Shown here: piece by piece, positions 1 to 64,000 of the stretch | Position numbering within the stretch: the stretch's first letter is position 1 | How the letters are laid out: the number at the start of each line of letters is the position of its first letter | IMG/VR virus record: IMGVR_UViG_3300034272_001354 | Span: 1-64,000 of that record | Reading direction: 5' to 3' (one strand) | From: a virus | DNA length: 64,000 nucleotides | Translations under genes and position numbers: made by a program | Notes under the pieces: model-generated | The model's input: only the letters and a program-made list of their open reading frames with translations | What the model was told of the DNA's origin: nothing | Databases searched by the model: none

Positions 1-2440
1 CCTGAAGAACCTGAAGTTCCACTAGAACCTGAAGTCCCTGAAGAACCACTTGTTCCATCAATACCACTAGAACCTGATGTCCCTGAAGAACCACTTGTTC
101 CTGATGTTCCACTTGAACCACTTGTTCCATCAATACCACTTGAACCTGATGTTCCCGAAGAACCTGAAGTTCCACTTGTGCCTGATGAACCTGAAGTACC
201 ACTAGAACCTGAAGTCCCTGAAGAACCACTTGTTCCTGAAGTCCCTGAAGAACCACTTGTACCATCTATACCGCTAGAACCTGATGTTCCACTAGAACCA
301 CTTGTCCCACTTGAACCTGATGTTCCTGATGAACCGCTAGTTCCATCAATACCACTTGAACCTGAAGTTCCCGAAGAACCTGAAGTTCCCGAAGAACCTG
401 ATGTACCATCGATACCTGAAGAACCTGAAGTCCCACTTGTTCCTGACGAACCACTCGTACCTGAAGAACCCGAAGTTCCATCTACACCGCTTGAACCAGA
501 AGTTCCTGATGAACCTGAAGTACCATCAATACCACTAGACCCTGAAGTCCCTGATGAACCACTTGTACCATCTATACCGCTAGAACCTGATGTCCCGCTA
601 GAACCTGATGTCCCACTAGAACCACTTGTACCTGAAGAACCTGAAGTTCCACTTGTTCCTGATGAACCTGAAGTTCCACTTGTTCCTGATGAACCTGATG
701 TTCCACTAGAACCTGATGTCCCACTTGTACCTGATGAACCGCTAGTTCCATCAATACCACTTGAACCAGAAGTCCCTGATGAACCACTTGTACCATCTAT
801 ACCGCTAGAACCTGATGTCCCGCTAGAACCTGATGTCCCACTAGAACCACTTGTACCTGAAGAACCTGATGTCCCTGAAGAACCGCTAGTTCCATCAATA
901 CCACTTGAACCTGAAGTTCCCGAAGAACCTGAAGTTCCCGAAGAACCTGATGTACCATCGATACCTGAAGAACCTGAAGTTCCACTTGTACCACTAGAAC
1001 CACTTGTACCTGATGAACCACTTGTTCCTGAAGTCCCTGAAGAACCACTTGTCCCATCTATACCGCTAGACCCTGATGTTCCCGAAGAACCGCTTGTTCC
1101 CGAAGAACCACTTGTTCCTGAAGAACCTGATGTTCCATCTATACCACTAGAACCGGATGTTCCTGAAGAACCTGAAGAACCGCTTGTACCGTCTATACCA
1201 CTAGAACCTGACGTTCCTGACGAACCACTTGAACCTGACGTTCCTGATGTTCCGCTTGAACCTGATGTTCCTGATGAACCACTTGTTCCGTCTATACCTG
1301 AAGAACCGCTAGTTCCTGAAGAACCTGATGTTCCATCTATACCTGAAGAACCTGAAGTCCCTGAAGAACCTGATGTTCCTGAAGAACCTGATGTTCCCGA
1401 AGAACCTGATGTTCCATCTATACCACTAGAACCGGATGTTCCTGAAGAACCTGATGTTCCATCTATACCTGAAGAACCTGAAGTCCCTGAAGAACCACTT
1501 GAACCTGACGTTCCTGATGTTCCACTTGAACCTGATGTTCCTGATGAACCACTTGTTCCGTCTATACCTGAAGAACCGCTAGTTCCTGAAGAACCTGATG
1601 TTCCGTCTATACCTGAAGAACCTGATGTTCCTGAAGAACCACTTGAACCTGATGTGCCTGACGTTCCAGAAGAACCACTAGTACCTGAAGTACCTGAAGA
1701 ACCTGAAGTCCCTGATGAACCGCTTGTTCCATCTATACCTGAAGAACCTGATGTTCCACTAGACCCTGAAGTCCCTGATGTTCCTGATGAACCGCTAGTT
1801 CCATCTACACCTGAAGAACCCGATGTTCCTGATGAGCCACTTGTTCCATCAACACCTGATGAACCTGATGTTCCTGATGAGCCACTTGTTCCACTAGACC
1901 CTGAAGTTCCTGATGTTCCTGATGAACCACTTGTTCCGTCTATACCGCTTGAACCTGATGTTCCTGATGAACCACTAGTTCCATCTATACCACTAGACCC
2001 TGAAGTCCCAGACGAACCACTTGTTCCTGAAGAACCCGAAGTTCCTGACGAACCACTTGTTCCGTCTATACCTGAAGAACCTGATGTTCCTGATGAACCA
2101 CTAGTCCCTGAAGAACCACTTGTTCCTGAAGAACCTGAAGAACCACTTGTTCCTGATGTTCCTGATGAACCACTTGTACCATCTATACCACTAGACCCTG
2201 AAGTTCCTGACGAACCACTTGTTCCTGACGAACCACTTGTCCCTGAAGAACCACTTGTTCCTGAAGAACCTGATGTACCATTTGTTCCACTTGAACCACT
2301 TGAACCTGAAGTACCGTTTATACCTGAAGAGCCACTTGTCCCTGAAGAACCACTTGTCCCTGAAGAACCACTTGTTCCTGACGAACCTGATGTACCACTT
2401 GAACCTGAAGTCCCTGAAGAACCACTTGTTCCGGCAGTTC
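1..2440 (-). repeat. Degenerate 9-nt tandem repeat encoding GTS/GSS/GID triplets
   Basis: Continuous cctgaagaa/cctgatgtt/ccacttgtt/ccatctata units on the + strand. Confidence 0.95.
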
Positions 2441-3431
2441 CTGAAGTTGAAGTATACGCTACAGCCGCGACACCTACATTTTTTATATCAACAATAATTG
2501 AAGGTGCCGCAGGTATTAATGGTGATGTTTGACCACTAATTGCCGTTAATTGAACACCTGTTTTAGTTGCTGAAAACGCAATTTCAATATAATCTCCTTG
2601 ATTTAATTGAAGTATTGTTTGTATATATGGTAATGCTTTAATATTAGGGCTCGCAAAACCTTCAACACTATTTGTCCTGTCAACATTATTACCATTTATT
2701 TTTAACCAAACATTAACATCTAAATCACCATTAAATAGAGTTTTTTCAACCATTGGTGAAAACCCAATTTCATATATACCATTATATTGGATTGTAATTT
2801 TTGACCCATTAACAATTGAAATACCATTTTCTATTTCAACAGTATCATAAGTTACGATATATTCGGTATTTGCAGAAGTAGCAAATTGAGTTTGAGAACT
2901 ACTATATGTTGCATAATAGTTAGCGACACCTATACCTGATGTCCCTGACGAACCACTTGTCCCTGATGAACCACTAGTTCCATCTATACCACTAGACCCT
3001 GAAGTTCCTGAAGAACCTGACGTTCCTGATGAACCACTTGTTCCGTCTATACCCGAAGAACCTGATGTTCCTGAAGTACCGGCTTGAGCAATTAAACCCC
3101 AATTGAAATTGGTGTCCGGAGCACCTCCACCTGATGGTATTGTTGTTGTTGCAAGATATGAACTACCATTATAATAGACAACATCTCCTTCAATATAATT
3201 AATTGAAGATGACCAAGTCCCTTTCCAAATAAAACTTTTTCCGTCAATACCGGAAGTTCCACTTGTACCTGATGAGCCAGAAGTTCCCGCACTAAATTGT
3301 GCAGTTAAGGCTGAATAATATATGTAATTTGTCTGTCCGGTAGGTACCAGGTCATAGTTTACTATAACTAAAAGAGATTCCGGAAATGCCGAAAACGCTT
3401 GAGGTAACTGTGAAATAGGTATATTTGCCAT
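1..3431 (-). CDS. Collagen-like (Gly-X-Y: GTS/GSS/GID) fibre protein, partial, runs off the window end; contains a CBM-like motif and a C1q/BclA-like domain
   Basis: ATG at 3431 reads MANIPISQLPQAF..., then WKGTWSSSINYIEGDVVYYNGSSY, a beta-rich domain (KITIQYNGIYEIGFS...VWLKING...LQLNQGDYIEI) and about 810 aa of Gly-every-third-residue repeats in frame to position 1; TATTTAT motif upstream. Confidence 0.85.
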   Translation of the reverse strand, partial: MANIPISQLPQAFSAFPESLLVIVNYDLVPTGQTNYIYYSALTAQFSAGTSGSSGTSGTSGIDGKSFIWKGTWSSSINYIEGDVVYYNGSSYLATTTIPSGGGAPDTNFNWGLIAQAGTSGTSGSSGIDGTSGSSGTSGSSGTSGSSGIDGTSGSSGTSGSSGTSGIGVANYYATYSSSQTQFATSANTEYIVTYDTVEIENGISIVNGSKITIQYNGIYEIGFSPMVEKTLFNGDLDVNVWLKINGNNVDRTNSVEGFASPNIKALPYIQTILQLNQGDYIEIAFSATKTGVQLTAISGQTSPLIPAAPSIIVDIKNVGVAAVAYTSTSGTAGTSGSSGTSGSSGTSGSSGTSGSSGTSGSSGTSGSSGINGTSGSSGSSGTNGTSGSSGTSGSSGTSGSSGTSGSSGTSGSSGIDGTSGSSGTSGTSGSSGSSGTSGSSGTSGSSGTSGSSGIDGTSGSSGTSGSSGTSGSSGTSGSSGIDGTSGSSGTSGSSGIDGTSGSSGTSGTSGSSGTSGSSGTSGSSGVDGTSGSSGTSGSSGVDGTSGSSGTSGTSGSSGTSGSSGIDGTSGSSGTSGSSGTSGTSGSSGTSGTSGSSGSSGTSGSSGIDGTSGSSGTSGSSGIDGTSGSSGTSGSSGTSGTSGSSGSSGTSGSSGIDGTSGSSGTSGSSGIDGTSGSSGTSGSSGTSGSSGTSGSSGIDGTSGSSGTSGSSGIDGTSGSSGTSGSSGTSGTSGSSGSSGTSGSSGIDGTSGSSGSSGTSGSSGIDGTSGSSGTSGSSGTSGSSGTSGSSGIDGTSGSSGTSGTSGSSGTSGSSGTSGTSGSSGIDGTSGSSGTSGSSGTSGSSGIDGTSGSSGTSGSSGTSGSSGTSGSSGTSGSSGIDGTSGSSGTSGSSGIDGTSGSSGTSGTSGSSGTSGSSGTSGTSGSSGTSGTSGSSGTSGSSGTSGSSGTSGSSGIDGTSGSSGTSGSSGIDGTSGSSGTSGSSGVDGTSGSSGTSGSSGTSGTSGSSGIDGTSGSSGTSGSSGTSGSSGIDGTSGSSGTSGSSGTSGSSGTSGSSGIDGTSGSSGTSGTSGSSGTSGSSGTSGSSGTSGTSGSSGTSGSSGIDGTSGSSGTSGTSGSSGTSGSSGIDGTSGSSGTSGSSGTSGSS

Positions 3432-3493
3432 CTATATGTCTAAAGTTATTTATCCTATAAATACTTGTGAAATCAGTATTTACTCAACAAACT

Positions 3494-3529
3494 AAAAAAA
3501 TAAATCCCCCAATTAATTTGGAGGATTTA
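3494..3529 (-). terminator. Intrinsic terminator
   Basis: TAAATCC..CCAA/TTGG..GGATTTA hairpin followed by a U-run on the minus strand. Confidence 0.55.
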
Positions 3530-3543
3530 ATATTTGTTAATTA

Positions 3544-4176
3544 TTATTTTTTATTTTGAAAATAATTTTCAATTCTACGGCTTAATCTTATTCTTGGGTC
3601 ATTTTCATTTCTACCTAAAACATTATATGGTACTAAAAACCCAAAACTTAAAAAAACTCTTCTTGAGTTAAACTCCTCTGTCCAATGTTTATATAGTGAC
3701 GCTTCAAAACAATACAAATCTTTTTGTTCTATAGTTGGGGATGATTTATCTATAAAAATTTTATAATCTTCAGATAAAACACTTATATTACATTTGTAAT
3801 TAATGTATCCATCAACAGATGCGTCGTAATGTGGTTGTATTCTACCACCCTTATTCATATCAACAGCTTGAAGAAATATATTATCAAGGGGTATATTATT
3901 TTCCTTTGAGATTCTTTCAAAGATGTTCATTATAATTTGTGGGACTTCTTGGTTTGAAACTTTAGAAACCGATTGAAAATTTGTAATGTAGTTTGTAAGT
4001 TTAGTCTTTGAAATATCTATAATACAAGATTTACCCTTCAGTGCTTTTGAAATTTCACTTAAGTGGTAATTGGGGTCGCCGTCTTCCGGATGTAACGAAT
4101 CAACCCAACTAACGAGTTGTAAAACCTCGTCATCGTTAATAAACCCTTTTACTATTTTATAATCTTCACTCCCCAT
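3544..4176 (-). CDS. 2OG-Fe(II) oxygenase-like protein
   Basis: GGRIQPHYD (HxD), distal H (YKHW) and RRVFLSFGF strand. Confidence 0.7.
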   Translation of the reverse strand: MGSEDYKIVKGFINDDEVLQLVSWVDSLHPEDGDPNYHLSEISKALKGKSCIIDISKTKLTNYITNFQSVSKVSNQEVPQIIMNIFERISKENNIPLDNIFLQAVDMNKGGRIQPHYDASVDGYINYKCNISVLSEDYKIFIDKSSPTIEQKDLYCFEASLYKHWTEEFNSRRVFLSFGFLVPYNVLGRNENDPRIRLSRRIENYFQNKK

Positions 4177-4400
4177 TTATTAAGAAATTCTTTTGGACCG
4201 ATTTCTAACTCCATTATAGATAAGTTTTTTTTATTGTAAATCAGCATCATTTTTTCTTCAGAACCGGCCATTGTACAAAACCAATGAGTTGCAGGTTCTT
4301 CTCCTGTTGGGGAACAAGGTATTTTCATTACATTTTTATTTACCCAAGCTTCTCTAACTTGTTCTACCTTATCGTTTTCTGTTAAAATATTTATTCTCAT
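4152..4400 (-). CDS. Hypothetical protein
   Basis: 82-aa ORF tightly packed with its neighbours. Confidence 0.7.
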   Translation of the reverse strand: MRINILTENDKVEQVREAWVNKNVMKIPCSPTGEEPATHWFCTMAGSEEKMMLIYNKKNLSIMELEIGPKEFLNKWGVKIIK

Positions 4401-4401
4401 A

Positions 4402-4644
4402 TTATTTATTTTTTAATAAATTAAGTAGTTCTTTTTTTTCTTCTCTTGATTTCGGTTTACTCTTGAACAAATTAAAAACTTCAGTAATTTCTTCAGAAGT
4501 ATATGTATTAAGTAATGTAGTTTTAGTATCCTCACACTCTCTGTGTGTCATTTCATAAGCCTCCTTTGAGTTATCAACCCAAATATCGTTTTCTAAAGAT
4601 TGTAGAAACTTATTATCACTTTTTCTTTTAATATATTTTATCAT
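4402..4644 (-). CDS. Hypothetical protein
   Basis: ATG at 4644 (MIKYIKRK) avoids overlap with the upstream gene. Confidence 0.65.
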   Translation of the reverse strand: MIKYIKRKSDNKFLQSLENDIWVDNSKEAYEMTHRECEDTKTTLLNTYTSEEITEVFNLFKSKPKSREEKKELLNLLKNK

Positions 4645-4663
4645 TTTTTTAATTTTTATAAAG

Positions 4664-5626
4664 TTAGTCGTTGAAGACCTCAAAAGTTAATGTGCTATTA
4701 GCACAGAATTGATTTACTAAATTGGTTGGCATTTCTAAATTCACAAATCCATCTCCAGCATCAGAATATGTCCCTAAATAACTCATATCTGGTTCAGAGT
4801 TTAAGTAAGTTATAAGTTCTGACATATCATTTACTGTACCATCTCCGTAAAGTGATTGAATGTAATTTCCATTACAAAACAAAGCAATACTAGTAAGAGT
4901 AATAGGAAACGATGATTCCACAGTTCCACTTAAAGTAATTGGTGTTGTATCAGTATCTTGTATAATTTGAATCTCAATAGGGAAATAATACAAACTATTA
5001 GAAACTGGTTCAGGAACACTAACATCAAAAACCGCAAGAAGAATACTATCGTCTTTTTCAATAACAGTATAGGGTAATACGAAAGTATCTATTGTGGTAG
5101 GACCAAAAAATGGTATTGCAACATTTCCACTTAAAACAAATGTTGTGTTTCTATTAAAAGTATTATACAATGGACCTGTGGTTGAATTAAACCCTACATA
5201 AACCCCTGTAAAATCCTCAATCCACTCAATATCGAATCCCAAGTTATTTTCTAATACTGTTACCGCTAAATTACCACTAGACACTAAAGTAGAACCGTTA
5301 TCCCAATTTGTTGGTGTTTCTCCTGTTGCAATGAATACACATCCCGTTGTGTCTATAACTCCACTTGTTACATTAGCGATATTACTAAAACTATCACCAC
5401 TAACATAAGTGGCTATGGTGTAAGTTTCACCTATAATAAAACCATCATTAAAACCACCAAAATCATTTAAGGTAGTACCAGTCTGAGAACCTATCTGAGT
5501 TAGTAGTGCTTTGTAAGTTGCTAAACTTCCTGTTGTAACTCCGGTAACACTTAAATTCCCATTAATTGTTATATTACCATTTATGGTTTGTCCCGATAAG
5601 TTATTTACTATGTATTTTGTTTCCAT
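4664..5626 (-). CDS. Putative virion/fibre-associated protein
   Basis: Gly/Thr/Asn-rich beta-type sequence, 2 nt from the upstream fibre gene. Confidence 0.6.
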   Translation of the reverse strand: METKYIVNNLSGQTINGNITINGNLSVTGVTTGSLATYKALLTQIGSQTGTTLNDFGGFNDGFIIGETYTIATYVSGDSFSNIANVTSGVIDTTGCVFIATGETPTNWDNGSTLVSSGNLAVTVLENNLGFDIEWIEDFTGVYVGFNSTTGPLYNTFNRNTTFVLSGNVAIPFFGPTTIDTFVLPYTVIEKDDSILLAVFDVSVPEPVSNSLYYFPIEIQIIQDTDTTPITLSGTVESSFPITLTSIALFCNGNYIQSLYGDGTVNDMSELITYLNSEPDMSYLGTYSDAGDGFVNLEMPTNLVNQFCANSTLTFEVFND

Positions 5627-5628
5627 TT

Positions 5629-8229
5629 TTATTCGTTAATATTTTTTATTGTTAAGACATCACTTGCGTCGTAGTAAGATAATCTATTTGTTAGATTCGA
5701 GTTTTTGAAAATATTACAAGTATATAACTCATAAACTGAAGGGTTTTGACTAATACTTGTAACCGTAATGATTACATCATCAGAATAAACGGATTCAACA
5801 ATTATGGTTATGTCTTCCGTACTACCAAACACATCTCCAGATATTGTTAATAGCTCTCCAACTAAATAACCTGTGCCTCCCTGATTTAACACTACGCTAC
5901 TAACTACTCCGCTAGTGACTGTAACATCAAAAGATGCGTTTTCGCCACTACCCGTACCTTGAGCAAATATATTAGGATATGAACCTGTAACCCCTGTTAT
6001 TCCAATCCCATTCCCTGAAAATGTAGTAATAATACCTGTGTCACCTCCAATAGATGTACCTAATATTGTTATTGTATCACCAATAACATATAGTTTACCT
6101 GAATTATTTACACTAACATTAATAACACTTCCACTAACCACATCAATTTGAAATAATGCGTTAACACCATTACCATTAGTTGTACCACCAACATTACCAT
6201 AACTAGAATCTGTAGCGGTGTTTCCTGTTGCAAAATAAGTAATACCACTTATGTTTCCATAATTTGTGGTGAAATCGATATTATCTACATAGGTATCAAC
6301 AATATTCCATTGGAAGTATTCCCCAATTGTGTTATTGTAAAAGTTATCAGGAATTGTATTGTTGTAAAAGTATTCACCAATAGTATTATCATTAAAATAA
6401 TTTCCAATTCTATTTCCCTGATTATATGAACCACCAAAACCAAATCCATCTTGTATTTCATTACTTCGAAAATCTGTACCCAGTGTATTGTATAAAAATG
6501 AACCATAACAAGTATTAAATGAAAAATAATCCCCAATATTGTTATGTGATGTATTACCACTAAAAGTATTTGGTGAACACCCAAACCCTATATTATTAAA
6601 TCCAAACTCCTCAAATATATCATTACCCTTAAAATCTGTTTTAATTTGGTTACTCCAAAAATTACCTTGAATGTCGTTACCCTTAAAATTATTCATAATT
6701 TGGTTGTTTTCAAAAGTAAGTAAGTTGTCAACTCCACCAATTGTGTTTAGATTGAAACCATTTAATATTGAATTTTTTCTAAACATAAAATATATTGTAT
6801 TAGTATTAAAATCATCTCCTATACTATTTGAGTAGAAAGAGTTTGGTATGATATTGTCATAAAAATTATCACCTATAAAATTGTCATTGAAGGACTGATT
6901 AATAATAAGATTGCTATAAAAGTCACCAACAATAGTATTGTTTCGGAATCCACTATCTATGAGGTTATTATTAAAGCTGTCCCCAATATTATTGTTAATG
7001 AAATCACCATTTATATTCGTTAAGAAATTATTTGTGAAATATGAACCTATTCGGTTAAAATCAAAATCTTGTCCATCAGCATTTCCTAACATATTATTTT
7101 GAAAATAGTTACCAATCTGATTTGAGTCCATATCACAATCAATAATATTATATTGAAAATATGAACCTATAATATTTCCGTCAAAATTATTTGTTATTAT
7201 ATTATATTGACAATACGGTCCGACTATATTTGAGTTCATAACATCATTGAAGGTATTACTCACCACATTTCCACCAAATGTGTTATTTTCATATGGTCCG
7301 CTTAAAAATACGTTATTTGATAATATGAAAATATTATAATCAATATTATTCCCCAAGTATGTGTTATAATTATTCCCATCATTAAATGTATAATACTCCG
7401 CAAATTCATCATTAGTTGTTCCTGTGATATTACATTGGAATGGATTCATATAATCAGGTAATCTTATCCCCGCAGAATAATAGACATTACTCACATTTGC
7501 TAATGTTCTACCTGTGACATACATTTCAACATTACTAACTATCGATGAAATTTCATAATATTGGAAACTAGCTATCCCATTAATACCCGGTGAGTAAACT
7601 CCAAAAATATCACCAACAGTAAAATCAGTTGTGAATGATGTTCCTGATTGTGCTGTAGTAACTTGTCCGGTTGTACCATCCAAATTAATTTTACCATTAT
7701 AGAATTGTTCTGAAAAATAACCAACATATCTTATAAATTGAACCGCTCTGAAATCATAGTCGGCTCTGTTATTAAATTGGTCAATTCTTTCAGTAATTCT
7801 ACCTTTAGCCGGTCCACCTGTTACTTCAGTTATATTCCAAGTTATATCATAAGATATTTTATCTTGTGGGTGTAATGTTGAATATACCGTAGGAGAGAAT
7901 CCTGTTGTTGATATTGCTAACAATAATATAGGTTCTGTTGACCCTGTCTTATAATTACCGGTAGCTATTGGGGTACCATTAACATCATAGTTTGGTTGGT
8001 CGTAACACGTTTGGAAGTCAGTCATTAAATAATAACTTCCTGCGGTTAGTGTTTCACCTGTGGCGAATGAATATAACTCATCGTAAGTTCCTTCGTTATA
8101 GTTTGAATTAGTGAATGCCGAATATGCTATATGGTATGTGTCACCGCTCAATTCTACGGGAAATAATGTATCGTTTGTTGGAAATTGTAAAAGAGATAAT
8201 TCTCCGATTGTTTTACCTGTTAATGCCAT
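5629..8229 (-). CDS. Tail fibre/spike-like protein with parallel beta-helix repeats
   Basis: Many 9-10-aa NxIGxxFxxN repeats; C-terminal GxGxxAxFxVxV...GxxYxxGD repeats; N-terminal KTIGEL. Confidence 0.7.
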   Translation of the reverse strand: MALTGKTIGELSLLQFPTNDTLFPVELSGDTYHIAYSAFTNSNYNEGTYDELYSFATGETLTAGSYYLMTDFQTCYDQPNYDVNGTPIATGNYKTGSTEPILLLAISTTGFSPTVYSTLHPQDKISYDITWNITEVTGGPAKGRITERIDQFNNRADYDFRAVQFIRYVGYFSEQFYNGKINLDGTTGQVTTAQSGTSFTTDFTVGDIFGVYSPGINGIASFQYYEISSIVSNVEMYVTGRTLANVSNVYYSAGIRLPDYMNPFQCNITGTTNDEFAEYYTFNDGNNYNTYLGNNIDYNIFILSNNVFLSGPYENNTFGGNVVSNTFNDVMNSNIVGPYCQYNIITNNFDGNIIGSYFQYNIIDCDMDSNQIGNYFQNNMLGNADGQDFDFNRIGSYFTNNFLTNINGDFINNNIGDSFNNNLIDSGFRNNTIVGDFYSNLIINQSFNDNFIGDNFYDNIIPNSFYSNSIGDDFNTNTIYFMFRKNSILNGFNLNTIGGVDNLLTFENNQIMNNFKGNDIQGNFWSNQIKTDFKGNDIFEEFGFNNIGFGCSPNTFSGNTSHNNIGDYFSFNTCYGSFLYNTLGTDFRSNEIQDGFGFGGSYNQGNRIGNYFNDNTIGEYFYNNTIPDNFYNNTIGEYFQWNIVDTYVDNIDFTTNYGNISGITYFATGNTATDSSYGNVGGTTNGNGVNALFQIDVVSGSVINVSVNNSGKLYVIGDTITILGTSIGGDTGIITTFSGNGIGITGVTGSYPNIFAQGTGSGENASFDVTVTSGVVSSVVLNQGGTGYLVGELLTISGDVFGSTEDITIIVESVYSDDVIITVTSISQNPSVYELYTCNIFKNSNLTNRLSYYDASDVLTIKNINE

Positions 8230-8267
8230 AATTTGTTTTTTATTTTATAAATATTTTTAATTTTATT

Positions 8268-9254
8268 TTAATACATTAAATAAAAATTATCACCAACAAT
8301 AATATATTCATCATTTTCAGTTATAATTGGATTAATTAAAATGTCAATTGGTGTTGAAGGTGTAGGAGTTGGTGTAGGAGTACTTGTCAATGTAGGTGTA
8401 GGGGTACTTGTAAATGTAGGTGTTGGCGTTGGCGTAGGAATAAAAGGAATAACAATAATTTCATATGTACTTCCAACCGGAGTTCCTGATAATTGACTAA
8501 AAAATGGCTCTCCTGTGTAGTTGTTATAATCTTCATCTATTGTAACAATAGTTTGTCCTGATAAACTTCCCAAATTAACCGTAACACCTGTAAATATTGT
8601 AATTGGAGAACCACTATAAACATTTAGAACATTTTCAAAAGTAACATTTATTTCTTCACTATATGGACGATTTAATACTAATGTATAATATGCAATTATA
8701 GACCCCGGTTCATATTCGACAAAAAGAGTTAAATTTAATGGTTCTAATGTTGGCGTTGGAGTTGATGTCTGCGTAGGGGTATTTGTTTGTGTTGGTGTTA
8801 AAGTTGGTGTTGATGTTGAAGTTGGTGTTACTAAACAAGGATTAAGTGTAACAGTAGGTGTTGGAGTAGACGTTAACGTTGGAGTTACGGTTGATGTGTT
8901 TGTTGGTGTTGGTGTTGGAGTTAATAAACAAGGGTTTACCGTTACTGTTGGTGTTGGAGTACTTGTTTGAGTTGGAGTTAATGTAGGTGTACTTGTCGGG
9001 GTTAATGTCGGAGTTGGTGTTGGGGTAGGTCTTGGAACATTTAATAAGTTTGGACATTGAACCCCATTTACTGTAACAACAATAGTATAAGTACCGTAAA
9101 CATCTCTAGGTGGAGATAATAAATAAGGTCTAAACAAAAACGGTAATGTTTGTTGTCCCAAATTAATTACTACATTATCAACGTCAGGGGTAAAGATTAT
9201 ATTAGCAATCTCCCCATCGTAATTTATACTATTAATTATTATTGACTGTGACAT
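8268..9254 (-). CDS. Pro/Thr-repeat virion protein
   Basis: Long TPTPT tracts separated by VNPCLL/LNPCLV. Confidence 0.65.
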   Translation of the reverse strand: MSQSIIINSINYDGEIANIIFTPDVDNVVINLGQQTLPFLFRPYLLSPPRDVYGTYTIVVTVNGVQCPNLLNVPRPTPTPTPTLTPTSTPTLTPTQTSTPTPTVTVNPCLLTPTPTPTNTSTVTPTLTSTPTPTVTLNPCLVTPTSTSTPTLTPTQTNTPTQTSTPTPTLEPLNLTLFVEYEPGSIIAYYTLVLNRPYSEEINVTFENVLNVYSGSPITIFTGVTVNLGSLSGQTIVTIDEDYNNYTGEPFFSQLSGTPVGSTYEIIVIPFIPTPTPTPTFTSTPTPTLTSTPTPTPTPSTPIDILINPIITENDEYIIVGDNFYLMY

Positions 9255-9264
9255 ATTAATTTAC

Positions 9265-11529
9265 TTATTGTATTATTGTTGTTGTCGTTGTTGTTACAGG
9301 TATTGTTGTTGTCGTGGTTGTTACCGGAATAGTTGTCGTTGTTGTAGTTGAGATATCACCTATTGTGTATGTAAAATCATCAGGAGGACAAATTTCTGTA
9401 CTACAATCAGGACAATCAGGATTAAACATTCTAAATGTATTTTTCAATATATTAAAATTGTGTTTAACTTCCGGAGCTGATAATGGTGTTACATACATTC
9501 TAAATTGAGAAATTCCCCCTTCAAATGTTCCTGCAAAATTTTGTTCAATAACTATATTTGTGTTCATCCCATTAAATGTTGTTCCTGTCAAATCATTAAC
9601 AGGGAAACATTCAGGGTCTTGTTGATATGGACCATAAGGTAATGTACAAGATGAAAATGTTAAATTTTCTCTTAAACCTTGAGTTCCACCACCCCATGAT
9701 ATATTAAAAGGAACACCAACTTGTTTTTCCTTATCAGTACTTAACGCTCTTGGTATTATTTCTTGAAAATCTTCTATGGTATAAAATATTTTACCATTAA
9801 TATAAATTTTTAATCTTCCTCTTCTGTATTTTTCCTCCTCTAACCATCTTGCATTTAAATTAACCAATTCAATTTTTGCTGGGTCGATGTTTAATTGTGA
9901 AGTATAAGGTACATTAATTAATGATACCGAGTTATGTGCTAATGATTCTAAATATTTTTCTTGAGTAATAATACCTAAACCACCTCTATACCATAAATCA
10001 CAATCATCAAGCCAAGTGTATCTTTCCCACACAGCGTCTAATTGAAACCAATGTTCCTCATCTAACCACGCAGGGTTTTCTGTGTAACAAGTTGGATAAA
10101 TTCCTCCCGGTGAACAATATTCTGTAACAGTATATCCTGTTGTATAAGTTAATCCACTAGTTGAACATGTTCCGCTAGTTTCACAACCACCGGTAAATCT
10201 TAAAACCTTAACACCTATTTGAGGATTTTTAGGGTCACCACATAATTTAAATGATAATGCGTTAGACATCGCATCAAACAATGGATTTGTTTCACACGTA
10301 TATTCTATTGATGAGTATCCCGTAGGTACACAAGTGTTACAATTATTAAAATCATAACATGGATTACAATCACTACAAGTTTCTGTACACGTCGGTGTAG
10401 ATGGTAAACAATTTGTTGGTGTTGATGTCGGTGTTGGTGTTGGAGTAGGCGTTGGTTCAATAATTGACGCACAAGTATGTGTCTGACATTCCCATCCACA
10501 AGATTCACACGGGTCTAAATTACAATTACAACCACAAGTTATTTTTTGTTCAGGAATACCACGACATTCATGACATCCATAATTAACGTGTGGGTCGTGA
10601 ATACCATATAATGACCTTGGAGGATAAACATAGATACATCTACTATCCGTCACCGTTCTATTACAACAAGCACAAGTTTGAATACAATTATATAAATCTG
10701 ATGTTACACGAGTATATCCTGTAAAACAATTTGGTGTTCCGTTAGCGTGATGATAAAATTTATTTTCGGCTCTCGCACCTAAATAAAAGAATATGTTTTT
10801 ATTTTGTGGATAAATTTTGTTTAATGTTGTTTCACCTGATGTTGGAATATATTCATTAAACAATCTTGGTTTTAACAACATTTCAACAGACCACCCTCTA
10901 TTCATTCTTTCAGGAAATATTTCGTAATCATAACCAAATAATTTATAAAACCCTTGATAGAATCCACCGTATAATTCGTGGTATCTTCCTTCATAAGGAC
11001 TATATTTACTTACAACTTCATATAAAACAGTTTTATTAAATCCGGAAAATCTAACATTAGGTGATTGAGTGTTTCCGGTTACTTGGAACAATTTCAATCT
11101 TCTATCAAAATACATTCTATTAAACTTTAAGTCATCAGAAAATAACCCTTCGGTAAATGTAATAGTTTCTCCGGTCATTTTAGTAACCAAACCATTATCA
11201 ATACCGGTCAATCCAATATCACAAGAAGTATGTGATTTAAAACATGTTATATCTAATTCTTTAGGATTGTAAAAATTTTGAGAAACAAAAATATTATTTC
11301 TATTGTAGTCCTTATATGTTAATGTTAAATCTTGAACACTTAATGGATTATTAATGTCAAAATAAAATGGTAATCTATTACCATAGGTCTGAGCAATCAA
11401 ATATGGGGAGAAAACAACCTCTTGATTGTATCCTCTCTCATCTGATGTTAAAGACATATCGTAGGATTCTAAAGCAAAATTTAGACCCCAATTTGGATAG
11501 ACGTATTGATTTATATTTTGTTGTGCCAT
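9265..11529 (-). CDS. Cys-rich virion protein with LamG/ConA-like C-terminal region and Thr-rich tail
   Basis: Many CxxC/CxC motifs, LKIYING...FEGGISQFRMY, TTTTTTIPV repeats. Confidence 0.6.
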   Translation of the reverse strand: MAQQNINQYVYPNWGLNFALESYDMSLTSDERGYNQEVVFSPYLIAQTYGNRLPFYFDINNPLSVQDLTLTYKDYNRNNIFVSQNFYNPKELDITCFKSHTSCDIGLTGIDNGLVTKMTGETITFTEGLFSDDLKFNRMYFDRRLKLFQVTGNTQSPNVRFSGFNKTVLYEVVSKYSPYEGRYHELYGGFYQGFYKLFGYDYEIFPERMNRGWSVEMLLKPRLFNEYIPTSGETTLNKIYPQNKNIFFYLGARAENKFYHHANGTPNCFTGYTRVTSDLYNCIQTCACCNRTVTDSRCIYVYPPRSLYGIHDPHVNYGCHECRGIPEQKITCGCNCNLDPCESCGWECQTHTCASIIEPTPTPTPTPTSTPTNCLPSTPTCTETCSDCNPCYDFNNCNTCVPTGYSSIEYTCETNPLFDAMSNALSFKLCGDPKNPQIGVKVLRFTGGCETSGTCSTSGLTYTTGYTVTEYCSPGGIYPTCYTENPAWLDEEHWFQLDAVWERYTWLDDCDLWYRGGLGIITQEKYLESLAHNSVSLINVPYTSQLNIDPAKIELVNLNARWLEEEKYRRGRLKIYINGKIFYTIEDFQEIIPRALSTDKEKQVGVPFNISWGGGTQGLRENLTFSSCTLPYGPYQQDPECFPVNDLTGTTFNGMNTNIVIEQNFAGTFEGGISQFRMYVTPLSAPEVKHNFNILKNTFRMFNPDCPDCSTEICPPDDFTYTIGDISTTTTTTIPVTTTTTTIPVTTTTTTIIQ

Positions 11530-11539
11530 CTTTTTTATG

Positions 11540-11566
11540 ATAAATACATTAAAACGAAGTATTTAT
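11540..11566. promoter_or_regulatory. Back-to-back divergent candidate late promoters (GTATTTAT on each strand)
   Basis: ATAAATAC at 11540-47 and GTATTTAT at 11559-66, between divergent ATGs at 11529 and 11580. Confidence 0.65.
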
Positions 11567-11579
11567 ATGAAAAAGTTAT

Positions 11580-12410
11580 ATGATAAATTTTAATACAGAG
11601 TACTATAGTAATAATTATTACTTCTTTTTGAAAGAGAGAGCGGACAAAATCTCCTTATATTATTCTATTGCGGATACTTTAACTGAATCTCGAAAGAATG
11701 ATGAGAGAATTGACTTCGATAAAAAAGATTCTAAAAAAGTTAAAAATATTGTTGGAAATGTTTTAAAATCTAAAACAAAAGTTTCCAAAGACGCATTAAC
11801 CAAAAAGTTAAAAAGTATTAAACCTAAAAAAGAAATTGATGAATTAGTTGATTCTGATGGAACAATGTTAAGTTCAAAAATACCATTTCTTAATCAAACT
11901 TTAACACCACACAAAACTACTGACCAAACTGTTGCTATGGCAAGAATTACGAATGACCCGGTAACAAGAGGTTATAGAGTTTATTATGGTGAAAGTGAAG
12001 AAGGTTCTGATGAAGTTATTAATGAGGTTGATTATTCTGAAGCATTTGGGTATGAAGAAACCAAAGATATGGATTTTAAAGATACGGTTAAAACACTTAA
12101 AGAAATGGGTGTTGAGAATGCGATTGAAAGAGCGAAACAATTTGGTAAATTACCAAAACAAAAAAGAGAAGATGGTGAATTAAAACAAAGATTATCTGAA
12201 AAAGATAGTATTGAAGAACAACAAAGAAAAAAAATGATTAAAATGGTTGAGGATATGTTAACCAAAAAATCATCAAATAATTCTGATGTAGTAAAAGATA
12301 AAGGAATAAGTAAAATATTATTAAAAAATATTCAATCAATTAAAAAAATTGCTGATAAAGAAGGTATCAGTATCAATATGTTAATCAAAGCGTTAAAATC
12401 TAATGAATAA
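11580..12410 (+). CDS. Hypothetical protein (probable late/head-associated)
   Basis: 276-aa ORF after TATTTAT motif. Confidence 0.75.
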   Translation: MINFNTEYYSNNYYFFLKERADKISLYYSIADTLTESRKNDERIDFDKKDSKKVKNIVGNVLKSKTKVSKDALTKKLKSIKPKKEIDELVDSDGTMLSSKIPFLNQTLTPHKTTDQTVAMARITNDPVTRGYRVYYGESEEGSDEVINEVDYSEAFGYEETKDMDFKDTVKTLKEMGVENAIERAKQFGKLPKQKREDGELKQRLSEKDSIEEQQRKKMIKMVEDMLTKKSSNNSDVVKDKGISKILLKNIQSIKKIADKEGISINMLIKALKSNE

Positions 12411-12873
12411 AGATTTATATGGAAATACCGTTCAATTACCTGAAGATGTTGTAGAATATTTACAACAATGCTTTGATTCTGCAAACACAGATGATTCAAC
12501 CATTGAAGGATTTAAAAGAAATCAAGAATTAAGAGATAGTCGTGAAACCACTTATCAACAATTAAAACGAATGAAAAATTGGTTTGATAATTTTAATGGT
12601 CTTGAAAATGATTTACCTTTTATTTTGAATGGTGGACACTATGTAAAAAATTGGGTTAACGACACATTAGGTGGAATGAGAAATAATGTATATATGGGTA
12701 AGAAATCAAAATCTGAAGTTTTACCAAATCAATTTATACAAACTCACACTAAAGATAATTTAAATACAATGAATAGACAAAGTAAAAGTCATAGTTCAAC
12801 CACCGGTAATATTAACAAAGATATCACAGAAAGTTTAAAAAGAATAAACGAATTAATAAAAAAAATAATTTAA
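12403..12873 (+). CDS. Hypothetical protein
   Basis: 156-aa ORF ending ITESLKRINELIKK. Confidence 0.75.
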   Translation: MNKDLYGNTVQLPEDVVEYLQQCFDSANTDDSTIEGFKRNQELRDSRETTYQQLKRMKNWFDNFNGLENDLPFILNGGHYVKNWVNDTLGGMRNNVYMGKKSKSEVLPNQFIQTHTKDNLNTMNRQSKSHSSTTGNINKDITESLKRINELIKKII

Positions 12874-12874
12874 T

Positions 12875-13168
12875 ATGGCAAATTTAGAACCTTTAGATTT
12901 CGCACAACCCGAAAATGAATTATCAGCAATTGCGGATATGCAAAGAAAAATGTTATTCCCAAAGAATGACTTTAAAATCACAAATCAATACTCAGCCGTT
13001 AACCCTGACGCTTTAGCCGATGGTGATGAGCAAGGTAAAGGTACTGGTGGATTTTTAGATGTTTATAATCAAGGTGCGGGGGCAATACAAGACATTATGG
13101 AAAGAAAATCTGAAATAGTTGTTAATAAATACAAAGAAGTAAAACCATACACAACACCAAGTGCATAA
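12875..13168 (+). CDS. Hypothetical protein
   Basis: 97-aa ORF, TAATG-coupled to the next gene. Confidence 0.75.
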   Translation: MANLEPLDFAQPENELSAIADMQRKMLFPKNDFKITNQYSAVNPDALADGDEQGKGTGGFLDVYNQGAGAIQDIMERKSEIVVNKYKEVKPYTTPSA

Positions 13169-13848
13169 TGAAACTTTACAACACATTTAAATCACTTATT
13201 TTAGAAATAGCGTCTGTTGACTCTATAGTCGACGCTATAAAAAAACGAGATAAGATTATAATTTACTATGATGGGGATGAACCAGGTGGACGTGGATTAC
13301 GTTTAATTGAACCGGTTTGTTTTGGTTATTCAAAAGCTGATAATCCTGTTGTAAGAGCGTGGGACTCTCAAGGAGCTTCTCATACCGCGTATTTAGGAGA
13401 ACAACCTTTACCGGGATGGAGACTTTTTAGAGCTGACAAAATATTCTCTTTTAAACCAACGGGTGAAACATTTAACGAACCAAAACCAAACTACAATCCA
13501 AATGGTGATAAAAGTATGAATCGTGTTATTATTAATGCCGATTTTTCTGAAGTCACACCACAACAAGCACCTGAACCAACTACACCAGAAACTGAAGTTG
13601 AAGTTAATGATGTAATTGATGATGTAATTATCACCACAGTTAATGATATGATTAACAATATCATTGAAAAAGATGGTGCCGATTCATTAGAAGGTGTTGA
13701 TTTATCTAAAGCCGCAGAATCATATAAAAGAATATATTCCGGTATTGAAGATAAGATTCGTAGAAATTTATCCAATCAAGAGAAAAATGATTTAAGACCA
13801 AAAGTTTCAGAACTAATACAACAATCTCAAAGTTTAATTAAAAAATAA
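13168..13848 (+). CDS. WYL-domain protein (no HTH)
   Basis: IIIYYDG...RLIEPVCFG...VRAW...GWRLFRADKI pattern. Confidence 0.7.
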   Translation: MKLYNTFKSLILEIASVDSIVDAIKKRDKIIIYYDGDEPGGRGLRLIEPVCFGYSKADNPVVRAWDSQGASHTAYLGEQPLPGWRLFRADKIFSFKPTGETFNEPKPNYNPNGDKSMNRVIINADFSEVTPQQAPEPTTPETEVEVNDVIDDVIITTVNDMINNIIEKDGADSLEGVDLSKAAESYKRIYSGIEDKIRRNLSNQEKNDLRPKVSELIQQSQSLIKK

Positions 13849-13849
13849 T

Positions 13850-14446
13850 ATGACAAACGAAAATGATTTAATTCAAAAACTTATGATTTCCAAACAAATC
13901 ATGGAAAAACATAATCAAACCCCAAGAGGTGGTCTACCATCTATAGATACGTATGGTACACCTGAAGTAGCAACATACAATGCTCCTCCGGCAACTTATA
14001 ACTTACCTCAAGATATGTTACAAGAAGCCTCTGTACCGGTACAAACAGTTAGCCAACCAATGACTCAAGATAGAGTTATGGCTTCAAAATTACCGGATGA
14101 GATTAAACGATTAATGATTGAACACCCAATAGCTCAACCGGCAGGTATGGGTGGACCTACTCTATCCAATGATTTAATTGATAAGGCGGCAAGATTAATG
14201 AATGCAGATGCCAGAGGTAATCAAGTAAGCCAACCAAAACAAAGAGTTCAAGAACAATCTCAACCTCAATCTAACTTTAATAACAAACAATTAAGAGATA
14301 TGTTAAAAGAAGTTGTAGAAGAAGTATTACTAGAAAATGGGATTTTAGCTGAATCAACACAAAAATCAAATAACGAACTATTTTCTTTTAAAGTAGGAAA
14401 GCATATATTTGAGGGTAAGGTTACTAAGATTAAAAAAATATCTTAA
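13850..14446 (+). CDS. Hypothetical protein
   Basis: 198-aa Gln/Pro-rich ORF. Confidence 0.75.
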   Translation: MTNENDLIQKLMISKQIMEKHNQTPRGGLPSIDTYGTPEVATYNAPPATYNLPQDMLQEASVPVQTVSQPMTQDRVMASKLPDEIKRLMIEHPIAQPAGMGGPTLSNDLIDKAARLMNADARGNQVSQPKQRVQEQSQPQSNFNNKQLRDMLKEVVEEVLLENGILAESTQKSNNELFSFKVGKHIFEGKVTKIKKIS

Positions 14447-14467
14447 ACTTTATTTACTCTAAAAACT

Positions 14468-14496
14468 AAACCCTCAAGGAAACTTGGGGGTTTTTT
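14468..14496 (+). terminator. Intrinsic terminator
   Basis: CCCTCAAG-GAAA-CTTGGGGG followed by TTTTTT. Confidence 0.8.
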
Positions 14497-14557
14497 ATTT
14501 CTTAATAGTTGATATTATAATACTCTTTAATTATACTTTCTGTGATAATATTAAACT

Positions 14558-15778
14558 ATGAAAGAAAAAATTAATGTTTTAGTTCTCCCATCAGACAAAA
14601 CCGGTGTTGGGAAATTCAGGTCTATTGACCCTCACGTATTTTTACAAAATCTATATCCTGACGATTTTCACGTTGAGATTGATTATGAACCAAAAATAAA
14701 CGATATCAAATATTGGGATAAATACCAAATTATCCACGTACACCGAAACATCGGCAGTCATTACGACCAAACACCATCAATCATTAAGTATTTAAAGTCG
14801 ATTGGTAAAGTTGTTATTATTGATATTGATGATTATTGGTTACCTACTGTTGACCACCCAATCCACAGTATTATTGTACAAAACAAAATTCACGAAAAAA
14901 TTGTAGCAAATTTAAAAGAAGCTGATTGGGTAACAACAACAACGGATATATTTGCAAATGAAATTCGTAAACTAAATAAGAATGTGTTGGTGTTACCAAA
15001 TGCAATCGACCCTAAAGAACCTCAATTTAATCAAGTGACACCACCATCAGATAAAATTAGAATTGGTTGGTTAGGAGGTTCATCTCACTTACACGATTTA
15101 GGTTTATTAGACGCGTTTGTTCAAAAGAATCAAGACATCAACGATAAATTACAATATGTAATTTGTGGGTTCGATACAAGAGGTTCTGTAACTGAAATTA
15201 ATCCAACAACCGGAGAACAAAAGAAAAGAGATATTTTACCTCACGAAACAGTGTGGGTTAATTATGAGGGAATTTTCACAAATAATTATAAAACGTTAGA
15301 CGAAAATTATGTTAAATTTTTAAAGGAATTTAAAGACGAAAACTATATTTCAGATAAAGAATTACCTTACGTTAGAGTTTGGACAAAACCTGTTAACTCT
15401 TACGCCATGAATTATTCAAAATTTGATATATCTTTAGCACCAATTAAAAACCACATTTTTAATAGAATGAAATCTCAATTAAAAGTAATTGAAGCAGGAT
15501 TTTATAAAAAAGCATTAATTGCTTCAGAGATTGGACCATACACCATAGATTTGGTTCATTGTTTAAAAAATGGTGAGTTTAACGATAATGGTAATGCAAT
15601 TTTAATACCTGAATCAAGAAACCATAGTGATTGGTCAAAATCAATTAAAAAATTAGTTCAAAACCCTGAAATGATAACCGAATTAGGTGAGAGATTATAT
15701 AACACCGTAAAAGACAAATATGACCTTAATAAGGTTACAGTTACAAGAGCGGAATTTTATAAAAGTTTAATTAAATAA
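14558..15778 (+). CDS. Glycosyltransferase, GT-B fold (GT4-like)
   Basis: DIDDYW, IGWLGGSSH, DISLAP...FNRMKSQLKVIEAG. Confidence 0.85.
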   Translation: MKEKINVLVLPSDKTGVGKFRSIDPHVFLQNLYPDDFHVEIDYEPKINDIKYWDKYQIIHVHRNIGSHYDQTPSIIKYLKSIGKVVIIDIDDYWLPTVDHPIHSIIVQNKIHEKIVANLKEADWVTTTTDIFANEIRKLNKNVLVLPNAIDPKEPQFNQVTPPSDKIRIGWLGGSSHLHDLGLLDAFVQKNQDINDKLQYVICGFDTRGSVTEINPTTGEQKKRDILPHETVWVNYEGIFTNNYKTLDENYVKFLKEFKDENYISDKELPYVRVWTKPVNSYAMNYSKFDISLAPIKNHIFNRMKSQLKVIEAGFYKKALIASEIGPYTIDLVHCLKNGEFNDNGNAILIPESRNHSDWSKSIKKLVQNPEMITELGERLYNTVKDKYDLNKVTVTRAEFYKSLIK

Positions 15779-15780
15779 AA

Positions 15781-16236
15781 ATGAATACAAAAAAAACAAT
15801 CGGTTTTACCGCAGGTAATTTTGACTTACTTCATCCGGGATATATCTATACATTTGAAGAAGCTAAACGTCATTGTGATTATTTTATGGTTTTTTTACAA
15901 AGAGACCCATCTGAAACTAGATTCACAAAATATAAACCTGTCGTTCCTTTATATGAACGATATAAAACATTAATGTCAATTAAATATGTTGATGAAGTGG
16001 TCACATATCAAACTGAAGAAGATTTGATTCAATTAATGGAATTTTACAAACCTGACGTTAGAATTTTAGGCGATGATTATATTGGAAAAAGATTTACCGG
16101 AGACCATTTACCTATTAAAGTAATTTATACAACAAGGTCTCACAATTGGTCAACAACTAAAATTAAAGATTTAATTACAAGACAAACAATCATACAAAAT
16201 CCGGATATTATTAAAAATTTAGAATCAAATGATTAA
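15781..16236 (+). CDS. Cytidylyltransferase (TagD/RfaE-like)
   Basis: GNFDLLHPGY (HxGH variant), YVDEV, GDDY, RSHNWSTT. Confidence 0.8.
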   Translation: MNTKKTIGFTAGNFDLLHPGYIYTFEEAKRHCDYFMVFLQRDPSETRFTKYKPVVPLYERYKTLMSIKYVDEVVTYQTEEDLIQLMEFYKPDVRILGDDYIGKRFTGDHLPIKVIYTTRSHNWSTTKIKDLITRQTIIQNPDIIKNLESND

Positions 16237-16939
16237 AACACCATTAACTAAAATATTATTTTTAGATATTGAAACAGTTGGAATTGAAAAAGATTACGAC
16301 ACTTGTTTAGAAAAAAGACCTGAATTGGCAAAACAATTTGACAAATATTATGATTGGTTTTTAAAACGTTTCCCTGAAGACAAGGAAATTGAATCAGACC
16401 AAAAGAATAAAGTATTTTCAACAAGAACCGCATTAGTTCCTGAATTTGCAAAAATTGTTTGTATGAGTGTCGCCTTTGTAATGGAAAATGGCGAGATTAA
16501 AAAACAAACGTTTTCAGGGGATGACGAAAAAGTGTTACTAAAAGAATGTCAAAATTTATTAGAACGTTGTGGAAAATTAGATTTTTTCCTATGTGGTCAT
16601 AATTTAAAAAACTTTGATATTCCAATGACCGCCAAAAGAATGATAATCAATGGATTATTACCCCCATCGATTCTACCATCTTATGATACAAAACCGTGGG
16701 AAATAAAAGCAATTGATACCAGAGAAATTTGGCAATACGGAGCATACACCGCAATTGGTTCATTAGATTTAATGTGTACATCAATGGAAGTTCCTTCACC
16801 AAAAGAAGGTGATGTTACCGGAGATAAAGTACACGACGCATATTGGAATAAAAATATGTTAGAAGAGATATCAGCATACTGTGAACGTGATGTACTAGTA
16901 TTGATTGATTTAATAAAAAAATTAAAAAATTTAGAATAA
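16229..16939 (+). CDS. PolB-related 3'-5' exonuclease
   Basis: FLDIET, GHNLKNFDIP, YCERDV (DEDDy motifs). Confidence 0.85.
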   Translation: MIKTPLTKILFLDIETVGIEKDYDTCLEKRPELAKQFDKYYDWFLKRFPEDKEIESDQKNKVFSTRTALVPEFAKIVCMSVAFVMENGEIKKQTFSGDDEKVLLKECQNLLERCGKLDFFLCGHNLKNFDIPMTAKRMIINGLLPPSILPSYDTKPWEIKAIDTREIWQYGAYTAIGSLDLMCTSMEVPSPKEGDVTGDKVHDAYWNKNMLEEISAYCERDVLVLIDLIKKLKNLE

Positions 16940-17535
16940 TGTTAAACGAAGATTTAGATTTCTTAAAAAACAAAGCCGAGGAATTAAAAAAATTGGCAAA
17001 TATTGATTTAGATGATTTAAGTTATGAGGACATAATGAGTGAGTTTGGTTTGGATTTAAAGCAACTTGAAGACGATATGATGAATTCAAGAACTAGGCTT
17101 CCATTAGGGTTTGTAAAACTTCATCCTGACGCAGTAACACCAAAATATAATTATGATAGTGATTCAGGGTTTGACCTACACTCTATTGAAGAGGTTACAA
17201 TTGAACCTTTTGGTAGAGCATTAGTCCCAAGTGGATTATCATTTGATATTAAAGACGGATATGAACTTCAAGTAAGAACTAAAAGTGGATTAGCAATCAA
17301 TCAAGGACTTATGGTTTTAAACTCACCGGGGACTGTTGATAATGGTTATACAGGTGAAGTTAAAGGTATTATATTTAACACCAACCATCACCCCGTAACT
17401 ATCCATAAAGGAATGAAATTTGGCCAAGCGGTATTATGTCCCGTTGTAAATGGGGGTTGGGTTCATTTGGACCAAAGAAAAGAAGTAATTGATAAAGAAA
17501 GAGGTAATAACGGATTTGGGTCAACAGGAATTTAA
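16939..17535 (+). CDS. dut: Trimeric dUTPase
   Basis: SGFDL, RTKSGLA, GTVDNGYTGE, RGNNGFGSTG. Confidence 0.95.
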   Translation: MLNEDLDFLKNKAEELKKLANIDLDDLSYEDIMSEFGLDLKQLEDDMMNSRTRLPLGFVKLHPDAVTPKYNYDSDSGFDLHSIEEVTIEPFGRALVPSGLSFDIKDGYELQVRTKSGLAINQGLMVLNSPGTVDNGYTGEVKGIIFNTNHHPVTIHKGMKFGQAVLCPVVNGGWVHLDQRKEVIDKERGNNGFGSTGI

Positions 17536-17536
17536 A

Positions 17537-18259
17537 ATGGAAATAAATAATGTAAATGTAGGTATTTGTTTAATAATTAAAAACGAAACCCAATATTTGG
17601 ATGAATGGTTAGAACATTATCGTAAATTAGGTGTTGATAAATTTTTTATTTATGATAACAATTCTTCAACACCAATTAAAATTGACGATAATGATGTTGA
17701 AGTTATTTTATGGGATAATGAGTTATTTGGTTCTCAAAATAACGCATATTTAGATTGTTGTCAAAAAAATCTATCATTTGATTTTATAGGATTTTTTGAT
17801 ACTGATGAGTTTTATTTTTCAAAAAGTATGAACATTAAGTCAGACATTAATCATTTTAAATCTTTATATGGTGATTTTGATGGATTTGCAATCTATTGGA
17901 GATTATATGGTAAACAATCTCCTTATTTCACAGAAAGACAATCTATTGAAATGTATACCCAATATTATGAAGATGGTCATATAAAAAGTTTATTAACCCC
18001 TAAAAAAGTTGTAAGTTTTGGTCAACCCCATTTTGCTAGTTTACTTAACGGTAAATATATTGATGAATTAGGTAGAATTGTTTTTTCCCCAATAGGAGAA
18101 CATACTAGTGATTATGTGTGGATAAAACATATTTGGGCTAGAAGTGAAGAAGAATTCAAAGAAAAATTAATAAGAGGTGATGTTAATTGGAGAAAACAAA
18201 TAAACACAGATTTTAACGAATTTTACAATTATAATGATAGATGTGTTTTAAATGACTAA
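17537..18259 (+). CDS. Glycosyltransferase (GT2/GT92-like)
   Basis: IKNETQYLDEWLEHY..LGVDKFFIYDNNS, FFDTDEF; ATG at 17537. Confidence 0.85.
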   Translation: MEINNVNVGICLIIKNETQYLDEWLEHYRKLGVDKFFIYDNNSSTPIKIDDNDVEVILWDNELFGSQNNAYLDCCQKNLSFDFIGFFDTDEFYFSKSMNIKSDINHFKSLYGDFDGFAIYWRLYGKQSPYFTERQSIEMYTQYYEDGHIKSLLTPKKVVSFGQPHFASLLNGKYIDELGRIVFSPIGEHTSDYVWIKHIWARSEEEFKEKLIRGDVNWRKQINTDFNEFYNYNDRCVLND

Positions 18260-18271
18260 CAGATAAAATTT

Positions 18272-19780
18272 ATGATAACAATAATATATTCAACACATAA
18301 AGATGAACAATTTAATAACAAATTTAAACAACATTTGTTACAAACTGTTGGTCTAAAAGATGTTCAAATTTTGGAATATAAAAACAATAATGAATTTAGT
18401 TTGAGTGAGATTTATAATAAAGGTATATCTCATTCAAATTTTGATATTGTGGTTTGTTGCCATAATGATATAAAATTAGAAAATGGGTGGGGTAAAAAAC
18501 TTTTAAAAGATTACTCTGATAATCCTGAATATAGTATTATTGGAAAAGCAGGTACATCATATTTTCCTGAATCAGGGGTGTTTTGGGAAAAAATGCAACA
18601 AACTATGGTGGGACAAGTTTACCATCAACCTGATAAAGATAAGTGGTTAAGTAAATATTCCCCAAAATTACCAATAATTGTTCCCGTAGTTTCAATAGAC
18701 GGTTTATTTTTATCATTTAATAAGACAAAAATAAAACATACGTTTGATGAAAGTATTGGTAGATTTCACTTTTATGACCATTTATTTTGTTTACCAAATT
18801 ATTTAGACGGAGTTAAGATTGGTGTCACATCATCTTTTGAAATTATTCATCAATCAATCGGAAGACCAAATCAGGAGTTTTACGAAACCAAAGAAAAATT
18901 TGTGGAGAAATGGAAACACGTTTTACCATTAGATTTAAAACCTGAAAAAATTTACATTCCGGAAATAAAAGAAAAACCAATTAAAAATATTGGTAAAGTA
19001 GCCGTTATCATCCCAACCAAAGGAAATATTGAAATGTTGAAAGAATGTGTTGATTCATTTTACATTCATTGTAACTCTGAATTATTTGACATTTTCATTG
19101 CTGATACCGGTTCAACAGATGACGAAAAAGAAACATTAAAAAGTAATATAAAAGATTATAATAACATAAAATTAATTGAATATGATTATTATAATTTTGC
19201 AAAAATTAATAATGATGTTGTTAAAAATCACGTAACTGATGAATACGAATTTTTATTATTCTGTAATAATGATATTAAATTATTGAATAATGTAATTTAT
19301 GGAATGTTAAACATTTTTAAAACAACACCTAAAGTTGGTACGATTGGATGTAGATTACATTTTGAAGACAATACCATCCAACATGACGGTGTCATTTGTT
19401 TATTTGATAGTAAACAAAATTTATTAATATCTCATCACGGATTAAATAGTTATTACAATTTTTCAAATAATAACAGAAAAATATTAGGTTCTACGGCAGC
19501 ATTACTTATCATTAAAAAAGAGGTATTTATTAAATGTGGTTATTTTAATGAAAATTACACCACTTGTTTTGAAGATGTTGAATTGAATTTAAAGTGTTTA
19601 ATGTTGGGTTTAGATAACTATTGTAATAGTAATTTAGTTTCTTATCATTATGAAAGTCAAACAAGAAATAACGATGATGAAAAATCTAAAAAACAATTTA
19701 ATGATTATAACAATATATTAAAACCATTTGTTATTAACAATTATGATAAGTTAAAAACTCATATACAAATAATAAAATAA
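18272..19780 (+). CDS. Two-domain GT2-family glycosyltransferase
   Basis: N-terminal GT-A (CHNDI, DGLFL, FHFYD) plus second GT2 (VIIPT, DTGS, CNND, FEDVE). Confidence 0.85.
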   Translation: MITIIYSTHKDEQFNNKFKQHLLQTVGLKDVQILEYKNNNEFSLSEIYNKGISHSNFDIVVCCHNDIKLENGWGKKLLKDYSDNPEYSIIGKAGTSYFPESGVFWEKMQQTMVGQVYHQPDKDKWLSKYSPKLPIIVPVVSIDGLFLSFNKTKIKHTFDESIGRFHFYDHLFCLPNYLDGVKIGVTSSFEIIHQSIGRPNQEFYETKEKFVEKWKHVLPLDLKPEKIYIPEIKEKPIKNIGKVAVIIPTKGNIEMLKECVDSFYIHCNSELFDIFIADTGSTDDEKETLKSNIKDYNNIKLIEYDYYNFAKINNDVVKNHVTDEYEFLLFCNNDIKLLNNVIYGMLNIFKTTPKVGTIGCRLHFEDNTIQHDGVICLFDSKQNLLISHHGLNSYYNFSNNNRKILGSTAALLIIKKEVFIKCGYFNENYTTCFEDVELNLKCLMLGLDNYCNSNLVSYHYESQTRNNDDEKSKKQFNDYNNILKPFVINNYDKLKTHIQIIK

Positions 19781-19801
19781 ACAAAAAAAAAATAATTAAA
19801 A

Positions 19802-20950
19802 ATGAAAAGAGAAACAATACAACTGTTCAAAGTTTTTATGTCTGAAAACGCAGCACCTGAAGTTGCCAAAGTATTAAACAGTGGATATATTGGTCAAGGT
19901 GAAAAGGTTGAACAATTTGAATCTAAATTACAAGATTTCTTTATGAAAGATTACATTGTAACATTAAACTCCGGTACTAGCGGACTTCATTTAGCTTTAG
20001 ATTTATTAAAAAAATCTTCAGGTAAATGGCCAGGATTAGAAGATGGTGATGAGGTATTAGCAACATCATTAACGTGTACAGCGTCAAATTTTCCAATTTT
20101 AGCAAACAATTTAAATATTAAATGGGTAGATGTTGACCCAACAACATTAAATATGGATTTAGATGACTTGTCAAGAAAAATAAGTCCAAAAACCAAAGCC
20201 ATTATGTTAGTACACTGGGGTGGTTATCCAAATGATTTAGATAGAATTAAAGAAATTCAAAATAAATGTTTTGAGTTATATGGGTTTAAACCGGCGGTTA
20301 TTGAAGATGGTGCTCACTCATTTGGTTCTAAATATAAAGGCAAATATATTGGTAACCATGGTAATATGACTATGTATAGTTTACAAGCTATTAAACATAT
20401 CACATCCATTGATGGTGGTTTATTATTATTACCTCACCAAGAATTATATGATAGAGCGAAATTATTAAGATGGTACGGTATCGACAGAAATTCAAACAGA
20501 AAAGATTTTAGATGTGAGGCGGATATTCAAGAGTGGGGTTTTAAATTTCATATGAATGATGTTTGTGCAACAGTTGGTATGGAAAATTTAAAACACGCAG
20601 AGGAAATTGTTGGTAGACATCAATCTAACGCAAAATTTTATGATGAAAATCTACAAAATATTCCGGGATTAACAACATTAACTAGACATGAGGGTCATGA
20701 ATCAGCATTTTGGATTTATAGTATGTTAGTTGAAAATAGAGACGGTTTTTATAAACACATGAAAGATTGTGGTATTGTAGTTTCTCAAGTTCACGAAAGA
20801 AATGATAAACACACTTGTGTTTCTGATTATAAATCATCATTACCTACTTTAGATAGAATTATTGGGAAAGTTGTTTCAATACCTGTTGGATGGTGGGTTA
20901 CAGATGAAGATAGACAATACATTGTTGATTGTATTAAAAAAGGTTGGTAA
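19802..20950 (+). CDS. DegT/DnrJ/EryC1/StrS PLP-dependent sugar aminotransferase
   Basis: NSGTSGLHLAL, VHWGG, EDGAHSFG, SLQAIKHIT (PLP Lys). Confidence 0.92.
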   Translation: MKRETIQLFKVFMSENAAPEVAKVLNSGYIGQGEKVEQFESKLQDFFMKDYIVTLNSGTSGLHLALDLLKKSSGKWPGLEDGDEVLATSLTCTASNFPILANNLNIKWVDVDPTTLNMDLDDLSRKISPKTKAIMLVHWGGYPNDLDRIKEIQNKCFELYGFKPAVIEDGAHSFGSKYKGKYIGNHGNMTMYSLQAIKHITSIDGGLLLLPHQELYDRAKLLRWYGIDRNSNRKDFRCEADIQEWGFKFHMNDVCATVGMENLKHAEEIVGRHQSNAKFYDENLQNIPGLTTLTRHEGHESAFWIYSMLVENRDGFYKHMKDCGIVVSQVHERNDKHTCVSDYKSSLPTLDRIIGKVVSIPVGWWVTDEDRQYIVDCIKKGW

Positions 20951-20951
20951 T

Positions 20952-21899
20952 ATGATTAATTCAGAACAAAGAAATCTTTTGAATGAAATGATTTTGGATT
21001 TAAATAACTCCAAAATTTCAGAATATAAACCTAGTAGTGTGTGTTGGGAAAGTTTATCAAACCAATTTGAGATATTTTTCAATGAAATTGGTATTAATAA
21101 TGTTCAAAACCAAATAAGGTATAATAATTTATTTTCTTTTATACATGATATTCCAGGATTGTCATTTCAGTCTGCTGTATGGAGTTACTATAGTTATTTG
21201 AAATTAAAAGATAAGTACAATATATTAACTCTAACAACCGCTTTACCATCAGGTAATTCTAATTTAGATTATAACCCATCTGAAAAAATAGATGGTAGAC
21301 CTAAAGATAGAGAAAATAAATTAATTAATTGGGATTATTTAATTTCTTTAGATACGATTATGACTATCTTGGAATGTAATCCTGATTTATTAAACAAACC
21401 TGTAACTATTTGTGAAGTAGGTGCTGGATGGGGTCGAGTAGGTTATTATTTAACACAAATTAATAATAAAATATCTTATAACATATTTGATATCCCGCAC
21501 ACTTTATTAATATCGTCTGATTATTTGTATAATAATGTTAAACACATTAAAGTATTTAAGTATTTAGAAACTAAACAAAATAATTTTACAACCAAAAAAT
21601 TACTGTTAAAAAATCCGGGTATAAATTTTTATACACCAAATAAGTTAGAAGATTTTGAAGATAAGTGTTTTGATTTATTTATTAACATAGCGTCATTTCA
21701 AGAAATGAATATTGAACAAGTGACAAATTATTATAAAAAAATTAATCAGTTGTCAGATAATTTTTATAATCAACAAAGATATAAAGATTTAGATATGGAA
21801 TATAATAAATATCCATTGTACGATAACTGGAAAAAGGTGTTTGATAAAGACATAAACTTTCACCCATTATGGTTTGAGCAATATTTTAAAATAAGTTAA
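20952..21899 (+). CDS. Putative sugar O-methyltransferase (SAM-dependent)
   Basis: CEVGAGWGR motif I, FDIP, DLFINIASFQEM; ATG at 20952. Confidence 0.75.
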   Translation: MINSEQRNLLNEMILDLNNSKISEYKPSSVCWESLSNQFEIFFNEIGINNVQNQIRYNNLFSFIHDIPGLSFQSAVWSYYSYLKLKDKYNILTLTTALPSGNSNLDYNPSEKIDGRPKDRENKLINWDYLISLDTIMTILECNPDLLNKPVTICEVGAGWGRVGYYLTQINNKISYNIFDIPHTLLISSDYLYNNVKHIKVFKYLETKQNNFTTKKLLLKNPGINFYTPNKLEDFEDKCFDLFINIASFQEMNIEQVTNYYKKINQLSDNFYNQQRYKDLDMEYNKYPLYDNWKKVFDKDINFHPLWFEQYFKIS

Positions 21900-21903
21900 A
21901 AAA

Positions 21904-22605
21904 ATGTTTGATTACATTGTTTGTTTTTATTTTGGAGAAAGAAGAGTTAGAACAACCAATTCATTATTATTATCTGATAGATATTTTTTTGTTAAAAAAC
22001 ATTTAGATTTTATAAAAAATAATGAAACAGTTTTAAACGACATTAATAACGTAATTTTAGTTATTAATAATTCAAATGATGACGATTTAAAATCCGTTAC
22101 AAATATTAAAAATGAATATCCCTTCTCAGATAAAATTATTATCATAGGAAGGGATAATTCAAATTATTCTTATGGTGGGTGGAATGAATCATTAATTCAT
22201 CAAATAAATTTAAATACCCCATCGTTACACGCATTTCTTTGTGAAGATGATTACATACCTTGTAATGATAATTTTCATAAAAAATTTATAGAATTTTTTA
22301 ATTCCGATGTTATATATGTTTGTCAATTATTTATGAATAATCATGCGGCAATTTCAAATGGTTTCATAACTTATAACATAATAAAAGATTATTATAATAA
22401 TACCAAAGAATTATTTGTGCTCACTAATAGTTATGATTATAGAAGTGCCGAAATTAACCAAGTTAACTTTTTAAATAATTTTAAAAATTTAAAGTGTGTT
22501 GACATCAGTGAAAAATATTGTTCAAAATTTTTAGATTTCAATAATAGTATTGTTGTTTATGGGAATAAAACCGGTGAAGAATTAATAAAACCAATTTTAG
22601 AATAA
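21904..22605 (+). CDS. Putative GT-A glycosyltransferase-like protein
   Basis: RDNSNYSYGGW and FLCEDDY (DxD-like) inside the glycan cluster. Confidence 0.55.
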   Translation: MFDYIVCFYFGERRVRTTNSLLLSDRYFFVKKHLDFIKNNETVLNDINNVILVINNSNDDDLKSVTNIKNEYPFSDKIIIIGRDNSNYSYGGWNESLIHQINLNTPSLHAFLCEDDYIPCNDNFHKKFIEFFNSDVIYVCQLFMNNHAAISNGFITYNIIKDYYNNTKELFVLTNSYDYRSAEINQVNFLNNFKNLKCVDISEKYCSKFLDFNNSIVVYGNKTGEELIKPILE

Positions 22606-23087
22606 TGATAAAATTTAAAAAATTAGAAGAAGACGACTTACAATTCTTAAACGATGTAAGAAACGAATATTGCGAAGAATTTTTACATGATAGTAGACAA
22701 TTCACATTAGAAGAAACCAAACAATGGTTCCATAAATATAATCCGGACTTTTACATTATTACGTTAGACGATGAAAGAATTGGGTATTTTAGACTATCCA
22801 ACTATTCTGATGTGAATAAAAATATTTACATTGGTGCCGACATTTCACCAAAATTTAAAGGTAAAGGTTTGGGTAAATTATCTTATGAAAAATTTATACC
22901 TTTTTTGTTTGAAACCTATAATTTGAATAAAATAAGTTTAGAAGTATTGTCTAATAACATAATTGCTTTAAATTTATATAATAAACTTGGGTTTGTAACC
23001 GAAGGTGTTAAACGTCAAGAAGTTTATAAAAATAATCAATGGGTTGATTCCATTATTATGTCAATATTAAAAAATGAATATGAATAA
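22605..23087 (+). CDS. GNAT N-acetyltransferase (PseH/RimJ-like)
   Basis: FKGKGLG, LEVLSNN..ALNLYNKLGF..EG. Confidence 0.88.
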   Translation: MIKFKKLEEDDLQFLNDVRNEYCEEFLHDSRQFTLEETKQWFHKYNPDFYIITLDDERIGYFRLSNYSDVNKNIYIGADISPKFKGKGLGKLSYEKFIPFLFETYNLNKISLEVLSNNIIALNLYNKLGFVTEGVKRQEVYKNNQWVDSIIMSILKNEYE

Positions 23088-23811
23088 TTTAAAATTTGAA
23101 CTTATTATAGCTTACTATAAAAGACCTAAAATTGTTTTAAATGCTTTAGAATCTATATTAAAATCCACATATGACAATTGGCATCTAACATTTGTTGATG
23201 ATTCCGGTGACGATTCTTTTAAAGAGACCTTTTTAAATTATGGTTTTGATTCTTCTAAAATAACATATTCCCCAATATTAATGTCTGATGACGAAAAAAA
23301 TAATATAGGAGGTTCAATATTTGGTAAGTACGTTAACGACGCTATCCAAAATACCGATGCCGATATTATTATATTAATATGTGATGATGACGCAATATTT
23401 CCTGATTATATGGAAAATCTTAATAAATTTTATACTAAAAATCCTGATAAAATGTGGGGGTATTGTCATGTTGAATTTTATAACCCTGAAATTGAACATT
23501 ATACCCAATCAACCAAAACTAACGGAGACTCATCTTTAGGATTTTCAGATTTAAATGCTTTAACAATCCCAATAATGCCAGTTAATAAAATTGATAGTTC
23601 TCAAATTTCTTTTAGAAAAACCGCATTTACTGATGGTAATGTTTGGTATCCACATCCGTATACCGTAAGTTTAGATGCCCACGTTTTTCGTAATATGTTT
23701 AAGGTTTGGGGATTATGTGAGTTCACAAATTGTTATGGACAATATAAAGGTTGGTTCGCAAATCAATTAGGGGTTAGAGTTAGAAAAAAAATAGGTACAT
23801 TTATAAAATAA
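23080..23811 (+). CDS. GT2-family glycosyltransferase, paralog 1
   Basis: IIAYYKRP, VDDSG, ICDDD. Confidence 0.8.
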   Translation: MNNLKFELIIAYYKRPKIVLNALESILKSTYDNWHLTFVDDSGDDSFKETFLNYGFDSSKITYSPILMSDDEKNNIGGSIFGKYVNDAIQNTDADIIILICDDDAIFPDYMENLNKFYTKNPDKMWGYCHVEFYNPEIEHYTQSTKTNGDSSLGFSDLNALTIPIMPVNKIDSSQISFRKTAFTDGNVWYPHPYTVSLDAHVFRNMFKVWGLCEFTNCYGQYKGWFANQLGVRVRKKIGTFIK

Positions 23812-23823
23812 TAAAAAATAAAT

Positions 23824-24555
23824 ATGAATAATTTAAAATTTGAACTAATAATCGCTTATTATAAAAGACCCAAAATTGTCTTAAACGCGTTAGAATCTAT
23901 ATTAAAATCTACATATGATAATTGGCATTTAACATTCGTTGATGATTCCGGTGACGATTCTTTTAAAGAAACTTTTATAAACTACGGGTTTACACCTTCT
24001 AAAATAACATACTCACCAATATTAATGTCAGATGATGAGAAAATTAAAATAGGTGGGTCAATATTTGGAAAGTACGTTAACGACGCAATACAAACCACAG
24101 ATGCTGATATCATTATACTAATATGTGATGACGACGCATTGTTTCCGGATTGTATGGAAAACCTTAATAAATTTTATACCGAAAACCCTGATAAAATGTG
24201 GGGGTATTCTCATGTTAAATTCTTCAATCCCGAAAAACAACATTATTCAGAATCAACCGATGTACCAAGCGATAGAACATTTAACACATCAAATTTAAAT
24301 GATTACACATCACCAATTCAACCATCGTGTAGAGTTGATAGTTCTCAAGTATCTTTTAGAAAAAACGCTTTTACACAAACAAATTTATGGTACCCTTATC
24401 CACATACAAAAGATTTAGATAGAAATGTTTTTGAAAAATTATATAAAAAAATAGGACTATGTCATTTTACTAACTGCTACGGACAATATAAAGGTTGGTT
24501 TGCAAATCAATTAGGTGTTAGAGCACGAACAGGTAAAGGAGATTTTATTAACTAA
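23824..24555 (+). CDS. GT2-family glycosyltransferase, paralog 2
   Basis: N-terminal half nearly identical to 23080..23811. Confidence 0.8.
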   Translation: MNNLKFELIIAYYKRPKIVLNALESILKSTYDNWHLTFVDDSGDDSFKETFINYGFTPSKITYSPILMSDDEKIKIGGSIFGKYVNDAIQTTDADIIILICDDDALFPDCMENLNKFYTENPDKMWGYSHVKFFNPEKQHYSESTDVPSDRTFNTSNLNDYTSPIQPSCRVDSSQVSFRKNAFTQTNLWYPYPHTKDLDRNVFEKLYKKIGLCHFTNCYGQYKGWFANQLGVRARTGKGDFIN

Positions 24556-24573
24556 ACAACTAAAATAATTTAA

Positions 24574-25320
24574 ATGGCTACATACAGCAAATCAAAGAAC
24601 GCTAAACCTACCCCTACTCCGGAAACTACAAGTAAACCGGTTAATAAGAAAGAATTAATTAACCAAATTATTAAAAGAAAAACTAAAGAAAAGTTTTTAA
24701 CCAACAATCAAAAAAAATATTATGATACTTTAATTGACAGTGAAATCACTGTTTGTTCCGGACCTGCGGGTGTTGGTAAAAGTTATATTACAATGAAAGC
24801 CGCGATTGACTTACTCGCTGACCCTGAAACACCATATGAAAAAATTATTATTGTTAGACCCGCTGTTGAAGCTGAAGAAAAATTAGGTTCACTACCAGGT
24901 AATGTTGAAGAAAAATTAGACCCATACATTTTCCCATCATATTATTTATTAAATAAAATTATTGGGAAAGAATCTAGAGAAAAATTAAAAGAAATCGATG
25001 TTATTGAAGTATTTGCCTTGGCATTTATGAGAGGTATGAACATTGATAATTCTATTTTAATTTTTGAAGAGGGTCAAAATGCCACCCCAAGTCAAATGAA
25101 ATTACTTTTAACTAGAATTGGGTTTAACAGTAAATTCTTTATATCCGGTGATGTAGAACAATCAGACAAATATAAAAATAAAACTCATAGTGGTTTATGG
25201 GACGCAATTGAAAAATTTAGAGATAGTGAATATATATCAATTTTTGAATTTAAAGATAAAAAAGATATCGTTAGAAATCCGTTGATTAGTAGAATATTAG
25301 ACAAGTACGAAGAAAACTAA
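24574..25320 (+). CDS. phoH: PhoH-family ATPase
   Basis: GPAGVGKS, RPAVEAEEKLGSLPG, FMRG, GDVEQSD, IVRNPLI. Confidence 0.92.
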   Translation: MATYSKSKNAKPTPTPETTSKPVNKKELINQIIKRKTKEKFLTNNQKKYYDTLIDSEITVCSGPAGVGKSYITMKAAIDLLADPETPYEKIIIVRPAVEAEEKLGSLPGNVEEKLDPYIFPSYYLLNKIIGKESREKLKEIDVIEVFALAFMRGMNIDNSILIFEEGQNATPSQMKLLLTRIGFNSKFFISGDVEQSDKYKNKTHSGLWDAIEKFRDSEYISIFEFKDKKDIVRNPLISRILDKYEEN

Positions 25321-25399
25321 TTTTAATATATTTTATTATAAAAGATAGGTAAACACAATTTAGTTTACTTATCTTTTTTTTTATATAACTTTTGTTGAT

Positions 25400-26002
25400 A
25401 TGAGAATTGGTATAGAAATTAATGGAGTGTTAAGAGATACTTTAGGAAAAATTGAACAAACTTATCAGAAATTTTTAATCGATAAAACTGATGGTATTGA
25501 AGACGACGAGTCATTTGAATATAAAATGACCTACCCGATAAATAGTTTAACATTAAACGACCATTTTTCATTTCCGGATGATGATGAATTATATTCATTT
25601 TTATATGAAGAATTTGCTATGGAAATTTTTGGTCACGCACAATCCTCAGAATATAATACATTTATTGATTTAAACGAAATTTATATATCTTTAAGAGATA
25701 ATCACGATTTATTAATTGTTTCGGATGAAATAGGAAAATCAAAACCCGCATCATTATTCTTTTTATCAAAATTTGGATGTCAATTAGAAAAAGTAAAATT
25801 TTATAGTAATTCAACAATTAATTCAATGTGGGATGAATTAGATATTTTACTTACATCCAATCCAGCCTTATTATTGGATTATCCGTCAGATAAAATATTA
25901 ATAAAATATGAAACGGATTATAATGAGAATATTACCACAATCCATTCTATAAAATCTATAAAAGAATTGGATGATAAATTAAAACAAATTTTAGAATGTT
26001 AA
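25400..26002 (+). CDS. HAD-like (5'(3')-deoxyribonucleotidase-related) protein with degenerate motif I
   Basis: MRIGIEINGVLRD resembles IGIDxDGVL; YN near the C-terminus. Confidence 0.55.
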   Translation: MRIGIEINGVLRDTLGKIEQTYQKFLIDKTDGIEDDESFEYKMTYPINSLTLNDHFSFPDDDELYSFLYEEFAMEIFGHAQSSEYNTFIDLNEIYISLRDNHDLLIVSDEIGKSKPASLFFLSKFGCQLEKVKFYSNSTINSMWDELDILLTSNPALLLDYPSDKILIKYETDYNENITTIHSIKSIKELDDKLKQILEC

Positions 26003-26274
26003 AAGTATTAGGAGAAAACTATTATGTAGATTTGGATAAAATTGACGATTATGTTCAAATAAAAGCAAAAAAAACCGTCACGTCAGGTGACACTGAAGGG
26101 ACTACCATAAGTATAATTAAATACGAAACAATTAAATTAATGTTAGAGATAGTTATGGATGAACCTGAAGAAATTGATGAGCAATTAGGGGCTAAAGGTA
26201 CTAACAACTTATCAATCCCATTTAAACTAGCGTTTAATACTCTATTGTATAAAAAATTAATAAATAAAATATAA
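25996..26274 (+). CDS. Hypothetical protein
   Basis: 92-aa ORF in operon. Confidence 0.7.
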   Translation: MLKVLGENYYVDLDKIDDYVQIKAKKTVTSGDTEGTTISIIKYETIKLMLEIVMDEPEEIDEQLGAKGTNNLSIPFKLAFNTLLYKKLINKI

Positions 26275-26279
26275 TAAAC

Positions 26280-27341
26280 ATGACACAAGAACAAATTACA
26301 AAATTAGAACAGTCGATTCAAAACATGAAAGATAAAAAGTCAAGGATTTATCTTTTAGTTCAAGACACTAAAGGTAATGCAAAAGCTTCAGTCGCTTACA
26401 TATACGAGTTAGGTATGGCATTATTAAAAAATGGATACAACCCAATTATCTTACACGAAACACCTGATTATACTGGAGTTGGTGAATGGTTAGGTGAGGA
26501 TTATATGACATTACCACATAAAACAATTGAAGGCCAAAATTTAGAAATTGCACCTGAAGATTTAATTGTTATCCCTGAATTATACGGGTTTGTGATGAGT
26601 CAAATTTCAAAATTACCTTGTGGTAAAATTGTATTGTCTCAAGCCCATGACCATATCTTGGAAACATTACAACCAGGCCAGACATGGTCACAATTAGGGT
26701 TTTATAAATGTATAACAACTTCTGAAGCTCAAAAAGAATATATCGAGAATATTATGAGAGGTATTTCGATAGATGTTTTAAAACCATTTATTTCTGATAA
26801 ATTTAAACCACATACTTTACCATCAAAACCTATTATTGCAATTCATGCTAGAGAACAAAGAGAAGCCCTTAACATGATTAAAAGTTTTTACATTAAATTT
26901 CCTCAATACAGATGGATAACTTTTAGAGACATGAGAGGACTATCTATTGATGAGTTTGCAAGTGCTATGAAAGATTGTTTCTTATCTGTTTGGATTGATG
27001 AAACAAGCTCTTATGGTACATTCCCATTGGAATCTATGAAATGTAAAATACCTGTAGTTGGTTTAGTACCAAATTTAGTTCCTGAATGGATGAATGAAGA
27101 CAATGGTGTTTGGGTTAACAATAAAATCCAAATGGTTGATTTTGTCGCGGACTTTTTACAAAATTGGTTGGAAGACAGTATTAATGAAAATTTAGAAACT
27201 GAAATTATTAAAACTGCAGAAAATTTAAGTACTAAAGAAGATTTTGAAAAAATTTCATTAAACTTATTTGAAGGATATCTAACTAAAAGATTGGAATCAT
27301 TTGAAGAACAATTAAATAAACTACAAACAATAGAAGAATAA
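26280..27341 (+). CDS. Glycosyltransferase-like, GT-B fold
   Basis: DLIVIPE, SSYGTFPLESMKCKIPVVG. Confidence 0.7.
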   Translation: MTQEQITKLEQSIQNMKDKKSRIYLLVQDTKGNAKASVAYIYELGMALLKNGYNPIILHETPDYTGVGEWLGEDYMTLPHKTIEGQNLEIAPEDLIVIPELYGFVMSQISKLPCGKIVLSQAHDHILETLQPGQTWSQLGFYKCITTSEAQKEYIENIMRGISIDVLKPFISDKFKPHTLPSKPIIAIHAREQREALNMIKSFYIKFPQYRWITFRDMRGLSIDEFASAMKDCFLSVWIDETSSYGTFPLESMKCKIPVVGLVPNLVPEWMNEDNGVWVNNKIQMVDFVADFLQNWLEDSINENLETEIIKTAENLSTKEDFEKISLNLFEGYLTKRLESFEEQLNKLQTIEE

Positions 27342-27342
27342 T

Positions 27343-28149
27343 ATGGAAAATTACTTTGACGTATCAGTTATATTACCGATTAAATCGGCAACCGCACCAT
27401 TTTTTGAAGATTACTTTAAGAAATGTATTGAATCATTAAATAATCAAAAATTAAAAATTAATGAATTAGTTATTGTTCACACAAATGAAATACCTTTAGT
27501 TGAACTTTTAAAAGATTACGATTTTGGTGACTTAAATGTAGTTAAATTAGAATGGGAAAAAGAACCTAATTACGCGGCACAAGTTAATCACGGTGTTAGA
27601 AATTCAAAATCTGAATGGGTTTCATTATTTGAATTTGATGATGAATATTCTAACATATGGTTTAAGAATGTTGACATCTACTCAAAAGCATACCCTAATA
27701 TGGATGCGTTTTTACCAATCGTTGTTGATACAGACCAACAAGGTAAATTTGCCGGGTTTACTAATGAAGCAACTTTCGCGGCAAACTTTACTCCGGAAAT
27801 GGGTGTATTAACTCACGATACTTTATTAGATTATCAAAACTTCCAATCATCAGGAATGGTAATCAAAAAATCAAAATTTGTTGATTATGGATTAATCAAA
27901 CCTTCGTTTAAATTAACGTTTGGGTATGAATTATTTTTACGATTAACACATAATTCAATTAACATTATGTCTATCCCAAGAATTGGTTATAAACATACTA
28001 ATTTAAGAGATGGGTCAATCTTTTGGAATTACAAAAATGGTAGAGATGTCTTAACTCCGGAAGAAGTTAAATTTTGGATTGAGTCCGCAAAAAAAGAATA
28101 TTTTTTCATTAATGACAGAGCGATAAAATTTGAATCTCAAGAAGTTTAA
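27343..28149 (+). CDS. GT2-family glycosyltransferase
   Basis: VSVILPI, NHGV...EWVSLFEFDDEY, YELFLRL. Confidence 0.8.
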   Translation: MENYFDVSVILPIKSATAPFFEDYFKKCIESLNNQKLKINELVIVHTNEIPLVELLKDYDFGDLNVVKLEWEKEPNYAAQVNHGVRNSKSEWVSLFEFDDEYSNIWFKNVDIYSKAYPNMDAFLPIVVDTDQQGKFAGFTNEATFAANFTPEMGVLTHDTLLDYQNFQSSGMVIKKSKFVDYGLIKPSFKLTFGYELFLRLTHNSINIMSIPRIGYKHTNLRDGSIFWNYKNGRDVLTPEEVKFWIESAKKEYFFINDRAIKFESQEV

Positions 28150-28898
28150 TGACTGAAAATATTAATTTAACAGGGGATACAAATGTTGAGTTAAAAAAGA
28201 AAGGTAGAAAACCAACCCAATTAAATTATTTTGATGTCCGAGAAGAAATGGCGGTAATAAGATTTTTAGAGTCCACGTCTTACGAAGAAAAAAATAAAAT
28301 ATACAATGAGTTTTTAAAAAAACCTTTAGACAAAATGATATCTTCAATCATACGAAGATACAAATTATATAGAAAAGACATGGATTTCACTGATATACAT
28401 GTAGATACTCACTCGTTTTTAATGACAAAGATAGATAAGTTTAAACCTTCTAGAGAAAAGAAGGCTTATTCTTATTTTGGTACAATATGTAAAAACTATT
28501 TAATGGGTCAAATCATTAAAGACCAAAAAGAAACAAATAGAAAAATATCTTATGAAGATATTTCAACTAATTTGGAGAATAATGAAAATTTTTCCTATTA
28601 CATAGAAAATGACGGACTAGATTCTGAAAAAGTAATTAAACACTTTTTAATTGAATTAGACAGATTCATTAAAGAAGAAAATTTATCAGAAAATGAAATT
28701 AAATTAGGACACGCACTTTACGACATTTTTGAAAATTATGACTCGATATTTATTGGTAACGATAATAACAAGTTTAATAAAAATATTATTTTATTGTCTT
28801 TAAGAGAAATGACCAATCTTTCAACTAAAGAAATTAGGGGTTCAATGAGAAAATACAAAAATATGTATTACTCATTGATTCAACAGATGGTTAATTAA
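28149..28898 (+). CDS. Phage sigma factor, T4 gp55-like (late transcription)
   Basis: KIDKFKPSREKKAYSYFGTICKNYL resembles sigma region 2.3-2.4 of the gp55 family; N-terminal NYF. Confidence 0.7.
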   Translation: MTENINLTGDTNVELKKKGRKPTQLNYFDVREEMAVIRFLESTSYEEKNKIYNEFLKKPLDKMISSIIRRYKLYRKDMDFTDIHVDTHSFLMTKIDKFKPSREKKAYSYFGTICKNYLMGQIIKDQKETNRKISYEDISTNLENNENFSYYIENDGLDSEKVIKHFLIELDRFIKEENLSENEIKLGHALYDIFENYDSIFIGNDNNKFNKNIILLSLREMTNLSTKEIRGSMRKYKNMYYSLIQQMVN

Positions 28899-28925
28899 AA
28901 AATAATAAATTAAATATTTATAATT

Positions 28926-29306
28926 ATGGCAAGACCGACAAAAAAAGAAATTAATTTAAGTAAAGAATCAATGTTATCATTGATGCAGGAAATCTACAAT
29001 GAACTTGTGGAACAAAGAAGTACTGCTATTAGAATTCAAAACAAAATGTTAACAATGATGAAAGGTCCTGAAGATATGACTTTAATTGGTCCGGTGATTG
29101 AAAAACAACAAAAAATTATTAATGATTGTGTTGAAAAAAAATTAACCCTATCTAAACTACAATCAAGTATGTGGGAAAAAACAAACAACAATGATGATGG
29201 TGGAGGATTTTCTATTACTGATTTAGGAGTTGACGACGCAATGCTTAAAACTTTAATTGAGAAAGACGCGTCTAAATCAGAGGGTTCTTATAAAATGAAA
29301 AAATAA
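28926..29306 (+). CDS. Hypothetical helical protein
   Basis: 126-aa ORF after TATTTAT. Confidence 0.7.
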   Translation: MARPTKKEINLSKESMLSLMQEIYNELVEQRSTAIRIQNKMLTMMKGPEDMTLIGPVIEKQQKIINDCVEKKLTLSKLQSSMWEKTNNNDDGGGFSITDLGVDDAMLKTLIEKDASKSEGSYKMKK

Positions 29307-29312
29307 TTTGTT

Positions 29313-31226
29313 ATGGCGTCATTAGATTTAGGTGTTGATTATAAAAAAATACAAGACAAGGTTACTGCTACCAGAAATTATAATGAGTTAAAAACTCAAT
29401 ATGATGATACTAGAAAACAAGCCGGTGAAGCTTTTGAACAGAAAAAAGCCGCTGTTACAGGTCAACTTGGTAAAATCAAGGAACAAACTAAACGTTATCA
29501 AAAAGAAATAAAAAATCAATTTGAACAACTTTTAGATTTAGCAAACACTACCGGAGGAAAAGGGAGCGGTTCTCCAAGTTATATTAAAAGATTATTAATC
29601 ACCGCTCTTAAAAATATTGAACCTAAACTTTCTCAAATAGCTTTAGAAGAATCAATAAACGCGGTTGGTTGTGACCAACAACAAGAATATAATGGTAGTT
29701 CTACATATTATATTAAAGTAAAATCAGTTGATTTATTAAATATTTTAACTTTAGACCCGAAAACTGAAGGTAAACCTTTATATGAAAAAGACCCAATATT
29801 AGTTCAGAATTATCCATTTTCAATGAATAAAGAATTATATCAATTGATTCAAACGGGTCAACCATATTCTGTGGATAATGGTCAAAATTACATAGGTCAA
29901 TCAGGTCAAGATTTATTTGATATCCAATACGTTAATTTAAACGCAAACAATGAAACCGGTCCTTGGTTTAAAGTTACATTATCAGATAGAGTTAATGGTG
30001 TTAATAAAGTTGGGACATTTCTAGTTGATTATTATAAAACAATTAAAATTACCGAACCAACCAATATGATAGCGTCAATAATGGAATCGTTAAGTGGTGC
30101 AGTATCAATGAGTGTTGGTGCCGGTGTAGGTCAAGTTGAAGACCAAAGTAAATTTGATATATTAATTCAACGAATTCTTGGATTATGTTTTGATAATAGA
30201 AGTGAAATTGATGTTAGCGGTATTGCTAAAGTACCTGAACTTGATGGTGTTGACGAAACGTTTTTTGAATTTACTGATATTGATTTAAGAAAAATAGACC
30301 AAAGAGTAACTAATATTAAAAATAAAGTAATAGAATTAGAAGAGTGTGATAATATATTATTACCTGTTGATTATCCGGCAGTTATCGCTCAAATTAATAA
30401 TTTAAATTTAATTGATAATAATAGTGACTTTATAAACGCTGCGGATAATTTAACTCAAGTATTAGCAGATAACCCTCAATGGGGTGCGGGTATTCAAACC
30501 AATGCTCAAGCGGCCCTAAATTTTAATTTTATTAAATTAATCGCTCAAGGTATTGCGGGAGCATTTTTAACACCTAAAATATTACTACCAATATACGTAA
30601 TGTTAAAAGCTATAGGTCAAGAAACAACCGACGCAATAAAAGGATTTGTTGATTTTGTAAAACAATTTAAAAAATTCGCAATAAATTTTATTTCTAAAAT
30701 AGGTGCATTATTTGTTCAAGAATTATTTGAATTAATTAAAAGAGATATTTTATTATTAATTCAAAGAGTTATAAGTGATATTGTTAAAGAAAAAATTGAT
30801 AAAAGAATTTCAATGATTTTAAAACTTATTCAGTTATTGTTAATTGTTGCTTCTTTTATAAGTGATTGGAGGAAGTGTAAAAGTGTCGTTGATGAATTAC
30901 TGGCCCTATTAGATTTAATAACAAGTAGTTTAGGTTTTGGTAGTCAAATCCCTTTACCATTATTATTCGCGTCACAACTATTAGACGGGTATTCCGAATC
31001 AAGAGCTTTTGTTGGGGCTATTGAAGAATTCCAAAAAAGCGGTATCCCAACGGGAGCATTACCTGATGGTAGTCCTAATTTAGATATTTTAGGTAAATTT
31101 GGACAAATGAAGGCTATGGCAAGAGAAGATTCCGATAATAATAAAGTTCAACTTGCTATCGGCCCATTAACTATAACTCCAGCCGGTTTAACAGTACCTT
31201 CGAGTGCTTTTGGTAAAAAATTATAA
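29313..31226 (+). CDS. Putative virion (baseplate/tail region) protein
   Basis: 637 aa; N-terminal coiled coil, hydrophobic C-terminal helices; precedes the spike gene. Confidence 0.55.
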   Translation: MASLDLGVDYKKIQDKVTATRNYNELKTQYDDTRKQAGEAFEQKKAAVTGQLGKIKEQTKRYQKEIKNQFEQLLDLANTTGGKGSGSPSYIKRLLITALKNIEPKLSQIALEESINAVGCDQQQEYNGSSTYYIKVKSVDLLNILTLDPKTEGKPLYEKDPILVQNYPFSMNKELYQLIQTGQPYSVDNGQNYIGQSGQDLFDIQYVNLNANNETGPWFKVTLSDRVNGVNKVGTFLVDYYKTIKITEPTNMIASIMESLSGAVSMSVGAGVGQVEDQSKFDILIQRILGLCFDNRSEIDVSGIAKVPELDGVDETFFEFTDIDLRKIDQRVTNIKNKVIELEECDNILLPVDYPAVIAQINNLNLIDNNSDFINAADNLTQVLADNPQWGAGIQTNAQAALNFNFIKLIAQGIAGAFLTPKILLPIYVMLKAIGQETTDAIKGFVDFVKQFKKFAINFISKIGALFVQELFELIKRDILLLIQRVISDIVKEKIDKRISMILKLIQLLLIVASFISDWRKCKSVVDELLALLDLITSSLGFGSQIPLPLLFASQLLDGYSESRAFVGAIEEFQKSGIPTGALPDGSPNLDILGKFGQMKAMAREDSDNNKVQLAIGPLTITPAGLTVPSSAFGKKL

Positions 31227-31228
31227 TT

Positions 31229-31450
31229 ATGAATAATATTGAGAAATCCGAAAAAACAAAAAATATAATTAAAGATTATAAAAATTCATCAAACAAAGAT
31301 TTATCGTTTGCTATGGATTTTATTCAAGAAGATTTTAAGTTAACTAAAGAATCATTAATAAATTTAACACATCATTTAGATAAATTAGAATTAACTTATA
31401 ATACAATATTAAAAGAGTATCAGTCAAGAACAAAGAAAAATGGTCAATAA
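31229..31450 (+). CDS. Hypothetical coiled-coil protein
   Basis: 73-aa ORF in operon. Confidence 0.65.
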
Positions 31451-33005
31451 TCAAATAATTTTTCCCGGAATAGTACTTAACAATCAAGACCCTATGATGT
31501 TAGGGAGACTTCGTGTTATACCTGAAACTAAAAATTATCAAGATATTATTGCGTCAATTCCAGATTGGAATGAAGAAACTGACCCGTGGACATCAAGAGA
31601 CCCTTTAATTTGTTTATCATTATTACCTTTTTACGTTAGTCAAGTACCTCTTAAAGATGAATATGTTCATATAATTTATTCTAATAAAGATTTCCCATTT
31701 ACTAATCAATTTTATGTTCAAGGGCCTTTTTCATCTCCAATGATAAGTCCATTTGAGAATTATCAAGGGGCTAAAAAATTCTTAGCATCAGGTGATAGAA
31801 TTGCTCAAGGTATCTCAATTAAAAACCAAGTAGGTGCTTATAGAAATCAAGGTAGTGTAGGAGTATTTCCTGAACCAGGTGACAATGCGTTGTTAGGTAG
31901 AGGAACTGCTGATGTGGTTGTTAAAGAAAATGAAGTATTAATAAGAGCCGGTAAAACTAAACGATTAGTAAAAGACCAACTACCTTTAGGTAATGTTAAT
32001 AGAGCGTTTCTTCAATTATCTAATTTTACACAACAAAAAATAACTAAAGACCCTGAAGGTGTAACAAGATTAGTTGAACAGGTAAAAGTTGTTAAAAAAA
32101 TGATTATATGGAACATTGATAATTTAGAAAATCTTCAAGGAGCGTTTAATGGTTCTGTTGGTTTATATAATGTGGTTCCAAGTGTTAGTGTAAATAGTGC
32201 AAATTTTAAATCAGATACTATTACACAGTTGTCCGTTGGAACAAATTATGGGTCACCATTAGAGGAAATTAAATTTAATCAAAAAACATTTGATGAAGCA
32301 TCTAGTATAATTAATAACTTTGTACAAGGTGTGTTTAGTGGTTTTATAAATATATCAGGTTATACTGTTAATAACCCCCAAAATTTTGCGCCAAACGTAA
32401 CATTCCCATTAGTCGTTACCCCTTCAAAATTAACATATACAACCGGTAATAAATTTTCACCTAACGACCTTGTTAGTGAAGTTGCGGAATATGTTAATTA
32501 TGTAAGATTTTCTGATAAAATAACATTAGACCCTGCAAGTAAAAAATACAAAGGATGGTTTTTAGTTTGGGAAAACAAATCAGGTAAACCAATTCTTGGT
32601 CCACAAGCCGATTTAAAAGAAGAAATAGTTATACCAACAGAGTTTATTCCTTCAGATATTACTTATAGTATTATGGGGTCTCAACGTATGTATTTCTTAT
32701 CACAAGATTCCGCAGGGCCTAAAGGAAAAATTAGTTTAAGTCAAACTTTATATGGAATACCTCAAGATAAATTTATTGGAGATGAAAATAGTATTCTTAA
32801 TCAAACATACCCTGTTGTTAGAGGAGATGAATTAATGGCGTTACTTAGAAAAATATTTTCATTTGTTACAGGACACGTTCATCCGGTGGCCACAATGGCA
32901 CCTGTTCCGGTCGCAGCGGGTAACGGACAAACAACCGCAGAAATCAATGCAATCCTTGCAGATGCAGAAAATACCATCTTAAATCAAAATATTAGAATTA
33001 ATTGA
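31440..33005 (+). CDS. Baseplate central spike/hub (gp5/gpV-like)
   Basis: [19 protein letters not shown]-fold start; C-terminal VRGDEL...HVHP metal-binding tip motif. Confidence 0.75.
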
Positions 33006-33027
33006 TATTTATATGTAAAACATATTC

Positions 33028-34506
33028 ATGTCAATAATTAATTCATATTTCAGCAAGAACAATACCCTTATATCAAATAGCTTTACCAATACAGGTAGAA
33101 ACCCTGTAATGGAACTATTTTATGGTAATGTTGCCACAACTCAATACCCAAATAACTATAGCCGTTTTATTTTTGATTTAGATTTAACTTTATTAAAACA
33201 ACTAATTTTTAACGGAACTATAACTACAGGGTGTACAGATAATATGACGCATACTTTAAGAATGACAAATACGTCTACTTTTGATGCCGAACTATTAAAC
33301 ACACTCACGTCTCAAATGAGAATGAGAGCCACTTCATTTGATTTAATCTTATTTAGAATCCCTTATTTAAATAATAATCCGTCAACACCTCAACTTTGGG
33401 ATGAAGGTGTTGGGTATGATTTTGCGGATTTAATTTATCAATATAGTGAATCAGATAAAAACTTTTCAAATAGACCATCAAATTGGTATCAAACAACAAC
33501 TATTGGTGTTTGGCAACAACAGGGAATTTATAATAATAAAAATTTAGGTCCTGTTCCTTTTAGTGGAATTACCATTGTGGATACACAACATTTTGAATTT
33601 GGTAACGAAAATATTGCTTTCGATATGACGGCAGAAATTAATGGTGTATTAAATGGTTCAATACCAAATGTATCAGGGTGGGGAATTGCATATAAACCTC
33701 AAGTTGAAAATCTTACAGGTCTTACCGATAACTATGAAGTTCAATTTTTTACTCGTCATACTCAAACATTCTACGAACCATATCTTGAAACAAGTTACAA
33801 TGATTTAATTGAAGACGATAGAAATCAATTTACTTTAGGTAAAGTTAACAAATTATATTTATACCTATTTGATAATGGTAACCCAATAAATTTAGATTAC
33901 CCCCCAAATGTTGATATATTAGATATGATGGGTGATGTTATTCCGGGATTATCCGGATTAACAACGTGTCAAAGAACTAGAGGTGTTTATGAGGTTGTTA
34001 TCCCACCTCTTATGGGATATCAAACTCCTTGTACATTTTCAGATAGATGGTACAACTTAAGTTATAACAACTTTCCACTTCCACAGGTATTAAATGATTT
34101 TACATTACAACCATTTAAAAATGCAATTCAAATTGGTGTTGTATCCGCAAACCCATTATTATACGGATTTGATTTTTACGGATTAAAACAAGATGAACAA
34201 ATTGTAAATACGGATACTCGTAAAGTAGGTGTAATTATTAAACAAGCTTATACAACCCAAAATTTATTATTAAACGTGGATGCGTCATATAGAATTTATG
34301 TTAAAGAGGGGACAACTGAAGTACAAGTTCAAGGGTGGACAAAAATTAATAGAACACCTAACGAATACTATTTTATATTTGATAGTAGAGACAAAATACC
34401 AAATGAATATTTCATTGATATACAAGTAATTAGTAGCGGTGAAATAAACACATATAAACGACAAATTAAATTTCAAGTGGTAAATACAAAATATTTACAA
34501 TTATAA
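33028..34506 (+). CDS. Putative virion structural protein
   Basis: 492-aa beta-rich ORF after TATTTAT; SRFIFD, WDEGVG motifs. Confidence 0.6.
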   Translation: MSIINSYFSKNNTLISNSFTNTGRNPVMELFYGNVATTQYPNNYSRFIFDLDLTLLKQLIFNGTITTGCTDNMTHTLRMTNTSTFDAELLNTLTSQMRMRATSFDLILFRIPYLNNNPSTPQLWDEGVGYDFADLIYQYSESDKNFSNRPSNWYQTTTIGVWQQQGIYNNKNLGPVPFSGITIVDTQHFEFGNENIAFDMTAEINGVLNGSIPNVSGWGIAYKPQVENLTGLTDNYEVQFFTRHTQTFYEPYLETSYNDLIEDDRNQFTLGKVNKLYLYLFDNGNPINLDYPPNVDILDMMGDVIPGLSGLTTCQRTRGVYEVVIPPLMGYQTPCTFSDRWYNLSYNNFPLPQVLNDFTLQPFKNAIQIGVVSANPLLYGFDFYGLKQDEQIVNTDTRKVGVIIKQAYTTQNLLLNVDASYRIYVKEGTTEVQVQGWTKINRTPNEYYFIFDSRDKIPNEYFIDIQVISSGEINTYKRQIKFQVVNTKYLQL

Positions 34507-34529
34507 GATATTTATAAATAAAAAAAATT

Positions 34530-34907
34530 ATGGGATATAATGTTAATGTAACCGCAACAACTTGTGAAGGAATATCACAATTAATTATTTTACCGGGTGA
34601 TGTAGAATTTGACGAAAGTAAAATTTATCAATTACCTACCGGACAATGTGTATCGTTAACTTCAGGAGATACTGTTGGATTTTACGCAAATTCAATGATA
34701 ATTGCGGGGCCATTTGACACCTGTGACGAATGTGCTGAACCAACTATAGCTAATGATGGTGGTAATGGTGGATTAGTTTGTCAAGATAATTGTAGTGGAG
34801 GAACATTTACTATTGTCCCACCACACCCTGTTTATACTAATGGACAAAATCAAGCTATCGTACAATTAAACGCAATCACAATTGGTGGTAATGGATTAAA
34901 CTCATAA
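34530..34907 (+). CDS. Small Cys-containing virion-type protein
   Basis: GPFDTCDEC, PHPVYT. Confidence 0.6.
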   Translation: MGYNVNVTATTCEGISQLIILPGDVEFDESKIYQLPTGQCVSLTSGDTVGFYANSMIIAGPFDTCDECAEPTIANDGGNGGLVCQDNCSGGTFTIVPPHPVYTNGQNQAIVQLNAITIGGNGLNS

Positions 34908-34911
34908 TAAT

Positions 34912-35589
34912 ATGAAAAGAGTAGTTAAATTATCAGAATCTAAATTAACTGAATTAGTTAAACGAATTATGTCTGAACAAGATAGTGAAAGATATATGTT
35001 TTTTAGTAATTTAGAACAAATTCATAGACAAACAGGTTTATTATTAGAATTAAATAAAAACACTGTTGAAGGTATTTTAGATGGTGGACACGATTGGGCT
35101 CAAGACCACGTATCAACCGCAAAAGAAAGCCTTGACCAAGTTTTTGATTTTATGATGAATGAAACTAAAAATGAAGACAATATAACTGTTTTAGAACAAG
35201 ATTATTCTTCAGACACTGAAAGACCTACAAGTGACAGAGAACGTCAAGTAAAGTCCTTATTTGGTGATAAATATGGACAGTATATTCCTAACGATGTTAT
35301 TAGATATATAAGAAAGAGTCCTGCTCAATTCATTAAGAAAATCTATCAAATGTACGGAGACAAGGTTTATGATTATCTTGATAAAGCAAAAAGTCAAAGT
35401 AATGATGAGGTAGTTTCTGAAGGTAAAAAGAAACCCGGTACTAAATTATGTGCTCGTGGTAAAGCGGCTGCTAAATCAAAATTTAAAGTTTATCCTTCAG
35501 CTTATTCAAACGGCTTTGCGGTTCAAGTTTGTAAAGGAACTAAAGCAGGGTTAGACGGTCAAAAGAGGTGTTCATCACCATATTGTTAA
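34912..35589 (+). CDS. Leader-bearing multi-module protein (putative internal head protein)
   Basis: MKRVVKLSESKLTELVKRIMSEQ leader; C-terminal AKSKFKVYPSAYSN module. Confidence 0.65.
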   Translation: MKRVVKLSESKLTELVKRIMSEQDSERYMFFSNLEQIHRQTGLLLELNKNTVEGILDGGHDWAQDHVSTAKESLDQVFDFMMNETKNEDNITVLEQDYSSDTERPTSDRERQVKSLFGDKYGQYIPNDVIRYIRKSPAQFIKKIYQMYGDKVYDYLDKAKSQSNDEVVSEGKKKPGTKLCARGKAAAKSKFKVYPSAYSNGFAVQVCKGTKAGLDGQKRCSSPYC

Positions 35590-35593
35590 AAAT

Positions 35594-35620
35594 AAAAAAC
35601 CCCCATTAATTGGGGGTTTT
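35594..35620 (+). terminator. Intrinsic terminator
   Basis: AAAACCCCCA-TTAAT-TGGGGGTTTT. Confidence 0.75.
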
Positions 35621-35670
35621 ATTTTATAAATAATATTTCTTATTATTTTTGGTTATTTAAAAAATTTGTG

Positions 35671-35678
35671 TATCTTTG
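35671..35678 (+). promoter_or_regulatory. Bacteroidota-type -7 promoter box
   Basis: TATCTTTG (TAnnTTTG) with upstream TTTG. Confidence 0.65.
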
Positions 35679-35697
35679 TCGTGTTAAAATTATTAAG

Positions 35698-36141
35698 ATG
35701 ATAAAATACATAAAACGAAAATTAAAACGTAGAGCAGTTAGAAAAAAATTATTGCAGTTCCAAATAATTTATGATGTTGTTGACGCGGGTAAGTTAGCAG
35801 ACATGAACGATTGTATGTTTATTTTTCGTAATACATTAAAACATCCAAGTTCTATCTATGAAATTGCTCCACTATCTTCACATAGAATTATCGAAAATAA
35901 AAAATTGGGAGTGTTTGTAGTATTAGATGATAAAAAAATAACAATCATTAATCACGTTTGTTATTATAGTAATATTTCCATGACCGATAGAGATTGGAAT
36001 AAAATGGTTAGAATGTTCGATAATAGAGTTCAAGAAAATCGTATGAGAAGAATTGAACAAATGAAATCTCAAGTAGAACATTCATTATCAAAGTTAAAGA
36101 ATAAAATCTTACTTAAATCAAAAACCCCTACTATCGAGTAA
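35698..36141 (+). CDS. Hypothetical basic protein
   Basis: ATG at 35698 downstream of the -7 box. Confidence 0.7.
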   Translation: MIKYIKRKLKRRAVRKKLLQFQIIYDVVDAGKLADMNDCMFIFRNTLKHPSSIYEIAPLSSHRIIENKKLGVFVVLDDKKITIINHVCYYSNISMTDRDWNKMVRMFDNRVQENRMRRIEQMKSQVEHSLSKLKNKILLKSKTPTIE

Positions 36142-36151
36142 GGGGTTTTTT
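36120..36151. terminator. Bidirectional terminator
   Basis: AAAAACCCC...GGGGTTTTTT between convergent genes. Confidence 0.65.
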
Positions 36152-36832
36152 AAATTCTTCTTTTAATACCTTTTTAATTATATTTCTTAATGATTCATTT
36201 TTTGAAGGGGTTTTTAGTCCATTTGGGACAACATCTTCTATAAGGGTGTCTTTGGTTATCTCAACCCATTCATTAACCGTATTTACATCGTATGTATCAA
36301 TGTGGTATGTACCATCCACACCTTTTTCCCACATACCAACAACGGTGTCTCTATTACCTTTTAATGTTTTACTTTTACTCTTATTATTAAATTCAGATTC
36401 AAGGGTATTTACAAATGGGTCTAATTCAGATTTAATCCATTTTCTCAAACCTAATTCAATAGGACCATTGTATTCTCCGGCACTAACGGTCGTTGTATTT
36501 TCATCAATAGGAACAATTTTCTTACCTTTACCAGGAGTTTGATTTAATACCCCACCTTCTTCATCATTCTGCTCCGGATGTTTTTTTACGTATTTGGCAA
36601 TTTTTCTTGATTCTTTCTCTATTTTAGATATTTTAGATTTTGGAGTACTCATCTCACCATCATAACTATCAAACGCTAATTCAGCACTATCATATTTTGA
36701 TGTAGGTACAGTAAATGGTTGTAGTTGCTCTTTATTGAACAATCTAACTCCCGGGCTCAAAGGAACTCTTACTTGTCCCGAGCCACGATGACCGGTTGCC
36801 TCTTTAATTTGATTTTTGTTATTTTTATTCAT
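36131..36832 (-). CDS. Hypothetical late protein with internal duplication
   Basis: ATG at 36832 after TATTTAT; two related ~33-aa modules. Confidence 0.7.
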   Translation of the reverse strand: MNKNNKNQIKEATGHRGSGQVRVPLSPGVRLFNKEQLQPFTVPTSKYDSAELAFDSYDGEMSTPKSKISKIEKESRKIAKYVKKHPEQNDEEGGVLNQTPGKGKKIVPIDENTTTVSAGEYNGPIELGLRKWIKSELDPFVNTLESEFNNKSKSKTLKGNRDTVVGMWEKGVDGTYHIDTYDVNTVNEWVEITKDTLIEDVVPNGLKTPSKNESLRNIIKKVLKEEFKKPLTR

Positions 36833-36860
36833 ATACTTATAAATATACAAAATTTTAATT

Positions 36861-37091
36861 ATGGAACAACAACAAGAACTATTCGGAAAATTATTTAATA
36901 CAATCCCATTGTACAACGAAGACCATTTAGATGTCCTACTATCAACAATGGATAAAGAACAATCAATCTATATCCTAACACAAGCAGTTAGTTTTGCATT
37001 TCATTCAGGGATATTTTCATTGGGGGAATCTGAAATCATCTCAAAATCAATTAGAACTTTAAATAAAGTTGAAAAAAATGTTGTAGAGTAA
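36861..37091 (+). CDS. Hypothetical protein
   Basis: 76-aa ORF. Confidence 0.7.
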   Translation: MEQQQELFGKLFNTIPLYNEDHLDVLLSTMDKEQSIYILTQAVSFAFHSGIFSLGESEIISKSIRTLNKVEKNVVE

Positions 37092-37102
37092 AAAATAATA
37101 AT

Positions 37103-37110
37103 TACATTTG
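37103..37110 (+). promoter_or_regulatory. Bacteroidota-type -7 box
   Basis: TACATTTG with TTG about 22 nt upstream. Confidence 0.5.
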
Positions 37111-37127
37111 TAAAAAATATTTATATT

Positions 37128-37382
37128 ATGAAAAAATTATTAATTATCTTGTTATTATTAGTTAGTGGTTTGTCGTTTTCTCAAGAAAAGAAAAAAGTTT
37201 CAACCAAAAAAATAGACCAAACCGTTACTCAAAAAATGGACTCCTTATCTAAAGTTTATAAAGTAAAAGTTATTGGCTCATATAAAATAACCCATAACGA
37301 TGTTTATGTTGAAGGAATTGTTTATGAAGACAAATCAGGAAATGTCCACGATAAAGAAACTAAAAGAATTAAAATTAATTAA
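37128..37382 (+). CDS. Small secreted protein (Sec/SPI signal peptide)
   Basis: MKKLLIILLLLVSGLSFS|Q. Confidence 0.75.
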   Translation: MKKLLIILLLLVSGLSFSQEKKKVSTKKIDQTVTQKMDSLSKVYKVKVIGSYKITHNDVYVEGIVYEDKSGNVHDKETKRIKIN

Positions 37383-37392
37383 AAAAGGGTGA

Positions 37393-38523
37393 TTAAATAC
37401 AACCTCCCTCTATTTTAAATCCTGTTGACCCCATTCCAGGACCCCCAATAGGTGCATAAACAAAAAATAAATTATTACCTTTACTAGTATCATATACTAA
37501 TTCATATGGTGTAGTTCTTTTTTCATAAAGTACGAACTCTCTAACACCATTATTATATTGCTCTAATAAATTAACGAATCCTAAAGAAACTTCACCAGTA
37601 CCTGTATTAGCTTGTAATATTGACTTTAATTTTTTCAAATCATTTTTGTTAATTAAATCTAATGAAATATTTTTTAATTTTTCGTTTTTAAAAATCAATG
37701 AAACTAATTCATCTATTGATGAAACATTTTTAGTAATTATTTTACTACCACTAACTGCAGGGGATTTTTGGTTATATATTTTAGTTAAACTATCAACCCA
37801 CGCAGGTATATAATTTATTATATCATCCAAATATAATTCTGTAGATACATATCCGGTGTCTAATGTTATTTGTTTTTGAGTATCAGTAACAATTAATCTA
37901 TCAGGCATTGTTCCCGTATCAAAACTCAATTTACCTTTATCATTTAAGTCATTTTGATATTTTGAAGGTAAAATTGCAATATAATTATTCGATTTAGAAC
38001 CTTGAACTCCTTCATAGTCAATGTTAAAGTTACACTTCTCAGTAGATTTTTCTGCGGATAAATTTAAAGTTACATATTGATATTTTGTATAGTCAGGGTG
38101 TTTAGAACCTTTGGTTTCATCCCACTCAGGACCTTGAGCTCCTAAATTATTAATTTTAATAGATATTTTATCACCTAATTTTGATTTTATATATTTTTCA
38201 ACTTCCGAAGCTCTTAATTTGGATAAATCTCCTGAGTTTAACCCTACACCTTCATTTGGAACTTTCGATTCTGATGAATTAATCACGATAGTGTTAAATG
38301 AACCTTTACCGGATTTTAAATAATCATTAATTTGTTTTATTGCATTATCAATTTCAGTAGTATTATTTAACTCATATTCACCACTAGGAAACGAATTTGA
38401 AATATTAAATTTTATAGGTTCTGTAATATCTTCTTTAATTAAATAAAGTTTTTTAGTAGCACTTTCATGAAGTCCTAAAATTCTATTTTTTTCTTCACTT
38501 GAAATTTCAAATAAATTTTTCAT
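37393..38523 (-). CDS. Leader-bearing protein with OmpA_C-like domain
   Basis: ATG at 38523, MKNLFEISSEEKNRILGLHES; FPSGEYEL...SSESKVPN...LSKLRASEVEKYI. Confidence 0.6.
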   Translation of the reverse strand: MKNLFEISSEEKNRILGLHESATKKLYLIKEDITEPIKFNISNSFPSGEYELNNTTEIDNAIKQINDYLKSGKGSFNTIVINSSESKVPNEGVGLNSGDLSKLRASEVEKYIKSKLGDKISIKINNLGAQGPEWDETKGSKHPDYTKYQYVTLNLSAEKSTEKCNFNIDYEGVQGSKSNNYIAILPSKYQNDLNDKGKLSFDTGTMPDRLIVTDTQKQITLDTGYVSTELYLDDIINYIPAWVDSLTKIYNQKSPAVSGSKIITKNVSSIDELVSLIFKNEKLKNISLDLINKNDLKKLKSILQANTGTGEVSLGFVNLLEQYNNGVREFVLYEKRTTPYELVYDTSKGNNLFFVYAPIGGPGMGSTGFKIEGGCI

Positions 38524-38551
38524 AATTTTTCTTTTAATATAAATATAAGAT

Positions 38552-38585
38552 AAAAAAAAAGAGGACAAATATTTGTCCTCTTTTT
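38552..38585 (-). terminator. Terminator after MCP
   Basis: AAAAAGAGGACAAAT/ATTTGTCCTCTTTTT inverted repeat. Confidence 0.85.
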
Positions 38586-38605
38586 GGTATATCATAAGAT
38601 ATTGA

Positions 38606-40522
38606 TTATCTCAATTCTCTTAAGTCAAATGTTCTAACACCATCAACGGTAATTCTTCCGTAAAAACGGTTATTTACCATCTTTTTCGCGTAACGAGTCA
38701 TTATACCTTTAATCGGTGTAAAGTTGAATGGGTTGTACATTGTAGGTGTTAATTGTAATGGTACATACGGAGCGTAAATGTATCCTGTGTCTAACAATGA
38801 TGTTCCTTTGTGTCCAATTAACACTTGGTTAGCTGGGAAGTAAGGGTCACGGTAAACTTGGTAACGACCTGCTAATGTACCTACTCTTTCAATACCCATG
38901 TTGTATTGGTCTTGCTCAGGAGACGCATTAGATACGTGGAAGTACTCTAAATCATCAAAGATAGCTGAAACTTCAGAAGAAACAACAATCCAGTTTGCTC
39001 CACCTCTTAATGTAGATTTGTGGATTTGTGCAGACAATTGGTTGATTGCTGTAATTAATGTTTGGTTCCAATCTTTTTGAGTATAAGAAGTTGTTTGAGA
39101 AATTCTTCTCCAACCATTGTAATCCCAACGTAAGTTCCATGCTGCACCTTTACGTAAATCTCTTAAGATTTCACGGTCGATTTCAGCCGCAACTTGTTCA
39201 GATAATAAAGCTGTTAATTCAGCTTCAGCATCGATGTTGTGGAAAGCCGCAACGTCTTGAGCTAACTCAGGAGACCATTGTGCTCTTAATTTTCTTTCTG
39301 TAACAGATACAGTAACTGAATCTAAATCGAAAGAAACCTCACCGATTTTATCTTCAAATTCTAACTCTTCGTAACGTCTGAAAGCCGCTGCGAATGAAGT
39401 TCCTGATACCGCAGTTTCGATAGTAGTACCTGTGTAACCATCTAAAGATGTAGAATCACAATCAGCACATACCGGACAAGATAAATCAACTTCTAACCAA
39501 ATACATCCATCAGCGTCACAAACATTTTTGAATGAACCACCGTTACCTGTATTAGATGCTGTACCCGCTGGGTTACCTGAAGGGAAGTAAGTTTGAGTAG
39601 TATTACCATATTTCACAATACCTCTACCATAGATTTGAGTCACAACTCTAAATAATAAAGAACCTGTACTAACTGTACATGGTGAAGTTGAAGAAACAGT
39701 TAAACCATTTCCTGTGTAAACGATTAAGTCAGATAAGAATGATTCAGTATCCATTTCGTTACCATCAGGTCCGATTAATTTTCCTGCACCTGTATCAGCA
39801 AAACCACACATTTTAATGATAACTTTTCTTGTGTTACCTGAAGCAATAACTGCTGCTCCATCAGTTGTTCCTGAAATGTTAGCATCAACTAAAACTCCAC
39901 CTGTCCATTTTTGGATAGTTGTAGTAGCAGTGATTGCTGACCAACGACCTTTAGAATAATCAAATAATCCTGGAGGGTCTAATTGAGCCTCATTTCCTTC
40001 ATAGAATAAATCATAAAGATTTTTTTCGTATACAGGGTTATAAGTTCCTGAACCTGTAGTGTAACCTGCATTTGGATTACCACCTGTACCGTTAGGTGAA
40101 GGTAATGTACCATCATTGTAGTTACCCGGAGCTCCAACAGGTGCATAGTGCTCACCTGAATATTGTCCTGCAATACCATCTTTATATCCTTGGATTTTTG
40201 GTACAAAGTAGAATAATTTACCGATTGGTAAGTTCATAGCTTGTACAGAAACGATGTCATTCGCTAATAATTTAGAGAATACTCTTCTTACGATAGGAAA
40301 TACAACAGTTTCGAATGAACCTGAAGACCCGTCAGAAGTTGCTTCGTTTATTAAGAAAGACGCTTGGTTCTCATATAACTGAGCTACGTTTTCTCTTAAG
40401 TGACCTTTAAGACCTTCTAGAAATCCTAATTTGTCCCATTTATTAATTGTGTCCTCTTTAATAACTTTAAGGTGTTTTAACCCGATGTTACCAACTAGAC
40501 CTGATTCTAATAATGCTCCCAT
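38606..40522 (-). CDS. Major capsid protein (T4 gp23-like)
   Basis: VRRVF..LLANDIVSVQAM..P.G, RKLRAQWSPELAQD, EIDREI, YAPYVPL, GIMTRY. Confidence 0.95.
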   Translation of the reverse strand: MGALLESGLVGNIGLKHLKVIKEDTINKWDKLGFLEGLKGHLRENVAQLYENQASFLINEATSDGSSGSFETVVFPIVRRVFSKLLANDIVSVQAMNLPIGKLFYFVPKIQGYKDGIAGQYSGEHYAPVGAPGNYNDGTLPSPNGTGGNPNAGYTTGSGTYNPVYEKNLYDLFYEGNEAQLDPPGLFDYSKGRWSAITATTTIQKWTGGVLVDANISGTTDGAAVIASGNTRKVIIKMCGFADTGAGKLIGPDGNEMDTESFLSDLIVYTGNGLTVSSTSPCTVSTGSLLFRVVTQIYGRGIVKYGNTTQTYFPSGNPAGTASNTGNGGSFKNVCDADGCIWLEVDLSCPVCADCDSTSLDGYTGTTIETAVSGTSFAAAFRRYEELEFEDKIGEVSFDLDSVTVSVTERKLRAQWSPELAQDVAAFHNIDAEAELTALLSEQVAAEIDREILRDLRKGAAWNLRWDYNGWRRISQTTSYTQKDWNQTLITAINQLSAQIHKSTLRGGANWIVVSSEVSAIFDDLEYFHVSNASPEQDQYNMGIERVGTLAGRYQVYRDPYFPANQVLIGHKGTSLLDTGYIYAPYVPLQLTPTMYNPFNFTPIKGIMTRYAKKMVNNRFYGRITVDGVRTFDLRELR

Positions 40523-40555
40523 TTTTTTGGTTTTTATTAATTTTTTAGTTTATTT

Positions 40556-42082
40556 TTATTTTAATTTTGACATTAAATCTTTCATTCTCAAGAACTGTGG
40601 ATTCTCATATGTTTTAGATTCAATTAAGTTAACTGCCGACCCTGTTGAAGGTGCTTTAGCAATTGTTCTTTCTAATGATTCATTCATAGGTTGAGATGCA
40701 GTCCCTGTAAGTTCATCTTTAATGACTTTGTATAAGTTTTTAGATTCTTTAATGTTTTCAACACCGTCAAATCTTCTTAAGATATTTATTTTTTCTTGTT
40801 TTGATGTTGAATGTTCTGTGAACAAACGAGTAGCGTAAGCTAAGTTTGAATTAAACACTGCAACCTCATTCAATTTATTTCTAAATACGTTAAGAGCTTT
40901 TCTGTATTCTTCATTCTTTTCTCTTAAAACTTTTAATTCACTTGTGTTTTGGTTCTCTTTAATTGCGGTATTAAAAGATGAGTGAGCTCTTGGTTTTGGT
41001 AACCCACCTCTTCTGAAATTACTTCCATTACCTAATGTACGAGAAGCCTCTTTAGGTTCAACTTTTTTAGTTGTATTAGCAATTTTAGTTGTTTGCTCTT
41101 TTGTTTCTGTTTTTTTAACAGATTTCATTTTTCCTTCAAGATTTTCACCTTCTTTATATTCAAATTTAGCTTTACCTGTTCCCATTGTTGGATTAACTGA
41201 TTTTTTCACAGTTTTAAATCCACCATTTTGGTTTGGTTTTGCATCATATTTAAATTTACTAGGATTACCCATTCCGGTTCCTTTTGGTTTTACAGACATT
41301 TTAGATTCCATCATTGTGTCATCATCCATATCCATATCGTCTTGTTCTTCTATTTCCATGTCCATGTCGTCTTGCTCTTCTAACTCTGAATCATCTTCGT
41401 CATCAAAAGAAATTTCATAAACGATTTCTTCATCGTCCATATCTTCTTCTTCGTCAAACATCATTTCATCACTTTCTCCAAATTCAGAATCTTCGTCGTC
41501 ATTATCAAATACTCTAGAGATAATATCTTCGATACCTTCAGAATCCATGTCCTCTTCTTCGTCATCGAAGTCCATATCTTCTTCTTCGTCGTCAAATTCT
41601 TCGAACATTTCTAATTCATCTTCACCTTCACCAACAATCATATATTCTTTGTTGTTCTCTTCGTCTTTTAAACTGATGTTACCAGAATCATCTTTAGTAA
41701 CAACAATATTATCTTCAGGTCCCATCAATTGGAATACACGTAAGATTTCTTCATCATCTTCTACGTCAGTAAGGTCTATGGTGTCTTCATCATCCATATC
41801 CATATCCATATTATCGGTATCCATGTCATCTTCCATATCCATATCAACATCTACGTCGTCCATTTCTGTATCGTCCATATCTGTATCCATATCCATGTCA
41901 TCCATGTCAACCTCAGTGTCAATCTCCTCATCATCTTGTTCTGTAAGAGATTCTTTTACTAGTTCTTTGATTTCTTGCGACATTGTCGAAGCAAGTATTC
42001 CTTTTGCATTTTCCGCTACCGCCTCTTCCAAATTTTTCATTTGGATGATAGCTTCTTCAACTAAAGATTTTTCTTTTGCCAT
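40556..42082 (-). CDS. Acidic prohead core/scaffold protein
   Basis: Very Asp/Glu/Met-rich, coiled-coil C-terminus, lies between protease and MCP. Confidence 0.7.
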   Translation of the reverse strand: MAKEKSLVEEAIIQMKNLEEAVAENAKGILASTMSQEIKELVKESLTEQDDEEIDTEVDMDDMDMDTDMDDTEMDDVDVDMDMEDDMDTDNMDMDMDDEDTIDLTDVEDDEEILRVFQLMGPEDNIVVTKDDSGNISLKDEENNKEYMIVGEGEDELEMFEEFDDEEEDMDFDDEEEDMDSEGIEDIISRVFDNDDEDSEFGESDEMMFDEEEDMDDEEIVYEISFDDEDDSELEEQDDMDMEIEEQDDMDMDDDTMMESKMSVKPKGTGMGNPSKFKYDAKPNQNGGFKTVKKSVNPTMGTGKAKFEYKEGENLEGKMKSVKKTETKEQTTKIANTTKKVEPKEASRTLGNGSNFRRGGLPKPRAHSSFNTAIKENQNTSELKVLREKNEEYRKALNVFRNKLNEVAVFNSNLAYATRLFTEHSTSKQEKINILRRFDGVENIKESKNLYKVIKDELTGTASQPMNESLERTIAKAPSTGSAVNLIESKTYENPQFLRMKDLMSKLK

Positions 42083-42105
42083 TTGTGTTTAAGTTATTTT
42101 AATAT

Positions 42106-42113
42106 ATAAATAT
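42106..42113 (-). promoter_or_regulatory. Candidate late promoter (ATATTTAT) for scaffold-MCP; second copy at 42171-42178
   Basis: Motif recurs before about 21 late-type genes. Confidence 0.65.
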
Positions 42114-42198
42114 CTCCCATTATCAAAAAAGCATTATTTTTGCTAATTTGATAATGAGTTTTTTATATTAATAAATATTACCAAAAAAATAAAAGCAT

Positions 42199-42225
42199 AA
42201 AAAAAGGAGACATTTCTGTCTCCTT
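42199..42225 (-). terminator. Intrinsic terminator
   Basis: AAGGAGACA-GAAA-TGTCTCCTTTTTTT on the minus strand. Confidence 0.8.
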
Positions 42226-42248
42226 AATTAATTATTGAATATAAATTC

Positions 42249-42458
42249 TTATTCTATCACTTCATCAATTTTACTTTCAACAATTGCTGTGATTCTCCAT
42301 TCCATTGTATAATGCTCAAATACTTTTGTTACTTTAGCCTCTACGTCAGTTGGGTTGTAACCACTCACTAATTTTTCTTCTCTTAATTTTTTAATCTTAC
42401 CTGATGCCTCATCAACTGAGTCCAATGTAATTTTTGCAATGAAATACTTTTCGTCCAT
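42249..42458 (-). CDS. DUF4494-like small protein
   Basis: YFIAKI...GKIKKLREEKLV....TDVEAKV resembles the Bacteroidota DUF4494 N-terminal region. Confidence 0.5.
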   Translation of the reverse strand: MDEKYFIAKITLDSVDEASGKIKKLREEKLVSGYNPTDVEAKVTKVFEHYTMEWRITAIVESKIDEVIE

Positions 42459-42475
42459 AATTTTTTCTATTTAGT

Positions 42476-43201
42476 TTAATATCCTAAATAATCGTTTAAT
42501 TTTTTCATTAAGTCAAGTGATTTATTTCCTGAATCACCAACATGTCTTTCAATACTCATTTTTTTCTCTTCTTCTAAGTTCTCGTCATACAGATGTTTGT
42601 CATCTTTATTTAAGAATAGATACGCTCCCGGAGTTGAAGGTGAGGACACCAAGTCAAAACAAATTAATTCAAAATCGTCTTGTACTTCATTTTGTTCACC
42701 AATCTTTTTAAGAGAACCTACACCTCTTGACGATATACCTAAAGTAACACCTTGTCTTAAGTAATTTGCTGCCAAATCTCCTTTGGTTGAACAAATACCT
42801 CTTTCGTGGTATCCCGGTGATGTCAATAATTTAATCTTTCCCATTAGGACATTACCTTCCCACCATACTTCGGTGATTGCGTGAGAAACTCTATCTAAAT
42901 CAATTAAAGATGATTCCGGGTGATTTAACTCTGAAAGAGCTGTACCCTTTTTAATCATTTTTTTATAATTATCAGCTTCTCTTTTTAATATACGTTCAGG
43001 GTATAATCGACCATTTCTATTTGGTGTATCATATTTTTGTAATACAGCATAAAATTCAAATGGTTTTGAGTGGTCTAACATTTCATTAGATTCTCTTATT
43101 AATGTTTCGTTACGATTATCCTTTGGATTAATATATCCGGCATCGTATTCAACTAATATACCTTTTCCTGATTCGTTCGGTTGTAATATTCTTAAACTCA
43201 T
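42476..43201 (-). CDS. Prohead maturation protease (T4 gp21-like)
   Basis: NRNGRLYP, ELNHP, VSH, GISSRGVGS, DLVSSPS. Confidence 0.92.
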   Translation of the reverse strand: MSLRILQPNESGKGILVEYDAGYINPKDNRNETLIRESNEMLDHSKPFEFYAVLQKYDTPNRNGRLYPERILKREADNYKKMIKKGTALSELNHPESSLIDLDRVSHAITEVWWEGNVLMGKIKLLTSPGYHERGICSTKGDLAANYLRQGVTLGISSRGVGSLKKIGEQNEVQDDFELICFDLVSSPSTPGAYLFLNKDDKHLYDENLEEEKKMSIERHVGDSGNKSLDLMKKLNDYLGY

Positions 43202-43224
43202 TTTAAATGTTTTAATAATAAATA

Positions 43225-43695
43225 TTAAACATTTTCGGTTTGTAACGTATCTTTAACGGATTTGATTTTTTTAGTTAGATAAAACTTAAAATAATTGTTG
43301 TCATAAAAGTTATCGTTGTAGATTTTATTTGTAATTTTTAATAATGTATCTTTAATTTGTTTTGATTTAAAATCGAGGTTTTCTTCTATAACATAGAAAT
43401 TAACTTCTAAATTCATAAATGATTTTTTACCCAAATTTAATCCACTTGACCTTAAATCTAAATCTACAATAAATTTTGTATCAAAAATTTTATTATTTAA
43501 CGACTCGTAAACCGAGTGTTTAATACCCCTACTTAAATTTAAAACTGTTCTCGACCAATTATCGGATTCATAGATTGGTTCAACCCATGTTTGTACGTTT
43601 AAGTAAAGTGATTTCAAGTTTACAGAATCAACTGTCCCATAAACAACTTTCGCGGTTTTGAAACCTGTTAGTTGAGAGGTTTTCCCCTTTTTCAT
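43225..43695 (-). CDS. Hypothetical protein
   Basis: 156-aa ORF. Confidence 0.7.
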   Translation of the reverse strand: MKKGKTSQLTGFKTAKVVYGTVDSVNLKSLYLNVQTWVEPIYESDNWSRTVLNLSRGIKHSVYESLNNKIFDTKFIVDLDLRSSGLNLGKKSFMNLEVNFYVIEENLDFKSKQIKDTLLKITNKIYNDNFYDNNYFKFYLTKKIKSVKDTLQTENV

Positions 43696-43787
43696 TAATT
43701 TTCATATTTTTCCTTTTATTTTTAAAAAAGATAGGTAAAATAAGGGGTCAGGTCAAATTTTTTGTTATTTTGATATATATGTTATAT

Positions 43788-43982
43788 ATGTTAATAGTTA
43801 AATTAGATAAAAATACACCAATAGAGAAAGCACTGAAACTCTATAAAAGTAAAGTTATCAAGACACGTCAAAGTTCTGAACTTAATAAGCGAAAAGAATT
43901 TATCAAACCTTCCGTAAAAAAAAGAAACGTGTTAGCTAAGGCTAAACACGTTCAATTAAAATATTATTCGGATAACGATTAA
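43788..43982 (+). CDS. rpsU: Ribosomal protein bS21
   Basis: MLIVK...IEKALKLYKSKV.KT....EL..RKEFIKPSVKKR; ATG at 43788. Confidence 0.85.
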   Translation: MLIVKLDKNTPIEKALKLYKSKVIKTRQSSELNKRKEFIKPSVKKRNVLAKAKHVQLKYYSDND

Positions 43983-44698
43983 AGATTCTCGTTTAAACTT
44001 TTAAGTTTAAAATACGTTAATTTGTCGTACTTCTCTGATAACACTTTTGTAAGTGTTTCATCAATTCTAGTTTTCACTGAATTATCTTCGGACGAATTCT
44101 TCATTGCTTTTAATTTATCAACTACATTTTCTTTAAGGGTGTTATATTTCACGGATAATTCACCATCATCTTCAGATAACAATTTAACTATTTCAGCTTT
44201 GTCAGATTCACTTAAAGTATCAATATAATTCTTAATAGTTTTATTTGCAACACTAACCATAGTTGATAATGGAAGTTCAATACCTTTGGATTCTGTAATT
44301 GGAAGTTTTTTCAAATTCTCAATAATTAAATTTTTACTTTTAATTCTTGATTCAATGGTTAAAACATCTGTTGAAAATAAGTTATCGATATTTTCGTATG
44401 AGTTATTAGATTTAGTATTTCTAACCCACATATTTAATTTTTTCAAATCTGCCGGTAAAATTTTATTCACAGCATTTTCATATAGAGTAATACATTCGTG
44501 GATGTATTCTCTTGAATATGATTCACTCAAACCTTTTTTAGAGTTTAACTCATCATACATATAGAAAATCTTACTAACATTTTTATTCTCTAATACAAGT
44601 TTTTTAAATGTTTTTAATTCGTCTTTAAATGTGTCGTTTTTATACGACTCAAGTAATACGTTTTCTATCTTCGATTTTAATATACCAAACTTTGTCAT
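43979..44698 (-). CDS. Hypothetical head-module protein
   Basis: 239-aa helical ORF after TATTTAT (44713-20). Confidence 0.7.
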   Translation of the reverse strand: MTKFGILKSKIENVLLESYKNDTFKDELKTFKKLVLENKNVSKIFYMYDELNSKKGLSESYSREYIHECITLYENAVNKILPADLKKLNMWVRNTKSNNSYENIDNLFSTDVLTIESRIKSKNLIIENLKKLPITESKGIELPLSTMVSVANKTIKNYIDTLSESDKAEIVKLLSEDDGELSVKYNTLKENVVDKLKAMKNSSEDNSVKTRIDETLTKVLSEKYDKLTYFKLKSLNENL

Positions 44699-44719
44699 TT
44701 TCTTTTTTAATTATAAATA

Positions 44720-46588
44720 TCAATCATTTAAGATTTTATCCAATTCTTTTTCCATATCACCTAAAGAATTTCTTGCTCGAGATAAATCAATGTAAGAATC
44801 GTCTTCAGTTAGATTACCACTTTCCAATAAGATATTCAAATTATCTCGTTTGACTGATTCAGGAGTTATTTCAGCTTCACCACCCGGTGCCGGTGCTCCA
44901 CCCGGTTCAGGTGCTCCACCCGGTTCAGGTTCTCCACCTAAGTCAAGTCCTCCACCTAAGTCAGATTCAAGACCTCCTCCACCTCCTCCACCAGGTGGTG
45001 GGGCAGGAGCAGCCGCTCCAACGGCCGTAGTTCCGGATTTACTCGCGTATAATTTATCTATAGTATCAAATACACCCGTATGAGTAATTATGGTTGCGGT
45101 ATTAGTTAATTCCGCACCAACCGCTTTTTCAATACGTTGTTGTTGTAAATCTAATTTAATTTCTTCATCAGAGAATCCTAATACGTGTTTCTTAGCCCAT
45201 GTAACAGATACCGGAGCGATACCTTCGATAGCCGCAACAGCATCTTTATACAATAAAATTTTCTCTTTCCAAATATCAATTTTTAATAAATCTGCTTGAG
45301 ATGATGGGTTTGTAAGAGCCAATGTAAAGTTTGACAATTCATCCTCAAATCCTAATAAGAATAAATGAATAATTGCAACTTTATTTAATTCGGCAATCAT
45401 AGATTTTTGAATTCTATTAATTGTTCTTGCGAAACGAATATCCATTAAAGATAAATTTTTACCATCACCCGTTACTTCCTCAAAACCTAAAAACGCTTTA
45501 GGAACACGAAGTGCTGTTAATAATTTCTTTTGGATATATTCAATATCGGCAATCTCCGCCAAATTTTGTGCTCCCGGTAAGGTATCAATTGGACTTGGTG
45601 CCGCAGGGTCACGAACAGGAATAAAGTAATCTTGGTCAACAGCCATTTGATTAAATCTCATATCTACATTCCCTGTTTGAGAATCAACCACTTGACTTCT
45701 TTTAAATTTGTTAGCCACACGTTGTACATATGGTTCAACATCTTTATCGTCCATATTACCAACATAAACTTTAAATACACGTCTTTCAGGAGCTCTTGAA
45801 GTTCTATAAATCAACATCGCATCTTCTGAAAGTAATAATTGTTTCCAAATACGTCTCGCTTTCTCCAACATAGAAGTACCATAAGGAAGTTTTCTATCAT
45901 CACCTAATAATCTAAAATGGGCAATCTCCCATGAATTGAATTCCATGTCTTTAATTTTCCATTTGAAACGTAATCCTTTACTATCCGCAGGTTCTTCAAC
46001 ATTTGCTGATTTCGCAGCCATACCTCTCTCCAAACGTTCTATTTCAATGTTTGGTAATTGCATACACCCAACAATGCCTTTTTCCGCATCCAATTTTAGA
46101 TACACGAAGTTATCTCCATATTTACAAGTATTTCTTGTCCACATAGGTAAATTAGTATTTAAATCTAATACGTTGTTAAATAAGTCAGTTAAGATTCCTT
46201 TAATTCTTTTTGATTCAGAATAAATCTGTAACATATATCCATTTTGGTCAACAGTTGTTGATTCTTCACCATAGATATCCAAAGCGGCAGAAATTTCAGG
46301 AGTATACTCCATCGATTCATAATCATAAAATGAAGCTAAACGAGTTGGTTCATAATATACCGCTTGAGTATATAAATTACTTTCAATTTTAGTCCATTGA
46401 TTGGCTAGATAATAAGTTTGTTGTGCCTGTAATTTTTCTCTCTCGTATTCGGCTTTAGACGTGGTTTTTAATAATTCCTTCTTATCTAACTGATATACGG
46501 GATAATCTTGATTCAATAACGAATTTGGTCCAAATGCTTTGGATAACCTTTGCCAAACTGTTAAATCATTATTTTGATTGTTTTCCAT
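44720..46588 (-). CDS. Portal protein (T4 gp20-like)
   Basis: EDAMLIYRTSRAPERRVF.VYVGN, DYFIP.R, IDTLPG, ALRVPK. Confidence 0.93.
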   Translation of the reverse strand: MENNQNNDLTVWQRLSKAFGPNSLLNQDYPVYQLDKKELLKTTSKAEYEREKLQAQQTYYLANQWTKIESNLYTQAVYYEPTRLASFYDYESMEYTPEISAALDIYGEESTTVDQNGYMLQIYSESKRIKGILTDLFNNVLDLNTNLPMWTRNTCKYGDNFVYLKLDAEKGIVGCMQLPNIEIERLERGMAAKSANVEEPADSKGLRFKWKIKDMEFNSWEIAHFRLLGDDRKLPYGTSMLEKARRIWKQLLLSEDAMLIYRTSRAPERRVFKVYVGNMDDKDVEPYVQRVANKFKRSQVVDSQTGNVDMRFNQMAVDQDYFIPVRDPAAPSPIDTLPGAQNLAEIADIEYIQKKLLTALRVPKAFLGFEEVTGDGKNLSLMDIRFARTINRIQKSMIAELNKVAIIHLFLLGFEDELSNFTLALTNPSSQADLLKIDIWKEKILLYKDAVAAIEGIAPVSVTWAKKHVLGFSDEEIKLDLQQQRIEKAVGAELTNTATIITHTGVFDTIDKLYASKSGTTAVGAAAPAPPPGGGGGGGLESDLGGGLDLGGEPEPGGAPEPGGAPAPGGEAEITPESVKRDNLNILLESGNLTEDDSYIDLSRARNSLGDMEKELDKILND

Positions 46589-46645
46589 ATGAAAAATTTA
46601 AATATTTTTTTATTTTAATAAATAGTTTAGATTAACCAAATATCA

Positions 46646-47149
46646 TCATGGGATTGTTGGTGTGGGGGTTGGCGTTGGATAATTAACCGGTGGTACAGGT
46701 ATTGGGAACGGGTCACAATCAACAATTAAGTTATCACCATTTTCTGCTATAATACGGATAAAGTCCTCAGTCGCTAAGTAACAAATCTCAACAATTGGTG
46801 AAGGTGTCATTGTAGGTGTTGGCGTAGGTGTTGGCGTACCCGTTGGTGGTGGTGTAGGTGTTGGAGTAGGTGTTGGTTCTGCCGTTGGTGTTGGTGGAAG
46901 AGCTCCACTAAATGTGTCAATAGTTCTAGGTCTATTAAAATCAGGTTCAAATACTTTAACACTTAAAATATCTTGACCAGGAACAACCATTCTAGACCCT
47001 GCGAAAATTTTACCTGATTTTTTTCGATTTACAAAACCACCTGATTTACCGACACCCAAATTAAGAGTTGCATTAGCATACAAATCTGCATTTGCATCAA
47101 ATGTTATACTATTATTTAAAGTAGAAGTTTTTCTATCGGTAATACCCAT
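46646..47149 (-). CDS. Pro/Thr-repeat protein
   Basis: PTPTPT tracts; own TATTTAT at 47163-70. Confidence 0.65.
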   Translation of the reverse strand: MGITDRKTSTLNNSITFDANADLYANATLNLGVGKSGGFVNRKKSGKIFAGSRMVVPGQDILSVKVFEPDFNRPRTIDTFSGALPPTPTAEPTPTPTPTPPPTGTPTPTPTPTMTPSPIVEICYLATEDFIRIIAENGDNLIVDCDPFPIPVPPVNYPTPTPTPTIP

Positions 47150-47169
47150 TTATGTTTATTTGATAAATA

Positions 47170-48939
47170 TTATCTTGTACCAAATAACCAGCCATATTTC
47201 ATATAATCGTCTCGACTTATATTTCCATTACTAAATTGACCAATTCTTTCTCGAGTATTTGGTATTACGGGGTTAAACGCTAATGATTCACTTACATTGT
47301 CATTATTAGTGACCGCCCAAGAATCAATCATCGCTTTAGTATGTTCAGTAACTTTAGTTAATTTACTAAACGATGATTCAGCAACGTAGGTTGCCATCGC
47401 AATAGACATGATTAAATCGTCGTGATGACCTTTTTGGTGGTCAGGTCTACCATTCATATAAATAAATGTATTCATTTCATTATACAAACGAGAACTATAA
47501 ATTCTAAATCCATGTCTCATTACTTCTTCAAACGAAGCAATAATTTGAACTCTTTTATTATTAAAGTTTATTCCCGGAATTTTCTCCGCAGCTTTTGGGT
47601 CGTATTTCCATTTGTTTGCCGTGTCAACACCATCAACATATAAATCTTTATAATTCATTTCTTGAAGTTTTCTTGATGTTGAAACACCCATACCTCCAGT
47701 GATATCTATTACCACAAAACAAGAATAGTTTGTCGCCCATTTGTGACAAATTTCCGCCATAGTGTCCGGAGGTAATTTACCCACATACTCAGCGACTTGT
47801 TCTTGAGTATCAAAATCGACAATTTGGAATGAACTAAAATCTTCAGAATCCCCACGAGAAACGTCGACACCCATAATGTATTTATGTCCAATCACAGGTT
47901 CTTTCCAAATCCAAAGAGCATTCCCCATTAACTTTGATATAGGTTCAAGAATCATATTTTCACGAATCTTTTGCATCATAAGAGAATCAAATACGTTATC
48001 CCCCGAACCTAAGAAGTTACATTCTAACTCTTGGGATACTTTACGTTTATCGTATTTTAATTTCTTAACCATCGCCTCAAACCAAGATGAACAAGGTTTA
48101 TACCCGGCATCCATAATAATTCTTAACTCTTTATAATTTCTATTTTCATAAGGTATTTTAGACCAATCAAGAAATTCATCTGGTTTATAATCTTCTTTAT
48201 TCAATAGGAAATGAATTATATCATCAGTTTTTACCAAGAATAAATCTTTAGTATAACGTGGGTCACGATACCAAAACATCTCGGTAATTTTGAAGTCATT
48301 CATATTACGTAATGCTTGGTCATATATTTCGTAGTAAATTGGGTCGTATCCGTTTGGAGTTGAAACAACAATTACTTTACCCCCCGTAGATAGGGACGCC
48401 ATACAAGCAGCCCAAAAGTCACTGTCAGCTTCGATAAACGCCGCCTCGTCAAATACAAGTATTGTTGGTGTAAACCCACGCAAGGCATCTTTCGATGTCG
48501 CAACGGCTTTAACCTCACAACCATTTGTTAATTTATAATGTTTTTGGGAATTTTTTGCTTTATCAAAATCTACACCTGTCCAAGACGGCCATTGAGCAAC
48601 GAACGCTTTTATTTTATTAGCCATCTCCAGTGAAGTATCCAACTTATTGGCGATAATCAATATTTTTTCGGGGGTTTCTTTTCTTGCGAATACTAACTTT
48701 CGTGACATCCAAGCCGCGGTAACTGTTGATACCCCGGCCTGTCTGTACTTTAATGCAATGTTTTCATTGTATTCTTCGTAATCTTCTAATAAAGATAATT
48801 GGTCAGGAAAAAGTTCTAATGGAACATATTTTTTAACCGTATTATCATATGTTTCTAAATACGTTCTAAGTGCGTATTCAACATCTCGATTACATTTTAC
48901 GTATTCAATTAATACTTGTTCTTTTGTTAAATTTGACAT
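47170..48939 (-). CDS. Terminase large subunit (T4 gp17-like)
   Basis: KYRQAGVST, VFDEAAF, VSTPNG, QELECNF, GVDVSRG, HDDLIM. Confidence 0.93.
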   Translation of the reverse strand: MSNLTKEQVLIEYVKCNRDVEYALRTYLETYDNTVKKYVPLELFPDQLSLLEDYEEYNENIALKYRQAGVSTVTAAWMSRKLVFARKETPEKILIIANKLDTSLEMANKIKAFVAQWPSWTGVDFDKAKNSQKHYKLTNGCEVKAVATSKDALRGFTPTILVFDEAAFIEADSDFWAACMASLSTGGKVIVVSTPNGYDPIYYEIYDQALRNMNDFKITEMFWYRDPRYTKDLFLVKTDDIIHFLLNKEDYKPDEFLDWSKIPYENRNYKELRIIMDAGYKPCSSWFEAMVKKLKYDKRKVSQELECNFLGSGDNVFDSLMMQKIRENMILEPISKLMGNALWIWKEPVIGHKYIMGVDVSRGDSEDFSSFQIVDFDTQEQVAEYVGKLPPDTMAEICHKWATNYSCFVVIDITGGMGVSTSRKLQEMNYKDLYVDGVDTANKWKYDPKAAEKIPGINFNNKRVQIIASFEEVMRHGFRIYSSRLYNEMNTFIYMNGRPDHQKGHHDDLIMSIAMATYVAESSFSKLTKVTEHTKAMIDSWAVTNNDNVSESLAFNPVIPNTRERIGQFSNGNISRDDYMKYGWLFGTR

Positions 48940-48954
48940 AAGTCGGTTTGGTTT

Positions 48955-50313
48955 TTAGAACCCAAGTGCCGACAAATCAAAATCATCCAAGTCGTCGTCA
49001 CCGTAGTCGTCATCATCATTATCGTCACCCATTTTTTCATCATACTCATCTTTTTTCAAATCATTAACGATTTCGTCAACCATTCTTTGAATAAATTGAG
49101 CACCTTGTGGGTTTCCTTCTAATATTAGTTTAGCTACTCTTAAAAACTCTTGTGCTGATAGTTTCGAGAATCTCACAAATAAATAATGTTGGATGTGTTT
49201 CATATCATCATCAAACAATTTATCAGGATACGCCTCTAAAAATTTTTCCCAAAATATTGGACCTAATCTAGAATCCCATATTTCGGCAGGTAATGTATCT
49301 TCCGCCCCTAAAACCATTTCGGCTTGTTTTGGGTCATCAGGTAAACCATGTGTTCCAAATACTTCATAAACACCTTTCACTAATTCGTGAACTAATAATG
49401 GAAACGTCATAGCTCTTGCCTTAACTGTTGGTGGGTCTGTTTCATCATCCACTTCACTTTGACCCATTTGTCCACCACCTGAACCTGCCATACCTTCCAT
49501 ATCCGGGTATAACCAATATAAGTGTTCCATAAGGGCTTGTGTAACACCATAATGATTAAGTAAGTTAGGGTCTAATCTACTTAATTCATCACTAACTAAC
49601 ACATACATATGACCACCTTTAAAAGCCGCTCCTTGTATTAACGAGTTAATTAATCTTCTTTTTGATTTTTCTAAATTAAATTTTTCAAATTCATCAGCAA
49701 AATCCTCTAATTCTTCAGAATGGTCTTCCGCCTTTTTAAATGCGTCTTTAACTTCTTCATCACTAGGTTGTTGAGGTTCTGTCTGCATTCCTTGAGCCGC
49801 AGCCATAGGTCCGTGAACTAATTGAGCATCGAATTGTAATGACCCTTCAGGAATACCAAGTTCTTTAACAACTAAATTAACTGCTAATCTTTCAAGATAT
49901 TCTTTATTTTGAGATTCAACCTGTACAATTCTTTGCAAACCATTCATTACTGTCGACATTAGACCCATCATTGGATTGTTTCCTTGAATTGCGGTAGTAT
50001 CCCCCAAATATCTTCTTACTTTGTCTACAGAATCCTTAAAACGTTTAGAGGAGATTACTTCAATATAATCTTTATCACCATCTTTTGGTAAAGCTGGATT
50101 TTGATTAAATGGAGTTTGTTTTGAAGTAATTTTTCTTTCGATACCCGGTTCCATTCTTTCAGGACCTTCATAATCAATTGGTGCTTCAACTAAACTACTT
50201 TTAATTTCTTTAAGTAATGAACGTTCATTTTTAGTAATTGTACCTTCAGATAATTTTCTTTCTAATTTTGTTTTAGCTTTTAAAATCTCTTCTATTTTTA
50301 TATTTAAACTCAT
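48955..50313 (-). CDS. Hypothetical protein (putative head protein)
   Basis: 452 aa; contains HELVKG; acidic tail. Confidence 0.7.
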   Translation of the reverse strand: MSLNIKIEEILKAKTKLERKLSEGTITKNERSLLKEIKSSLVEAPIDYEGPERMEPGIERKITSKQTPFNQNPALPKDGDKDYIEVISSKRFKDSVDKVRRYLGDTTAIQGNNPMMGLMSTVMNGLQRIVQVESQNKEYLERLAVNLVVKELGIPEGSLQFDAQLVHGPMAAAQGMQTEPQQPSDEEVKDAFKKAEDHSEELEDFADEFEKFNLEKSKRRLINSLIQGAAFKGGHMYVLVSDELSRLDPNLLNHYGVTQALMEHLYWLYPDMEGMAGSGGGQMGQSEVDDETDPPTVKARAMTFPLLVHELVKGVYEVFGTHGLPDDPKQAEMVLGAEDTLPAEIWDSRLGPIFWEKFLEAYPDKLFDDDMKHIQHYLFVRFSKLSAQEFLRVAKLILEGNPQGAQFIQRMVDEIVNDLKKDEYDEKMGDDNDDDDYGDDDLDDFDLSALGF

Positions 50314-50315
50314 GA

Positions 50316-51329
50316 TTAATCAATTTTAAGACCTATACTATCAAACGATAACCAAGTAGGTAATTCTTTTTTAATAGCTTTAGGTGCCGGTTTAGCACCC
50401 GGTTTAGGTTTGTAAGGAGAATCTGTTCCCGGTCTTGTACCTGGTTTAACTTTTGGTTTTACAGGCGCCGTTTTAGTATCTTCGTCAATTTCTTTTTTAG
50501 CTTTAGGAGCTGGTTTAACACCCGGTTTAGGTTTGTATGGTGAATCTGTTCCCGGTTTTGTCCCCGGTTTAACTTTTGGTTTTGCCGGAGCAGTTTTTGT
50601 GTCCTCACCAATTAAACTTAAAAAATCTTTTTTAGACATTTTAGGTGTTATATGTTTTTCAACTAATCTCATAATTTGTTTTTCTATTTCGTTTTCACCA
50701 ATATTAACACTTGGAGATATTTTAGTCAAATTATTTTTCATTCCACCTGCCAATGCCGCACCTACTTTTTTAGTATAATCGTCAAAACTAAAATTTTCTT
50801 TTGGTTCTTTTTTCTTTTCAGGTAATTTATTAAATTTGGTATCTTTAGCAAACTCATCAGCCATTCTACACCACTTATCTCTAATTTTTTTAGATTGTGT
50901 TTTATCATTACATCTTGCAAAGAAATATTTTTGTTGACTTTTAGATTCAAATTTTTCTTGAAGTTGGTTATCCGAATCATCATCCATTCCATCAGGTCCT
51001 TGTACTTGTACAGGGTCTTGACTTACTTCACCTTTATCTTCGTCATCTTTATCTACTTCAGTATCTTCACCTAAATCTTTTTGTTCATTAGGTATCGCAG
51101 TTATACTACCATCAGTATTTTTATTAATATTATAACCTTTAGGCGCCGCAGGTAAGTTACCACCTTTTTCACCAATTTTATACCCTTTTTTGGCAGGTTC
51201 TGTTACAGCACTAACTTGTTCTTGTAATCTATTGAATAATGCGTTAATTTGTTTATCCGACAAATATTGTAATGTTGAAGCTTTAAATCCTTCTTTAATA
51301 AGTTTCAATTTTTTTTGATTAGTGTTCAT
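50316..51329 (-). CDS. Lys/Pro-rich protein with a duplicated 36-aa module
   Basis: EDTKTAPxKPKVKPGTxPGTDSPYKPKPGxKPAPKA twice; ATG at 51329. Confidence 0.7.
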   Translation of the reverse strand: MNTNQKKLKLIKEGFKASTLQYLSDKQINALFNRLQEQVSAVTEPAKKGYKIGEKGGNLPAAPKGYNINKNTDGSITAIPNEQKDLGEDTEVDKDDEDKGEVSQDPVQVQGPDGMDDDSDNQLQEKFESKSQQKYFFARCNDKTQSKKIRDKWCRMADEFAKDTKFNKLPEKKKEPKENFSFDDYTKKVGAALAGGMKNNLTKISPSVNIGENEIEKQIMRLVEKHITPKMSKKDFLSLIGEDTKTAPAKPKVKPGTKPGTDSPYKPKPGVKPAPKAKKEIDEDTKTAPVKPKVKPGTRPGTDSPYKPKPGAKPAPKAIKKELPTWLSFDSIGLKID

Positions 51330-51729
51330 ATACAACTTTTTTTTCAAATTCTAAAACGATGTCTCGTTCATATAATTTATTTTTTACTGATTCTTCTGTT
51401 TCACCAAACGAAAATACTAATCTAGTTTGTCTATCAAAATCAACGTCATCACTTTCATTTTCATACCCCAAAGCAATTATCCCATCCATAGAATCAATCA
51501 TCGAAAAATAATCAGAGTTTTGAATTACTGACATGGTTATCATATCATTCTTCAAAACTCCTACTTTTTTTATGTGTTCTAAATCAGGTGGGAGTGGGTA
51601 TCTGTTGGATGGTTTAGCATCCCAGTTTTCACCCCAAATGTTTTCCAAACTATCCGAGAAAATAAATTCATATATGTTATCCCCTTTATAATTTGGTCCT
51701 AATTCGTTAACATATATTAAATAACTCAT
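51319..51729 (-). CDS. Hypothetical protein
   Basis: 136-aa ORF overlapping both neighbours. Confidence 0.75.
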   Translation of the reverse strand: MSYLIYVNELGPNYKGDNIYEFIFSDSLENIWGENWDAKPSNRYPLPPDLEHIKKVGVLKNDMITMSVIQNSDYFSMIDSMDGIIALGYENESDDVDFDRQTRLVFSFGETEESVKNKLYERDIVLEFEKKVVYEH

Positions 51730-53075
51730 AGTATCTCACCTTTAGTGTTTACTCTAAGTTGTTTATTATTCATTTCAAATACCAAGTTATGTTTGTTAGT
51801 TTTACCAACTAATTTCGCTCCCGGATATTTTGTTATTAATTTTGTAGAAGCAACTTCTTGAGAAATACTTTCAGAAATTTGTTTGATTTTAGAAATCTTA
51901 TTTTTTCTATCTTCTTTAATTAAATTAACTTTTTGTTTTTTATTTTCAATTAATTGTTTTTCTTTTTGGTCTATTTTAAAATAACCTCTTAATACTTCAT
52001 CAACTTTTGATTCTGTGAACATACCTTCAAACATACCTTCTAAACGGTCAGCGTGGCTGTCTTTCATTGAATGAGGTCTTAATCTTCTATGTCTTGGGTG
52101 AGAAGGTAATTCGTCTTCTACTTCAAAATCAAATTCAAAATCATCAGGATTATCTTCGTCAACGTCATCATACATAAATCCTTCGGCCATTTCAGGTTCT
52201 ACATCCATATCAGCTTGGATATCTTCAACTTCACTATCATCAGTTAAATCTTCACCATCCATATCGTCACCACCTAAATAATCGTCAGCTTCAATATCTT
52301 CAAATTTATTCATTATTTCTTCTTTATCTTCCTCATCTAAAGATGCTAAATCTAAAGCTGATAAGATTGAGTTAATAACATACTTAATGTCTTTAGAAGT
52401 CATTGGTTCGTCTTCTTGAGCATCTTCAAACGCTCTTAATTTTTGAGCCAATTTACCGGTTAACTTTTGAATAACTTTTAACGTAACAATTTCGTCATCT
52501 TCAGTATCCATTTCGTCATCACCTAAATCAAGTTCTTCTGTATCATCAATATCAAATTCGTCTTCAGGTGCCGGAGCAGGTGCCGGAGCGGGAGCCGGAG
52601 CGGGAGCCGGAGCGGGAGCCGGAGCAGGTGCCGGAGCGGGAGCTGGAGCCGGTGCCGGTGCTTGTTCTTCTGTTTCTCCACCTTTCATTTTTAAAATATA
52701 CTTGGTAGCATCATTTTCATAAAATAAATTAACGTTAGCCTCTTGACCTTCATTAACATTTACTTCTTTTGCAATTAAGTTAAGCCTTTTGAACGCTTGA
52801 GAATAAGATGAATAATACTTTCTATTTTTCATTGGCTCTAAATAATCCACTTCATCAGTAGATTCAGTCAAACTTCTTTTAATGATATAACCATTTTTTT
52901 CTTTAATAATTTGATAATTTCTACCGTCGGCTAATGTTCTATTATAGTCAACTGATGTGTTCTCATTTATCGGTGTAGGTATGTTTTCATTGTATTTTGC
53001 GATTTCCATGATACGTTGAATTTTCTCCATACCTTGTAATTTTTCGCTACCAATCGGTTTTAAATTATTTCCCAT
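51726..53075 (-). CDS. Acidic protein with (AP)n linker (putative head/core protein)
   Basis: About 16 AP repeats; TATTTAT at 53106-13. Confidence 0.7.
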   Translation of the reverse strand: MGNNLKPIGSEKLQGMEKIQRIMEIAKYNENIPTPINENTSVDYNRTLADGRNYQIIKEKNGYIIKRSLTESTDEVDYLEPMKNRKYYSSYSQAFKRLNLIAKEVNVNEGQEANVNLFYENDATKYILKMKGGETEEQAPAPAPAPAPAPAPAPAPAPAPAPAPAPAPAPEDEFDIDDTEELDLGDDEMDTEDDEIVTLKVIQKLTGKLAQKLRAFEDAQEDEPMTSKDIKYVINSILSALDLASLDEEDKEEIMNKFEDIEADDYLGGDDMDGEDLTDDSEVEDIQADMDVEPEMAEGFMYDDVDEDNPDDFEFDFEVEDELPSHPRHRRLRPHSMKDSHADRLEGMFEGMFTESKVDEVLRGYFKIDQKEKQLIENKKQKVNLIKEDRKNKISKIKQISESISQEVASTKLITKYPGAKLVGKTNKHNLVFEMNNKQLRVNTKGEIL

Positions 53076-53236
53076 TTGTTAATTTTTTATAAAATTATTT
53101 TATATATAAATATATTCGGAATCAAAAATGTTGTAATCCCGACAGGTTTATTATTGATAATACCTATTTTTTATTTAAAAAAGATTTATATCAACGAATT
53201 TTATTTATAAATAGTTGTGAATTAAAAAAAAAATAT

Positions 53237-53244
53237 TATCTTTG
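53237..53244 (+). promoter_or_regulatory. Bacteroidota-type -7 box
   Basis: TATCTTTG with upstream TTG. Confidence 0.65.
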
Positions 53245-53269
53245 TATAAATATTAAAACATCAACAGAT

Positions 53270-53659
53270 ATGAAAAAATTAATCACCATTATTCTTTTTA
53301 TTTTTATTTCAAGTTTATCTTTTGGTCAACATGCAATAAAAGCCGGTAAATATTATGAATTAGATAAAGTGTTTACACGAGATTCCATATCAGTTAAATT
53401 ATTAATGGATACCTACAAATTAGATATCACTAAATTATCCGCTGTTAAATTTTTTGGGGAATTTGAGTTATCTGACAATTTACATCATAATTACTCTCAT
53501 TCAGAATACACATATATTTTAGAGAAAAAAACTGGAGTAGTTACATTAAAATCACTTAATTATAATGAAAATCTATTAAAACTTAATAAATACGTTATGG
53601 TTTTTTGTTTTGACGATAATACTACAGAGAAAAAAACTATCACCATTAAAATATTTTAA
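53270..53659 (+). CDS. Small secreted protein (Sec/SPI signal peptide)
   Basis: MKKLITIILFIFISSLSFG|Q. Confidence 0.75.
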   Translation: MKKLITIILFIFISSLSFGQHAIKAGKYYELDKVFTRDSISVKLLMDTYKLDITKLSAVKFFGEFELSDNLHHNYSHSEYTYILEKKTGVVTLKSLNYNENLLKLNKYVMVFCFDDNTTEKKTITIKIF

Positions 53660-53660
53660 T

Positions 53661-53689
53661 AAAAAAAAGGGTCTTTAAGACCCTTTTTT
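53661..53689. terminator. Bidirectional terminator
   Basis: AAAAAAGGGTCTT/AAGACCCTTTTTT between convergent genes. Confidence 0.8.
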
Positions 53690-54739
53690 AGTTATTTGTG
53701 GAAGTTTAATAATTAATCTTCTATTAGGTGCCGTTTGATTTTCATCTGTTACGTCAGGCCATTTTTTACCCTTAGCAAATTGGTCAGTTTCTCCAATACC
53801 TTTAGGTATAAAATTTAATTTAATTCCCGGTAAACTATTTTTAAGAAGTGAAGCAATTGTTTCTGCTCTTTTTTTAGATAAATCCATATTATAATCTTTT
53901 CTTTTTTGACCTGTTTTAAGTTTACCTTCAGGGTCTTCATCGATAGATGCTGATGATATTACTTCTACATCTCCTGTAGCATCAGAATAATTAGTTTTAA
54001 TTGATTTGATAAAATCTTTAAATTCTTGTTTAGCCTCATCTGTTAAATTAGTCTCATTAAATCTAAATGGACTTTCAATATTTAATTCAAATGGTGTATC
54101 TTCTGGTGTGTCTTCAGGTGTTTCAGGTGTAGGTTTATTTGAAAAATATTTAGCACTAGCACCAGGAAACAATTGTATTAAAATTCCATATCCTCCTTTT
54201 TTAACATACATTACCGGAGATATTGTATCATCTTTAGATTCTTCATATCTACCCTTTAATAAACTTAAGTCTTGTTTTATTATCTTTGCAGTGTAAAGTG
54301 TTGGTGAACCAACCTTTGATTTGTCGGTTGGAGATGGGAGTCTTCGGTCATTTGGTGCCATTGCAACAAATTTATAATCCATATTAGCATTTTGTAATGG
54401 TACTAAAGGCTCACCACCTACCGAAGATGAATAAAGGTCAGGCCAATATTTGTCAGTAAGTTCAAAATTTAAACCCCAACCATAATCTGAAACTAATTCT
54501 TTTGTTTTATAATTAACTTTAAAATTATATAAATCACCATTTACATATTTCCACTGTTGTCCATCAGCAACATCAACAATTGAATATAAGTAATTTTGAT
54601 TAATTTTAAAATAAAATTCACTTCCTAATTTATAAAAAGATTCATCAATTTCTTCTTCTTTTTCTTCTTGTTCTTGAAGAACTTTTTTAACTAAATTGTA
54701 TAATTCTGATTCTGTTAGTTTTATAATTTTTTTTCCCAT
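53675..54739 (-). CDS. Leader-bearing protein with C-terminal OmpA_C-like peptidoglycan-binding domain
   Basis: FRFNETNL...SAS...YNMDLSKKRAETI...GIGET...NRRLII; N-terminal KLTESELYNLVKKVLQEQ; no signal peptide. Confidence 0.8.
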   Translation of the reverse strand: MGKKIIKLTESELYNLVKKVLQEQEEKEEEIDESFYKLGSEFYFKINQNYLYSIVDVADGQQWKYVNGDLYNFKVNYKTKELVSDYGWGLNFELTDKYWPDLYSSSVGGEPLVPLQNANMDYKFVAMAPNDRRLPSPTDKSKVGSPTLYTAKIIKQDLSLLKGRYEESKDDTISPVMYVKKGGYGILIQLFPGASAKYFSNKPTPETPEDTPEDTPFELNIESPFRFNETNLTDEAKQEFKDFIKSIKTNYSDATGDVEVISSASIDEDPEGKLKTGQKRKDYNMDLSKKRAETIASLLKNSLPGIKLNFIPKGIGETDQFAKGKKWPDVTDENQTAPNRRLIIKLPQITKKGS

Positions 54740-54751
54740 AATTTTTATTTA

Positions 54752-55531
54752 TTAATATATATACCTTTCTTTCAAAGAAAGATTTTTATCTGAGTGTTTT
54801 GTTTGAAAATCAAATAGTTTTTGAATATAACCATTTCGTCTTAAAACTTTAAAAACCAAGTTTTCATTTGAGAATTCCCCCCCATCTTCTAAACCTCGTG
54901 TTCTGTATTTTTTAAGTTTATCTTTAAATTTATTTATAATTTCTTTAGAAGTTTCTAACGAATCCTCATCTTCAGCATCATTGATTACATCATCAATCAT
55001 TTTCATCCATTCTTCAGATTTAGTTTTAATTAACGTTGTGTCAATCTCAACATCTTCTTTTTTTGGTTTAGTTATCCACTCATCCATCAATACAGAATAC
55101 TCTCCACTACTAGTGTGAGGTTCACTTGTATCCTGAACATACAATTCAACATCATAACCAAAAATGGTAATATTATGTTTATCGTTATATAATGTTTTCT
55201 TTAATCGGAATAGTTCTTCGTATAAAGGTAATTCTTTTTCCGAGAATTGTTTGAAGTCAACAAGAATGTGTAGGTCAATATCAGAATATTTTGACCAATT
55301 GTAGTTTGCTAATGAACCGGTCATAACAACATCGTCCACAACCATATCCACACCAATAAAGTCAATAAATTCGTAAGCAATTTGAAGTAGACGTTCTCTA
55401 ACCTTTGGCACCATGATTTCATCCTGACCTTTTGGGTCGGACATATACCTTTCATTAGGTAGTTCCCAAATTTTAGGATTTAACTCATCTTGTAGATGAA
55501 AGCTAGATAATATACTTTTTAAATTACTCAT
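54752..55531 (-). CDS. Pol-beta superfamily nucleotidyltransferase
   Basis: TGSLANYNWSKYSDIDLH (GS-x-DxD) and VELYVQD; ATG at 55531 after TATTTAT. Confidence 0.75.
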   Translation of the reverse strand: MSNLKSILSSFHLQDELNPKIWELPNERYMSDPKGQDEIMVPKVRERLLQIAYEFIDFIGVDMVVDDVVMTGSLANYNWSKYSDIDLHILVDFKQFSEKELPLYEELFRLKKTLYNDKHNITIFGYDVELYVQDTSEPHTSSGEYSVLMDEWITKPKKEDVEIDTTLIKTKSEEWMKMIDDVINDAEDEDSLETSKEIINKFKDKLKKYRTRGLEDGGEFSNENLVFKVLRRNGYIQKLFDFQTKHSDKNLSLKERYIY

Positions 55532-55561
55532 TAACAATAAATACTTAAATAAGTATAATTG

Positions 55562-55804
55562 TTATACTTTTTTGTATTTGAATTTTTTAGATATATCTGT
55601 GGTGAAGTATTTTCCTTGAGATTCCGCCAATCTAAATTTGGTATAAACATTATGAGGTACATCTTCATATTCATATTTAGCCCCATTTTTAAATTCAGCA
55701 ATCATTTTTTTTGTAGTAGTATCGTATTCAGTTCTTACGATGTTTGTTGACTCAATCTCATTGATGATTTTAGTCCCGTCTATTATTTCTTTTTTTATCG
55801 CCAT
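55562..55804 (-). CDS. KTSC-domain protein
   Basis: STNI..YD....M.AEFKNG.KYEY.DVP..VY......S.GKYF. Confidence 0.85.
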   Translation of the reverse strand: MAIKKEIIDGTKIINEIESTNIVRTEYDTTTKKMIAEFKNGAKYEYEDVPHNVYTKFRLAESQGKYFTTDISKKFKYKKV

Positions 55805-56102
55805 TATCTAAAGGTGTTTTTAAGTCGATTATTTTTAGTTTATCCATAAGATAATCACTAAACTCATTATGGTCAACATCACCGAAAAAACTTTTTATTT
55901 CAAAAAACACTTCATTTCTTAAATCTGAAAATTTTTGAAAATTTCTCATTATATCAGTCGGATAATATGGGGGACTTTTCAAATCTTCTTCGGTCCACCC
56001 CTCACGTTTAAACGCCTTACGTAAATTGTAATAAGTTTGAGACAACTCATTATCAACACCTAACGTGTCAATATATTTCATCCAATGTTTTTTATGTTCC
56101 AT
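55770..56102 (-). CDS. Hypothetical protein
   Basis: 110-aa ORF after TATTTAT. Confidence 0.65.
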   Translation of the reverse strand: MEHKKHWMKYIDTLGVDNELSQTYYNLRKAFKREGWTEEDLKSPPYYPTDIMRNFQKFSDLRNEVFFEIKSFFGDVDHNEFSDYLMDKLKIIDLKTPLDNGDKKRNNRRD

Positions 56103-56150
56103 TTCAATAAATATAATTTAAATTTGTTTTGTCCATTCAAATATTTGCAT

Positions 56151-56158
56151 TACTTTTG
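56151..56158 (+). promoter_or_regulatory. Bacteroidota-type -7 box upstream of clpC
   Basis: TACTTTTG with upstream TTTG. Confidence 0.55.
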
Positions 56159-56214
56159 TTCCAATCATTTGAAAAAGTGAAAATAACCCTTATACTTAAA
56201 TAAAACAATTAATT

Positions 56215-58260
56215 ATGACAGAATCTATGGATGGTGGAAGTAACGGTGGAAATAAAGCAGTTAAAACTGATTCATCAACTCCCGTATTAGACAATTTTAG
56301 TAGAGATTTAATAAAACTTGCCGAAGAGGGTAAACTTGACCCGGTGGTTGGTAGAGAAAGAGAAATCACTCGAATTGCACAAATCCTTTCACGTAGAAAG
56401 AAAAATAACCCAATTATTATTGGTGAACCTGGTTGTGGTAAAACCGCAATTGTTGAAGGTCTTGCCATTATGATTTATAATGGGGATTGTCCAAGAAACT
56501 TAATGGACAAAAGAATTGTGTCATTAGATATGACATCAATTGTTGCGGGAACAAAATATCGTGGACAATTTGAAGAAAGAATGAAAGTCATTATCGAAGA
56601 ACTTCAAAACGAACCAAACATCATTGTATTCATTGACGAAATCCACACAATCGTTGGAGCAGGTAATTCATCAGGTTCAATGGACGCGTCGAATATCTTC
56701 AAACCAGCACTTGCTCGTGGAGAGATTCAATGTGTTGGGGCAACCACTTTGGATGAATACAGAAAAAACTTTGAGAAAGACGGAGCGTTAGAAAGACGTT
56801 TCCAAAAAGTTGTTGTGGATGCTGCAACCAAAGAAGAGACATTAATCATCCTTAAAAATGTAAAAGACAAATACGAGAACTACCACAAGGTAACTTATAC
56901 TGATGAAGTATTGTCTGTATGTGTTGATTTAGCAGACCGTTATATCACAGATAGAGAATTCCCGGACAAAGGATTCGACATTATTGATGAGGTTGGAGCG
57001 AGAAGTCAGGTAGATGTGAAAATGCCAGATTCAATTGAAAAATTGAAACTTCAAGCGTCAAACATTAAACAAGAAAAAATTGATGTAGTAAAACAACAAC
57101 GATACGAGGAGGCGGCAAACCTACGTGATAAAGAAAAACGTATCTTAACCAAACTTGAAGCTGAAAAGAAAAAGTTTGAAGAAGAACTTCTTACACACAA
57201 AAAAGAAATCACTTTGGATTTAGTTTATGAAGTGGTTTCCAATATGACAAAAATTCCAGTTACCAAATTAAATGCTGATGAAACCAAACTATTGTCAGAG
57301 ATGGAAACAAATCTATCTGATAAAGTTATTGGACAATCTGAAGCAGTTTCAAAGATTGCAAAATCAATCCGTAGAAACAGAATTGGTATTAAAGACCCGA
57401 ACAAACCAATCGGTTCATTCATCTTTTTAGGTTCAACAGGTGTTGGTAAAACATACTTGGCAAAACAACTAGCGAAACAAATGTTCGGTAGCGAAGATAA
57501 TATGATTCGTGTGGATATGTCCGAGTACCAAGAAAAACACACCATTTCAAGATTAATTGGAGCACCTCCGGGATACGTTGGATACGATGAAGGTGGACAA
57601 TTAACCGAACAAGTGAAAAACAAACCTTATTCTGTAATTCTATTTGATGAAATTGAGAAAGCAAACAAAGATATCTTTTCAACACTTCTTCAAGTATTAG
57701 ACGATGGTCACCTTACCGATGGTATGGGGAGAAAGATTAACTTCAAAAATTGTGTCATCATTATGACATCAAATGTTGGAGCTAAAAAATTACAAGATTT
57801 TGGTTCAGGGGTTGGTTTTAAAACAGGAGCTAGTTCTTATGTAGAAGAAGAATACAAACGTGAGACACTTAAAAAAGAACTTAAGAAATTCTTTACTCCG
57901 GAATTCTTAAACAGAATTGATGAGGTTGTTATCTTTAACTCTTTGGTTAAAGAAGACGTTAAGAAAATCGTTAAATTGGAATTGGACAAACTATCTAAAA
58001 GATTGGTTGGATTGAAATATAACATAACATTTGATGAAAGTATTTTAGAACTAATCTCTGAAGTTGGATTTGATGAAACCTACGGGGCAAGACCAATCAA
58101 AAGAGCTATCCAAGATAAGATTGAGGATTTTGTATCTGAAGAGATTATCAAAGGAAATATGGTGGAGGGTGTTCCATACACCCTTGTATCCGTAGAGAAA
58201 GAAGTGGTGGTCAAAACAGAACCTACCAAAAAGACAAGAAAGAAAAAAGAGGACAATTAG
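56215..58260 (+). CDS. clpC: ClpC-like AAA+ unfoldase lacking the N-terminal domain
   Basis: Two Walker A motifs ([16 protein letters not shown]), GTKYRG pore loop, UVR motif [18 protein letters not shown] ClpP-docking loop. Confidence 0.88.
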
Positions 58261-58272
58261 TCCTCTTTTTTT
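58243..58272. terminator. Bidirectional terminator
   Basis: AAAAAAGAGGAC-AATTA-GTCCTCTTTTTT. Confidence 0.8.
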
Positions 58273-58280
58273 ATATTAAA

Positions 58281-58703
58281 TTATTTTTCAAAACTCATAA
58301 GAAACCTTTCAAATTCTTGTAAAATATTAGGTTTTGACAATAAAGGAAACTTTTTAGGTTCAATTGCTAATCCCATTCCGTGAATTTTATCTTTAGTTCC
58401 TACCTGACTAGGTTCTTTAACTTTTTTGGTTTTAACAATAGCATAATCAGGATTAAAAGTAACAAATAACGTTAATTTTTTTTCAGGTATATTTTTCATA
58501 AATTTTAATTCAGAACCCCCTGTTTCTATCGAATAATTAAGTTTTCTCAAAACTGAGTCTAACATTTGAGGTGTTACCTTTTTTTCTTTTTTAGGAGTAG
58601 GAGTTGGTACTCCCTGTTCAGAAATTACATTTTTTTTACCTGAGTGCATCTCAAGGATTCTATTTTTCTCATCTTGAGAAATGTCATTAAATAAATTTTT
58701 CAT
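58281..58703 (-). CDS. Leader-bearing hypothetical protein
   Basis: MKNLFNDISQDEKNRILEMHS leader shared with 37393..38523. Confidence 0.7.
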   Translation of the reverse strand: MKNLFNDISQDEKNRILEMHSGKKNVISEQGVPTPTPKKEKKVTPQMLDSVLRKLNYSIETGGSELKFMKNIPEKKLTLFVTFNPDYAIVKTKKVKEPSQVGTKDKIHGMGLAIEPKKFPLLSKPNILQEFERFLMSFEK

Positions 58704-58732
58704 ATCGTTATCTTTTTATTATAAATATATCG

Positions 58733-58765
58733 AAAAAAAAAGAGAACATTAAGTCCTCTTTTTTT
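58733..58765 (-). terminator. Intrinsic terminator
   Basis: AAAAGAGAAC...GTCCTCTTTT imperfect hairpin flanked by A/T runs. Confidence 0.6.
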
Positions 58766-58766
58766 A

Positions 58767-59588
58767 TTAAAACAATTTAAAATATTTACTATCAACTTTA
58801 AACGGATACTTCTTATATCCTAACCCCTCAATCATCTTTTTACCGGTCTCTATTCCACTATAAACATCTTCGACAACAACATACTCATTTGGGGTGTGAT
58901 AGTTGTAATAACCTATCGCAAAATTGATACAGGAGAAATCAAAGATATTCTTTAATGCGTAAACATCTGTATATGGGTGAGATTGATAGTCATGTCTACC
59001 GTTAAACCCTTCGTTTAATGCTACATCACAAATTTTAAAAAATTCACTATCTCTTTCAAACAATTGTGTTCCCATACAATATTCACTAACCATAACATTT
59101 CCCGGAGCATCAAACTGAATACCATAACCAACATTTAAAAAGAAATTTGGGTCGGCCTTTTTAGAACCATGACATCCGGTTTCTTCTGATACAAAGAATG
59201 CCGCTTTTAAATTTGGTAATTCTTTTAATAATTCCAAACAAGCAAAAACCCCACATTTATCGTCACCACCAATACCTGTTGGGTGTCCAAAATGATTATA
59301 CGCTTTTAGGGATGGTTTTAAAACTTTTTGTTCGTTAGGTAATGTTTCCTCACGAATAATAATGTTATCCAAAGAGTGGACCGTGTCGGTATGAGCAATC
59401 ACACAAGGGAAATATTCAATAAATTCATCGGTTTGTTTAACCGCATAAATATTATTATGCTCATCCATATTAAATGGAATCCCATTGTCTTCTAACCATT
59501 TGATTAGAAACTCAACCATAAGGTCTTCTTGATATGTTTTTGTCGGAACTGACAAAACTTCTTTTAATAATTCATAATCTCTATCCAT
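58767..59588 (-). CDS. M20/M28-family zinc peptidase
   Basis: AHTDTVH, GGDDKCG, EETGC.GS, QFD, YHT..E. Confidence 0.85.
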   Translation of the reverse strand: MDRDYELLKEVLSVPTKTYQEDLMVEFLIKWLEDNGIPFNMDEHNNIYAVKQTDEFIEYFPCVIAHTDTVHSLDNIIIREETLPNEQKVLKPSLKAYNHFGHPTGIGGDDKCGVFACLELLKELPNLKAAFFVSEETGCHGSKKADPNFFLNVGYGIQFDAPGNVMVSEYCMGTQLFERDSEFFKICDVALNEGFNGRHDYQSHPYTDVYALKNIFDFSCINFAIGYYNYHTPNEYVVVEDVYSGIETGKKMIEGLGYKKYPFKVDSKYFKLF

Positions 59589-59592
59589 TCAA

Positions 59593-59600
59593 CAAAGATA
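59593..59600 (-). promoter_or_regulatory. Bacteroidota-type -7 box, 4 nt from the ATG
   Basis: TATCTTTG-TTGA-ATG. Confidence 0.6.
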
Positions 59601-59630
59601 ATATAAAATATGACAATATTAAAGATTTTA

Positions 59631-60998
59631 TTAGTTTATTCTAATAAACCCTTCAAATAACTCGGGAGAAACTAAAAAGTTATTAAATTCTTCTTCGGTG
59701 TAACTTCTATCTTCCAATCCACCACCATCTTTTTTAAACACTTGAACAACAATTTTATTTGTTGCCGGGTCGATTTTTCTAATAAAAAACTCTCTACCTG
59801 ATTTAGTTTCATATCTGTTGTTAAGATGATAATTTTTAGTAATTCTATTGAATATATTAGAGTATTCATAAACATCAATAAATTCATCAGAATCTTCTAT
59901 TTTTTCAAAGATTTTATCAAGTTGTCTTTCCACAGATTCATTGAATGATTTTTCATCAAAGCTGACACTATCAATTTCCCACCTATTCTCATCCCATCCG
60001 CCAATATTACTATCTCTATGACCAATATTTTTTAACACTTCTCGTAAAGATAATGTTTTATCTCCAACGTTGTTATATAAAGATAATAATATACTCACAG
60101 TGGTGTAATACTGTCTAAAACAATCTTGTCTAATTAAACCATAATTAGAAAAATAATCACACACGTCACCCTCAATCCATTCTTTGGCACCATTATTTCT
60201 ACTAGCATTTTCTTCGTCAGTCCAATCAGTAATAATGTAATCAACCTCATTTGGAAACATTTTCTCTAATAATTTACTAGATTGTTCTTTGTCTTCATCA
60301 GTATCTAATTTAGCGGTAGATGGACTAATAAGTCGAAGTATTTGTTTTAATTTAGTTAAATTGTCATCTGAAAATTGATATAAAAGATATCCTTCATTCC
60401 ATTCATTATATCCGTGGTCATAATCAATAAAATTGGCTCCATCATAATAAGAATAAACCGATTCCGCAAAAGGAATATCGTATTCGTCAATATCAAATAA
60501 TTTTAAATAATCCTCCATATCATCAAACTGAAGTTTAACCATACTTTTAGTTGGATTTTTCTCATTATATATGAACTTCCAAACAAGGTCGTCAGCTCTT
60601 TGCATTTGATTAGACGTTACTTTTTCTCCGTTTTTAACATCCAATAGTAATTTGTAAACATCTGATTGACCCACAATATTATCAACAACGGATTTAACCT
60701 CATCCGGTAAATCGGATTCAAATTCACTTCTATTTAATTCTCTGTGTCTGGTTGCTTCACCACCATAATATTCTATTTTATTATCTTGTGTTTTATGAAT
60801 AACTGATGTTTGAATTGGTTCCTTATTTTTATCTATAATAAAATAAGTGTCCCCCTCTTTAAATTGATTCCATCTGTCTTTATAGTTTTCCGGTGCGTAA
60901 TAAACAAAGGAATCGTAGTCCAATGGGTCTACAACCATCCAATCTTCATTATCTAATAATATATTTTTCATCCCGTGAAAATCCTTTGTGTCAGGCAT
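59631..60998 (-). CDS. Hypothetical acidic protein
   Basis: 455-aa ORF after TATTTAT (61016-23). Confidence 0.75.
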   Translation of the reverse strand: MPDTKDFHGMKNILLDNEDWMVVDPLDYDSFVYYAPENYKDRWNQFKEGDTYFIIDKNKEPIQTSVIHKTQDNKIEYYGGEATRHRELNRSEFESDLPDEVKSVVDNIVGQSDVYKLLLDVKNGEKVTSNQMQRADDLVWKFIYNEKNPTKSMVKLQFDDMEDYLKLFDIDEYDIPFAESVYSYYDGANFIDYDHGYNEWNEGYLLYQFSDDNLTKLKQILRLISPSTAKLDTDEDKEQSSKLLEKMFPNEVDYIITDWTDEENASRNNGAKEWIEGDVCDYFSNYGLIRQDCFRQYYTTVSILLSLYNNVGDKTLSLREVLKNIGHRDSNIGGWDENRWEIDSVSFDEKSFNESVERQLDKIFEKIEDSDEFIDVYEYSNIFNRITKNYHLNNRYETKSGREFFIRKIDPATNKIVVQVFKKDGGGLEDRSYTEEEFNNFLVSPELFEGFIRIN

Positions 60999-61053
60999 TG
61001 ATATTTATTTTAATAATAAATATAATTTTATTTGGATTTATCCAAAAATGTAT

Positions 61054-61061
61054 TATCTTTG
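61054..61061 (+). promoter_or_regulatory. Bacteroidota-type promoter of tmRNA
   Basis: TATCTTTG with TTTG at 61031. Confidence 0.7.
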
Positions 61062-61075
61062 TGGTATCAAAATAT

Positions 61076-61471
61076 GGGGGTAAAATGGTATTGACTGGCA
61101 TATCTACTTATTTGGGGCACGTAGTGAGAAGTTTCCTATCACTTAAATCTATGGATGACAAAATTATAAATGGCAACATTTTAAACAAAATGGCTCTAGT
61201 AGGTCTTGTACGTCAAGACGAGCTTGTGAACGTAGCGTAAGCAAACACACATTCGGGCCGGTGAGCATTACGCCTAGGAACAGAAGCTTTTACAAAGGTG
61301 TGGTACCTATCCGAAAAGGTACAAGTGGAGGATTAGTTCTCAATAAACCGAACCACTCAAAAATAAGGGAATTGTGAAATTTCGGATTGTTAGCTTAAAC
61401 AATGTCCTAAACGTGTAGTCCTGAACACTTAGGGTGAGCAACACGAGGCTTCGAAGCCTCTACCTCCACCA
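61076..61471 (+). ncRNA. ssrA: tmRNA
   Basis: 5' GGGGGTA pairs with 3' TACCTCC-ACCA including G3:U70; GTATTGAC D-like region; TTCGAA T-loop; ATAAAT|GGC resume context; tag ORF 61172-61240; smpB nearby. Confidence 0.92.
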
Positions 61472-61475
61472 AAAG

Positions 61476-61504
61476 AAAAACCCATCATTACGATGGGTTT
61501 TTTT
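61476..61504. terminator. Bidirectional terminator after tmRNA
   Basis: AAAAACCCATC-ATTAC-GATGGGTTTTT. Confidence 0.85.
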
Positions 61505-61527
61505 ATTATCAGTTCAATGTTTATTTT

Positions 61528-61860
61528 TTAATCTTGTAATAAATCCTTTTTACTCGGATTCAATTTATTCGTTAATTTATCTAATCTTGAATCAACAAAT
61601 CTATATATTTCGTCAATATGAGTCGTAATATGTCTATTCGTTGTTTCATTTAATTTATTTGTTCTATCAATCTCACCATCAATACGACGGTTAATCATTT
61701 GGTCTACCTCATCTATTCTTAAATAAATATTATTTATTATTTCTTGTTGAGTTCTAACCAATCCTTTTAATTTTTTGATGTTTGAATACATCCTAACCAC
61801 AACTATAACCCCCAGTATCCCGAGAACCATAACCATACCTAAAAACATTCCTATAATCAT
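61528..61860 (-). CDS. Single-TM coiled-coil protein
   Basis: Hydrophobic N-terminus followed by a heptad-like region. Confidence 0.6.
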   Translation of the reverse strand: MIIGMFLGMVMVLGILGVIVVVRMYSNIKKLKGLVRTQQEIINNIYLRIDEVDQMINRRIDGEIDRTNKLNETTNRHITTHIDEIYRFVDSRLDKLTNKLNPSKKDLLQD

Positions 61861-61905
61861 AATTTCTGTGTTTTATTTATTTGTTTATTTGAACTGATAA
61901 TTTTA

Positions 61906-62298
61906 TTACATTTTAACTTCTTGGTGACCCCCACCCCATAAATAACCATCACCATAATTTGTACAAATTTCTTCACCGGGTTGGATTGTTTGTAAAGCAT
62001 AAAATTGGAATGCTCTTTTTGTTGGATGATTTCTCCACATAGCATTATTTGTATCTGAATGATTATATATACACCCATAACCTAATGGAATCACATATTC
62101 TTCCCAATTTGGTCCTTGAGGATAACAAAATCTATAATCATCAAGTAGTTTTGATTTTTCCCATTTTTTTGTGGGTAATTTTACTAAATGACATTCTTCA
62201 ATTACCTCATCTTTTTGAATAACGTCAATAGCAAAGACCCCCATTCCTTTTCCTGGTGAGGGTTTAATTTCTATTTTAGTAGGTATTAATAAATTCAT
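61906..62298 (-). CDS. SET-domain protein-lysine methyltransferase
   Basis: SPGKGMGVFA, IYNHSD..NA, ALQTIQPGEEICTNYG. Confidence 0.9.
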   Translation of the reverse strand: MNLLIPTKIEIKPSPGKGMGVFAIDVIQKDEVIEECHLVKLPTKKWEKSKLLDDYRFCYPQGPNWEEYVIPLGYGCIYNHSDTNNAMWRNHPTKRAFQFYALQTIQPGEEICTNYGDGYLWGGGHQEVKM

Positions 62299-62323
62299 AA
62301 TTTAATTATAATAAAAAAAGGAA

Positions 62324-62761
62324 CTATTTCAAGTCCCTTTTCATATCTCTTTCAATATCCCGAGATTTAATACTATCTCGTTTATCGTGGAGTTTTTTTC
62401 CTTTGGCGAGAGCAATCTCCATCTTAACCAATCCGGTGTCATTTATGAAGACACGATAAGGAATGATGGTTGTCCCGTTTATTAACTCACGTTCCAACTT
62501 ATTTAGTTCTTTTTTCTTGGCCAATAGTTTTCTATCTTTAACTGTTTCATGGAATGACCCATAACCATAATCGGAGATGTTCATTCCCTTTATAAACAAT
62601 TCCCCATCATTAAAATAACAATACCCTTCAGATATGGAGACCTTTCCTTGACGGATGGACTTCACCTCTGAACCAACTAATTTGATTCCCACAATTAGGG
62701 TTTCTAAGAATGAATACTCAAACTTGGCTTTCTTATTGACTATGTTAATTGATTTTTTCAT
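62324..62761 (-). CDS. smpB: SsrA-binding protein SmpB
   Basis: NKKAKFEY, GIKLVGSEVKSIR, RKLL, AKGKKLHDKR; ATG at 62761. Confidence 0.95.
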   Translation of the reverse strand: MKKSINIVNKKAKFEYSFLETLIVGIKLVGSEVKSIRQGKVSISEGYCYFNDGELFIKGMNISDYGYGSFHETVKDRKLLAKKKELNKLERELINGTTIIPYRVFINDTGLVKMEIALAKGKKLHDKRDSIKSRDIERDMKRDLK

Positions 62762-62765
62762 AGGA

Positions 62766-62773
62766 CAAAGATA
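62766..62773 (-). promoter_or_regulatory. Bacteroidota-type -7 box, 4 nt from the smpB ATG
   Basis: TATCTTTG-TCCT-ATG. Confidence 0.6.
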
Positions 62774-62793
62774 ATATAAAAATTGGTATAAAC

Positions 62794-62827
62794 AAAAAAA
62801 GGTGTCACATTTCTGTAACACCTTTTT
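62794..62827 (-). terminator. Terminator of the large ncRNA
   Basis: AAAAAGGTGTTACA-GAAA-TGTGACACCTTTTTTT. Confidence 0.85.
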
Positions 62828-63714
62828 GGCTAATACGATGAGAATACTCGTGTTATTAAGAATCTTCGGAAGGATTATTGTTTCCCTTCTTTTCCACCAT
62901 CTTTTGAATGGTAATCCTCAGTGACAATTGGTTAGACCAATTACTCCTTGAGATATCATCTACTCTCTTATTATTCAACTCTCTTCAACCTTGCGGGCTG
63001 ACTCCGGATTCGACTCCGTAGAGGTTTTTCGTAAGAATACATTCTGACTTGCGGTCATCCTGTGCAACGAACGGCTCGTTACTATGTAGTCACCTTGTCG
63101 ATGATACCTGACAGACACTTTTGCTTATGTATCTTTTTAGTTTTACTTAAAATGTCCTATAAGTTAATTGTGTTGTGGATGTGTCCAAGTAGAGGTCTGT
63201 CGTAAGCTTCGTTATCTTTTGAACAACAAAATACTAATCTACTCGGTAGAGTGTCCCCACTCTCATATTTTAAGATTACTTCAAACTGACATCTTGGTAG
63301 ATGTTTCGTAAGGTTAGTAGCGACACCACTCGTTCTCTAACTTACCTTTCGGTTTTAAGTCCCCTTTGATATTGGAATCCGTAATTATAAGGTTGGATGA
63401 CCCTATTTCTCACATAATCCCTATCGGTTATTCTTGTTGGTGTTCCCACCTCAACCTGACGACCCACATCGCCCGGTCACCCAACCACTTTCTCTAAAGC
63501 GTTGCCCTCAATACTGAAGGTCAGGTGATATCCGACTTGTATACTCGAGCTCCCTTTCAGAAGCCGCAGAACCAATAACACTAATGATTCCACTTTATCC
63601 CGGTTTCCCGGTTTATTTAAGGATGATATACCACCCATTATCGTTTCTTACATCACCGAAGTGTGTAATGGATAATCTAAAATTTCTAAGAACGTTTAAG
63701 GTTTCCCTCAATTG
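62828..63714 (-). ncRNA. Large (~0.9 kb) structured ncRNA, GOLLD-like (family assignment tentative)
   Basis: No ORF of 60 aa or more, raised GC, own promoter and terminator, many hairpins with UUCG/GNRA loops, adjacent to tRNA-like genes. Confidence 0.75.
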
Positions 63715-63719
63715 TTTTA

Positions 63720-63749
63720 CAAAGATAAGTGATTTTTTTCATTTGTCAA
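63720..63749 (-). promoter_or_regulatory. Promoter of the large ncRNA
   Basis: TTGACA (63749-44) ... TATCTTTG (63727-20). Confidence 0.75.
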
Positions 63750-63787
63750 GCACTTTATAAAACTTTTTTTTAATTTTTTTTTATTTG

Positions 63788-63878
63788 TGGTATCGGCGGG
63801 GTTCGAACCTGCGGCACAGAGTCTTTCGTTACTCTTGCTCTACCAAGGAAGATAAATCTTCCACTGAGCTACAATACC
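63788..63878 (-). tRNA. Aberrant tRNA-like RNA (hairpin inserted in D-loop, 8-nt anticodon loop; no amino acid assignable)
   Basis: GGTATTG/CGATACC-A acceptor, GCTC/GAGC D-stem, AGAGT/ACTCT stem with loop AACGAAAG, GGTTCGAACCC T-arm. Confidence 0.75.
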
Positions 63879-63889
63879 ATGTAAAAAAA

Positions 63890-63964
63890 ATGTGGGTGTA
63901 TGCTCTACCATCTGAGCTACGGATAAATCCGGAGGGATTTGAAACCTCGACACGACACCCACAC
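63890..63964 (-). ncRNA. Circularly permuted tRNA-like RNA (YrlA-like topology)
   Basis: 5'-GTGTGGGTGT-CGTGTC-GAGGTTTCAAATCCCTC-CGGATTTATCCG-TAGCTCAGATGGTAGAGC-AT-ACACCCACAT. Confidence 0.75.
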
Positions 63965-64000
63965 TAATCTTTCAATATTTTTATGAACTTTATTTCTTGT

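What the first reader, a model, noticed from the sequence alone, without database searches (positions are those of the whole stretch)
63788..63878. tRNA-like gene with a hairpin inserted in the D-loop and a disabled anticodon loop
Seen: intact 7-bp acceptor, D-, anticodon- and T-stems (one A-C mismatch), but a perfect 16-nt hairpin GGAAGA-TTTA-TCTTCC (63847-63862) sits in the D-loop. The anticodon loop is 8 nt (AACGAAAG) with no U33, and CCA is not encoded. Intact stems argue against simple decay. Inference: a non-decoding tRNA mimic, or a tRNA needing unusual processing. It lies 11 nt downstream of the permuted RNA and is probably co-transcribed with it.
Basis: partly seen in the sequence, partly recalled or inferred. 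Interest (0 to 1): 0.7.

Follow-up and report, generated by a model that had tools for sequence, protein, structure and literature searches.

The report
Phage tRNA-Phe mimic with elbow hairpin
This is a real, conserved phage gene for a phenylalanine-tRNA look-alike that carries an extra hairpin at its elbow and an over-sized, probably closed anticodon loop, so it most likely imitates a tRNA rather than reading codons, and it always sits between a Y-RNA-like tRNA mimic and the cage-forming GOLLD RNA.

Summary
On the minus strand, 63878 to 63788, lies a 91-nt cloverleaf (Rfam tRNA 37.5 bits). It has a 16-nt hairpin in the D-loop, an 8-nt anticodon loop and one A-C mismatch in the T-stem. It is not decay or an assembly quirk. 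I found 18 distinct homologues in 24 phage contigs, none in 185,579 cellular genomes. All keep the hairpin and an 8-nt loop NNY-GAAA-R. Nine base pairs show compensatory changes.

With the hairpin removed, the body is closest to canonical tRNA-Phe(GAA). The Phe identity set G34, A35, A36, A73 never varies. A complete 309-kb relative also has a normal tRNA-Phe, so this copy is a specialised paralogue.

The gene order is fixed: one promoter, a YrlA-like RNA, this gene, then GOLLD behind its own promoter. tmRNA/SmpB, RNA-repair genes and a tRNA array lie nearby. The missing CCA is normal for this phage. ARAGORN's "tRNA-Pro" call is spurious.

My best reading (0.42) is a processed, non-decoding tRNA-Phe mimic. 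The function is unproven, and I found no RNA reads over it.

This scan has already reported tRNA-Glu and tRNA-Tyr mimics with the same elbow hairpin beside GOLLD on other DNA. This adds a Phe lineage. My searches of the held papers turned up no description of any of them.

The parts
63788..63878 (-). Whole tRNA-Phe-like gene, 91 nt, G1 at 63878 and discriminator A73 at 63788
   Evidence: Rfam RF00005 37.5 bits; 18 distinct homologues; covariation
63872..63878 (-). Acceptor stem, 5' strand (GGUAUUG). It pairs with 63789-63795.
   Evidence: 7 of 7 pairs, 100% of cells paired, 4 pairs with compensatory changes
63789..63795 (-). Acceptor stem, 3' strand (CGAUACC), followed by A73 at 63788 and then CAA. 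No CCA tail.
   Evidence: the other tRNA genes of the phage also lack CCA
63837..63869 (-). D-arm: stem GCUC/GAGC (63869-63866 with 63840-63837) enclosing the enlarged D-loop. G18 and G19 are at 63844-63843.
   Evidence: Invariant in all homologues. Placing the insert before G18 follows subfamily B, which has no GG 5' of its hairpin.
63847..63862 (-). Inserted 16-nt hairpin GGAAGA-UUUA-UCUUCC between U16 and U17/G18 (alpha region of the D-loop, the 'variable pocket' at the elbow)
   Evidence: 98.8% of cells paired, with G-C/G-U/A-U swaps; the loop varies (UUUA, UUCG, UUCA); predicted in the MFE fold
63818..63835 (-). Anticodon arm: 5-bp stem AGAGU/ACUCU around the 8-nt loop
   Evidence: 94% of cells paired; one pair changes on both sides (A-U to G-C, in L072)
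63823..63830 (-). 8-nt loop AACGAAAG. GAAA (63827-63824) is invariant. C63828 and G63823 can pair and close a GAAA tetraloop, leaving an AA bulge.
   Evidence: The loop is always 8 nt, NNY-GAAA-R. The Y:R pair is C-G in 10, U-G in 2, U-A in 1 and C/U in 1 of 14 sequences. Further members have UUUGAAAA and UCUGAAAA.
63796..63812 (-). T-arm GCAGG-UUCGAAC-CCCGC with the A51-C63 mismatch
   Evidence: The mismatch is A-U in 7 of 14 homologues and U-A in one. Three T-stem pairs covary.
63878..63975 (-). Upstream neighbour in the same transcription unit: the YrlA-like (Y RNA-like) permuted tRNA mimic. The Rfam match runs 63878-63975; the compact structure is about 63890-63964.
   Evidence: RF02553 40 bits, below the gathering score of 69, E 4.8e-7. 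It is present upstream of the gene in all 14 loci inspected, with a covarying closing stem.
63720..63749 (-). Promoter of the downstream GOLLD RNA (TTGACA-16-TATCTTTG). It begins about 40 nt after the tRNA-like 3' end.
62835..63700 (-). GOLLD RNA (3' domain 62835-63246 plus the 5' domain), the constant downstream neighbour
   Evidence: RF02032 306.5 bits; adjacency in every subfamily-A locus that reaches that far

Best explanation
The stretch is a working gene for a 91-nt tRNA-shaped RNA that descends from tRNA-Phe(GAA). It belongs to a phage-only family. Shown: every member has a 5-6-bp hairpin inserted into the D-loop between nt 16 and G18. Every member also has an 8-nt 'anticodon' loop NNY-GAAA-R in which GAA(A) never changes, while U33 is usually replaced by C. 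The gene follows a YrlA-like tRNA mimic behind a single Bacteroidota-type promoter and precedes the separately promoted GOLLD RNA. Inferred: RNase P and 3' processing cut the RNA out of the precursor. It is CCA-tailed like the phage's other CCA-less tRNAs. It folds into a normal L-shape with a hairpin sticking out of the elbow. It then acts as a tRNA-Phe mimic, not as a routine elongator. The retained Phe identity set (G34, A35, A36, A73) would let PheRS, or another host factor that reads tRNA-Phe such as a tRNA-cleaving defence nuclease, bind it. The enlarged loop, closable to a GAAA tetraloop, and the elbow hairpin would keep it out of ordinary decoding. It would thus serve as a decoy or competitor, or as a charged but non-translating carrier. 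It lies in the phage's island for keeping translation alive under tRNA attack: tmRNA/SmpB, an Rnl1-type ligase with a kinase and a phosphoesterase, and the tRNA array.
For: Family and selection: a D-arm pattern scan of 2.9 million viral contigs gave 57 loci. Sixteen are of the target's type, and seven more came from GOLLD-based scans. That makes 18 distinct sequences in 24 contigs. On 14 of them 96.7% of cells pair and 9 pairs show compensatory change. The loop is always 8 nt with invariant GAAA, while its first three bases vary (AAC, CUC, CCC, AAU, UUU, UCU). A sister subfamily in 317-321-kb phages also has a D-loop hairpin, and its odd loops (CUGAACA with C37, GUGAACA, UAUGAAAG) again keep Y-GAA. 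tRNA-Phe origin: the hairpin-deleted core is closest to canonical tRNA-Phe, which takes 5 of the top 6 places among 118 unique tRNAs. L072 has the canonical Phe loop CUGAAAA plus one 5' base. G34, A35, A36 and A73 are the universal Phe identity set (PMC9976931). Paralogue, not sole decoder: the complete 309-kb relative has a canonical tRNA-Phe(GAA) in its main tRNA island plus this RNA beside GOLLD. Against normal decoding: the base before G34 is C in 10 of 14 sequences, and the Y:R pair that would close a GAAA tetraloop is pairable in 13 of 14, with C-G, U-G and U-A. Operon and synteny: YrlA-like, this gene and GOLLD keep that order in every locus that extends far enough. There is one promoter box upstream and none between. 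Context: SmpB, an Rnl1-type ligase, an AAA_33 kinase and a metallophosphoesterase lie within 5 kb. The ligase lies 5-7 kb from GOLLD in two further relatives. The same design occurs in another lineage: tRNA-Glu-like genes with D-loop inserts and off-register loops directly flank GOLLD in 260-640-kb phages. Not an artefact: 14 DNA runs from lake and freshwater studies hold at least 91% of the sampled words of 62830-64000.
Against: There is no direct evidence for expression, processing, CCA addition or charging. An intact body plus the full Phe identity set is also what a working tRNA would show. An 8-nt loop does not by itself exclude decoding: yeast mitochondrial tRNA-Thr(UAG) has one (PMC7609411). 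No partner is identified. The phage and its complete relative encode no Ro/Rsr, RtcB or L/F-transferase. The family is only about 91% identical per column, so part of the invariance could reflect shallow divergence. Thermodynamic folding prefers to extend the inserted hairpin into the D-loop, which would consume G18/G19. Those columns never vary, so covariation cannot decide between the two folds. The link to GOLLD is lineage-limited: only 4 of 85 GOLLD loci sampled without bias matched my pattern for this RNA.
Confidence: 0.42

Rival explanations
1. It is a working elongator tRNA-Phe variant. It is charged with Phe and used on the ribosome. Its altered loop and elbow make it resistant to a host tRNA-cleaving defence. 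Alternatively the 8-nt loop reads four bases (UUC-R) and shifts the frame at special sites.
For: The full Phe identity set, 7-bp acceptor, tertiary core and T-loop are conserved. Phages are known to carry tRNAs with anticodon-loop changes that escape anticodon nucleases (PMC10264068, PMC11464382, PMC11555353). RNA-repair genes lie nearby. An 8-nt loop can decode (PMC7609411). The base 5' of GAA is always a pyrimidine.
Against: U33 is replaced by C in most members, and two further 5' loop bases vary freely. The sister subfamily has C at position 37, which is a purine in decoding tRNAs as far as I know. A normal tRNA-Phe is present in the complete relative. A 16-nt hairpin at the elbow has no precedent in the review of non-canonical tRNAs that I read. 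I did not look for frameshift sites.
Confidence: 0.2
2. It is mainly a cis-acting processing and stability module. The tRNA shape recruits RNase P and 3'-end enzymes, which define the 3' end of the YrlA-like RNA and close the operon. There would be no trans function.
For: There is no terminator after the YrlA-like RNA in relatives, and the gene is the last element of the unit. Across GOLLD loci an ordinary tRNA-Met often abuts the GOLLD 3' end at about 10 nt (21 of 112) or its 5' side (10 of 85), as expected for tRNA punctuation. M. smegmatis YrlA and YrlB are processed from one precursor, and YrlA is cut by RNase P (PMC4201824).
Against: To my knowledge RNase P needs only the acceptor/T domain. 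That would not explain an invariant GAAA, A73, a conserved D-loop hairpin or a fixed 8-nt loop. In relatives a ~173-nt spacer separates it from the YrlA-like RNA.
Confidence: 0.18
3. It is an RNA-RNA adaptor. The closed GAAA tetraloop docks into a receptor in the GOLLD cage. Alternatively the exposed GAAA(G) pairs with the UUUUC anticodon loop of tRNA-Glu. Either way a tRNA-shaped cargo would be tethered to, or held inside, the GOLLD assembly.
For: It is always adjacent to GOLLD in this lineage. The Y:R closing pair covaries. Published structures place the tRNA-bearing linker of GOLLD inside the cage and suggest tRNAs as cargo (PMC12286853). A Mycolicibacterium GOLLD is reported to embed a tRNA-Phe (PMC12990946). 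GOLLD-flanking mimics in other phages derive from tRNA-Glu, whose anticodon is complementary to GAA.
Against: The sister subfamily has GAAC loops that are not GNRA and is not next to GOLLD. I did not search for a receptor motif. GOLLD has its own promoter. Most GOLLD loci lack this RNA.
Confidence: 0.12
4. It is a decaying tRNA pseudogene or an assembly artefact.
For: Low tRNA score (37.5 bits), an A-C mismatch, a non-canonical loop, and no RNA contigs over it.
Against: Both oddities are conserved in 18 distinct sequences, with compensatory changes in four helices. The synteny is fixed. Many independent DNA runs hold the sequence.
Confidence: 0.03

Closest known systems
Canonical bacterial and phage tRNA-Phe(GAA) (Rfam RF00005)
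   Same: Cloverleaf, tertiary core, D-arm GCUCAGU..GGUAGAGC, variable loop GUGYC, G34 A35 A36, A73. It is the nearest sequence relative once the hairpin is removed.
   Different: A 16-nt hairpin in the D-loop. An 8-nt loop that mostly lacks U33. A separate location beside GOLLD, while a normal tRNA-Phe sits in the tRNA island of a complete relative.
YrlA / bacterial Y RNAs (Rfam RF02553; Chen et al. 2014, PMC4201824)
   Same: A non-coding tRNA mimic of bacteria and phages. YrlA is co-transcribed with a second small RNA and linked to RNA-repair genes. The target shares an operon with a YrlA-like RNA. Its loop CGAAAG resembles the core of the proposed Ro-binding motif GNCGAAN0-1G.
   Different: The target is not permuted and has an open acceptor end and an anticodon arm. 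It has no 5'/3' Ro-binding stem. No Ro/Rsr gene is present in the phage or its complete relative.
tRNAs next to or inside GOLLD RNA (Weinberg 2009 as cited; Kretsch 2025, PMC12286853; Mycolicibacterium GOLLD with an embedded tRNA-Phe, PMC12990946; 'pseudo tRNA' in PMC6582537)
   Same: Association of GOLLD with a tRNA, and in mycobacteria specifically with a tRNA-Phe that was predicted to be a pseudo-tRNA.
   Different: Here the RNA lies upstream of GOLLD's own promoter, not in the linker. The elbow hairpin and 8-nt loop are not mentioned in the papers I could read. I could not read Morgado 2020 itself.
Phage tRNAs that escape anticodon nucleases through anticodon-loop changes (van den Berg 2023, PMC10264068; T5 tRNA-Lys against PARIS, PMC11464382; T5 tRNA-Tyr against retron effectors, PMC11555353)
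   Same: A phage-encoded tRNA variant with an altered anticodon loop in a genome that also invests in tRNA repair.
   Different: As far as I know those variants keep 7-nt loops and decode. None has a D-loop hairpin.
tRNAs with 8-nt anticodon loops (yeast mitochondrial tRNA-Thr(UAG), PMC7609411; bacterial +1 frameshift suppressors such as sufB2, from my own knowledge)
   Same: The anticodon loop is enlarged by one base.
   Different: As far as I know those keep U33 and act on the ribosome. Here U33 is mostly C, the loop can close to a tetraloop, and there is a second insertion at the elbow.
Non-translating pseudo-tRNAs (Bacillus cereus tRNA-Other, PMC3399842; non-proteinogenic tRNA-Gly of Staphylococcus, from my own knowledge)
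   Same: A tRNA-shaped RNA kept by selection for a role outside routine decoding.
   Different: Cellular, not viral. No D-loop hairpin and no link to GOLLD or a Y RNA.
tRNA-Glu and tRNA-Tyr mimics beside GOLLD reported earlier by this scan (e1-6013106, e1-5689643, e1-5689632, e1-5641767, e1-5779958)
   Same: A phage-only tRNA body with an extra D-loop hairpin and a non-decoding loop, placed next to GOLLD. I saw the Glu type myself in L003, L004 and L169-L173.
   Different: The parent tRNA differs (Phe). The insert lies before G18, not after G19. The anticodon triplet is strictly kept, not hypervariable. It sits in an operon with a YrlA-like RNA.
Archaeal tRNA genes with introns in the D-loop
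   Same: Extra sequence between the two halves of the same D-arm. Many such genes in Bathyarchaeia and Nitrososphaerota came up with the same pattern.
   Different: Those inserts are 24-30 nt and occur in archaea. Here the host is bacterial, the insert is a plain hairpin without a bulge-helix-bulge, and its stem is kept by selection.

Membership tests
tRNA (Rfam RF00005) | Score at or above the family gathering threshold (29 bits) | tested here: met
   37.5 bits
tRNA (Rfam RF00005) | Four-arm cloverleaf with a 7-bp acceptor, supported by covariation | tested here: met
   96.7% of cells paired and 9 pairs with compensatory change on 14 sequences
tRNA (Rfam RF00005) | Tertiary-core bases U8, A14, G18, G19, U54, U55, C56, A58, G53-C61 | tested here: met
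   All present and invariant
tRNA (decoding elongator) | 7-nt anticodon loop with U33 and a purine at 37 | tested here: not met
   The loop is 8 nt in all 18 members. The base before G34 is C in 10 of 14.
tRNA (decoding elongator) | D-loop of ordinary size (the review I read gives 8-11 bases for tRNA-Ser; PMC7609411) | tested here: not met
   The D-loop is 25 nt because of the 16-nt hairpin.
tRNA-Phe | Identity set G34, A35, A36 and A73 (PMC9976931) | tested here: met
   GAA and A73 are invariant in the family. The register within an 8-nt loop is assumed.
tRNA-Phe | Body closest to known tRNA-Phe genes | tested here: met
   Five of the six best matches among 118 unique tRNAs are tRNA-Phe.
tRNA-Phe | Aminoacylation with Phe by PheRS | not testable with these tools
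   Needs a charging assay.
YrlA / Y RNA (RF02553) | Permuted tRNA-like module closed by a 5'/3' stem that binds Ro/Rsr | tested here: not met
   The target has a normal, non-permuted cloverleaf. Only its upstream neighbour matches RF02553, at 40 bits against a gathering score of 69.
YrlA / Y RNA (RF02553) | Encoded next to a Ro60/Rsr (TROVE) gene | tested here: not met
   No TROVE match in this record or in four relatives, one of them complete.
GOLLD-embedded tRNA | The tRNA lies inside the GOLLD transcript (linker J13/15) | tested here: not met
   It lies upstream of GOLLD's own promoter at 63720-63749.
Intron-containing tRNA | A bulge-helix-bulge motif or a group I intron at the insert | tested here: not met
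   The insert is a plain 6-bp hairpin with a 4-nt loop, and its stem is kept by G-C/G-U/A-U swaps.
+1 frameshift-suppressor tRNA | An 8-nt loop together with cognate four-base sites in genes | not tested
   The 8-nt loop is present. I did not search the phage genes for UUC-N shift sites.

The most novel reading that the evidence does not exclude
These phages make a class of tRNA mimics derived from Phe, Glu or Tyr tRNAs. The mimics stay recognisable to the cognate synthetase or to a tRNA-specific defence nuclease. A grafted elbow hairpin and a closed anticodon loop bar them from the ribosome, and they work together with the GOLLD RNA cage. For example, the mimic could be cargo docked through its GAAA tetraloop, or it could capture the complementary tRNA-Glu anticodon loop. 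That would give GOLLD its first concrete molecular partner.
Probability: 0.12. Interest if true: 0.85.

Novelty: new variant of a known kind. Interest (0 to 1): 0.62.

Why it matters
GOLLD is one of the largest bacterial and phage RNAs with a solved structure, and it has no known function. Its recurrent tRNA neighbours are the main clue. This locus shows that in large phages, probably of Bacteroidota, the neighbour is not an ordinary tRNA. It is a purpose-built tRNA-Phe look-alike, with two conserved modifications, in an operon with a Y-RNA-like mimic and close to tRNA-repair and ribosome-rescue genes. The same two modifications appear on tRNA-Glu bodies in other giant phages (seen here), and this scan reports them on tRNA-Tyr bodies too. 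Together they define a testable class of viral tRNA mimics. They could bear on how phages counter tRNA-cleaving defences. They could also offer tRNA scaffolds that carry a tolerated handle at the elbow.

Tried and rejected
- **Expression.** I laid Logan contigs of four metatranscriptome runs on contig 62600-64400. They cover GOLLD only, about 62840-63650, and nothing over the tRNA-like or the YrlA-like RNA. Contigs of size-selected libraries say nothing about a 91-nt structured RNA, so this is no evidence either way.
- **Partner proteins.** I found no TROVE/Rsr, RtcB or Leu/Phe-transferase in this record or in the complete relative. A PolyA_pol/CCA-type nucleotidyltransferase exists in the complete relative only.
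- **Shared octamer.** Relatives combine different loops, for example GAUUCAUC with GAUUUAUC, or much longer neighbour hairpins. I treat the match as coincidence.
- **U8 run.** The U8 after the YrlA-like stem is unique to this phage. Relatives have UAACUUAUAAU and similar, and the terminator scan found nothing.
- **Intron reading.** Rejected: there is no bulge-helix-bulge, and the host is bacterial.
- **ARAGORN's tRNA-Pro(tgg).** Rejected as a misread of the D-loop.
- **Cellular homologues.** The same pattern in 185,579 genomes gave no family member. It returned archaeal D-loop introns, tandem duplicates, chance hits, and two bacterial MAG tRNA-Phe genes with a D-loop hairpin but a normal loop.
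- **Recent duplication.** The canonical tRNA-Phe of the complete relative has a different body, so the target is not a recent copy of it.
- **First GOLLD motif pattern.** It was too narrow, giving 11 loci. A looser one gave more than 114.
- **Papers.** Weinberg 2009 and Morgado 2020 could not be opened. What I say about them rests on papers that cite them.
Full report
**1. What is in the sequence**

The window is the first 64 kb of a 76,982-nt IMG/VR virus record. CheckV puts it at 26% complete, so it is a fragment of a roughly 300-kb phage.

Read on the minus strand, 63878 to 63788 is a 91-nt cloverleaf:
- acceptor GGUAUUG/CGAUACC
- U8 and A9
- D-stem GCUC/GAGC
- anticodon stem AGAGU/ACUCU
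- variable loop GUGCC
- T-arm GCAGG-UUCGAAC-CCCGC, with an A51-C63 mismatch
- discriminator A73, followed by CAA

Rfam's tRNA model scores it 37.5 bits against a gathering score of 29. It places 20 nt where the D-loop consensus has 2, and 8 nt where the anticodon loop has 7. The extra D-loop sequence is the perfect hairpin GGAAGA-UUUA-UCUUCC at 63862-63847. The loop AACGAAAG is at 63830-63823.

Two of its side remarks are not. CCA is absent from every ordinary tRNA gene of this phage that I read, so its absence here means nothing. ARAGORN does not return "undetermined". It calls the gene tRNA-Pro(tgg) by taking the D-loop UUGGUA for an anticodon loop. The phage has a true tRNA-Pro(UGG) at contig 76722-76797.

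**2. It is a conserved family, not decay**

I scanned 2.9 million viral contigs for the D-arm with 12-30 extra bases, GTAGCTCAGT-N(12-30)-GGTAGAGCA. This gave 57 loci.
- Sixteen are of the target's type.
- Seven more, with A instead of G at position 7, came from scans for GOLLD.
- In total there are 18 distinct sequences in 24 contigs.

All have the hairpin at the same place. Stems are GGGGGA/UCUUCC, GGGAGA/UCUUCC, GGAAGA/UCUCCC, GGAGA/UCUCC and GGGAGA/UUUCCC. Loops are UUUA, UUCG or UUCA.

All have an 8-nt loop:
- AACGAAAG nine times
- CCCGAAAG twice
- UCUGAAAA twice
- CUCGAAAG, AAUGAAAG, AACGAAAU, UUUGAAAG and UUUGAAAA once each

On 14 distinct sequences 96.7% of cells form standard pairs, against 41-51% when the partners are slid. 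Nine pairs change on both sides: four in the acceptor stem, one in the anticodon stem, three in the T-stem, and the loop-closing pair. None of 500 shuffles reaches this. RNAalifold independently recovers the acceptor, hairpin, anticodon and T helices. For the D-stem it prefers to extend the inserted hairpin, which would consume G18 and G19. Those columns never vary, so covariation cannot decide. The sister subfamily cannot form that extension, so the cloverleaf is the fold both subfamilies can share.

The same pattern found no member in one genome each of 185,579 prokaryote species. It returned archaeal D-loop introns, tandem duplicates, chance hits, and two MAG tRNA-Phe genes with a D-loop hairpin but a normal loop. 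Fourteen DNA runs from lake and freshwater studies hold at least 91% of the sampled words of this stretch.

**3. It derives from tRNA-Phe**

With the 16-nt hairpin removed, the core aligns best to canonical tRNA-Phe(GAA) genes. Five of the six best matches among 118 unique tRNAs are tRNA-Phe. The variable loop GUGYC is the one seen in tRNA-Phe among the tRNAs that share this D-arm. In L072 the loop is the canonical Phe loop CUGAAAA with one extra 5' base. G34, A35, A36 and A73, the four universally conserved Phe identity elements (PMC9976931), are invariant across the family.

A sister subfamily lives in 317-321-kb phages. Its acceptor is GGUUGAG/CCCAACC and its D-loop hairpin is AACUC-UUCG-GGGUU. 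Its loops are CUGAACA, GUGAACA, UAUGAAAG and the like. They are aberrant in other ways, for example C at position 37 or a 4-bp stem, but they again keep Y-GAA.

The complete relative G001 is 309,177 nt and CheckV rates it 100% complete. It has 26 matches to the tRNA model. They include a canonical tRNA-Phe(GAA) in the main tRNA island and this RNA far away beside GOLLD. The two have different bodies. In one 362-kb phage (L051) a normal tRNA-Phe and a hairpin/8-nt-loop variant lie in tandem. The odd gene is therefore a specialised paralogue and not the phage's Phe decoder.

**4. Surroundings**

The order on the minus strand is as follows:
- a promoter, TTGACA-17-TATCTTTG, at contig 64032-64002, just beyond the window
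- a YrlA-like RNA (RF02553, 40 bits, below the gathering score of 69, E 4.8e-7)
- an 11-nt gap, then the tRNA-like gene
- about 40 nt further, a second promoter at 63749-63720
- GOLLD (RF02032, 306.5 bits)

This order holds in every family-A locus that extends far enough. In the 14 loci where I read the upstream sequence, the gap is 11-12 nt or about 173 nt, and I saw no TAnnTTTG box in it. The closing stem of the YrlA-like RNA covaries: GUGUGGGUGU/ACACCCACA, GGUGGACGU/ACGUCCAC and GGUGAGUGU/ACACUCAC. Co-transcription with the permuted RNA is therefore well supported by layout, though no reads show it.

Genes nearby:
- Downstream: SmpB, a SET-domain protein and a tmRNA
- Upstream, within 5 kb: a T4 Rnl1-type RNA ligase, an AAA_33 P-loop kinase and a calcineurin-type phosphoesterase. 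By analogy with T4 Pnkp and Rnl1, which is my inference, this is a tRNA-repair set.
- Further upstream: the main tRNA array

The ligase is 5-7 kb from GOLLD in two further relatives but far from it in the complete one. No Ro/Rsr, RtcB or L/F-transferase gene is present. The complete relative has a CCA-type nucleotidyltransferase.

**5. Wider pattern**

In giant phages of 260-640 kb, GOLLD is flanked directly by tRNA-Glu-like genes. These carry an 18-45-nt insert in the D-loop, there after G19, and an off-register loop CUUUUC(A/G)G or CUUUUCA. The notes of this scan show that other agents had already reported such tRNA-Glu mimics, and also tRNA-Tyr mimics, beside GOLLD on other DNA. The present locus adds a Phe lineage with its own insert position, so the design seems to have arisen more than once.

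I also sampled 114 GOLLD loci by a GOLLD motif alone.
- Aberrant tRNA-likes are about three times enriched near GOLLD: 13 of 121 tRNA calls near it against 12 of 327 elsewhere (Fisher p = 0.009).
- Most GOLLD loci show no adjacent tRNA to ARAGORN, or an ordinary tRNA-Met(CAU).
- My pattern for the Phe mimic matched in only 4 of 85.

The link is thus lineage-specific.

In print, GOLLD is "often near tRNA islands", tRNAs sometimes sit in its linker, and that linker points into the cage (PMC12286853). A Mycolicibacterium GOLLD is reported to embed a tRNA-Phe (PMC12990946). The GOLLD-embedded tRNA of a mycobacterium studied by others, presumably the same kind of gene, was predicted to be a pseudo-tRNA and was not detected on Northern blots (PMC6582537). 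In seven full-text searches I found no description of an elbow hairpin or an enlarged loop in GOLLD-linked or other phage tRNAs.

**6. How it most likely works**

Shown: a selected L-shaped RNA of tRNA-Phe origin, with a hairpin at the variable pocket of the elbow, a fixed 8-nt loop, an invariant GAA(A) and A73, and U33 mostly lost.

The pair that would close the loop into a GAAA tetraloop is C-G in 10, U-G in 2, U-A in 1 and unpaired in 1 of 14 sequences. Two further members with U...A fit the same pattern.

Inferred: the RNA is released by RNase P and 3' processing and is CCA-tailed like its neighbours. It then acts as a tRNA-Phe mimic. It stays recognisable to whatever reads GAA plus A73, be that PheRS or a tRNA-Phe-directed host factor such as a defence nuclease. 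The enlarged or closed loop and the elbow hairpin keep it out of routine decoding. I put 0.42 on this.

Rivals:
- a nuclease-resistant or frameshifting elongator (0.20)
- a pure processing and stability module for the operon (0.18)
- an RNA-RNA adaptor for GOLLD or for tRNA-Glu (0.12)
- decay or artefact (0.03)

None can be settled without RNA and biochemical data. Metatranscriptome contigs covered GOLLD only and are uninformative for a 91-nt RNA.

**7. Verdict**

The RNA fails the test for a standard decoding tRNA on two defining features. It is also not a YrlA, not a GOLLD-embedded tRNA and not an intron-bearing tRNA. It passes every test I could run for tRNA-Phe descent. I class it as a new variant of a known kind, a viral tRNA mimic linked to GOLLD. 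My searches of the held papers turned up no description of it, but this scan has seen sibling forms before.

Noticed in passing
window 63878-63975 (-), promoter at contig 64002-64032: A YrlA-like permuted tRNA mimic (RF02553, 40 bits, below the gathering score). Its closing stem covaries across relatives. No Ro/Rsr gene is present in the phage or in a complete relative.
   Followed up: partly
L002 4055-4156 (contig 64055-64156, -); also L002 12810-12889 and L062 8186-8272, 9775-9868: A second family of tRNA-like RNAs sharing the acceptor AGUCAGG/CCUGACU and a T-arm. The anticodon region is replaced by extra hairpins, and one copy has two T-arm-like hairpins. Several copies occur per phage.
   Followed up: no
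L002 6253-7278, 7290-7688, 8183-8860 (contig 66253-68860, -): A T4 Rnl1-type RNA ligase, an AAA_33 P-loop kinase and a calcineurin-type phosphoesterase lie within a 2.6-kb stretch. This looks like a tRNA-repair set, 2.4-5 kb from the RNA module. The ligase is also near GOLLD in two relatives.
   Followed up: partly
window 62324-62821 (-), 61906-62298 (-), 61076-61471 (+): A phage SmpB (160 bits) and a SET-domain protein lie next to a tmRNA that only just passes Rfam (50.3 against 47 bits) and that ARAGORN did not call.
   Followed up: no
L012, L025, L042, L048, L059: the ~173 nt between the YrlA-like RNA and the tRNA-like gene: Relatives with the long spacer carry a conserved, hairpin-rich sequence there. 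It is possibly one more small RNA of the operon.
   Followed up: no
L010, L016, L023, L029, L058, L013 (317-321-kb and other phage contigs): The sister-subfamily tRNA-Phe-likes sit between two other elements. Upstream is a small promoter-driven hairpin RNA with a GAUGAAAGA loop. Downstream is a promoter-driven structured RNA of about 250-300 nt that starts GGACAGCGGAAUG and has no Rfam match.
   Followed up: no
114 GOLLD loci, L176 onwards: An ordinary tRNA-Met(CAU) abuts the GOLLD 3' end at about 10 nt in 21 of 112 loci and lies just 5' of GOLLD in 10 of 85. All tRNAs near GOLLD are on its strand.
   Followed up: partly
L051 4093-4188, 6085-6173, 6283-6356: A 362-kb phage contig has a small SRP RNA match (40.9 against 40 bits). 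It also has a canonical tRNA-Phe in tandem with a hairpin/8-nt-loop variant.
   Followed up: no
L098 (Bacteroidota MAG), L140 (Pyrinomonadaceae MAG): Two bacterial MAG contigs carry tRNA-Phe(GAA) genes with a D-loop hairpin but a normal 7-nt loop CUGAAAA. I did not check whether they are of prophage origin.
   Followed up: no
L174 (G001 11295-11699, -): The complete relative encodes a short (241-aa open frame) PolyA_pol/CCA-type nucleotidyltransferase about 13 kb from the RNA module.
   Followed up: no

Follow-up and report, generated by a model that had tools for sequence, protein, structure and literature searches.

A stand-alone, Ro60-less YrlA-type tRNA head encoded upstream of GOLLD RNA in lake phages

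At positions 63890-63964 of the viral record IMGVR_UViG_3300034272_001354, the minus strand carries the parts of a tRNA in permuted order, which raises the question of what a phage might do with such an RNA (hereafter, the mimic). The IMG/VR source record is 76,982 bp long and is judged 26% complete; the window, i.e. the whole stretch of DNA that was analysed, comprises its first 64 kb, and the complete relatives of this lake phage measure 308-322 kb (308,574, 322,477, and 318,164 bp). The original prediction described a terminal stem enclosing a variable-loop-like segment, a T-arm, a hairpin in place of the acceptor stem, and a D-arm. Direct reading located all of these elements on the minus strand where they had been predicted, and the MFE fold is identical:

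63964-63955, minus strand: 5' strand of the terminal stem, GTGTGGGTGT (RNA GUGUGGGUGU), which pairs with 63890-63899
63954-63949, minus strand: variable-loop equivalent, CGTGTC (RNA CGUGUC), from direct reading
63948-63932, minus strand: T-arm, GAGG(T)-TTCAAAT-(C)CCTC, with stem GAGG/CCUC and T-loop UUCAAAU
63931-63920, minus strand: sealed acceptor hairpin of 4 bp, CGGA-TTTA-TCCG (RNA CGGA-UUUA-UCCG)
63919-63902, minus strand: U8-A9 and D-arm, TA, GCTC-AGATGGTA-GAGC (RNA UA, GCUC-AGAUGGUA-GAGC)
63901-63890, minus strand: AU linker and 3' strand of the terminal stem, AT, ACACCCACAT (RNA AU, ACACCCACAU)

The MFE fold of 63882-63966 is exactly the four-helix structure of terminal stem, T-arm, acceptor hairpin, and D-arm, and its energy of -28.3 kcal/mol compares with -16.7 +/- 2.7 for 200 dinucleotide shuffles, none of which folds as well (0/200). 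With this fold z-score of -4.2, the proposed permuted tRNA topology, with a closed acceptor end and an opening at the anticodon end, is borne out. The 5' strand of the terminal stem occupies the place of the 3' strand of a tRNA anticodon stem, and the sealed acceptor has 4 bp, compared with the 7 bp and free ends of a tRNA. By direct reading, the nucleotides of the tRNA elbow are all present (U8, A14, G15/C48, G18 G19, A21, U54 U55 C56, and A58), with the last C of CGUGUC able to form the G15-C48 Levitt pair. One detail had to be amended, as the T-arm is present but its fifth pair (tRNA 53:61) is mismatched, U.C in this phage and A.C in relatives, so that the arm consists of 4 bp and a 9-nt loop rather than the predicted 5 bp and 7 nt. 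Since the G53-C61 pair that closes the T-loop is thereby replaced, the elbow of the mimic may differ from that of a tRNA. The mimic lacks the 7-bp free-ended acceptor, the CCA site, and the 7-nt anticodon loop of a functional tRNA, and ARAGORN called no tRNA at its position. Lacking both of a tRNA's working ends, it can neither be charged nor decode, and there is no anticodon loop in which it could be cut. Circularly permuted tRNA genes also occur in the red alga Cyanidioschyzon merolae, where, as in the mimic, the 3' half is encoded ahead of the 5' half; unlike the mimic, however, these have full acceptor stems and anticodon loops and are processed to normal chargeable tRNAs.

The mimic is a genuine phage gene that encodes a small non-coding RNA. 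In IMG/VR and JGI metagenomes, pattern scans recovered a family of ~66 loci, partly redundant across the two collections, and its 14 distinct core sequences served as the basis of a family alignment and covariance model, which finds one strong copy per genome at 92-103 bits (four genomes). RNAalifold returned the identical four helices for the family. The original prediction had looked to related phages for covariation, and it is found there: 95.8% of cells are paired among the 14 distinct sequences and seven pairs change on both sides, a result matched by 0/500 shuffles and lost in slid controls, which collapse. Compensatory changes affect 4/10 pairs of the terminal stem (e.g. GUGGGUGU/ACACCCAC vs GUGGACGU/ACGUCCAC) and 3/4 pairs of the acceptor hairpin (CGGA/UCCG, CGGU/ACCG, and CAAU/GUUG), while the search patterns held the T and D stems fixed, which is why these do not vary within the family. 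In a wider set, which adds an element-2 paralog and the Cluster M copies described below and whose model-fitted alignment leans to the structure of the model, 96.4% of cells are paired and 14/22 pairs are compensatory, including 8/10 in the terminal stem and 4/4 in the acceptor hairpin; here the T stem covaries too. It should be noted that the family members are closely related, and both their conservation and their synteny with GOLLD RNA could therefore largely be inheritance. A blastn search of the GOLLD and mimic region against 50,697 phage records gave no match to cultured relatives.

An Rfam scan placed three other RNAs near the mimic (GOLLD, an odd tRNA, and a tmRNA), which we list together with the signals that flank the mimic:

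64032-64004 of the contig, just past the window end, minus strand: promoter-like site TTGACA-N17-TATCTT, upstream of the mimic
63965-63997, minus strand: 5' leader, AAGAAAUAAAGUUCAUAAAAAUAUUGAAAGAUUA, A/U-rich, ~33 nt, with an invariant UUGAA and a predicted 5' end
63879-63889, minus strand: U-rich trailer, UUUUUUUACAU, which leads straight into the next gene
63788-63878, minus strand: tRNA-Phe-like mimic, RF00005 at 37.5 bits, with a D-loop hairpin and an 8-nt anticodon loop
63749-63722, minus strand: GOLLD's own promoter, from promoter reading, a twin of the mimic's promoter
62835-63749, minus strand: GOLLD RNA, RF02032 at 306.5 bits, with a variable 5' domain
62835-63246, minus strand: GOLLD 3' domain as modelled in Rfam
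61076-61471, plus strand: tmRNA, from Rfam

Given the promoter-like site at 64032-64004, the mimic RNA probably starts near 63997 and carries a leader of ~33 nt. The Bacteroidota promoter consensus is TTTG...TAnnTTTG, and the promoters of the mimic and of GOLLD both also fit this type. The leader consensus, AAAGUUCWUAAAAWUAUUGAA..., is kept in nearly all of 39 aligned distinct sequences, even at loci whose upstream promoter gave way to other sequence. The predicted species of ~75 nt thus describes the core, which is indeed 75 nt, but not the product of the gene: its own promoter and conserved leader argue for an RNA of probably ~110-120 nt. At its other end, the transcript probably extends as far as the tRNA-like gene, whose start is 11 nt past the stem, or beyond. 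No promoter was found in this 11-nt gap, and the tRNA-Phe-like mimic is probably co-transcribed with the permuted one; among the 59 family loci with enough flank, 50 have a tRNA-Phe mimic within 400 nt of the permuted mimic and nine do not. Consensus folding and leader-trailer and leader-GOLLD comparisons revealed no conserved pairing partner for the leader. Leader-trailer pairs are predicted, but they differ among sub-types and none appears in the consensus fold, and pairing of the leader with GOLLD was rejected because each sub-type has its best duplexes at another place in GOLLD.

Several further RNAs were observed in and around this island. Past the window end, at contig 64160-64262 on the minus strand (L001:2262-2364, plus strand), lies a further tRNA-like RNA, whose acceptor stem is GUCAGGA/UCCUGAC and whose T-arm is normal, whereas its D and anticodon region is aberrant; it received no ARAGORN call, and its end just precedes the mimic's promoter. 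In the tRNA array of the same record, G000:C1:76680-76763 (minus strand) scores 16 bits on the family model and 17 bits on the YrlA model and is probably a tandem-tRNA junction. Some relatives carry, after the tRNA-Phe mimic, a second and divergent permuted tRNA mimic (element 2) that is absent from the window's phage. Element 2 occurs at L005:2769-2858 and G006:C1:263950-264040 (both minus strand) and also in L052, L088, L063, and L264; it scores 34-36 bits on the family model and has a central bulge or C.A mismatch in its terminal stem and a ~25-nt insert in its "acceptor". In relatives, the stretch from the tRNA mimics to GOLLD also contains a conserved structured RNA (~130-250 nt) that is absent from the window (L018, reverse strand, about 12350-12600; also L026, L056, L063, and L128), which is framed by UUCUGUGAUAAG...CUUAUCACAGA and contains AGACCUAUUACAGCAGA.

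To which class of RNA does the mimic belong? A permissive Rfam scan returned a single meaningful match, to RF02553 (YrlA), which covers the full length at 40.0 bits (E = 3e-7). This upholds the YrlA resemblance noted in the original prediction, at a score below the RF02553 gathering threshold of 69 bits. The match rests on the T-arm, sealed acceptor, and D-arm, while the outer, Ro60-binding part of the model aligns via weak A-U pairs only. [quoted passage not shown] 2014, PMC4201824). Like YrlA, the mimic has its parts in the order T-arm, closed acceptor hairpin, and D-arm and ends where the anticodon stem opens; it has the elbow-forming nucleotides and a D-arm that reproduces exactly the GUAGCUCA...GGUAGAGC block invariant among YrlA RNAs, adjoins tRNA genes, and is of similar total length if the leader is counted. 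Unlike YrlA, it has a mismatch in place of G53-C61, a conserved leader that is single-stranded, a sub-cut-off score, and a linkage to GOLLD rather than to rsr or rtcB. It also has no Ro60-binding module, as had been predicted from its short stem: the terminal stem is a perfect 8-10 bp helix with no bulge or internal loop.

The low RF02553 score of the mimic is by itself not decisive, since Ro60-linked YrlAs of Bacteroidota score alike. Our pattern scans of bacterial genomes found YrlA-type RNAs beside TROVE/Ro60 genes, with RtcB or RlaP alongside, in Flavobacterium and Pedobacter, and the Ro60-adjacent YrlAs of Flavobacterium, Pedobacter, and a Bacteroidia MAG reach 40-43 bits and are missed at threshold, whereas proteobacterial YrlAs pass it at 70-78 bits. 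The Ro60-adjacent Bacteroidota YrlAs (L145:3984-4045, L153:7239-7296, L203:1531-1588, and L174:1690-1937) have a common 5' block, GUGUCGUAGA...GUUACUUCG, and they also share with the mimic the GUGUC ahead of the T-arm. Neither GNCGAA nor the Bacteroidota GUGUCGUAGA...GUUACUUCG (GUCGUAGA) motif is present in the mimic, whose leader has UUGAA only. The original prediction had further noted that no Ro60 gene is in the window, and the wider search agrees: a TROVE gene was found in 0/15 family records, namely the window's 77-kb record and 14 related ones, three of them complete genomes. The same search detected TROVE in 21/31 other phage records with permuted tRNA folds and is thus able to detect a phage Ro60. 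That the mimic is a stand-alone, Ro60-less YrlA-type tRNA head on a plain stem, transcribed from its own promoter, is therefore well supported.

RtcB, PolyA_pol/CCA-adding enzyme, and Band-7 genes are not consistently present in the family genomes, and none lies near the mimic; Band-7 occurs only in two complete family genomes (G006 and G007), 100-220 kb from the mimic. This bears upon the b7a-tRNA, a tRNA-like RNA that has been predicted next to genes for RtcB and Band-7 proteins (Burroughs and Aravind 2016, as described in Wang et al. 2018). The b7a-tRNA resembles the mimic in being a tRNA-like non-coding RNA proposed for RNA repair in which Ro60 is not necessarily involved; the mimic differs in its setting, with Band-7 more than 100 kb off in two genomes and no RtcB alongside. 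Another class of permuted folds was observed in phage tRNA arrays (L015, L030, L060, L087, and L127, all viral, and the bacterial L238), with a recurring UACAGCA in its flanks and TROVE in 0/4 of the records tested (L015, L030, L060, and L127).

How might such a head act by itself? The YrlA head adopts a true tRNA L-shape, and a protein that binds the elbow is its expected effector (Wang et al. 2018, bioRxiv 10.1101/312249); competitive inhibition of an anticodon nuclease has also been proposed for this head (Hughes et al. 2020). From these two points, and from the several non-decoding tRNA look-alikes in the island, we arrive at a reading to which we give roughly even chances of being right: that the mimic is a Ro60-independent elbow mimic, which titrates or recruits a tRNA factor that recognises shape. 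In such a scheme, the 75-nt core, which folds as a permuted tRNA and matches the YrlA "effector" head, here on a plain 10-bp helix, would offer its intact D/T elbow to a factor that senses the shape of a tRNA. The factor would then be either titrated by the mimic as a decoy or brought elsewhere by the mimic as an adaptor, and the mimic may act as one unit of a phage RNA island that comprises tRNA mimics, GOLLD, and the tmRNA. For the mimic, the data show the fold with its conservation and covariation, the lack of Ro60, the promoter, and the linkage to GOLLD, whereas the ends of the transcript, its binding partner, and its action as decoy or adaptor are what we infer. The main rival explanations are a companion of GOLLD and a Y RNA for a host Ro60, neither of which is fully exclusive with an elbow mimic.

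The position of the mimic relative to GOLLD is highly regular. Of the 39 family loci whose downstream flank reaches 1.5 kb or more, 38 have the GOLLD leader 140-1054 nt downstream of the mimic on the same strand, with a variable set of inserts in the interval (tRNA-Phe mimic, second permuted mimic, and another structured RNA). As the family is one clade, this synteny alone could be inherited gene order. We therefore turned to a comparison set of 113 further GOLLD loci from other viral contigs (114 with the MrMagoo locus L420), which was scanned with the family covariance model and a purpose-written structure scanner over 2.16 Mb, both strands counted. A simple regular expression for permuted folds found none near other GOLLDs; the covariance model or structure scanner was needed. 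The structure scanner reports only the lake-phage family, one likely false positive, and four G+C-rich loci, which belong to four completely sequenced Cluster M mycobacteriophages (MrMagoo, Aziz, Rey, and Reindeer). In Cluster M, the gene order is tRNA-Trp, tmRNA, tRNA-Asn, mimic, GOLLD, and tRNA array, with the mimic ~340 nt upstream of the GOLLD Rfam start on the same strand. In MrMagoo (NC_053515.1), mimic and a GOLLD RNA of 182 bits occupy an 848-nt unannotated gap between tRNA-Asn and tRNA-Arg at 57859-58706; in the records of Aziz, Estes, Rey, and Reindeer, a "hypothetical protein" is annotated under the stretch that matches this gap.

Similar to the lake-phage mimic, the Cluster M mimic is Ro60-less (a TROVE gene was found in 0/4 complete genomes), has a short terminal stem, and lies directly 5' of GOLLD with a tmRNA and tRNA array near. 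Unlike it, the Cluster M mimic is G+C-rich, its sealed acceptor is mostly 7-8 bp (5 bp in Reindeer), and a normal tRNA-Asn stands directly upstream in place of a promoter and leader. We provisionally group the two, as the lake family and Cluster M share the permuted fold, the missing TROVE gene, and a position within ~1.1 kb upstream of GOLLD on the same strand. Their common descent is uncertain, since the Cluster M copies reach only 27-31 bits on the family model. The tmRNA was considered as the true linked partner of GOLLD and was rejected: ARAGORN calls a tmRNA in 16/114 GOLLD loci, and only two of these 16 have a mimic (Cluster M L326 and L350).

Could the mimic then be a dedicated companion of GOLLD, whether as client or cargo of its cage, as a helper in the assembly or processing of its 5' end, or as a guard against host decay of structured RNAs? 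We regard this as unlikely. In its favour, the mimic sits immediately upstream on the same strand in 38/39 family loci, and the arrangement is repeated in Cluster M despite a different host phylum, G+C content (about 60% vs 33-40% in the lake phages), and genome size. No GOLLD was seen near Ro60-linked YrlA loci, which is in keeping with a companion role. It has also been proposed that GOLLD cages house tRNAs, and a tRNA is embedded in some GOLLDs (Kretsch et al., bioRxiv 10.1101/2024.12.08.627333; review PMC12990946, citing Morgado et al. 2020). These adjacent or embedded tRNAs are likewise tRNA-shaped RNAs linked to GOLLD in phage tRNA islands, but they are ordinary or pseudo tRNAs in normal order, whereas the mimic is permuted, sealed, and without an anticodon. 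Against a companion role, the mimic is not a general feature of GOLLD, as 110/114 other GOLLD loci are without it (four Cluster M loci carry one and the sole other match is the likely false positive). Moreover, GOLLD has its own promoter in the window's phage, its base-pairing with the mimic leader is not conserved, and both RNAs sit in tRNA islands, which may explain their proximity.

A second alternative is that the mimic is a genuine Y RNA that uses the Ro60 (Rsr) of the host, such that an RNA supplied by the phage would redirect or block RNA decay or repair by host Rsr-PNPase or Rsr-RtcB. We judge this to be improbable. In its favour are the YrlA-like head, with a score equal to that of Ro60-adjacent Bacteroidota YrlAs, and the rsr-YrlA-rtcB loci found in Bacteroidota such as Flavobacterium and Pedobacter. 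Rsr and YrlA are also both present in M. smegmatis, on which the Cluster M phages grow (Chen et al. 2014, PMC4201824). The UUGAA(A/G) of the leader also loosely resembles GNCGAAN0-1G, a motif proposed for Rsr binding (Chen et al. 2014, PMC4201824). A Ro60 ligand would nonetheless be hard to reconcile with an uninterrupted terminal stem, a leader with no conserved 3' partner, and the absence of both the proteobacterial and the Bacteroidota motif, and phages that use Ro60 usually bring their own gene, as in the 21/31 records above.

The remaining explanations fare worse. It is very improbable that the mimic is a processing or termination element only, whether by terminating upstream transcription with its stable stem and U-run or by capping the 5' end of the tRNA-Phe mimic precursor. 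Eight U do follow the stem in the window's sub-type, and the next gene begins 11 nt on with no promoter between, but the U-run is confined to this sub-type, with none in the commonest relatives or in L275, the mimic has its own promoter directly upstream, the tRNA-Phe mimic is missing beside it in 9/59 loci, and a terminator would have no need of a conserved T-arm, D-arm, sealed acceptor, and tertiary nucleotides. An intrinsic terminator was specifically rejected: none was called after the mimic, the "loop" would be a 55-nt three-arm structure, and the U-run is not conserved. Scarcely credible is an origin by decay from a pair of tandem tRNA genes, or a permuted gene that yields a working tRNA: the island is tRNA-rich and tandem tRNA junctions weakly match the same model, but the terminal and acceptor helices are kept by compensatory changes across clades, a 4-bp acceptor closed by 4 nt has no room for a discriminator base, CCA, or processing sites, and there is neither an anticodon loop nor an ARAGORN call.

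As the layout of the mimic is that of YrlA, it is the Ro60-less form and the linkage to GOLLD that are not described in the literature searched, in which GOLLD and YrlA/Y RNAs are connected only by both being listed. The structures of the YrlA head and of the GOLLD cage are both solved. A natural, Ro60-independent head argues that the head is a functional unit by itself, and its position beside GOLLD in two unrelated phage groups offers a concrete and testable link between the two RNAs. A more speculative extension, which we hold to be possible but doubtful, is that the Ro60-free head is a functional partner of the GOLLD nanocage (client, adaptor, or guard against host decay of structured RNAs) and that this pairing is conserved from Bacteroidota jumbo phages to Cluster M; if true, it would join the two RNA classes. 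The Cluster M phages are cultured and tractable on M. smegmatis mc2 155, so experiments on the mimic are feasible now. There is also a gap in annotation, as the Rfam YrlA model misses both Ro60-linked Bacteroidota YrlAs and stand-alone heads, and mimic and GOLLD alike are unannotated in the MrMagoo record.

Lastly, 13 RNA runs contain at least half of the sampled words from window 62800-64000. In four lake or freshwater metatranscriptomes, contigs are deep over 62850-63646 (GOLLD) and none covers the mimic or the tRNA-Phe mimic, a comparison that is based on contigs only, in which a small, structured, and probably modified RNA such as the mimic would be poorly captured. Window position 63646 (L001:1747) is a common end base of GOLLD contigs in two independent metatranscriptome studies; it lies ~70 nt downstream of the predicted GOLLD start, which hints at a processed 5' leader of GOLLD.
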